In this document: piece after piece, positions 1 to 32,000 of the stretch
Numbering within the stretch: the first letter of the stretch is position 1
Layout of the letters: every line of letters begins with the position of its first letter
NCBI GenBank assembly: GCA_006739055.1
Contig: AP019702.1
Span: 2,535,388-2,567,387 of the forward strand
Origin: Stella vacuolata
GTDB lineage: Bacteria; Pseudomonadota; Alphaproteobacteria; ATCC43930; Allostellaceae
Direction: 5' to 3'
DNA length: 32,000 bases
Made by a program: the position numbers and the translations under genes
Notes under the pieces: model-generated
Database searches by the model: none
Seen by the model: only the letters and a program-made list of their open reading frames with translations
Told to the model about the DNA's origin: nothing

Positions 1-373
1 GCGCGTCCTGCGGCATCACGATCAGGGCCGGCACGCCCATGGCCTGGGCGGCCGCGGCCAGCCCCTGGGCATGGTTGCCCGAGGAATAGGTGACGACGCC
101 GCGGGCCCGCACGTCGGGCGCCAGCGCGGCGACGCTGTTGTAGGCGCCGCGGAACTTGAACGAGCCGGTGCGCTGCAGCATCTCGGCCTTCATCAGCAGG
201 CGCCCGCCCAGGATCGCGTTGGCGGCCGGCACTTCCAGCAGGGGGGTCAGCACCGCCTCGCCGCGGATGCGCTCGGCCGCCTGCTCGATGGCCGAGATGT
301 CCGGCGCCTGCGGGGCGAGCGGCGGCAGCCGCTCCGGCGGGATGGCGGGCATGGTCGCGAGCGCGGCGGTCAT
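1..373 (-). CDS. PLP-dependent threonine/serine dehydratase-family enzyme (N-terminal part; 3' end lies outside the window)
   Basis: Not in the supplied ORF track because it runs off the window. My reverse-complement translation from ATG 373..371 gives MTAALATMPAIPPERL...VLTPLLEVPAANAILGGRLLMKAEMLQRTGSFKFRGAYNSVAAL...VVTYSSGNHAQGLAAAAQAMGVPALIVMPQDA. 'SFKFRGA' is the PLP-lysine motif and 'SSGNHAQG' a conserved loop of the IlvA/TdcB/serine-racemase fold. Confidence 0.75.
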   Translation of the reverse strand, partial: MTAALATMPAIPPERLPPLAPQAPDISAIEQAAERIRGEAVLTPLLEVPAANAILGGRLLMKAEMLQRTGSFKFRGAYNSVAALAPDVRARGVVTYSSGNHAQGLAAAAQAMGVPALIVMPQDA

Positions 374-432
374 CGGTGTCTCCGGCGGGATGGCGGGTCG
401 GATGCGGCCGCGCGCGGCGGCGGCGCGGCGGG

Positions 433-1119
433 CTAGAGCGACAGTAGCCGCGGCAACTCGTCCAGGCTGGCGATGGTCGCGGCGGGCTGGCCGGGCAGGC
501 CCTCGGCGGGCTGGCCGGTCCGGTCGATGTGCACCGCCTGGAAGCCGAAGCAGGCGGCCCCGGCGACGTCCCAGCCATTGGCGGACACGAAGCAGATTTC
601 GGCCGGCTTGCAGGCGAACCGCTCGCAGGCGAGCGTGTAGACCGACGGATGCGGCTTGTACATGGCGACCCGGTCGACCGAGAGGACGGCATCCAGCAGC
701 CGCCCCAGGCGGGCCGCCGAGACGGCCGCGGCCAGCATCGAGGGGCTGCCGTTCGACAGGATGGCGGTCGGCCGGCCGGCTTCCTTCAGGCGGGTGAGGA
801 CGGAATGGGCGTCGGCATAGGCGTCGAGCTCCAGGTAGCTCGCCATCAGCCGCGCGCGCAGGCCGGGATCCTCGATCGCCAGGGCCGCCAGGGCATGGTC
901 GAGGGCAGCCCCGGTGACGTGCCAGAAATCCTCGTACCGGCCCATCAGGCTGCGCAGCCAGGTGTATTCGAGCTGCTTGCGCCGCCACAGCTCCGCCAGA
1001 ACCAGCGTGCGCTCGCCCAGCAGGTCCTTCCACCGCCGGGCCGCGGCGGCGACGTCGAACAGCGTGCCGTAGGCGTCGAAGACGCAGACCCGGGTCGCGG
1101 CCAGCGTGGCGGCGGTCAT
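433..1119 (-). CDS. Haloacid dehalogenase type II (HAD superfamily)
   Basis: ORF 433..1299 trimmed to ATG at 1119 (MTAATLAATRVCVFDAYGTLFDV..., 228 aa). It has HAD motif I 'FDAYGTLFD' with the nucleophilic Asp, plus 'ILSNGS', 'YKPHPSVY' and 'FVSANGWDVAGA', typical of L-2-haloacid dehalogenases. The start overlaps the upstream stop as ATGA (1116..1119). Confidence 0.8.
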   Translation of the reverse strand: MTAATLAATRVCVFDAYGTLFDVAAAARRWKDLLGERTLVLAELWRRKQLEYTWLRSLMGRYEDFWHVTGAALDHALAALAIEDPGLRARLMASYLELDAYADAHSVLTRLKEAGRPTAILSNGSPSMLAAAVSAARLGRLLDAVLSVDRVAMYKPHPSVYTLACERFACKPAEICFVSANGWDVAGAACFGFQAVHIDRTGQPAEGLPGQPAATIASLDELPRLLSL

Positions 1120-3128
1120 CGGCGGAGGTCCGCGGACAGGGCCACGGGGGTGCCGGCGCCGGCCAGGCGCCAGCGATAGACCTGAAGATTCTCCATGACG
1201 CGCTGCACGTAGTTGCGAGTCTCGTTGAAGGGGATCATTTCCACCCAGTCGACCGGGTCGACGCCGCCGTTGCGCGGGTCGCCATAGTCGCCCACCCACT
1301 GCCGCGACCGGCCGGGCCCGGCATTGTAGGCGGCGACCGCCAGGATGTAGGAGCCGTTGAAGTTGCGGATCTGGTCGCCGAGGTAGCGACTGCCGAGCGC
1401 TACATTGTAGCCGGGGTCGTTGATCAGCCGCTGGTCGGAATGGCTTTCGGCCAGTTGCCGGGCGACTTGGCGGGCGGTCGCCGGCATCAGCTGCATCAGG
1501 CCGCGGGCACCGGCGCTGCTGACGACGACCGGGTCGAACATGCTCTCCTGCCGGATCACCGCATTGACCAGGGCGGCCTCGGTATCGGCCTCGGCCGGGG
1601 TGACCTGGAGGGGGAAGGCCGCGCCCGGCAGATGGATGCCGTCATAGCCGGCGCGCTTGCCGGCCGCGACCGCGAGGCTCGGATAGCCGGCCCGCTGCGC
1701 CAGGGCGGCGGCCAGCGCATGCTCGGCCGGGGCCTTGGCGTCGAGCACCAGGCGGTGGACGAAGGGCCGGGCCGACCGCGTCTCGCCGATCGCCAGCAGA
1801 AGTTCGGTGGCGATGGCGGGCTCGCGGGCGGCGAACGCCGCGGCCTCCGTGGCGCTCGGCTGGACCGTCGCCACCACCCAGTCGGGGGCCGTGGTCAGGC
1901 CGATGCGCTCGGCCGCGAGCTGGCCGTAATAGGTGGTCAGGTGGCGCGCGGCCCGCTGATAGTGGCGGACCGAATCCGCCGTGTTGCCGGCCGCCTCGGC
2001 CGCGCGGCCGCGCCAGTAGGCCCCGCGGGCCAGGCTGATCGGCATGCCGACCGCGGCCTCCAGGCGCTCGAAATGCGTCGCGGCCCGGGCCGGGTCGTTC
2101 AGGAAGCGCAGCGCGATCCAGCCCGACAGGAATTCCGCCTCCGCCAGCGGCGAGCCCTCGGTGTAGCCATGGGTCGACGCGATCCGGTAGGCGCCGTCCG
2201 GCGAGCCGAGGCGCAGCGTGCGGCGGGCCAGCACGTTGCGCTCCACCCACCAACTCTGCGGCCGCCCGGTCTCGTCCGGCCGGGCCGTCAGTATGGCCGC
2301 CGCCGCTGCATCATCCTCCGCCCGGCGGTAGTAGCGCACCAGATCGAACAGGAGGCCGGGGTCGGCGCGCTCGGCGTCGCCCAGCAGGGCCAGGCCGTCG
2401 GTACCGCGGCCGGCGCGCAGGCGCAGCCGCATCTCGGCCACCCGGGCCCGCGACGGGCCGACCAGCGCCAGCATGCGCTGGGCGCCGAGCGTCTCGCTGG
2501 TCCAGACCAGGCGGTCGAGGCGCTCGGCATGGTCGACCGGGCGCAGGGCCGCCGAGAAACGCGCGAGGAAATCCTTCTCTTCGTCGGCGCGGAAGCTGCC
2601 TTCGATCCAGGCCTGGCGCAGGACCGCATTGCCGTCCTCCAGGCGCCCGGCCCGGATCAGCGCCGAGCCGTAGGCGATGCGCCCGGTCGTCGTCTCCGGC
2701 CGTCGGCGGTCGAACCAGTCGATGACGGTGGCATCGGGCGGCGGCGGGTCGAGCCGTTCCTCCAGCAGGCGCTGCAGGCGGGCGAGGCCGGGCCAGCCGG
2801 GATTGGCGTCGAGGAAGGCCGCGAGCTCCGCCGGGTCGGCGCGGATCTCGTCGCGCTGCCATTCGAGCCAGCGCACCAGCTTGCCCGCGACCGGGTGGCC
2901 GGCCGCGTCGGCGAGCCGCCGGGCATCCATCCAGTTGCCGGCGCGAATCGCGCTGCCGGTCTCCTGCCAGACGGTGGCGACCGGCGCCGGCAGCCCCTGG
3001 GCGGCGGCCGGCCCGGCCAGGGCCAGCGCCAGGGCGCCGGCAACGGCCAGGCGGCGGGCGCGGCCGGCAAGGCCGGTCGGGCGGGATGGGGCGGAGCGGG
3101 TCATCATCGATCGCGTCTCTGCCGGCAT
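1116..3128 (-). CDS. slt: Soluble lytic murein transglycosylase (Slt70-like)
   Basis: 670-aa ORF with a signal-like N-terminus (RRLAVAGALALALAGPAAAQG) and a long helical N-domain. The C-terminal SLT domain has 'IRQESMFDP' (catalytic Glu), 'GLMQLMPATA' and 'AAYNAGPGR'. The start is ambiguous (ATG at 3128, 3107 or 3104). Confidence 0.85.
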   Translation of the reverse strand: MPAETRSMMTRSAPSRPTGLAGRARRLAVAGALALALAGPAAAQGLPAPVATVWQETGSAIRAGNWMDARRLADAAGHPVAGKLVRWLEWQRDEIRADPAELAAFLDANPGWPGLARLQRLLEERLDPPPPDATVIDWFDRRRPETTTGRIAYGSALIRAGRLEDGNAVLRQAWIEGSFRADEEKDFLARFSAALRPVDHAERLDRLVWTSETLGAQRMLALVGPSRARVAEMRLRLRAGRGTDGLALLGDAERADPGLLFDLVRYYRRAEDDAAAAAILTARPDETGRPQSWWVERNVLARRTLRLGSPDGAYRIASTHGYTEGSPLAEAEFLSGWIALRFLNDPARAATHFERLEAAVGMPISLARGAYWRGRAAEAAGNTADSVRHYQRAARHLTTYYGQLAAERIGLTTAPDWVVATVQPSATEAAAFAAREPAIATELLLAIGETRSARPFVHRLVLDAKAPAEHALAAALAQRAGYPSLAVAAGKRAGYDGIHLPGAAFPLQVTPAEADTEAALVNAVIRQESMFDPVVVSSAGARGLMQLMPATARQVARQLAESHSDQRLINDPGYNVALGSRYLGDQIRNFNGSYILAVAAYNAGPGRSRQWVGDYGDPRNGGVDPVDWVEMIPFNETRNYVQRVMENLQVYRWRLAGAGTPVALSADLRR

Positions 3129-3182
3129 TCTACGGGGCCCGGGCGGCCTCCGCCACCCCCGGGTCGATGCGGGCGGGCGGAT

Positions 3183-4408
3183 CTACCCGCGCAACTGGCC
3201 GATGGCATGGGCCAGCCCGTCGAGTAGCGCGTCGACGTCGCCGTCGTCGTTGTAGGGGGCGAGGCTGGCGCGGACCGTGCCGACCAGCCCGCAGCTCTCC
3301 ATCAGCGGCTGCGCACAATGGTGCCCGCCGCGCAGCGCCACGCCGTGGGTCGCGTCGACGAACTGGCAGACGTCGTGCGGGTGCAGCCCGTCGAGCGCGA
3401 AGGAAACGACCCCCAGGCGCTGCTGCAGCCCGGCCGGCCCGAGGATGCGGCAGCCGGGGATGGCCGCCAGCCCGTCCAGGATGCGCCCGGTCAGGCGCAG
3501 CTCGTGGGCCAGGATCGCTGTCCAGTCGAGGCCCGCCAGCCAGTCGAGCGCGGCACCCAGGCCGACCGCGGGCGCGATCGGCGGCGTGCCGGCCTCGAAC
3601 TTGTTGGGAATCGGCGCCCAGCTCGAACCCTCGAAGCTGACATGGCTGATCATCTCGCCGCCGCCCAGGAAGGGCGGCATCGCCTCCAGCAGCCGGGCCC
3701 GGCCCCACAGCACGCCGATCCCGTTGGGGCCGAACGCCTTGTGGCCGGAGAAGGCATAGAAGTCGACGCCCAGGGCCTGGACGTCGACCGGCCCGTGCGG
3801 CGCGCGCTGGGCGCCGTCGACCAGCACCTTGGCGCCGACGCCCCGCGCGGCGGCGACGACCTGGGCCAGGTCGGTCAGGGCGCCGGTGACGTTGGAGCAG
3901 TGGGTGACGGCAATGAGCCGGGTGCGCGGTGTCACCAGCCGGTCCAACTGGTCGAGGTCGAGCCGGCCGTCCGATGTCGCCGGGATGACGGCGATGCGGA
4001 TGCCGCGGCGCATCTGCAGCAGCTGCCAGGGGACGATGTTGCTGTGATGCTCCAGCACCGACAGCAGCACCTCGTCGCCCTCGCCCAGCGTGTCGCCGAA
4101 GGCCCGGGCGACCAGGTTGATGGCGCCGGTGGTGCCGCCGGTGAAGATCACCTCGCGCGGGGAGGGGGCGTTGAGGTAGCGGGCGGCCGCCAGGCGCGCG
4201 GTCTCGTAGGCCTCGGTCGCGGCCTCGGCCAGGCGGTGGACGCCGCGTTTCACGTTGGCCCGCGCGGTCGAATCCTGGCGGGCGACGGCGTCGATGACAT
4301 GCTGCGGCACCTGGGCCGAGGCGCCGCTGTCCAGGTAGTGCAGCGCCGGCCCGTCGAACGGGGCCTGGAAGATCGGGAACAGGGCGCGGAAACGCGCGGG
4401 ATCGAAGC

Positions 4409-4412
<4 letters not shown>
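3183..4412 (-). CDS. Cysteine desulfurase, class V aminotransferase fold (SufS/CsdA/NifS-like)
   Basis: ORF 3183..6089 trimmed to ATG at 4412 (MSFDPARFRALFPIF..., 409 aa). Motifs: 'VTHCSNVTG', the PLP-lysine motif 'FSGHKAFGPNGIGVLWG', and the C-terminal active-site cysteine loop 'LRGGHHCAQPL'. The start overlaps the upstream stop (ATGA, 4409..4412). Confidence 0.85.
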
Positions 4413-6052
<1,640 letters not shown>

Positions 6053-6096
6053 CGCCGGCCGTCCCTGGTTGGAAGCCGGGACTGCCCATCGGTCGC

Positions 6097-6125
6097 AGCG
6101 TCCCTCGACTGCGCTCGGGATGAGG
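6097..6125 (+). repeat. REP-like intergenic repeat, copy 1 (AGCGTCCCTCGAC-TGC-GCTCGGGATGAGG)
   Basis: The 29-nt core is identical to copy 2 and to the reverse complement of copy 3 except for the central 3 nt. A more diverged ~20-nt tail (AACTCCTCAATTCGCACAAC) resembles the tail after copy 2. Confidence 0.8.
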
Positions 6126-6154
6126 AACTCCTCAATTCGCACAACTGCCTGCGT

Positions 6155-6183
6155 AGCGTCCCTCGACGGGGCTCGGGATGAGG
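6155..6183 (+). repeat. REP-like intergenic repeat, copy 2 (AGCGTCCCTCGAC-GGG-GCTCGGGATGAGG)
   Basis: Direct repeat of copy 1, 58 nt downstream. It can pair with inverted copy 3 to form a long stem. Confidence 0.8.
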
Positions 6184-6227
6184 GGGCTTCTCGATCGGCG
6201 CAAACGCTCGTGAAGAAAGAAAAATCT

Positions 6228-6256
6228 CCTCATCCCGAGCGAAGTCGAGGGACGCT
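6228..6256 (-). repeat. REP-like intergenic repeat, copy 3 (inverted; reverse complement = AGCGTCCCTCGAC-TTC-GCTCGGGATGAGG)
   Basis: The plus strand reads CCTCATCCCGAGCGAAGTCGAGGGACGCT. This is an inverted copy of the same 13+3+13 core. Confidence 0.8.
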
Positions 6257-6311
6257 TTGACCCATGGCCAGCGCTCCTGTCGCCGGCCGTCGGCGGTTTC
6301 GTTCCCGGCCG

Positions 6312-7013
6312 TCACGCCGCTGGCTCGGCGTGCAGGGTCTGGGTGATCTGGGCCATGATCGAGACCGCGATCTCGGCCGGCGACACCGCCCCGATGTCGA
6401 GCCCGACCGGGGCGTGGATGCGGCCGATCTCGTTGTCGCCGAAGCCCAGCGCCTTCAGCCGCTCGACCCGGGCGGCGTGGGTGCGCCGGCTGCCGAGCGC
6501 GCCGATGTAGAAGGCGGGCGAGCGCAGCGCCACGGCCAGTGCCGGGTCGTCCAGCTTGGGGTCGTGGGTCAGGGTGACGACGGCGGTGCGCACGTCCGGC
6601 TTCACCCGCTCCATCGCCTCGTCCGGCCAGTCGGTGTCGAGCGTCACCTGCGGGAAGCGGGCGTCGGTGGCGAAGCCGTGGCGCGGGTCGATCACCACCA
6701 CCTGGTAGCCGCCGATGGCGGCCATCGGCACCAGGGGCTGGGCGATGTGGACCGCGCCCACCACCACGAGGCGGCGCGGCGGGTTGTAGACATTGACGAA
6801 GACCGGGCCATCGGCGGTCTCGATCGTCCGGCCGCGGTCGTCGCGCAGCGCCTGCAGGGCGGCGGCGACGGCGCCGTCGTCCAGCTCCAGCTCGCCCTCG
6901 GTGCGATCGGGCCAGACGAGCCGCGCGGCGCCGGAGGCGAGGTGGGTGGCCAGTGCGACGGGGACCTTGGCCGCGCGCGTCTCGCGCAGGGTCGACAGGA
7001 TGGCGGCCTTCAT
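6312..7013 (-). CDS. XdhC-family Moco insertion/sulfuration chaperone, C-terminal (Rossmann-like) half
   Basis: ORF 6312..7448 trimmed to ATG at 7013 (MKAAILSTLRETRAAKVP..., 233 aa). Motifs: 'RLVVVGAVHIAQPLVPMAAIGGYQVVVIDPR', 'FYIGALGSRRTHAARVERL' and 'IHAPVGLDIGAVSPAEIAVSIMAQI'. ATGA overlap with the upstream half (7010..7013). Confidence 0.8.
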   Translation of the reverse strand: MKAAILSTLRETRAAKVPVALATHLASGAARLVWPDRTEGELELDDGAVAAALQALRDDRGRTIETADGPVFVNVYNPPRRLVVVGAVHIAQPLVPMAAIGGYQVVVIDPRHGFATDARFPQVTLDTDWPDEAMERVKPDVRTAVVTLTHDPKLDDPALAVALRSPAFYIGALGSRRTHAARVERLKALGFGDNEIGRIHAPVGLDIGAVSPAEIAVSIMAQITQTLHAEPAA

Positions 7014-7327
7014 TCGACGCGCTCGACGAAGACCTGCACCTTGCCGCCGCAGGCGAGGCCCACGTCCCAGGCCTGCTCGTTGCTGATGCCGAAGTCGAGC
7101 AGGCGGGGCTTGCCGTCGCCGATGCAGTCGAGCGCCTCGCGCACGACCGCCCCCTCGATGCAGCCGCCGGAGACGGAGCCGACGAAGGCGCCGGCATCGT
7201 CGACCGCCAGCTGGCTGCCGACCGGGCGGGGCGAGGACCCCCAGGTGACGACCACCGTGGCCAGGGCGACGCCCTTGCCGTCGGCGCGCCAGGCGGCGGC
7301 CTGGTCCAGGATATCGGGCTCGGTCAT
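7010..7327 (-). CDS. XdhC/CoxI-family protein, N-terminal-domain half
   Basis: ORF 7010..7348 trimmed to ATG at 7327 (MTEPDILDQAAAWRADGKGVALATVVVTWGSSPRPVGSQLAV...FVGSVSGGCIEGAV..., 105 aa), which matches the XdhC_CoxI N-terminal domain pattern. ATGA overlap with the coxE stop (7324..7327). Confidence 0.8.
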   Translation of the reverse strand: MTEPDILDQAAAWRADGKGVALATVVVTWGSSPRPVGSQLAVDDAGAFVGSVSGGCIEGAVVREALDCIGDGKPRLLDFGISNEQAWDVGLACGGKVQVFVERVE

Positions 7328-8565
7328 GCGCGCGCGGCCTCCTTCCATCGGGCGATCTCGGTGGCGTTGACCGGGGCCGGGCGGCCCAGGGCGGCGGCCA
7401 GCGCGCCGAGGCTTTCCAGGTTGTGGATCGGACGGAACTCGTCGACATGGGGCATCATCGCCCGCATCCCCAGAGACTTGGGCGCGAAGGCGTCATAGCG
7501 CAACAGCGGGTTGAGCCAGATCAGCCGGCGGCAGGACTTGTGCAGCCGCTCCATCTCTGCCGCCAGCCCGTCGGCGGCGTCGCGGTCGAGCCCGTCGGTG
7601 ATCAGCAGCACGACCGCGCCCTGGCCCAGCACCCGGCGCGACCAGTCGCGGTTGAAGAGATGCAGCGCCTTGCCGATGCGCGTCCCGCCCGACCAGTCGT
7701 CGACCATCTCGGCAATCCGGCCCAGCGCCAGGTCGATGTCGCGGTGGCGCAGGTAGCGGGTGACGTTGCTGAGGCGGGTGCCGAACAGGAAGGTGTGGAC
7801 GCGGTCGCGGTCGTTGGTGAGCGCGTGCAGGAAATGCAGCAGCATCCGCGAATAGCGCGCCATCGAGCCGGAGATGTCGCACAGCACGACCAGCGGCGGG
7901 TGGCGCCGGCGCCGTTCCTTGCGCTTCAGCGGGATGGTGCCGGCGCCGGACCGCATGGCGGCGCGGAGCGTCGCCCGCAGGTCGGCCCGGCTGCCGCGCG
8001 GGTCCGGCCGGAAGCGGCGGGTCGGCACGTCCATGATCGGCAGGCGCATGCGGGAGATGATGGCCGTCGCCTTGGCCACTTCCTCGGCCGACATCGCCTC
8101 GAAGTCCATGGTCTGGATCAGCTCGCGGTCCGACCAGGTCAGCGTGGCGTCGATCTCGAGTTCCTGCTCCTCGCGCTCGCGCGTCCGCGAGGGCCCGTCC
8201 TTGCCGTGCAGCGCCTCGGCGACGCGGCGCGACAGCGGCTCCTGCTCGTCCTCCTTGCGGCCGACATTGGGCAGCAGCAGGCCCATCATCTTTTCCAGCA
8301 GTTCGGGATTGCGCCAGAAGACGTGGAAGGCCTGGTCGAACAGTTCGCGATGCTCCTGCCGGTTCACGAACACGGCGTGCAGCGTCCAGTAGAAGTCGCG
8401 GCGGTTGGTGATGCCGACGGCGGTGACCGCGCGCACCGCGTCGATCACCTTGCCGGGGCCGATCGGCAGGCCGGCCGCGCGCAGCGCGCGGGCGAAATGC
8501 ATCAGGTTGGGGACGAGGCTGCCGCCGAAATCGTCCCGGTCGGGCGGCCGGCGCGGCGCGTCCAT
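7324..8565 (-). CDS. coxE: CoxE-like von Willebrand factor A (VWA) domain protein
   Basis: ORF 7324..9612 trimmed to ATG at 8565 (MDAPRRPPDRDDFGGSLVPNLMHFARALRAAGLPIG..., 413 aa). It has the MIDAS motif 'VVLCDISGSM' and 'VLLITDGLDR'. It lies 5 nt downstream of the MoxR ATPase gene, the classic coxD-coxE pairing. Confidence 0.85.
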   Translation of the reverse strand: MDAPRRPPDRDDFGGSLVPNLMHFARALRAAGLPIGPGKVIDAVRAVTAVGITNRRDFYWTLHAVFVNRQEHRELFDQAFHVFWRNPELLEKMMGLLLPNVGRKEDEQEPLSRRVAEALHGKDGPSRTREREEQELEIDATLTWSDRELIQTMDFEAMSAEEVAKATAIISRMRLPIMDVPTRRFRPDPRGSRADLRATLRAAMRSGAGTIPLKRKERRRRHPPLVVLCDISGSMARYSRMLLHFLHALTNDRDRVHTFLFGTRLSNVTRYLRHRDIDLALGRIAEMVDDWSGGTRIGKALHLFNRDWSRRVLGQGAVVLLITDGLDRDAADGLAAEMERLHKSCRRLIWLNPLLRYDAFAPKSLGMRAMMPHVDEFRPIHNLESLGALAAALGRPAPVNATEIARWKEAARA

Positions 8566-8570
8566 CGGGC

Positions 8571-9488
8571 TCACGGCGTGCCGCTGGACGCCAGCTCGGC
8601 CTTCACCTGGTTGAGGATGCGGTTGGCCTCGCTGCCCTGGATGCGGGCGATGTCGTCCTGGTACTTCAGCAGGGTGCCGAGCGTGTCGTTGACCGTGTCG
8701 CGGTCGAGCTCGAAGGCGTCGAGCTGCATCAGCGCATGGGTCCAGTCGATCGTCTCGGCGACGCCCGGCAGCTTGAACAGGTCCATCTTGCGCAGTTCCT
8801 GGACGAAGGAGACGACCTGCTTCGACAGGGCCGCGCCGGCCCCCGGGCAGCGCACCCGCAGGATCTCCATCTCGCGCTTCGCCGTCGGGTAGTCGACCCA
8901 GTAGTAGAAGCAGCGCCGCTTGAGGGCGTCGTGGATCTCGCGCGTGCGGTTGGAGGTGACGATGACGATGGGCGGGGCCGGCGCCTTGATGGTGCCGATC
9001 TCCGGGATCGTCACCTGGTAGTCGGACAGGACCTCCAGCAGGTAGGCCTCGAACGGCTCGTCGGTGCGGTCGAGCTCGTCGATCAGCAGCACCGGCGGGC
9101 CGGCCACGTCGGGCTCCAGCGCCTGGAGCAGGGGGCGGCGGATCAGGAAGCGGTCCGAGAAGATCTCGTCCTCGATCGAATCCCGTCCCGACCCGGTCGC
9201 CTCGCCGAGCCGGATCTCGATCATCTGGCGGGCATAGTTCCACTCGTAGACGGCCGAGGCGACGTCGAGCCCCTCGTAGCATTGCAGCCGGATCAGCTTG
9301 CGCCCCAGCGCCGACGACAGGACCTTGGCGATCTCCGTCTTGCCGACCCCGGCCTCGCCCTCCAGGAAGAGCGGCCGGCCGAGCGAAAGGGCCAGGTAGA
9401 CCGCGGTGGCGAGGCTGCGGTCGGCGACGTAGTTCGCCTGGCCCAGCAGGGCCAGCGTCTCGTCCACGGAGGCGGGAAGCGACGACAT
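8571..9488 (-). CDS. coxD: CoxD-like MoxR-family AAA+ ATPase
   Basis: 305 aa with Walker A 'LEGEAGVGKTEIAK', Walker B 'VLLIDELDR' and 'IVIVTSNRTREIHDALKRRC' (sensor/Arg-finger region). Confidence 0.9.
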   Translation of the reverse strand: MSSLPASVDETLALLGQANYVADRSLATAVYLALSLGRPLFLEGEAGVGKTEIAKVLSSALGRKLIRLQCYEGLDVASAVYEWNYARQMIEIRLGEATGSGRDSIEDEIFSDRFLIRRPLLQALEPDVAGPPVLLIDELDRTDEPFEAYLLEVLSDYQVTIPEIGTIKAPAPPIVIVTSNRTREIHDALKRRCFYYWVDYPTAKREMEILRVRCPGAGAALSKQVVSFVQELRKMDLFKLPGVAETIDWTHALMQLDAFELDRDTVNDTLGTLLKYQDDIARIQGSEANRILNQVKAELASSGTP

Positions 9489-9554
9489 GAGGGACAGGAC
9501 CTTTCGCGGGGAACGGCCGGCGGGCGATGCGAGCCGCCGATGCTTGTTGCCAGA

Positions 9555-9583
9555 AAGCTAGTGGCTGGGGGGAACGGTTGCAA
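9555..9583 (-). promoter_or_regulatory. Tentative sigma70-type promoter for the coxD operon (TTGCAA-17 nt-TAGCTT)
   Basis: On the minus strand, -35 TTGCAA is at 9583..9578 and -10 TAGCTT at 9560..9555, with a 17-nt spacer. This lies ~65 nt upstream of the coxD ATG. The call rests on hexamer matching only. Confidence 0.25.
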
Positions 9584-9619
9584 CGCGGTGAGGTGCCGCT
9601 GCGGTCGGTCAACGCAAGG

Positions 9620-9648
9620 TTGAAGAATCGCTATGATATCGCAATGAT
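9620..9648 (+). promoter_or_regulatory. Tentative promoter for the DUF262/DUF1524 gene (TTGAAG-17 nt-AATGAT)
   Basis: The hexamers sit in the AT-richer patch 9615..9688. A good RBS (GAGGA, 9679..9683) lies 5 nt before ATG 9689. The call rests on hexamer matching only. Confidence 0.2.
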
Positions 9649-9688
9649 CGGGCAGATTGCAGACGAATCACGCTGATCGAGGATTGCG

Positions 9689-11593
9689 ATGGCCGCCACG
9701 TTCAAGACCAACCCCTTCAGCCTGAACGAGCTTCTGCAGAATTGCGAGCGGGGCAGCCTCCAGTTGCCGGACTTCCAGCGCAGCTGGGTGTGGGACGAGG
9801 ATCGCATCAAGAGCCTGATTGCATCCGTGTCCCGTTCCTTCCCGATCGGGGCGTTGATGACGCTGGAGACGGGCGGGGCGGTCGATTTCCGGCCGCGCCC
9901 GGTCGAAGGGGCGCCCGAGGCCGCGAAGGCGCTGCGTCCGACGGCGCTGTTGCTGGACGGACAGCAGCGGATAACGTCGCTCTACCAGGTCGCCATGCGC
10001 GGCGACGTGGTGGAGACGATCACGCCGAAGAAGAAGCGGGTGCGCCGGTGGTTCTACGTCGACATCCGCAAGGCGGTGGATCCGAACGCCGACCGTGAGG
10101 ACGCCATCGTCTCGGTCCCCGAAGACAGGCGCATCACCGAGGAGTTCGGCCGCAATGTCGTTCTCGATCTGTCGTCGCGGGAGCTTGAGTTCGAAGCCCT
10201 GATGTATCCGATGTCGATGGTGTTCCGTTGGGACGACTGGATCATGGCGTTCACCGACCATATCCGCACCCGGGAGGATTTCCACGAGCAGTGGAAGACG
10301 ATCATGGAGTTCAAGAAGTCCGTGATCGACAGCTTCACCCACTATCAGGTGCCGGTCATCACCCTGACCGACGGCACATCCAAGGAGGCGGTCTGCACCG
10401 TGTTCGAGAAGGTGAACACGGGCGGCAAGCCGCTCGACGCCTTCGAGCTGGTGACCGCCATGTATGCGGCCGAGGGTCATGAGCTGCGCCGGGACTGGTA
10501 CGGCAAGGGTGGGGAGCGGGGCCGCCAGCACCGATTCGTCAATGCGTTGCGCCAGGCCGACGAGGAGGCGGGCATCCTGGCCGAGGTGTCCAATACCGAC
10601 TTCCTGCACGCCATCTCGCTCTTTCACACCCGCGAGATGCGCCGGTCGGCGGAAGCCGCCGGACGACAGGGGCGGGACCTGCCGGCTGTCTCCGGCAACC
10701 GGGCGGCGATCCTGAACCTGCCGCTCGACGCGTACCGGAAGTACGAGCGACAGGTCGAGGCCGGCTTCCTGCGGGCCGGCAAGTTCCTGCACACGCTCAA
10801 CGTCTACCGGGTGTTCGACCTGCCGTACCAGACGCAGGTCGTGGCCCTGGCAGCGATCCTGGCGGAGATCGGCGACGCCTGGGAACACGAAGCCAATCGT
10901 GCCCTGCTCGTGCGCTGGTACTGGAACGGCGTCTTTGGCGAACTCTACGGTTCCACCGTCGAGACCCGGATCGCCCGGGACTTCCTGGAGGTGCCGGCCT
11001 GGCTCGATGGCGGGCCGCTGCCCACCACCATCTTCGACGCCAACTTCCGGGCCGAACGGCTCGGCACCATGCGCATCCGGATATCGGCTGCCTACAAGGG
11101 CGTGAACGCGCTGCTGATGAAGGCGGGGGCGGAGGATTTTCGGTCCGGCCGGAAGTTCGACCATACGGTCTTCTTCGGCGAGAACGTCGACATCCACCAC
11201 ATCTTCCCCAGAAGCTGGTGCGAGGCGCGCGGGCTGAAGCCCAGCGTCTACGATTCCATCATCAACAAGACGCCGCTCGCCTATCGCACGAACCGGATCA
11301 TCGGCGGCGCGGCGCCGTCCGTCTACCTCGCCCAGCTGGAGGCCGGCAACGCGCGGACGCCGGCGATCTCCCGGGCCAATCTCGATCGCTATCTCGCCAG
11401 CCACCTGATCGATCCGGTCCTGCTACGGGCAGACGACTTCGACGCCTTCATGCGCGACCGGACGGCCCGTCTGCTGGCGCTGATCGAACAGGAGATGGGC
11501 AAGACGATCGACCGAGGCGTTGCGATCGAAGATGATGACGCCGAGACCGACTCCGAGACCGCCGAGGCGGCGCTGACCATGCTGGCGGCCTGA
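9689..11593 (+). CDS. GmrSD-like DUF262 + DUF1524 (His-Me finger) protein; candidate type IV (modification-dependent) restriction / defence nuclease
   Basis: 634 aa. The N-terminal DUF262/ParB-like NTPase motifs are 'LQLPDFQRSWVWDEDRI', 'LLLDGQQRITSL' (aa 88-99) and 'FEKVNTGGKPLDAFEL'. The C-terminal nuclease-like region has 'DIHHIFPRSW' (aa 501-510) followed by 'INKTPLAYRTNRIIG'. The long antisense ORF 9668..11404 is a shadow. Confidence 0.8.
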   Translation: MAATFKTNPFSLNELLQNCERGSLQLPDFQRSWVWDEDRIKSLIASVSRSFPIGALMTLETGGAVDFRPRPVEGAPEAAKALRPTALLLDGQQRITSLYQVAMRGDVVETITPKKKRVRRWFYVDIRKAVDPNADREDAIVSVPEDRRITEEFGRNVVLDLSSRELEFEALMYPMSMVFRWDDWIMAFTDHIRTREDFHEQWKTIMEFKKSVIDSFTHYQVPVITLTDGTSKEAVCTVFEKVNTGGKPLDAFELVTAMYAAEGHELRRDWYGKGGERGRQHRFVNALRQADEEAGILAEVSNTDFLHAISLFHTREMRRSAEAAGRQGRDLPAVSGNRAAILNLPLDAYRKYERQVEAGFLRAGKFLHTLNVYRVFDLPYQTQVVALAAILAEIGDAWEHEANRALLVRWYWNGVFGELYGSTVETRIARDFLEVPAWLDGGPLPTTIFDANFRAERLGTMRIRISAAYKGVNALLMKAGAEDFRSGRKFDHTVFFGENVDIHHIFPRSWCEARGLKPSVYDSIINKTPLAYRTNRIIGGAAPSVYLAQLEAGNARTPAISRANLDRYLASHLIDPVLLRADDFDAFMRDRTARLLALIEQEMGKTIDRGVAIEDDDAETDSETAEAALTMLAA

Positions 11594-11688
11594 GGGGCGC
11601 GGTGGGTCGTTCCAGCGGCAGGCTGCGCCTGCTGGTGGCTCCCGACGATTGCATTTCGCGCAGATATGCACGAGGAAGCGCTTGTAAA

Positions 11689-11706
11689 TCGCGCAATAAT
11701 GCGCGA
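11689..11706. promoter_or_regulatory. Perfect inverted repeat TCGCGCA-ATAA-TGCGCGA immediately upstream of hicA; candidate HicB operator
   Basis: A 7+4+7 palindrome ends 2 nt before ATG 11709. A third near-copy, TTCGCGCA, is at 11655..11662. It overlaps TTGTAA/TAATGC promoter-like hexamers. Confidence 0.3.
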
Positions 11707-11708
11707 GG

Positions 11709-11933
11709 ATGGCGGTTGTGAACGGCGCTGAGTTCCTGCGCAGGCTTCGCAAGCTGGCTAAGGACGACGGTGTCGTCGCCGCCTACGATCCGAACCACGG
11801 CAAGGGCAGTCACGGCCGGCTCTTCTATGGTGATCGGTTCACGGCGCTGAAGGATCCGAAAAAGGAGATCGGCAGCGGGCTCTTGAACAAGATGCTCCGC
11901 GACCTTGGCATCAACCCGGACCGGCTCCGCTAG
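11709..11933 (+). CDS. hicA: HicA-family toxin (mRNA interferase)
   Basis: 74 aa. 'EFLRRLRKLAKDDG...GKGSHGRLFYGDRFTALKDPKKEIGSGLLNKMLRDLGI' fits the HicA/YcfA dsRBD-like pattern with the catalytic 'GSH'. The toxin-first order with hicB 31 nt downstream is typical. An alternative GTG start at 11718 has better spacing from GAGG. Confidence 0.8.
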   Translation: MAVVNGAEFLRRLRKLAKDDGVVAAYDPNHGKGSHGRLFYGDRFTALKDPKKEIGSGLLNKMLRDLGINPDRLR

Positions 11934-11964
11934 GATGCCGGCGCCGCCGACCGGAGAAGTGGCC

Positions 11965-12399
11965 ATGCGCTACGTCTATCCCTGCGAAGTCACCACCGAT
12001 GAAGACGGGCGGTTCCTGGTGACGTTCCCGGATGTCCCGGAGGCTGGCGACGACGGTGCGACCCTCGCCGAAGCCATGGCCGATGCGGCCGGTTCTCTAG
12101 TCGCGGCTCTGCAGGGATACGTCCAACTCCGCCGGCCGATCCCCCCGCCGTCGAAAGCGAAGCGCGGTCAGGGCAGCATCGCCGTGCCGCCGCTCGCCGC
12201 CGCCAAGCTGGCCCTCTATCAGGCCGTGCGGGAGCGCGGCATCAGCAACGTGTCGCTGGCGCCCATGCTCGGCCTGTCGAGCGAATCCGAGGTCCGCCGG
12301 CTGCTCGACCTGGAGCACCGCTCCCACATCTCCATGGTGGCCGCGGCGCTCGCCTTGATGGGTAAGGAAATGGTGGTCGAGATTCGCGACGCCGCGTAG
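11965..12399 (+). CDS. hicB: HicB-family antitoxin with C-terminal DNA-binding domain
   Basis: ORF 11905..12399 trimmed to ATG 11965 (RBS GGAGAA at 11953..11958). 'MRYVYPCEVTTDEDGRFLVTFPDVPEAGDDGATLAEAMADAAGSLVAAL' is the HicB N-terminal fold. 'SESEVRRLLDLEHRSHISMVAAALALMGKEMVVEI' is the C-terminal tail seen in alphaproteobacterial HicB proteins. Confidence 0.8.
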   Translation: MRYVYPCEVTTDEDGRFLVTFPDVPEAGDDGATLAEAMADAAGSLVAALQGYVQLRRPIPPPSKAKRGQGSIAVPPLAAAKLALYQAVRERGISNVSLAPMLGLSSESEVRRLLDLEHRSHISMVAAALALMGKEMVVEIRDAA

Positions 12400-12480
12400 C
12401 GGGGCTACGTGGCGGTTGGCGCGCGGGCGGCCTGCCTGCCGATATCGAGCGCGCCAGATCCAAGGGGACACAGGTTTGAT

Positions 12481-12861
12481 CTACCGCCCGTGGTCATACT
12501 CGCAGGTGTAGCTTCCGGGGACCCCCTTCAGCGTGACGCCAAAATTCCTGCGGCTGTGGAGGTCGTATCGACAGAGCTCCCACCAGGTTCCGTCGGTGTA
12601 CTGGACGTAGACCATGTCGATTTCGACGTCCTGCCCATCGATCGTCTCGGGAATCGATATGCTTTCGGAAAAGCCGAGCGTGAAGTGGGTGGTCCATTTG
12701 CTCATCGGGGGCTGATTTTTGGCCGAATACTCGACAAGTCCGCGCATAATGAAGCCGGACTGGTTCTTGAACGTGACCACGAAGTCTGCCGCGGCTGGTC
12801 GCGCCGCGCCGGTGATCGCCACGGCCATCATCCCGGCCGCCATGCAGAGTATCGCCCGCAT
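12481..12861 (-). CDS. Small secreted hypothetical protein (signal peptide, two Cys), no family recognised
   Basis: ORF 12481..12960 trimmed to ATG 12861 (RBS GGGGGA). MRAILCMAAGMMAVAITGAARPAAA looks like a Sec signal. The mature part is beta-rich ('DFVVTFKNQSGFIMRGLVEYS...VYVQYTDGTWWELCRY...SYTCEY'). It uses many A/T-ending codons compared with its neighbours. Confidence 0.55.
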   Translation of the reverse strand: MRAILCMAAGMMAVAITGAARPAAADFVVTFKNQSGFIMRGLVEYSAKNQPPMSKWTTHFTLGFSESISIPETIDGQDVEIDMVYVQYTDGTWWELCRYDLHSRRNFGVTLKGVPGSYTCEYDHGR

Positions 12862-12969
12862 ACCGTCCCCCATCGCGCCCCGGCTCCCGGCCGGCGGCCT
12901 AATAATAGCGGCAACAGTTTCTACTGAAAATCGCAATCGGTCTGGACTGATCCATGCCACCCTCGGTGG

Positions 12970-15186
12970 CTAAGGCTCGCCGAACGCCTGCATCTGCCGC
13001 CGCGTCGCCTCCGGCACCCGGTGGCGCTCGGCGGTGCCGCGGACGTAGCGGTCGAGGCGCTGGGCGAGGTCGGCCAGGAAATCGAGCGGGCCGTCGCTGC
13101 CGGTAAGGCGGGGGCGGCCGCCGTGGGGGCGGTCTAGGGTGAAGCCGGTGGCCGCGCGGACGGACGGGGCGGCGGCTTCGCCCGTGGCGTCGCTGCGGAA
13201 GGCAGGCGCGGCGGCCGTCGCCGGGCGGGCGGCGCGGATGCGGACATGCTCGCGGGTGATCTCGACCGGCAGCGGGCCGGAGAAGCGCCCGTCGCCGGCG
13301 GCGGGGCCGAGGTCGAGCCCGGCCGCCTCCAGCGTCAGCAGGGCGCCGTCGAAGGCGGGCGACAGGGTGGCCTCGGTCAGGGTGACGAGGCCGCCCGCCA
13401 GGTCGAAGCGGGCGGCGGTCAGGGCCGGCTGGCCATTCTCCAGCTGGAAGGTGAGGGTGCCGTCGGTGAGCGGCAGGCCGACATCGGCCAGGCCGACCGA
13501 GACGGTCTGCGGACCGACGGTCGACAGCGGCGCCATCCGGTCCAGCGCCACCACCCCGTTCAGCCGCTCGATGCGCCCGAAGGGCAGGGTGCCGGCGACG
13601 TCGCGCAGCAGCACGCGGCCGTCGGCGCGGGCGCCGTCCGGCGCCCAGGCCAGATCCCAGCGGGCGGCGACGCTGCCGCGAGTTTCGCTCGCCACCCGGG
13701 CGGCGGCCGGCGAGAGGGCGGCCAGCGCCCCCGGCCGGGCGAGGTCGACCGGGCGCAGGCGCAGCCGGGCGCGGCCGGCGGCGATGCCCGCCGTCTCGCC
13801 CTCCACCTCCATGGCGGGCTGGCCGGGCGCGCCGCCGATGGTGCCGGCGAAGCGGGCGCCGGCGAGGGTGCCGGTGCCGGACAGCAGGACCGGCACCGGC
13901 GCGAACCAGGGCGGGTCGGCCGAGGGCGCGAGGCGGTCGGCGGCCAGCTCGAAGCGGGGCGGCCCTTCTTCCCAATGCACGGTCAGGCGCACCCCTTCGG
14001 CGCGGATGCCGCTTGCGGTCAGGACGAGGCGGGGAATTCGGGCCTCGGACTGGCCGCGCGTGCCCTCGGGGCCGATCGTGCCGTCGATGGCGACCTGCCC
14101 GCCCTCGATGCGGGCCGGGCCGGCCGCGGTCGCCACCATGGTCGGGCGCAATGCCAGGCGCAGGGCGTGGACGAGGCGGATGCCGTCCGGTGCCGCCAGG
14201 AGGCGCAGCGCCGGCTCGTCGCCCGGCTCGATCCGCACGTCCAGCGACAGGGGGGCGGCGTTGCGCACCGGGCGATCGAGGAAGGACAGGCTGCCGGGGC
14301 GCGACAGGCGCAGCGCCGCACCCTCCGGGCCGCCGGTCACGTCGAAGGCACTCTCGACGGTGAAGCGCCGCCCCTCCAGGTCGATGCCGGCCAGCGAGGC
14401 AAAGGCGGTGGCCCCTTCGGAGACGAGGCGCAGGCGGGCGCGCTCCAGCCCGGTGCCGTCCGGCGCCCGCCCGCCCGCCTGCAGGTCGAAGTCGAAAACC
14501 GGCAGCGGGCCGCCGCTGCGGCCGATCGAGATGTCGCCCGCCAGTGATTCCAAGGTCAGGCCGGGCAGGCGGATCACCGCCTCGCGCACGCGCAGGCTGG
14601 CGGCGGTCCGGCCCTCGGCGTCCGGCGCCAGGCGCAACTCGCCGCCGAAGGCGCCGGCGGTGCTGGTGGCGACGACCGAGACCGCGCCTTCGAGCGCGCC
14701 TGAGGCCGTCTGCACCAGCGCGCCGCGCAGGGTCGCGTTCCAGTCGCCGCCGGGGGCGGCCAGCGCCACGCGGGCCTCGCCGAACTCGATATGGGCGATG
14801 CGCAGACCGCTCGCGGTGCGCAGCGCCTGCTCGGCGCGGACCAGCGACAGGGCCGTCTCCCGCGCCCCGCCCTCGATCGACAGCCCTTCCAGGAGCACCG
14901 CGTAGAGGTCGCCGCGCAGGGCGGCGAGCGGCGTGTAGCGCACGGTCACCCGCTCGGCCGAGACGGCCGGCAGCCGCAGCCCCTCGATGCGGGTCTCGAA
15001 CGGGCCGACCCGGCGCACGTCGAGTGCCGCCCCGGCGAAGCCCTGCGCCTCCAGGCGCGCGATCAGCATCCGTTCGACGATCCAGGGGGCGGCGAGCCAC
15101 AGGCCGGTACAAGCGGTGACGAGGGCCAGTGCCGCCCACCAGCCTCGCCGCCGCCGCGGGCGCGGACCGGGTTCGGCCGTGCTCAT
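12970..15186 (-). CDS. Large N-terminally membrane-anchored protein, possibly YdbH/AsmA-like
   Basis: 738 aa. It has an Arg-rich N-terminus followed by a TM helix (WWAALALVTACTGLWLAAPWIV) and a long repetitive beta-strand-like body. The C-terminal segment 'DLAGGLVTLTEATL...LTLEAAGLDLG...GRFSGPLPVEI' is reminiscent of the YdbH family as I recall it. The coding call is solid (extreme GC3, 2.2-kb ORF); the family call is weak. Confidence 0.5.
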   Translation of the reverse strand: MSTAEPGPRPRRRRGWWAALALVTACTGLWLAAPWIVERMLIARLEAQGFAGAALDVRRVGPFETRIEGLRLPAVSAERVTVRYTPLAALRGDLYAVLLEGLSIEGGARETALSLVRAEQALRTASGLRIAHIEFGEARVALAAPGGDWNATLRGALVQTASGALEGAVSVVATSTAGAFGGELRLAPDAEGRTAASLRVREAVIRLPGLTLESLAGDISIGRSGGPLPVFDFDLQAGGRAPDGTGLERARLRLVSEGATAFASLAGIDLEGRRFTVESAFDVTGGPEGAALRLSRPGSLSFLDRPVRNAAPLSLDVRIEPGDEPALRLLAAPDGIRLVHALRLALRPTMVATAAGPARIEGGQVAIDGTIGPEGTRGQSEARIPRLVLTASGIRAEGVRLTVHWEEGPPRFELAADRLAPSADPPWFAPVPVLLSGTGTLAGARFAGTIGGAPGQPAMEVEGETAGIAAGRARLRLRPVDLARPGALAALSPAAARVASETRGSVAARWDLAWAPDGARADGRVLLRDVAGTLPFGRIERLNGVVALDRMAPLSTVGPQTVSVGLADVGLPLTDGTLTFQLENGQPALTAARFDLAGGLVTLTEATLSPAFDGALLTLEAAGLDLGPAAGDGRFSGPLPVEITREHVRIRAARPATAAAPAFRSDATGEAAAPSVRAATGFTLDRPHGGRPRLTGSDGPLDFLADLAQRLDRYVRGTAERHRVPEATRRQMQAFGEP

Positions 15187-15319
15187 GCGTCGACCCGCTT
15201 CCCTTGCCGATGGCCGTGCCGCGCCTGCCGCATGCCTGCCTCGCCCGAGCGATCCCCGGGCCTATTCTAGCCCGACAATCTTTGCGGGCAGCAAGAGCCG
15301 TGCCGGTTGCCGCCCTGTC

Positions 15320-15610
15320 TCACACGACGTCGAGTTCGGCCAGCAGGGCCGCCGCCTCGGCCGGGTCGCCGGCGCCGGGGTCGCGGCGGATGGTGAACTG
15401 GATGGCGTTGCCCGGCTCGTAGACGCGGAAGCGGGTGACCCATTCGACCGGGATGCGCAGCAGGTCGGCGATGCTGTCCGGCGTCAGCAGGGCGGCGTCG
15501 CGCACCTGCTCGAACTGGCCGCGGTCGTGGAAGATGACGTCGAAGGCGGCATGGTCGGCGCCTGCGGGCCGGGAACGGATGGCGGATGCGATCTGGCCCA
15601 GCGTGGGCAT
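15320..15610 (-). CDS. Hypothetical protein, 96 aa, no family recognised
   Basis: ORF 15320..16129 trimmed to ATG 15610 (MPTLGQIASAIRSRPAGADHAAFDVIFHDRGQFEQVRDAALL...). It has host-like GC3-rich codon usage throughout and is divergent from the amidase operon. Confidence 0.5.
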   Translation of the reverse strand: MPTLGQIASAIRSRPAGADHAAFDVIFHDRGQFEQVRDAALLTPDSIADLLRIPVEWVTRFRVYEPGNAIQFTIRRDPGAGDPAEAAALLAELDVV

Positions 15611-15804
15611 GGGGGCGGTCTCCGGGATGGCCGCCGCGGCGCTTGCGTCAGCCCGGCACCATGGCCGCTTCCGGCAGCCGGATGCAACGGGCCTGATGGT
15701 CCGGCCGCCGGCGCGAGAGTCCGCTTGATCCCCTTCGCCGTTCCGACCGACATTTCCCGTGCCTCCCGTTCTCGTAGTCCGCCGCCTGCCGCAGGAGACG
15801 ACGC

Positions 15805-16005
15805 ATGCCCGATCCCGCCCCCCGCCTGACCCTCGAGCAGTTCCGGGCGCGCATGGAATGGGGCGGCATCCCCTACGCGCCGGAGCGGCTGGAGGCGCTG
15901 CATGGCGCCTATCTCGACCTGATGGTCCTGGCCGACCGCATGCGGCGCGGCTATTCCTATGCCGACGAACCGGCCTCGGTGTTCCCGCCGGAGGGCCGGC
16001 GATGA
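15805..16005 (+). CDS. Small AtzG/GatC-like (DUF4089-like) amidase accessory peptide
   Basis: 66 aa, with RBS AGGAG 8 nt upstream of ATG 15805. 'LTLEQFRARMEWGGIPYAPERLEALHGAYLDLMVLADRM...ADEPASVFPP' resembles the small partners found in front of AtzE-type amidases. Its stop overlaps the amidase start (ATGA, 16002..16005). Confidence 0.5.
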   Translation: MPDPAPRLTLEQFRARMEWGGIPYAPERLEALHGAYLDLMVLADRMRRGYSYADEPASVFPPEGRR

Positions 16006-17396
16006 CCGAGGCCCTGCATTTCCTGTCGATCGACGCGGCCGGGCGGCGGATCGCCGACGGCAGCCTGTCGCCGGTCGACCTGGTGCAGGCGGTGGCCGAC
16101 CGCATCGCCGCGGTCGATCCCGCCATCAACAGCTACGTCACCCCGACCATCGACGCCGCGCTGGCCTGTGCCCGCACGGCCGCGGCCGAGATCGCGGCCG
16201 GCCGCCGGCTGGGGCCGCTGCACGGCATCCCGGTCGGCATCAAGGACATCTTTGCGACTGCCGGCGTGCGCACCACCGCGCATTCCCACATCCTGGCGGA
16301 CAACGTCCCGACCGAGGACTGCGTCGCCGTCGCCCGGTTGAAGGCGGCGGGCGCGGTCGTCATGGGCAAGCTCGCGACCCACGAGTTCGCCTTCGGCGGG
16401 CCGGACTGGACGTTGCCGTTCCCGCCCGCCCGCAACCCGTGGAACCGGGAGCACTTCACCGGCGGGTCGTCGTCCGGGTCGGGTGCCGCGGTGGCGGCGG
16501 GGCTGTGCCTGGGCGCCATGGGCAGCGACACCGCCGGCTCCATCCGCATGCCGGCCGCCTTCTGCGGCATCGCCGGGATCAAGCCGACCTATGGCCGGGT
16601 GTCGCGCCGCGGCGTGGCGCCGCTCGCCTTCAGCCTCGACCATGTCGGGCCGATGTGCTGGACCTCGCGCGATGCCGCCCTGATGCTGCAGGCGATCGCC
16701 GGCCACGACCCGCACGACCCGGCCTCGGCCGACGTGCCGGTGCCGGACTATGCCGCGGCCCTGACCGGCGACATCTCGGGCCTGCGCGTCGGCGTCGTCC
16801 GCCATTTCTACGAGGAGGACGACCGGGCCGACGCCGAGGTGCTGGCGGCGATGGATGCCGGCCTCGACGTGCTGCGCGGCCTGGGGGCGACGGTCGAGGA
16901 CGTCCGGCTGTCCCCGGCGCAGGACTACAGCGCCTGCTGCAACATCATCATGCTGTCGGAAGCCTTCGCGATCCACGAGGCCGACCTGCGCACCCGGCCG
17001 GAGAAGTTCGGCTGGATCCTGCGCGACCGGATGATCCTGGCCAGCCTGCTGACGGCCGCCGACTACGTCCAGGCGAACCGGGCCCGGCGCCAGCTCGCGG
17101 CCGAGATGGAGGCGGCACTCGACCGCTTCGACGTGCTGGTGACGGCCGGTGCCTGGTCGGCGGCACCGCGCATCGACGCGATCTCGCCCTATTACCTCTT
17201 CCGCCGTCCGCTGTTGACCGCGCCCTGCGACGTGACCGGGCTGCCTGCCCTTTCCGTGTGCAACGGCTTCTCGGCCGGCGGCCTGCCGCTCGCCATGCAG
17301 GTGTTCGGCCGCCGCTTCGACGAGGCGACGGTGCTCAAGGTCGGCGACGCCTACGAGCGGGCGACACCGTGGCGCGGCCGGCGGCCCGTATTGTGA
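16002..17396 (+). CDS. Amidase-signature (AS) family amidase, AtzE/GatA-like
   Basis: ORF 15759..17396 trimmed to ATG 16002 (MTEALHFLSIDAAGRRIADGSLSPVDLVQA..., 464 aa). Motifs: 'LHGIPVGIKDIF' (catalytic Lys), and the AS signature 'FTGGSSSGSGAAVAAGLCLGAMGSDTAGSIRMPAAFCGIAGIKPTYGRVS'. Confidence 0.9.
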   Translation: MTEALHFLSIDAAGRRIADGSLSPVDLVQAVADRIAAVDPAINSYVTPTIDAALACARTAAAEIAAGRRLGPLHGIPVGIKDIFATAGVRTTAHSHILADNVPTEDCVAVARLKAAGAVVMGKLATHEFAFGGPDWTLPFPPARNPWNREHFTGGSSSGSGAAVAAGLCLGAMGSDTAGSIRMPAAFCGIAGIKPTYGRVSRRGVAPLAFSLDHVGPMCWTSRDAALMLQAIAGHDPHDPASADVPVPDYAAALTGDISGLRVGVVRHFYEEDDRADAEVLAAMDAGLDVLRGLGATVEDVRLSPAQDYSACCNIIMLSEAFAIHEADLRTRPEKFGWILRDRMILASLLTAADYVQANRARRQLAAEMEAALDRFDVLVTAGAWSAAPRIDAISPYYLFRRPLLTAPCDVTGLPALSVCNGFSAGGLPLAMQVFGRRFDEATVLKVGDAYERATPWRGRRPVL

Positions 17397-17409
17397 TGGC
17401 GATTGGCTT

Positions 17410-17691
17410 GTGACGGCGACCGTCCGGATCCGGCGCGGCGGGCAATGGGCCGAGTTCCCGTGCCCGGACGGCGAGTCGCTGGTGGATGCGGGCCTCGCCG
17501 CCCGCATCTACCTGCCGGCCAGCTGCCGCAGCGGCACCTGCGGCACCTGCCTGGTGCGGCTGGTGGAGGGCGGGGTGCATATGTCGGCGGAGGCCTGGGC
17601 GCTGTCTGCCGCCGACCGCGAGGACGGCTTCATCCTCGCCTGCCAGTCGACCCCGGCGACCGACATGGTGGCGCTCGACTATGACGATTGA
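17410..17691 (+). CDS. Plant-type [2Fe-2S] ferredoxin
   Basis: 93 aa with a GTG start 14 nt after the amidase stop. The cluster ligand pattern is 'SCRSGTCGTCLVRL' (C-x4-C-x2-C) plus a distal Cys in 'FILACQS'. Confidence 0.8.
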   Translation: MTATVRIRRGGQWAEFPCPDGESLVDAGLAARIYLPASCRSGTCGTCLVRLVEGGVHMSAEAWALSAADREDGFILACQSTPATDMVALDYDD

Positions 17692-17704
17692 GGAAGGGGA
17701 CGCC

Positions 17705-18490
17705 ATGACCATCGGCCGGATCGCATCCGTCTGGCGCTATCCGGTGAAGAGCATGGCGGGGGAGGCGCTCGACGAGGGCTACCTCACCTTCGCCGGGGTC
17801 TATGGCGACCGGGTCCATGCCTTCCACAACCCCGCGGCGGGCGACCGCTTCCCCTACCTGACGGCCCGCAACCAGGAGCGGATGATCGCCTACCGGGCGC
17901 GCTTCGTCGACCCGGCCGCGGCGGCGCGGCCGGTCAACCTGGCGGCGGCCGAAGGCGGCATCGGCGTGACGCCGCTCTTCGCCGACCGCGCCGGCTTCGC
18001 CGTGGAGGTGACGTCGCCCGACGGGCGGACCTGGGCGATCGACGATCCGGGGCTGCTGGCCGACCTCAAGGCGGGGCTGCCGACGGACGACCCGGTCACC
18101 GTCATCCATTCGCCGCGCGCCCTGACCGACTGCCGGCCGCTGTCGCTCTTCTCCAACGCCACCGTCCGCCATGTCGCCCGGGCGGTCGACATGGCGCCGG
18201 ATGCGCGGCGCTACCGCGCCAACCTCTATGCCGACTTCGCCGACGATGCCGCCTTCGCCGAGAACGCCCTGGTCGGGCATCGGCTGCGGATCGGCGACAA
18301 GGCGGAGGTCCTGGTGCTCGGCCGCGACCGGCGCTGCAAGATGATCACGCTCGACCCCGACACCGGCGCGGCCGAGCCGCGCCTGCTGCGCTGGATCGCC
18401 CGCGAGCAGGGCGGCATGGCCGGGCTCTACTGCGCGGTGCTGGTCGAGGGGCGGGTGCGGCCGGGGGATGCGATCGCGGTCGTGGGGTGA
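17705..18490 (+). CDS. MOSC domain protein (MOSC_N beta-barrel + MOSC), YcbX/mARC-like
   Basis: ORF 17486..18490 trimmed to ATG 17705 (RBS GAGGAAGGGGA). It has 'IASVWRYPVKSMAGEAL' (MOSC_N), 'RRYRANLY', and the invariant MOSC cysteine in 'GRDRRCKMITLDPDTG' (Cys codon 18335..18337). 261 aa. Confidence 0.85.
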   Translation: MTIGRIASVWRYPVKSMAGEALDEGYLTFAGVYGDRVHAFHNPAAGDRFPYLTARNQERMIAYRARFVDPAAAARPVNLAAAEGGIGVTPLFADRAGFAVEVTSPDGRTWAIDDPGLLADLKAGLPTDDPVTVIHSPRALTDCRPLSLFSNATVRHVARAVDMAPDARRYRANLYADFADDAAFAENALVGHRLRIGDKAEVLVLGRDRRCKMITLDPDTGAAEPRLLRWIAREQGGMAGLYCAVLVEGRVRPGDAIAVVG

Positions 18491-18519
18491 AGCCCGATGT
18501 TCCTGGCGGAGAGAACTGA

Positions 18520-18921
18520 ATGCCGAACCATCCGGAAGCGACCGCGCGGGCCTGCCTGGAAGGCGCCGAGAGCGACACGATGAACTTCCCGCAGATCGTC
18601 CATGCGCTGTCGGAGGCTGGCTTCGAGAGCTACGCGATCGATTTCCGTCGCGCGGTCGCCATCTACTACCGGCCGGACGGCGATAGCATCGAGTTGCCAA
18701 CCCATCGGCTCGACCGAACGATCGCGGCGGCCTTCGATGCCGTTGCCCTGCGCGCTGCCATCAGGGAGGCGCAGATGCAGGTGCCCGGCTACACCTATAA
18801 GGGGTTCTGCCGGAAGGCTGCCGCGGCCGGCTGTGCCGGCTATCTGGTTTCCTTCCTGGGCCGCCGCGCGCTCTATGTCGGCCGGACCGGCGAGACGCAC
18901 GTCGAGCAATTCCCCGACTGA
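18520..18921 (+). CDS. DUF1398 (YbcV-like) family protein
   Basis: 133 aa, with RBS GGAGAG upstream. 'MNFPQIVHALSEAGFESYAIDF...' and 'PGYTYKGFCRKAAAAGCAGYLVSFLGRRALYVGRTGETHVEQFP' resemble DUF1398 proteins from memory. It lies 29 nt after the MOSC stop. Confidence 0.55.
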   Translation: MPNHPEATARACLEGAESDTMNFPQIVHALSEAGFESYAIDFRRAVAIYYRPDGDSIELPTHRLDRTIAAAFDAVALRAAIREAQMQVPGYTYKGFCRKAAAAGCAGYLVSFLGRRALYVGRTGETHVEQFPD

Positions 18922-18957
18922 CGAAAAAGAGAAGGGCCGGTCGTCGCCGACCGGCCC
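18922..18957 (-). terminator. Rho-independent terminator of coxSLM (hairpin possibly shared with the convergent plus-strand operon)
   Basis: A perfect 10-bp stem GGGCCGGTCG / CGACCGGCCC with a 4-nt loop spans 18934..18957. On the minus-strand transcript it is followed by UUCUCUUUUUCG (18933..22). It sits between convergent stops at 18921 and 18983. Confidence 0.7.
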
Positions 18958-18982
18958 CATCAGTCCGCCTGGACCCGGAGGG

Positions 18983-19777
<795 letters not shown>

Positions 19778-19801
19778 GGGTGTAATTCTCCCTTCGGTCC
19801 G

Positions 19802-22192
19802 TCAGGCCGCCTTGGCCGCGCGCTTGTCCTGGATGATCTGCCACACCTTGAGCGGCGTGGCCGGCATCTCGACATGGCGCACGCCCAGCGACGACAGGGC
19901 ATCGACGATGGCGTTGATCACGGCGGGCGGCGAGCCGATCGCCCCGGCCTCGCCGCAGCCCTTCACGCCGAGCGCATTGTCGACCGCCGGCACGTTGTGG
20001 GTGGAGACCTTGAAGTTGAGCAGGTCGTCCGCCCGCGGCATGCAATAGTCCATGTAGGAGCCGGTCAGGATCTGGCCGGACTTCTCGTCATAGATGCAGC
20101 CTTCGAGCAGCGCCTGGCCGACGCCCTGGGCGATCCCGCCATGCACCTGCCCGTCGACGATCATCGGGTTGATGATGCGCCCGAAATCGTCGGCCGCGAC
20201 GAAGTTGACGATCGTCGTGACGCCGGTGTCCGGGTCGACCTCCACCTCGCAGATGTGCGTCCCCGACGGGAAGGTGAAGTTCTTCGGGTCGTAGAAGGCG
20301 GATTCGTCGAGGCCCGGCTCCAGCGTCTCCATCGGGTAGTTGTGCGGCACGTAGGCGGTGAGTGCGATCTCGCCGAACGCCTTCGACTTGTCGGTGCCGG
20401 CGACCTGGAACTTGCCGTCCTTGTACTCGATGTCGGCCTCGGACGCCTCGAGCAGGTGGGCGGCGATCTTCTTGCCCTTGTTCACCACCTTCTCGACCGC
20501 CTTCATGATCGCCATGCCGCCGACGGCGAGCGACCGCGAGCCGTAGGTGCCCATGCCGAAGGCGACCTTGTTGGTGTCGCCATGGACGATCTCGACGCTC
20601 TCCATCGGCACCTGGAGCAGGTCGGAGACGAGCTGCGCGAAGGTCGTCTCGTGGCCCTGGCCGTGGCTGTGGGTGCCGGTGAAGACCGTCACCGAGCCGG
20701 TCGGATGGACCCGCACCTCGGCCGACTCATAGAGACCGGCACGGCCGCCCAGCGCCCCCACCACCTGGCTGGGGGCGATGCCGCAGGCCTCGATGTAGGT
20801 GGAGATGCCGATGCCGCGATAGACGCCGCGTCGGGCCGCTTCGGCGCGCCTCGCCTCGAAGCCGGCGTAGTCGGCCTCCTTCAGCGCCATGTCGAGGGTG
20901 GTGAAGTAGTCGCCGCTGTCATACTGCAGGGCGACCGGCGTCTGGTAGGGGAAGGCGTCGGTCGGGATGAAGTTGCGCCGGCGCAGCTCGGCCGGGTCGA
21001 TCCCCATCTCGTCGGCGGCGACGTCGACGATCCGCTCCAGCAGGAAGGTCGTCTCGGGCCGCCCGGCGCCGCGATAGGCGTCGACCGGCACCGTGTTGGT
21101 GAAGACCGCCCGCACCTCGGCATAGATCGCGGGCGTCGTGTAGACGCCGGCCAGCAGGGTCGAGTGCAGGATGGTCGGGATGCAGGTCGAGAAGGTCGAC
21201 AGGTAGGCGCCCATGTTGGCGAGCGTGTGCTCGTGCAGGGCCAGGAACTTGCCGTCCTTGTCGAGCGCCAGCTCGACCGTCGTCACATGGTCGCGGCCAT
21301 GGGCGTCGGACATGAAGGATTCCGAGCGGTCGGCCGTCCACTTCACCGCGCGGTGAAGCTTGCCCGCGGCCCAGGTGACGATCGCCTCCTCGGCATAGTG
21401 GAAGATCTTCGAGCCGAAGCCGCCGCCGACGTCCGGCGCCACCACGCGCAGCTTGGATTCCGGGATGTTCAGCACGTAGGCGCCCATCAGCAGGCGGATG
21501 ACGTGCGGGTTCTGGCTGGTGGTGTAGAGCGTGTACTCGCCGGTGCCGCGGTCGAAGTCGCCGATCGCCGCGCGGGGCTCCATCGCGTTCGGCACCAGCC
21601 GGTTGTTGACCAGCTCCAGCCGGGCGATGTGGTGCGCTTCCTGGAACGCCTTGTCGACCGCCGCCTTGTCGCCGAACTCCCAGTCGTAGCAGGAGTTCTG
21701 CGGCACCTGGTCCCAGACCAGGGGCGCGCCGGGCTTCACGGCGTCGGGCATGGAGATGACGGCCGGCAGCTCGGAGTAGGTGATCGCCAGCCGCTCGGCG
21801 CCGTCGCGCGCCTGCTGGCGGGTCTCCGCGATCACCACCGCCACCTGGTCGCCGACATGGCGCACGCGCTCCGGCGACAGCGGGATGTGCGGCGGCTCGA
21901 TCATCGGCGTGCCGTCGCGGCTGTGGATCAGCCAGCCGCAGGGCAGGCTGCCGACGCCGGCCTTGACCATGTCGGCGCCGGTATAGACGGCGACCACGCC
22001 GGGCGATGCCAGGGCCGGCGCCTTGTCGATCGCGTCGATCGTCGCGTGGGCATGGGGCGAGCGCACGATCCAGGCGTGCAGCTGGCCCGGGCGGTTGATG
22101 TCGTCGGTGTAGTTCCCGCGCCCGGTGAGGAAGCGGAAATCTTCTCGGCGGCGCACGGGGGCGCCGATCCCGGTCTCCGGCAGGGCGTTCAT
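19802..22192 (-). CDS. coxL: Molybdenum hydroxylase large (MCD-binding) subunit, form II CoxL-like
   Basis: 796 aa with 'GGGFGSK' and aldehyde oxidase/xanthine dehydrogenase a/b-hammerhead and Mo-binding patterns. The active-site loop reads '[11 protein letters not shown]' (aa 372-378, nt 21059..21079), the form II signature rather than form I 'AYRCSFR'. Confidence 0.9.
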
Positions 22193-22196
22193 GGCG

Positions 22197-22667
<471 letters not shown>

Positions 22668-22839
22668 GATTCCTCCCTAGAGTTCGAGGTCGAGCAGGTT
22701 GAGCGATGCGCCGCTGGCCGCGATTGCCCGCGAGCCCGCCGATGCATCGATGATACGTCCCAGCCCGCCAACTGTCGGACGGACGGGGGACATTGGTCAA
22801 GCCGTAGCGGGCGTGCCTTGCGCCTGCCTCCGGGCCGGT

Positions 22840-23565
22840 TCAGCGCGGCGTCGCGAAGACCAGCAGGATCAGCACGGCGAGCGCGATCAGGCCGATGATC
22901 CAGACGGTCGGATTGAGCGTCGAGCGGGCGGGTGCGGGCGGGGCGGGGGGCGGCCGGTCGGCCGGCGCCGCGGCGGCCGGCGGCGCCGGCGCGGCGGCGC
23001 TTTCCGCCATCGCGGCCGTGGCGGGCGTCGCGGCTTCGGCCGGCGCTTCGGGAGGTGCTGCGACGGCGGATTGCGGCGTCGCCTCGGCGGATTCGGGGGC
23101 GGGGGGCGGTGCCGCCGCGGCGGCATTGGCCGCCACCAGCTCGGCGAAGCGGCTGAAGAACTCCTCGGCCATCTTGCGCGCGGTGGCGTCGATCAGGCGC
23201 GAGCCGATCTGGGCCAGCTTGCCGCCGACATTGGCGCTGACGGTGTAGCGCAGGATGGTGCCGTCGCCGTCCGGCTCCAGCTTCACCTCGGCGCCGCCCT
23301 TGGCGAAGCCGGCCGCGCCGCCCTGGCCTTCGCCGCTGATGCGGTAGCCGTTGGGCGGGTCGAGGTCGCTCATGGTGACCTTGCCGCCGAAGCGGGCCTT
23401 CACCGGCCCGACCTTGGCCGTCACCTTGGCCGTGAACTCGGTCGGCGAGGTCTTCTCGACCTCCTCGCAGCCCGGTATGCACTGGCGCAGGAGCTCGGTG
23501 TCGTTCAGCGCGGCCCACACCGCCTCGCGCGGCGCGGCGATCCGGTATTCGCCCGACATGTCCAT
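22840..23565 (-). CDS. coxG: CoxG-like SRPBCC protein with Ala/Pro-rich linker and C-terminal transmembrane anchor
   Basis: ORF 22840..23670 trimmed to ATG 23565 (RBS AAGGAG). 'MDMSGEYRIAAPREAVWAALNDTELLRQCIPGCE...GGKLAQIGSRLIDATARKMAEEFFSRF' is the CoxG/SRPBCC pattern. Residues ~146-216 are A/P/E-rich and residues ~220-238 are hydrophobic (VWIIGLIALAVLILLVFA). Confidence 0.8.
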   Translation of the reverse strand: MDMSGEYRIAAPREAVWAALNDTELLRQCIPGCEEVEKTSPTEFTAKVTAKVGPVKARFGGKVTMSDLDPPNGYRISGEGQGGAAGFAKGGAEVKLEPDGDGTILRYTVSANVGGKLAQIGSRLIDATARKMAEEFFSRFAELVAANAAAAAPPPAPESAEATPQSAVAAPPEAPAEAATPATAAMAESAAAPAPPAAAAPADRPPPAPPAPARSTLNPTVWIIGLIALAVLILLVFATPR

Positions 23566-23844
23566 GATGTTCCACTCCTTCGACGGCGCCGTTCGGGCCG
23601 AACCTATCGTCGGCCCTTGGCCGGGGCAAGTCGTCGAGGCGTCGGCCCGGGGCGCGCCGGCATGGATCATTCCGTCACGACAATGCGCTTGCGCGCGAAG
23701 GGCGTTCTGAGCAAGGTTGCCGCGCTACCGGCGGCACATGCGGCGCCTCGGCGCAAAGCAGTCGCAACCAACGACCGTCGGGGCGAGCAGCGGTGGCGGG
23801 AGATGGGCAGGACCCGATGAAATTCCAATGGTCGAGGCCAGGAT

Positions 23845-24462
23845 GTGAGCGTTGAACAACTGATTGCCGACTATGGCACATGGTTCTACGTCATCACGTT
23901 CTTCTGGACGTTTCTCGAGGGGGAGACGTTCGTCATCATTGCAGGCGTGGCGGCCCAGAAGGGGGTGCTGGACTGGTGGACGCTGTTCCTGTGCGCCTGG
24001 TTCGGCAGCTTCTGCGGTGACCAGACCTATTTCTGGATCGGCCGCCTCTACGGCCCGAGGGTGCTGGCGAAGTTCCCCAAATGGCGTGCCGGGGTGGACG
24101 GCGCGCTGGCCCAGGTGCAGCGCAACAGCACCTGGTTCATCCTGACCTTCCGGTTCATCTACGGCGTCCGCAACTTCGCCTCGTTCTCGCTCGGCGTCGC
24201 CCGGGTGCAGCCGGCGCGGTTCGCGGTCCTCAACTTCATCGCCGCCTTCGTCTGGGCGCTGTCGTTCGCCGGGGCCGGATACGTGTTCGGCGAGGCGTTC
24301 GAGGCGGTCGCCGGGGAATGGGTCCAGGGCATCGGCATGCTGTTGTTGAGTTGCCTCGTCCTCTTCGCGATTATCATGATCCTGCGCGCCCGCCGGAGCC
24401 GGCGGCGCCGCGCGGCGGCCGAGGCGCATCTGGCATCGGGGGTCTCCAACCCGCCGGCCTGA
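23845..24462 (+). CDS. DedA-family inner membrane protein
   Basis: 205 aa with a GTG start. 'FLEGETFVIIAGVAA' and 'GSFCGDQTYFWIGRLYGPRVL' match the DedA/SNARE-associated signature (E..., G.xxGD...Y.iGr..G). Confidence 0.85.
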   Translation: MSVEQLIADYGTWFYVITFFWTFLEGETFVIIAGVAAQKGVLDWWTLFLCAWFGSFCGDQTYFWIGRLYGPRVLAKFPKWRAGVDGALAQVQRNSTWFILTFRFIYGVRNFASFSLGVARVQPARFAVLNFIAAFVWALSFAGAGYVFGEAFEAVAGEWVQGIGMLLLSCLVLFAIIMILRARRSRRRRAAAEAHLASGVSNPPA

Positions 24463-24514
24463 GGGCCCGCGTGTCCTGGAAACGAGCGGCGGGTTTCGGC
24501 TGAGGGTGGGGGCG

Positions 24515-25939
24515 ATGCAGCGGGTCGTTTCGGTTCTGGTATCGGGTGCGGCAGCAACGCTCGCCCCCTTTGCGGCCATGGCGGCGGAGGCGGGGGCGCC
24601 GCATCTGTCGGGCATCGGCCTGAACGTGGCCTGGGGCATCCCCTTCGCCGGCATCCTGCTGTCGATCGCGATCATGCCGCTGCTCGCGCCGCAGTTCTGG
24701 CACCATCATTTCGGCAAGGTCTCGGCGGCGTGGGCGCTGGCCTTCATCGTCCCCGCGACCATCCTTTTCGGTCCGGCGATCGCCACCTACGAGGTGGTGC
24801 ATACGGCACTGCTGGAATACATCCCGTTCATCGTCCTCCTGTGGGCGCTGTTCACGGTGGCGGGCGGCATCCGCCTGGTGGGCGACCTGCGCTCCTCGCC
24901 CGGCACCAACACGGCGATGCTGGCGATCGGCACCCTGCTGGCGAGCTGGATGGGCACCACCGGTGCCGCGATGCTGATGATCCGCCCGCTCATCCGGGCC
25001 AACGCCTGGCGCCGCAACCAGGCCCATGTGATGGTCTTCCTGATCTTCCTGGTGGCCAATGTCGGCGGCTCGCTGACCCCGATCGGCGACCCGCCGCTGT
25101 TCCTGGGCTTCCTCAAGGGCGTGCCGTTCTTCTGGCCGACCACGGCGCTCTTCGTGCCGATGCTGCTGGTGGTAGGCGCGCTGCTGGCGATCTTCTTCTT
25201 CCTCGACACCTACCTCTTCTCCCGCGAAGCGACGGCGCCGCCGAGCGACCGGTCGGGCGAGCGCCTCGGGGTGGAGGGCGGCATCAACATCCCGCTGCTG
25301 GGCGCGATCGTGGGCGCGGTGCTGCTGCGCGGCATCTGGCACTCGGGCGTGGACGTCACGATCTACCATGTGCCGGTGCCGCTGGAGAGCATCGCCTCCA
25401 ACCTCGCCCTGGTCGCGATCGGGCTGTTGTCGATGCGCCTGACCCGGGCCGAGACGCGGGCCGGCAACGCCTTCTCGTGGGGGCCGATCGTCGAGGTGGC
25501 GAAGCTGTTCGCCGGCATCTTCGTCACCATCGTGCCGGTCATCGCCATCCTGCGGGCGGGGCCGGACGGCGCGATGGCCGGCCTGGTCGCGCTCGTCACC
25601 GGCCCGGGCGGGCGGCCGATCGATGCCTGGTACTTCTGGCTGGCAGGCGGGCTGTCGAGCTTCCTCGACAATGCGCCCACCTACCTCGTCTTCTTCAACC
25701 TGGCCGGCGGCGATCCGGCCGAGCTCACCAACGGCCTCGCCTCGACCCTGATGGCGATCTCGGCGGGGGCGGTGTTCATGGGCGCCAACACCTATATCGG
25801 CAACGCGCCCAACTTCATGGTCAAGGCGATCGCCGAGGAGCGCGGCGTGCGCATGCCGAGCTTCTTCGGCTACATGGGCTGGGCCGCGATCTTCCTGCTC
25901 CCCCTGTTCGCGCTGGTGACGCTGATCTTCTTCCGGTAG
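24515..25939 (+). CDS. ArsB/NhaD-superfamily (ion-transporter superfamily) permease; relatives are usually annotated as putative Na+/H+ antiporters
   Basis: ~474 aa and polytopic. It has the duplicated re-entrant-loop-like motifs 'GGSLTPIGDPPLF' and 'GNAPNFMVKAI', plus 'SFLDNAPTYLVF'. I prefer ATG 24515 (G-rich RBS upstream) over GTG 24506. Confidence 0.65.
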   Translation: MQRVVSVLVSGAAATLAPFAAMAAEAGAPHLSGIGLNVAWGIPFAGILLSIAIMPLLAPQFWHHHFGKVSAAWALAFIVPATILFGPAIATYEVVHTALLEYIPFIVLLWALFTVAGGIRLVGDLRSSPGTNTAMLAIGTLLASWMGTTGAAMLMIRPLIRANAWRRNQAHVMVFLIFLVANVGGSLTPIGDPPLFLGFLKGVPFFWPTTALFVPMLLVVGALLAIFFFLDTYLFSREATAPPSDRSGERLGVEGGINIPLLGAIVGAVLLRGIWHSGVDVTIYHVPVPLESIASNLALVAIGLLSMRLTRAETRAGNAFSWGPIVEVAKLFAGIFVTIVPVIAILRAGPDGAMAGLVALVTGPGGRPIDAWYFWLAGGLSSFLDNAPTYLVFFNLAGGDPAELTNGLASTLMAISAGAVFMGANTYIGNAPNFMVKAIAEERGVRMPSFFGYMGWAAIFLLPLFALVTLIFFR

Positions 25940-25964
25940 CCCCGCCGCCCGGATCCTGCGGGCC

Positions 25965-26792
25965 TCAGTGGGCCTGCAGGACCGGCAGGGTCATATGCCG
26001 GCAGACATGAGCGGTGGCACCACCGAAGATCATCTCGCGCCAGCGCGTATGGCCATAGGCGCCCATCACCAGCAGGTCGGCGTCGATCGACGCGGCGGTG
26101 GCGAGGAGTGTGGCGCCGGCATCGTCCCCGTCGCCCTTCTGCACCCGCACCTCGACCGGGATGCCGTGCCGGCGCAGGAAGGTGGCCGCCGCCTCCGCCG
26201 ACGGGTCGGAGCCGGCCTTGCCGATCGCCAGCAGGACCGCCGAATCGGCCGATTCGAGCAGCGGGACCGCCGCGTGCAGGGCGCGCGCGGTGGTGTGCGA
26301 GTTCTTCCAGCCGATCAGCGCGCGCCGCCCGATCGATGCCGGCGCCGGCCGCCCGTGCGGCAGCACGAGGCAGGGGCATGCGGCCATCAGCGGCAGCTCC
26401 TCCATCGGGTGCAGCGAGACGACGTCGTCCACCGTCATCGCCGGGTTCTGGCCGACCAGCGCGATGTCGGCGAAGCGGCTCTCGGCCTTGATGACCTCGA
26501 TCGGCTCGCCGTCAACGACATGCATCTCCATCTCGACCCCCTCCTGCCGGCTGGACTCGGCGACCAGGGCGCGGAACTGGTCGGCCTTCTCGCGGGCGAT
26601 CGCCATCGCCTCGCCGATATAGGCCGCCGACGCGCCCCGTCCGGTGATCGCCGCCGGCATCTGCGCCGGCGCCGTCGCATAGAGCGCGGTGACGTGGGCC
26701 GAGAGGCGCCGCGCCAGCGCCGCGGCGGTGGCGAGGCGGCGCTCGGCCTCGCCGTCGTTGGCCAGGTAGACCAGGATCGTCTTGACCGTCAT
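25965..26792 (-). CDS. Tandem universal stress protein (UspA family)
   Basis: 275 aa with two Usp halves. The second ends with the ATP-binding-type motif 'DLLVMGAYGHTRWREMIFGGATAHV'. Confidence 0.8.
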   Translation of the reverse strand: MTVKTILVYLANDGEAERRLATAAALARRLSAHVTALYATAPAQMPAAITGRGASAAYIGEAMAIAREKADQFRALVAESSRQEGVEMEMHVVDGEPIEVIKAESRFADIALVGQNPAMTVDDVVSLHPMEELPLMAACPCLVLPHGRPAPASIGRRALIGWKNSHTTARALHAAVPLLESADSAVLLAIGKAGSDPSAEAAATFLRRHGIPVEVRVQKGDGDDAGATLLATAASIDADLLVMGAYGHTRWREMIFGGATAHVCRHMTLPVLQAH

Positions 26793-26899
26793 GGGGGCCG
26801 TATCCCTCTCGGAAGGCTCGGGGGGCGCTGTCGTCCCGAAGCTAGAGGAGGGCCCCCCGTCCTGGCAATCGCGCTCGCGACCGGGGCCGGGCGGCGCGC

Positions 26900-27874
26900 T
26901 CAGCGGCGCGGCAGCTCGATCGCATACTCGTCCAGCGGCAGCACGCTCTTGATGACGCCGCTGTCGCGCAGGAATTCCGCGAAGCGCTGGTAGCGCGCCC
27001 GGTCGAGCGCGCCCGGCCGCAGCGCGAAGCGCGGCAGGGTGTCGCGCCAGGCCCGCCGGTTCAGCTCGTCGTCGAGCTGCTTGTGGCCGGCCAGGAACAG
27101 CTTCCAGCTCTCGTCGGGATGGTTGATCAGGTACTGGGTGCCGCGCTCGACCGCGTCGACGAAGGGCCGCAGCGGCAGGGTGCTGAGCCGGCCGCGCTGG
27201 GCGACCAGGATCAGCTCGTCATAGGGCGGCACCCCTTCCTCCTCGACGAAGAAGGCCCGGCCCTTCTTGCCGATCAGCTCCAGCTGGGTCAGCTCGAAGT
27301 TGCGATAGGCGCCGATCACCGCGTCGACCCGGCCGCTGGCGAGCGCCGGGGTGAGCCCGAAGCCGACATTGATGAGGGTGATGTCGGCGACCGTCAGCCC
27401 GTGTCGGGACAGCATCGCCGACATGGTCGCGTCCTCGGTGCCGGCGACGGCGAAGCCGACCGTCTTGCCCTTGAGGTCGGCGATGGACCGGATCGGACTC
27501 GTCTCCAGCACGACCAGCGTGTTCAGGGGCGTCGCGATCAGGGTGCCGATGCGCACCAGCGGCAGGCCGCGGCTGGTCTGGATGTGCAGGTGGGGCTGGT
27601 AGCTGACGGCGATGTCCGCCTTGCCGGCGGCAACCAGCTTCGGCGGGTCGTTCGGGTCGCTGGGCGCGATCAGTCGGACGTCGAGGCCGGCGTCGCGGAA
27701 GTAGCCGCGCTGCAGGGCGACCACCAGCGGCGCATGGTCGGGGTTGACGTACCAGTCGAGCAGCACGTCGAGCTTGTGTGGAGCGGCGGGTGCCTGCGCC
27801 AGGGCGCCCGGCATGGCGAGCAGCGCCGGCAGGATGGCGGCGGCGAGTCGGCGGATCCAGCGCATCGGCTTCAT
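26900..27874 (-). CDS. ABC transporter substrate-binding protein, NMT1/THI5-like (ThiY-like, pyrimidine-moiety/thiamine-precursor binding)
   Basis: ORF 26900..29410 trimmed to ATG 27874 (MKPMRWIRRLAAAILPALLAMPGALAQA signal). 'LDWYVNPDHAPLVVALQRGYFRDAGLDV' is the typical NMT1/THI5 start. ATGA overlap with the permease stop. It is the last gene of a TPP-riboswitch operon. Confidence 0.8.
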   Translation of the reverse strand: MKPMRWIRRLAAAILPALLAMPGALAQAPAAPHKLDVLLDWYVNPDHAPLVVALQRGYFRDAGLDVRLIAPSDPNDPPKLVAAGKADIAVSYQPHLHIQTSRGLPLVRIGTLIATPLNTLVVLETSPIRSIADLKGKTVGFAVAGTEDATMSAMLSRHGLTVADITLINVGFGLTPALASGRVDAVIGAYRNFELTQLELIGKKGRAFFVEEEGVPPYDELILVAQRGRLSTLPLRPFVDAVERGTQYLINHPDESWKLFLAGHKQLDDELNRRAWRDTLPRFALRPGALDRARYQRFAEFLRDSGVIKSVLPLDEYAIELPRR

Positions 27875-28620
27875 CGGGGGCTTCCCAGGGTTTGCGGTTG
27901 CCAGGGCACGAGCCGGCGCAGGAGCGCGTCCAGCCCGTAGTAGAGCGCGATCGCCATGGCGGCCAGGACCACCAGGGCTGCGAACAGGAGGTCGATCTGC
28001 ATGCGCCCGTTGGCGTGCAGCATCAGGAATCCGAGGCCGGCGCCGCTGCCGACCCATTCGCCGATGACGGCGCCGATCGGCGCCACGGCGGCGGCGATGC
28101 GCAGGCCCTGGGCCAGGGCGGGCAGGGCGGCCGGGATGCGCAGGTGGCGCAGGATGGCGCCCTCGCGCGCACCCATCGTCCGGGCCAGCTCCATCCAGCC
28201 GGCGGGCGTGGTGCGCAGCCCGTCGAAGAAGGAGGCCGCGACCGGGAAGTAGATGACCAGCGCGGCCATGACGATCTTGGAGGCGAGGCCGTAGCCGAAC
28301 CACAGCACCAGCAGGGGCGCCAGGGCGAAGACGGGAACCGCCTGGCTGGCGATGACCACCGGCAGCAGCCAGCGCCGGGCGATCGACGAGCGCACCACCA
28401 GCAGCGCGGTGCCGACCCCCAGTACCACCCCGCACAGCAGCCCCAGCACGATCTCGGTCGCGGTGATCAGCGCGTGGTGGGCGAGCAGGTCGGCGCGCAC
28501 CCACAGGGCGACGGCGACCGCGCTCGGCGGCGGCAGGATGTAGGGGGGCAGCTCCAGCAGGCGGGCGGCGGCCTCCCAGACGGCGACCAGCCCGGCCGCG
28601 GTGATCAGGCCGCGATACAT
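27871..28620 (-). CDS. ABC transporter permease (NitT/TauT family, ThiX-like)
   Basis: 249 aa and hydrophobic, with the EAA-like loop 'ELARTMGAREGAILRHLRIPAALPAL'. Confidence 0.85.
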   Translation of the reverse strand: MYRGLITAAGLVAVWEAAARLLELPPYILPPPSAVAVALWVRADLLAHHALITATEIVLGLLCGVVLGVGTALLVVRSSIARRWLLPVVIASQAVPVFALAPLLVLWFGYGLASKIVMAALVIYFPVAASFFDGLRTTPAGWMELARTMGAREGAILRHLRIPAALPALAQGLRIAAAVAPIGAVIGEWVGSGAGLGFLMLHANGRMQIDLLFAALVVLAAMAIALYYGLDALLRRLVPWQPQTLGSPR

Positions 28621-28623
28621 CCC

Positions 28624-29361
28624 TCAGGCTCCATCTTCGGCCAGGCGGCGCAGCAGCTCGCCCTGGAGCGCCAGCACGCCCGGGTCGTCGACGGCGCGGA
28701 GCGGCGTGCCCGGCGGCAGGATCGGAGCGGACAGGCGGGCGGGACGGCCGGTCATGACGAAGACCCGGTGGCCGAGCCGGAGCGCCTCCAGCGGGTCGTG
28801 GGTGACCAGCAGCACGGTGCGGCCGGCCAGGCGTTCGGCCGCCAGGGTCTGCAGGCGCAGCCGGGTGACGGCGTCGACGGCGGCGAAGGGCTCGTCCATC
28901 AGGACGATGGGCCGGTCTTCCATCAGGGTGCGGGCCAGCGCGACCCGCTGGCGCATGCCGCCCGACAGGGCGGCGGGGCGCTGCCGGGCGGCGGCGGCGA
29001 GCCCCAGCTCCGCCAGGAGCGCCTCGGCCCGGCCATGGTCCGGGGGCTGGCCGCGCAGCCGCGCGCCGAGCAGGACATTGTCGCGGGCATCGAGCCAGGG
29101 CAGCAGCAGGTCCTGCTGCGCCATGAAGGCGACCCGGGCGGCGACCGGCCCGCCATCGCCCGCCGCGACCCCTCCGGCCCTGCTGCCCGGCACCAGCCCG
29201 GCCACCAGCCGCAGCAGAGTGGACTTGCCGACCCCGCTCGGGCCCAGCAGGCAGGTCCAGCGGCCGGCCTCGATGTCGAGGTCGAGATCGGCGAACAGCG
29301 CCCGGCCATCGAAGGCGACGCCGGCACGGTCGAGACGGATGGAGGGTGCGGAAACGGTCAA
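28624..29361 (-). CDS. ABC transporter ATP-binding protein (ThiZ-like)
   Basis: 245 aa with Walker A 'GPSGVGKST', signature 'LSGGMRQRVALARTL' and Walker B 'IVLMDEPF'. The only in-frame start near the N-terminus is TTG at 29361. Confidence 0.85.
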   Translation of the reverse strand: MTVSAPSIRLDRAGVAFDGRALFADLDLDIEAGRWTCLLGPSGVGKSTLLRLVAGLVPGSRAGGVAAGDGGPVAARVAFMAQQDLLLPWLDARDNVLLGARLRGQPPDHGRAEALLAELGLAAAARQRPAALSGGMRQRVALARTLMEDRPIVLMDEPFAAVDAVTRLRLQTLAAERLAGRTVLLVTHDPLEALRLGHRVFVMTGRPARLSAPILPPGTPLRAVDDPGVLALQGELLRRLAEDGA

Positions 29362-29371
29362 CGGGATACGA

Positions 29372-29475
29372 CGCCTCTCCCTTCGCCGGCATGACCCGGA
29401 TCAGGTTCAAGGGGTCGTTTCCCGCTGGTGGAAACCTCTCAGCCGGCCCCGGCCGGCTCCCCCGGGGATGAAGCG
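29372..29475 (-). promoter_or_regulatory. TPP (THI-box) riboswitch
   Basis: The minus-strand RNA reads CGCUUCAUCCCCGGGGGAGCCGGCCGGGGCCGGCUGAGAGGUUUCCACCAGCGGGAAACGACCCCUUGAACCUGAUCCGGGUCAUGCCGGCGAAGGGAGAGGCG. It contains the THI-box hallmarks GGGGAGC...CUGAGA...ACCC...ACCUGAUCCGGGUCAUGCCGGCGAAGGGA and a P1 helix CGCUUC/GAGGCG. It lies 10 nt upstream of the ABC ATPase start. Confidence 0.85.
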
Positions 29476-29478
29476 TTC

Positions 29479-29508
29479 AATATGGTGGCAACCGCGACGG
29501 CGATGCAA
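29479..29508 (-). promoter_or_regulatory. Tentative promoter of the thi ABC operon (TTGCAT-18 nt-CATATT)
   Basis: On the minus strand, -35 is at 29508..29503 and -10 at 29484..29479. The predicted start falls at the 5' end of riboswitch P1. The call rests on hexamer matching only. Confidence 0.35.
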
Positions 29509-29539
29509 GTATCCGCGGCCGGGGCGTGCGGGACGACGG

Positions 29540-30514
29540 TCAGCGGGTCGCCAGTGCGACGATGTCGTCGAGCGTGCCGCGGCCGAGATGGGCATCCATG
29601 ACCGCCGTCTCGGGCGTCTCGCCATAGGCGGCTGCCAGGCGGTGTCGGTGGGATTCGAGGGCCGCGATCGACCGGCCCATCAGGTCGCAGCCGGCCACCG
29701 GGTCGAGGAACGCCCCGGCCAGCGTCCGCACCGGGCCCCGGCCGGACTCGGCCAGGATGTAGCCGGCCGGCGCCGGCCCGGCCATGGAGGGAGTGGCGTC
29801 CCGCGGCGCGGTCACCGTTGCCGCGGTCAGCACCAGCGTGCCCAGGGCGGCCCGGGCCAGGGCTTCGTCGCCCGCCAGGTTGCTGATCAGCCGGCCGCGG
29901 TCGATGCAGAGATAGAGATAGTAGAGCGCGCCATCGATCCCGGGCGCGCCGTCGCCGGACCCATTGACCTCCGGGGGCGAGCCATGGGTGGTGATGGCAT
30001 GGGCCACCTGGACCGCGGCCTCGCGATCGAACCCGGCCAGGCCCGGCAGGGCGCGGCCGAAGAGCGCGATGTCGACCGCATCGTCGGCGTGGCGCAGCAG
30101 CTCTCCCGGCGCGGCCGTCACGGCTTCGCCGGCGGCAATGCGGCGGGCCAGCGCCAGGGCGAGGCGCTGTTCCGCCGGCGCCAGCAGGGCCCGGTCGGCC
30201 TGGAAGCCGGCGGGCAGCGCGAACTGGGCCGCGACCGCCGCCGCCGCCGCGCGCGCCGCGGGCTCCGGCACGGCTTCGGCCATCAGCCGGCTGCCGATCG
30301 CCGGGACCAGTTCCAGGACCGGCCGCGACAGATGACCCGCCAGCGTGGTGGCGAAGACGGGCGAGGCGCACCAGGCGCGCACCAGCGACTGGGACGAGAT
30401 GCGCCGGCGCGGGTGATTGCCGAAGATGGCGGTCTTGGGCCGGCCGGCCGCGTCCCGCTCGGGCGCGGACGGCGGATAGGCAACCAGGAGATGGAGCTGG
30501 AGCAGGGGGATCAT
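29540..30514 (-). CDS. Cas7e (CasC/Cse4, Cas_CT1975 family)-like RAMP protein, orphan (no other cas genes or array nearby)
   Basis: 324 aa, with RBS GAAGGA 4 nt upstream of ATG 30514. Its blocks match E. coli CasC as I remember it. 'LHLLVAYPPSAPERDAAGRPKTAIFGNHPRRRISSQSLVRAW' matches '[42 protein letters not shown]'. 'VDIALFGR', 'VAHAITTH' and 'GALYYLY' match 'VDIALSGR', 'IAHAITTH' and 'GVFYRY'. Confidence 0.7.
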   Translation of the reverse strand: MIPLLQLHLLVAYPPSAPERDAAGRPKTAIFGNHPRRRISSQSLVRAWCASPVFATTLAGHLSRPVLELVPAIGSRLMAEAVPEPAARAAAAAVAAQFALPAGFQADRALLAPAEQRLALALARRIAAGEAVTAAPGELLRHADDAVDIALFGRALPGLAGFDREAAVQVAHAITTHGSPPEVNGSGDGAPGIDGALYYLYLCIDRGRLISNLAGDEALARAALGTLVLTAATVTAPRDATPSMAGPAPAGYILAESGRGPVRTLAGAFLDPVAGCDLMGRSIAALESHRHRLAAAYGETPETAVMDAHLGRGTLDDIVALATR

Positions 30515-30866
30515 GATGTCCTTCGGGCCGCTGCCATCGTGGAAGGGCGGGATGCGGGCCGCCCGGGCCAGGCTGCATCCTATGGAATAGACCTAGATTT
30601 CACCATCTGACAATTCGTCCGGTGGTTGTGCGATCCCGGAGGGCGGATGCCTTCACCCAGGCTTCGCAGCAGGTGCGCTCTTCTTCCCAGGGTTGAGCGC
30701 GCATCCAGCCGTCATGGAGCCGCTGCTCGCCCATGACGTGTCGTTCCAGCCGGCCGCGCGGCCCGGCGCCTATCGCGCGATGTGCCCCCTGCCGGCGCCG
30801 GCTGGCGGTGCCGAGTCCGGGTGCTTGACACGCACGGGGCGGCGGCCCCGAATGCCGGCGATCGCA

Positions 30867-30896
30867 CCGACTGCGGCGGCCAGCCGCCGCAGTCGG
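30867..30896. repeat. Perfect 13-bp GC-rich inverted repeat with 4-nt loop (CCGACTGCGGCGG-CCAG-CCGCCGCAGTCGG)
   Basis: Read directly from the sequence. It lies in the 453-bp spacer between the Cas7e-like gene and the STAS-kinase gene, ~70 nt upstream of the latter's ATG. There is no flanking U-tract on either strand. Confidence 0.6.
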
Positions 30897-30967
30897 CGCC
30901 TGGCGATTTCGACCCAACAGGATGGACCGGCCGCAGGCGTCGGCCATGGAACGGAGACGGCCAGGCC

Positions 30968-32000
30968 ATGCTCATCAATGCCCAGCGTGCGGACGACCGG
31001 CTGACCCTGGCCCTGGACGGCCGGCTCGACATCGCCACGGCGCCGGTCCTGGCGCGGGAACTCGCGCTGGAGGGGGTCCGGCACCTCGTCCTGGACTTCG
31101 ATCGCTGCCCCTACATCTCCAGCGCCGGGCTGCGGGAGCTTCTGCGCGCGCAGAAGCAGCTGACGGCGGCGGGCGGCACGATGCTGCTGACCAACGTGCC
31201 GCGCGAGGTGCAGGAGGTGCTGGACATGACCGGCCTCTCCAGCCTGATCCCGAGCCGGGGCAAGGTGCGGCAGATCTCCATCGACGGGCTGGAGTTCCTG
31301 TCCGCCGGGGTCTGCGGCGAATGCTATCGCCTCGACGAGGAGACGATCGTCAAGCTCTACAACGAGGGGGTGGAGCCGGCGATCGCCGAGAAGGAGAAGG
31401 CGTTCGCCAAGGCGGCCTTCGTGCTGGGGATACCCACCGCCATCTCCTACGACGTCGTCGCCTGCGGCAGCCGCACCGGCGTCGTCTACGAGATGCTGGA
31501 CGCGACCCTGTTCAGCGCGGTCATCCGCAACGATCTGGCCGCCATCGACCGGCACGCCGAGCGGCTGGCTCGGATCACCCAGGCCGTCCACGACACGAAG
31601 GCGGATCCCGGCATCTTCCCGGACATCAAGGAGAGCTTCCGGTCCTACATCGACCAGATGGCCTTCTTCCTGTCGGCGGAGGAGATCGGGTTCCTGCAGC
31701 GCAAGCTGGACGCGATCCCCGATGCCGATACCTGCGTGCATTTCGACCTGCACACCAGCAACATCATGATCCGCGCGGGCGAGCCGGTGATCATCGACAT
31801 GGGCGACCTGTCGCGCGGCCACTACCTGTTCGACGTCGGCCTCCTGTGCACCATCTACGGCTATCCGGAGCTGGGCATCAGCGAGCTGGCGACGAAGATC
31901 CCGGGCGAGGACGGCGCCCGCCTGCTGGAGGGTTTCCTGAAGGCCTATTTCGCCGACAAGCCGGAGGAGGAATACCGGCTGTTCGAGGAGAACCGCCACT
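30968..32000 (+). CDS. STAS (anti-sigma-factor-antagonist-like) domain fused to an APH/choline-kinase-fold phosphotransferase (partial; 3' end outside window)
   Basis: Not in the ORF track (no stop in the window); I translated it from ATG 30968 (GGAG 11 nt upstream). The STAS part reads MLINAQRADDRLTLALDGRLDIATAPVLARELALEGVRHLVLDFDRCPYISSAGLRELLRAQKQL...LLTNVPREVQEVLDMTGL. The kinase part has 'VVYEMLD', the Brenner motif 'VHFDLHTSNIMI' and 'VIIDMGDLSRG'. Antisense ORF 30770..31999 is a shadow. Confidence 0.75.
   Translation, partial: MLINAQRADDRLTLALDGRLDIATAPVLARELALEGVRHLVLDFDRCPYISSAGLRELLRAQKQLTAAGGTMLLTNVPREVQEVLDMTGLSSLIPSRGKVRQISIDGLEFLSAGVCGECYRLDEETIVKLYNEGVEPAIAEKEKAFAKAAFVLGIPTAISYDVVACGSRTGVVYEMLDATLFSAVIRNDLAAIDRHAERLARITQAVHDTKADPGIFPDIKESFRSYIDQMAFFLSAEEIGFLQRKLDAIPDADTCVHFDLHTSNIMIRAGEPVIIDMGDLSRGHYLFDVGLLCTIYGYPELGISELATKIPGEDGARLLEGFLKAYFADKPEEEYRLFEENRH

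Follow-up and report, generated by a model that had tools for sequence, protein, structure and literature searches.

Isolated cas genes tend to be written off as genomic debris. A solitary cas7e-like gene on the chromosome of Allostella vacuolata, located in a stretch of 32,000 nucleotides that was analysed as a whole and is called the window below, raises the question of whether it should be read in the same way, because it is under purifying selection despite the stripping of the parts needed for polymerisation. In our opinion, this solo gene is likely a maintained, non-canonical derivative of Cas7e with some selected function, and the job of its product has probably changed.

The gene occupies positions 29540-30514 on the minus strand and encodes a protein of 324 amino acids, BBK42365.1 (identical protein P0001), annotated as type I-E Cas7/Cse4/CasC of A. 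vacuolata. An earlier note, made from the letters of the sequence, had described this reading frame, the motifs AIFG...RRRISSQSL, VDIALFGR, VAHAITTH and GALYYLY within it and its kinship with Cas7e, and all of these were found again. The protein matched Pfam PF09344 in two stretches with 150.3 bits (cutoff 26, E=1.3e-43) and the Cas7e profile of PADLOC (1e-43). Of the two profiles that the note had proposed for checking the kinship, PF09344 was passed, and NCBIfam TIGR01869 gave 145.5 bits, which is under its cutoff of 178.05, the curated score used for naming the protein. The likeness to E. coli CasC claimed there was restricted, at the level of sequence, to residues 4-59 (E=1e-10), whereas an AF2 model superposed along the whole length. 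The operon-borne Cas7e copies of the Stella clade are homologous to the solo protein over the full length and share 51-56% identity with it. Judged from these matches, the solo gene is a genuine Cas7e homologue, with a similarity far above chance. Its host-like codon style was borne out as well, the G+C fractions at the three codon positions (0.785/0.575/0.905) being like those of the neighbours.

The A. vacuolata chromosome contains a complete type I-E operon, cas3-cse1-cse2-cas7-cas5-cas6e-cas1-cas2, together with the first repeat of an array. The cas7e product of this operon, BBK42274.1, is normal and consists of 346 amino acids; the accession numbers of the two proteins are 91 apart. Since the same chromosome has an operon with its own normal cas7e, the solo gene is an extra paralogue. 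The statement that the rest of a type I-E locus is missing is therefore valid for the window, though not for the chromosome: tblastn with all eight operon proteins revealed no other cas genes or remnants in the 32 kb, only cas7 being matched, and neither a copy of the I-E CRISPR repeat of the operon nor an array was found in the window. No remnants of cse2 or cas5 were found in the flanks, and the nucleotide homology to operon genes is confined to the ORF. Every one of the close relatives of the solo gene that were examined is situated inside an operon; the solo gene lies outside the cse2-cas5 operon position typical of Cas7e. A relocated subunit, named in the earlier note as a case that would refute its reading, is inapplicable here because the resident operon is not missing cas7. 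More generally, it is highly unlikely that the solo gene encodes a working backbone subunit of Cascade, be it a second isoform of Cas7e or a subunit of the resident I-E system that has moved away from the operon. The score over the Pfam threshold, the predicted Cas7e fold and the presence of the I-E system itself would suit such a subunit, but an intact canonical cas7e is already present in the operon, the TIGR01869 cutoff is not reached, and the protein deviates at invariant positions to an extreme degree and has lost K45, the M166 wedge and both the first strand and the tip of the thumb.

The meaning of these losses follows from the structure of E. coli Cas7e, from which domain limits and residue roles were taken (PMC5965380). 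The thumb, residues 190-223, clamps the kinked crRNA base, touches the fingers of the neighbouring subunit and docks Cas6e; K27, S40, Q42 and K45 contact crRNA, and M166 is an intercalating wedge (PMC5965380). When aligned with E. coli CasC and the operon copies, the solo protein has a thumb truncated to residues 176-197 (positions 29924-29989, minus strand), that is, to 22 residues; the thumb of E. coli has 34 and that of the nearest relatives (P0002) 38. The difference of 12 residues from E. coli agrees with the shortening by about a dozen that had been estimated earlier. A 15-residue deletion directly past AHAITTH has taken away the first thumb strand and the tip, which correspond to the VEDDYYTAVDDL block of relatives and include the equivalents of E. 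coli W199, F200 and V203; the equivalent of H213 is gone by a separate deletion of one residue. No other thumb-less Cas7e was found among 1.84 billion cluster representatives.

Of the 102 near-invariant family positions (at least 98% conserved), 33 are changed, compared with a median of 0 and a maximum of 7 in the other proteins, and the solo protein is the most aberrant among 120 relatives. The replacements K45V, R49C, R65P and M166A affect positions that are invariant in 118-119 of 119 relatives, K45 and M166 being invariant in all 119; V and A stand at these two positions in the orthologue of the solo protein, too. The GKQ loop is lost, and a single lysine is left, compared with 8-15 or more across the family. 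As shown by the alignments, these changes together have removed the features that make Cas7e a polymerising backbone subunit, from the thumb strand and tip and the wedge to K45, R49, R65, the GKQ loop and nearly all lysines. The palm/RRM core of Cas7e is kept, with the crRNA-backbone contacts K27, S40 and Q42, the RISSQS helix and the strands at AHAITTH and YLYLCID. The composition of the protein, with the highest GARP and the lowest FYMINK content of the 120, has drifted along GC pressure. Its 96 specific replacements are hardly less radical than chance mutation, with a mean BLOSUM62 score of -0.53, compared with -0.72 to -0.79 for simulated random replacements and +0.26 for those of the operon copies.

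The AF2 model (pLDDT 85.4, pTM 0.85) predicts a right-hand Cas7e fold composed of an RRM palm and helical fingers. The superposition on Cascade Cas7, suggested in the earlier note, was obtained with Foldseek against E. coli Cas7e 4qyz_H (E=6e-20, TM 0.76) and extends over the full length, with palm and fingers predicted and the thumb shortened; pLDDT falls below 50 at residues 183-189, within the thumb remnant. Having been built from the family alignment, the model is no proof that the fold is retained.

In a neighbour-joining tree, the solo protein is sister to the operon copies P0002-P0004, and its derivation from an operon cas7e of the Stella/Allostella clade was shown by this sequence comparison. 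One orthologue is known, P0361, a protein of 324 amino acids encoded on the metagenome contig L023 from a close relative (ERZ27315062), with the same losses, an intact frame and no indel or stop. It came from a cluster look-up, which overturned the view that there is no orthologue anywhere; apart from it, no relatives with more than 56% identity were present among 5.8 billion proteins. The solo arrangement, the recurrence of which the earlier note had proposed to survey together with that of the neighbours, is thus repeated in one close relative, but the STAS-kinase neighbour is not conserved, since in this relative it belongs to another locus; an apparent absence of the solo gene from this relative had been due to that difference and was rejected. 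In Allostella sp. ATCC 35155 the solo gene is absent from the same site, where the riboswitch operon is present, and no cas7 was found beside the STAS-kinase in Stella humosa. The gene is confined to one narrow lineage.

Comparison with the relative makes it possible to delimit the element. The 5' flank at 30515-30702 (minus strand) is common to both copies and is about 90% identical in blastn alignments of L023 with the window. The plausible ribosome-binding site mentioned in the earlier note is the SD-like GAAGGA at 30519-30524, conserved in the relative along with the flank. A conserved block of the flank contains the promoter-like hexamers TTGTCA (30608-30613) and CTATTC (30585-30590), separated by a 17-nt spacer, which may be a putative promoter; this reading remains an inference because a generic scan for sigma-70 promoters and terminators found no site. 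On the other side, a spacer of 66 nt (29474-29539, minus strand) without a terminator-like site separates the stop codon of the solo gene from a TPP riboswitch (29361-29473, minus strand; Rfam RF00059, 69.7 bits) heading an NMT1/THI5-type ABC operon. Both the riboswitch and the thiamine-type operon had been correctly recognised, and the hexamers TTGCAT/CATATT seen in the spacer at that time are kept in the relative. The riboswitch is a neighbour and lies outside the solo Cas7e element; at a permissive threshold, Rfam gave for 29300-31000 only this riboswitch and a sub-threshold SRP match within the ORF. Collinearity with ATCC 35155 (L019) begins at window position 29467 and extends over 8.95 kb at 82%.

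The divergent gene upstream does encode a STAS+APH kinase, as had been stated, and homology to the STAS-kinase block (L011) runs from about 30804 onward. In the relative, a divergent haem-peroxidase gene is located upstream of the solo gene instead. Its remnant of 80 nt was detected by blastn at 30715-30794 (L023 2857-2934 corresponding to window 30794-30715, 86%), and, on these alignments, this remnant is the mark of a deletion or rearrangement that joined the STAS-kinase block to the solo gene of A. vacuolata.

The position at a synteny break could suggest a Cas-derived anti-CRISPR left by an integrated phage or plasmid, the more so as homologues of Cascade subunits act as anti-CRISPRs and viral orphan cas genes number in the hundreds (bioRxiv 10.1101/2023.06.24.545427). 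Such a mobile-element origin is nevertheless very improbable. The surroundings of the solo gene contain neither integrase or transposase genes nor genes of phages or plasmids; it has housekeeping loci on either side and the codon style of the host. The search for terminal direct or inverted repeats flanking the lineage-specific segment gave only short, GC-rich matches of chance level, none of them significant, and among phages, plasmids and IMG/VR sequences no relatives were found besides ordinary operon cas7e.

A more serious competitor is a slowly decaying relic, that is, what remains, without function, of an additional or duplicated type I-E locus; we consider this unlikely. Isolated cas remnants are common (PMC5294841), and the loss of one third of the family-invariant residues through radical replacements, the compositional drift with GC pressure, the very narrow distribution and the absence of the gene in ATCC 35155 all accord with this explanation. 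The uninterrupted frame, which the earlier note had put forward as a sign of maintenance, is indeed intact, but it is weak evidence when taken alone, because the local DNA has 73% G+C, and of 975-nt reading windows placed arbitrarily in it 16% are open. Two spurious ORFs longer than the solo gene overlap it, and an open frame was expected in 3-32% under neutral simulation, which makes it only modestly surprising. The four older indels that distinguish the solo gene from the operon copies count against the relic, each being a multiple of three and leaving no frameshift scar. Compensated frameshifts were also considered as the source of the divergent blocks and were excluded, as a tblastn search through every frame of the region with the operon Cas7e yielded a single HSP in a single frame, covering residues 1-346.

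Further evidence against decay comes from the comparison of the two solo copies. The ratio ω between them was 0.305 by NG86 (CI 0.20-0.45), 0.28 by LWL85, 0.13 by YN00 and 0.14 by ML, with an excess of synonymous differences (binomial p=2.7e-7) and identities by codon position of 0.94/0.95/0.85. It should be noted that, with two known sequences from a single narrow lineage, this selection could be measured only along one short branch (dS about 0.19-0.36). Because the orthologue has the same length and losses, and ω is 0.13-0.31, the gene appears to be selectively maintained and not a decaying fragment; both copies are free of indels and stops, and conservation extends to the SD and the 5' flank. 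The retained core residues of Cas7e are the most conserved part between the orthologues: the copies differ at 3 of 85 kept-invariant residues versus 6 of 37 lost-invariant sites (p=0.02). Variation is highest in the thumb remnant, with differences at 8 of 22 positions. Of the description of the gene as long-resident and maintained, the second half is consequently supported, and the first is valid only within the narrow lineage.

In the copy of the relative, a further family-invariant residue is lost by R20L, and Y13C differs too, so erosion could be continuing. The ω of the solo gene is about three times that of the neighbouring STAS-kinase and ATPase, and a relic could have sub-neutral ω if function was lost recently or if selection acts only against a toxic misfolding product. 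Protein evolution has been 4-6 times faster in the solo gene than in the operon copies; in Tajima tests, amino-acid changes numbered 78 in the solo gene vs 20 in the operon copy (p=5e-9) and 96 vs 16 (p=4e-14), with synonymous third positions balanced (24 vs 23). An NG86 three-taxon estimate of branch ω of about 0.9 against the operon copies would speak for near-neutral decay, but it was rejected as unreliable because synonymous sites are saturated (ML dS 1.2-7.5), and only the relative acceleration stands. The identity of codons for the same amino acid is near the expectation from codon usage.

If the gene is maintained, its product may be a domesticated RNA-binder independent of CRISPR, the reading of the earlier note; the palm, in monomeric form or within a different oligomer, would then bind some cellular RNA, with no link to Cascade. 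Purifying selection, the kept palm contacts K27, S40 and Q42 with the RISSQS helix, the distance from the cas operon and the housekeeping surroundings are consistent with this possibility, and Cas7-family filaments of type IV-B on non-CRISPR RNA have been described (PMC7937560). The solo gene is placed directly upstream of the TPP-riboswitch operon in both known lineages, with no terminator between, which would also fit; as only two genomes are known, this adjacency may merely reflect the insertion site, and ATCC 35155 has the riboswitch operon without the solo gene. A conserved partner gene is absent, R20 differs between the two copies, and several features that contact RNA are gone, namely the thumb, K45, the wedge residue M166 and all lysines but one. 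We regard this role, taken separately, as improbable.

The best inference, which we hold tentatively and with less than even confidence, is a non-polymerising mimic of Cas7e acting on the resident Cascade or crRNA. Such a protein would no longer build the helical backbone, but its palm could still dock onto crRNA or a neighbouring Cas7e, and the docked mimic might cap, shorten or poison the resident Cascade, with dampening or tuning of interference as a possible outcome. This would be analogous to the anti-CRISPRs derived from Cas5 and Cas8b, which assemble into defective Cascade. The location of the solo gene, which is not beside the cas operon, a mobile element or an anti-defence locus, counts against the mimic model. 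A role linked to Cascade seems at least as likely as RNA binding outside CRISPR interference. That a fixed and selected Cas7e without thumb and wedge serves either as a self-encoded mimic or tuner of Cascade or as a Cas7-fold RNA binder outside CRISPR is, in our estimation, evenly poised.

Among known systems, canonical Cas7e (E. coli CasC in 4QYZ/4TVX, the resident operon copy BBK42274.1) resembles the solo protein in full-length homology, the palm core, K27/S40/Q42 and the AHAITTH and YLYLCID strands, whereas the solo gene differs in its site outside a cas operon, a thumb of 22 and not 38 residues, its one lysine and its 4-6 times faster evolution. Precedents for subunit mimics are AcrIB3, a homologue of Cas5, and AcrIB4, a homologue of the C-terminal part of Cas8b (bioRxiv 10.1101/2023.06.24.545427). 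Like the solo gene, these and the orphan viral cas genes reported by Katz et al. are lone, diverged homologues of Cascade subunits that coexist with a complete system. The action proposed for the solo protein, incorporation as a faulty subunit, corresponds to theirs. The Acr genes belong to type I-B and occur on prophages and viral contigs in anti-defence loci, whereas the solo gene is a chromosomal type I-E Cas7.

The isolated and partial cas loci surveyed by Zhang & Ye (2017, PMC5294841) are similar in that cas genes lie apart from an array or complete locus. Those loci have at least three cas genes and were mostly read as remnants or as working with remote arrays (PMC5294841), unlike the solo Cas7e, which is a single gene with purifying selection and a remodelled structure. 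Cas7 proteins outside canonical interference are likewise represented by the Streptomyces I-E module cas5-cas6-cas7-cas8 with a STAND NTPase, HRAMP and the Csf2 filaments of type IV-B (PMC8730458, PMC7937560). In these systems, Cas7 has stayed together with Cas5 and other partners in a conserved gene module, whereas neither a cas partner nor such a module accompanies the solo Cas7e.

The weight of the finding is limited by the two known members from one narrow lineage. If the interpretation as a mimic or a non-CRISPR RNA binder is true, this would be the first functional stand-alone Cas7e. If the protein acts elsewhere than on Cascade, it would show by a natural example how a minimal Cas7 palm can be turned to new use as an RNA-binding module. 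If the resident Cascade is its target, this would mean that host chromosomes, like phages, evolve faulty-subunit regulators of CRISPR immunity.

The uninterrupted 324-codon ORF at 29540–30514(−), in which the motifs quoted in the earlier note are present, is a true Cas7e homologue. Its product (BBK42365.1 of Allostella (Stella) vacuolata; hereafter the solo protein) matches Pfam PF09344 (Cas_CT1975) with 150 bits (E=1.3e-43) at a gathering score of 26, which bears out the Cas7e likeness proposed earlier. Three Cas7e models of PADLOC also match it (~1e-41 to 1e-43). The second profile named in the earlier note, TIGR01869, gave 145.5 bits and did not reach the curated NCBIfam cutoff of 178, and the sequence match of E. 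coli CasC to the solo protein is limited to residues 4–59. The AlphaFold2 model (pLDDT 85.4, pTM 0.85) fits the E. coli Cascade Cas7e chains on superposition with TM ~0.76. Both homology and predicted fold place the protein in the Cas7e superfamily. GC contents at codon positions 1, 2 and 3 of the gene are 0.785, 0.575 and 0.905.

The absence of other cas genes and of a CRISPR array from the 32 kb, claimed previously, was reproduced: no array was found in the window, the genome's own I-E repeat has no copy there with ≤3 mismatches allowed, and no further cas gene or remnant came up when all eight proteins encoded by the genome's type I-E operon (see below) served as tblastn queries. This absence holds for the window only. 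The same 5.83-Mb replicon carries a complete operon, cas3-cse1-cse2-cas7-cas5-cas6e-cas1-cas2, which includes a second Cas7e of normal length (P0002 = BBK42274.1, 346 aa), which shares 51% identity with the solo protein in BLASTP and 56% when aligned columns are counted; a typical I-E repeat lies at the end of the operon contig. The solo gene is therefore an extra paralogue and not the sole Cas component of the organism. The two cas7e genes are probably separated by roughly 90 genes, because the accession numbers of their products differ by 91. A relocated subunit of a cas7-less operon was considered and rejected, since the operon has its own cas7. Directly upstream of cas3 on the operon contig (L009 357–1208), there is a 283-aa ORF without a Pfam match, which could be an uncharacterised cas-associated gene.

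In an alignment of the solo protein with its 119 best relatives, it deviates at 33 of the 102 columns with at least 98% conservation, compared with at most 7 (median 0) in the relatives and 0 in the operon copy. The changes were mapped on E. coli CasC (sequence validated against 4qyz_D), with domain limits and contact residues taken from PMC5965380 and PMC4787809. K27, S40, Q42, R36, R38 and R46 are kept; K45, R49, R65 and the intercalating M166, which wedges the guide (PMC5965380), are replaced by V, C, P and A, respectively, at positions each invariant in 118–119 of the 119 relatives. Right behind AHAITTH, a 15-residue deletion has removed the first strand and the tip helix of the thumb, the element that in Cascade clamps every sixth crRNA base, bridges to the fingers of the neighbour and, in Cas7.1, docks Cas6e (PMC5965380). 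The deleted block, VEDDYYTAVDDL, comprises the equivalents of three E. coli residues that dock Cas6e, namely W199, F200 and V203 (PMC5965380). The equivalent of H213, a target-contacting residue of E. coli CasC (PMC5965380), is lost through a separate one-residue deletion, and that of L214 has become D188. E. coli CasC has a thumb of 34 residues and P0002 one of 38; that of the solo protein has 22, about a dozen fewer than in E. coli, as previously estimated. The NLNRDD, RTQR, FGK and GKQxS motifs are altered too, one lysine is left versus 8–15 or more across the family, and among the 120 proteins this one has the highest GARP and the lowest FYMINK content. That it would still be a canonical Cascade subunit is hardly credible, as the thumb strand and tip and the M166 wedge are missing. 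In an exhaustive phmmer search, none of 1.84 billion cluster representatives exceeded 47% identity or proved to be another thumb-less Cas7e, since all full-length matches are 15–30 residues longer over the same span. In total, four features defining a working Cas7e are absent: the thumb, K45 together with M166, the operon context and a score reaching the TIGR01869 cutoff.

An NJ tree joins the solo protein, on a branch of 0.60, as sister to the operon copies of the Stella clade (P0002–P0004; branches of 0.13–0.16), and eight sites group the operon copies as a clade without it. Tajima relative-rate tests gave 78 vs 20 (p=5e-9) and 96 vs 16 (p=4e-14) lineage-specific amino-acid changes with even synonymous third positions (24 vs 23); the acceleration thus concerns protein evolution and not the mutation rate. 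With a mean BLOSUM62 score of −0.53, the 96 replacements specific to the solo protein come close in severity to simulated random mutation (−0.72 to −0.79), compared with +0.26 for those of the operon copies, and canonical Cas7e constraints are lifted at many positions. An NG86 branch ω of ~0.9 was discarded as an absolute value, because synonymous sites are saturated (ML dS 1.2–7.5 between the paralogues) and codon identity at conserved residues is near the codon-usage expectation.

The whole gene matches in one frame, and each of the four indels that set it apart from the operon copies has a length divisible by three. The open frame by itself is weak evidence in this DNA, since it survives in 3–32% of neutral simulation runs, and of 975-nt frames placed arbitrarily in the window, 16% are free of stops. 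Long spurious ORFs overlapping the gene, at 28601–30610(+) (669 aa, opposite strand) and 29439–30578(−) (379 aa, other frame), also illustrate the low weight of an open frame in 73% G+C DNA.

Evidence of maintenance comes from P0361, the second member of the 90% cluster of the solo protein, encoded on a 4.8-kb metagenome contig (L023, ERZ27315062) just upstream of the same riboswitch/ABC operon; the STAS-kinase contig of that sample is 94% identical to A. vacuolata. P0361 has 324 aa, the same deletion, V45, C49, P65 and A155, with no indel and no stop. For this pair, NG86 gave dN=0.058, dS=0.190 and ω=0.305 (bootstrap CI 0.20–0.45), and ω was 0.28 by LWL85, 0.13 by YN00 and 0.14 by ML. There is an excess of synonymous differences (p=2.7e-7), identity at codon positions 1/2/3 is 0.94/0.95/0.85, and differences affect 3 of 85 retained family-invariant residues versus 6 of 37 lost-invariant positions (p=0.02). 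The neighbouring control genes gave ω 0.02–0.12 (STAS-kinase), 0.15–0.33 (GFA) and 0.05–0.08 (ATPase). The gene is therefore now under purifying selection, as its earlier description as maintained implied, and this selection is about three times more relaxed than that on its housekeeping neighbours. A slowly eroding relic with ω still short of 1 is, in our opinion, an unlikely reading of these values. The thumb remnant (29924–29989, residues 176–197) is a hot spot of both nonsynonymous and synonymous divergence, with 8 of 22 positions different and a local NG86 dS of 0.92 against 0.16 elsewhere; small compensating indels or a recombination patch could have produced it. In the ABC ATPase (~29170–29185), the two contigs differ by a two-codon in-frame indel (SRAGGV vs SGGV) in a Gly/Ala-rich loop.

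The surroundings agree with the earlier description: a TPP riboswitch (29361–29473(−)), 66 nt past the stop codon, leads an operon of ABC ATPase, permease and NMT1-THI5 binding protein, and a divergent STAS+APH kinase gene lies upstream. The 188 nt 5′ of the solo gene, including an SD-like GAAGGA, are ~90% identical to the relative's copy. They contain a candidate promoter block at 30585–30613 (GATGGTGAAATyTAGGTCTATTCCATAGGATGC) with nearly perfect conservation between the two lineages and the hexamers TTGTCA-17-CTATTC; the −35-like hexamer of the relative is TTGGCG, and a generic promoter scan did not report the block. Nucleotide similarity to operon cas7 genes ends with the ORF, and no cse2 or cas5 traces were found in its flanks. 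A leftover of a mobile-element anti-CRISPR is very improbable, given that searches found no mobile-element genes nearby, no significant terminal repeats around the locus and no phage, plasmid or viral relatives of the protein other than ordinary operon cas7e.

The window and Allostella sp. ATCC 35155 share a collinear stretch of 8.95 kb (82% nt) that reaches to 29467 inside the riboswitch; in ATCC 35155, a divergent GFA gene follows after 117 nt and cas7 is absent from this site. In Stella humosa, the STAS-kinase stands in another context without cas7. The upstream neighbour in the close relative is a haem peroxidase, of which an 80-nt remnant (30715–30794, 86% identical to L023 2857–2934) persists before the STAS-kinase block starting at ~30804; a deletion or rearrangement replaced the peroxidase in A. 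vacuolata and joined this block to the locus. Between A. vacuolata and the metagenome relative, the STAS-APH kinase + GFA pair (L010 3962–5697, L011 867–2600) shows 94% identity but has unrelated genes on both flanks; either the pair has moved or its surroundings were reshuffled. The S. humosa kinase represents a third context. Elsewhere in the window, a lower-GC stretch (8000–13000; 0.65–0.69 vs 0.72–0.79 around) with an AAA_5 ATPase (8571–9488(−)) and a GmrSD_N/DUF262 protein (9689–11593(+)) has the appearance of a small islet for type IV restriction or defence, with no relation to the cas7 gene. A 32-nt direct repeat (6094–6125 and 6152–6183, 91% identical, 58 nt apart) sits between MobA-like and XdhC genes.

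Taken together, these data show a Cas7e derivative that is maintained alongside a complete type I-E system; its product retains the core of the palm and some of the contacts to the crRNA backbone and lacks the strand and tip of the thumb, the wedge and a number of basic residues. Some selected, non-canonical function is probable. The retained backbone contacts notwithstanding, a CRISPR-independent RNA-binding role, as favoured by the earlier note, seems rather unlikely. The single most likely mechanism, put forward tentatively, is that of a non-polymerising subunit mimic: presumably unable to serve as a regular backbone subunit, the protein would still dock via its palm surfaces and may cap, shorten or poison the resident Cascade. 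An experimental precedent is provided by AcrIB3/AcrIB4, which become part of a defective type I-B Cascade (bioRxiv 10.1101/2023.06.24.545427). The solo gene is similar to Cas-derived anti-CRISPRs in logic but differs from them in genomic setting. The case is limited in weight, as only two members of the family, both from one narrow lineage, are known. In the literature searched, including reviews that treat derived and exapted CRISPR modules (PMC8730458, PMC12669027), no Cas7e encoded on its own came up for which maintenance was supported. That selection preserves a solo Cas7e after loss of its thumb is unexpected and open to direct test.
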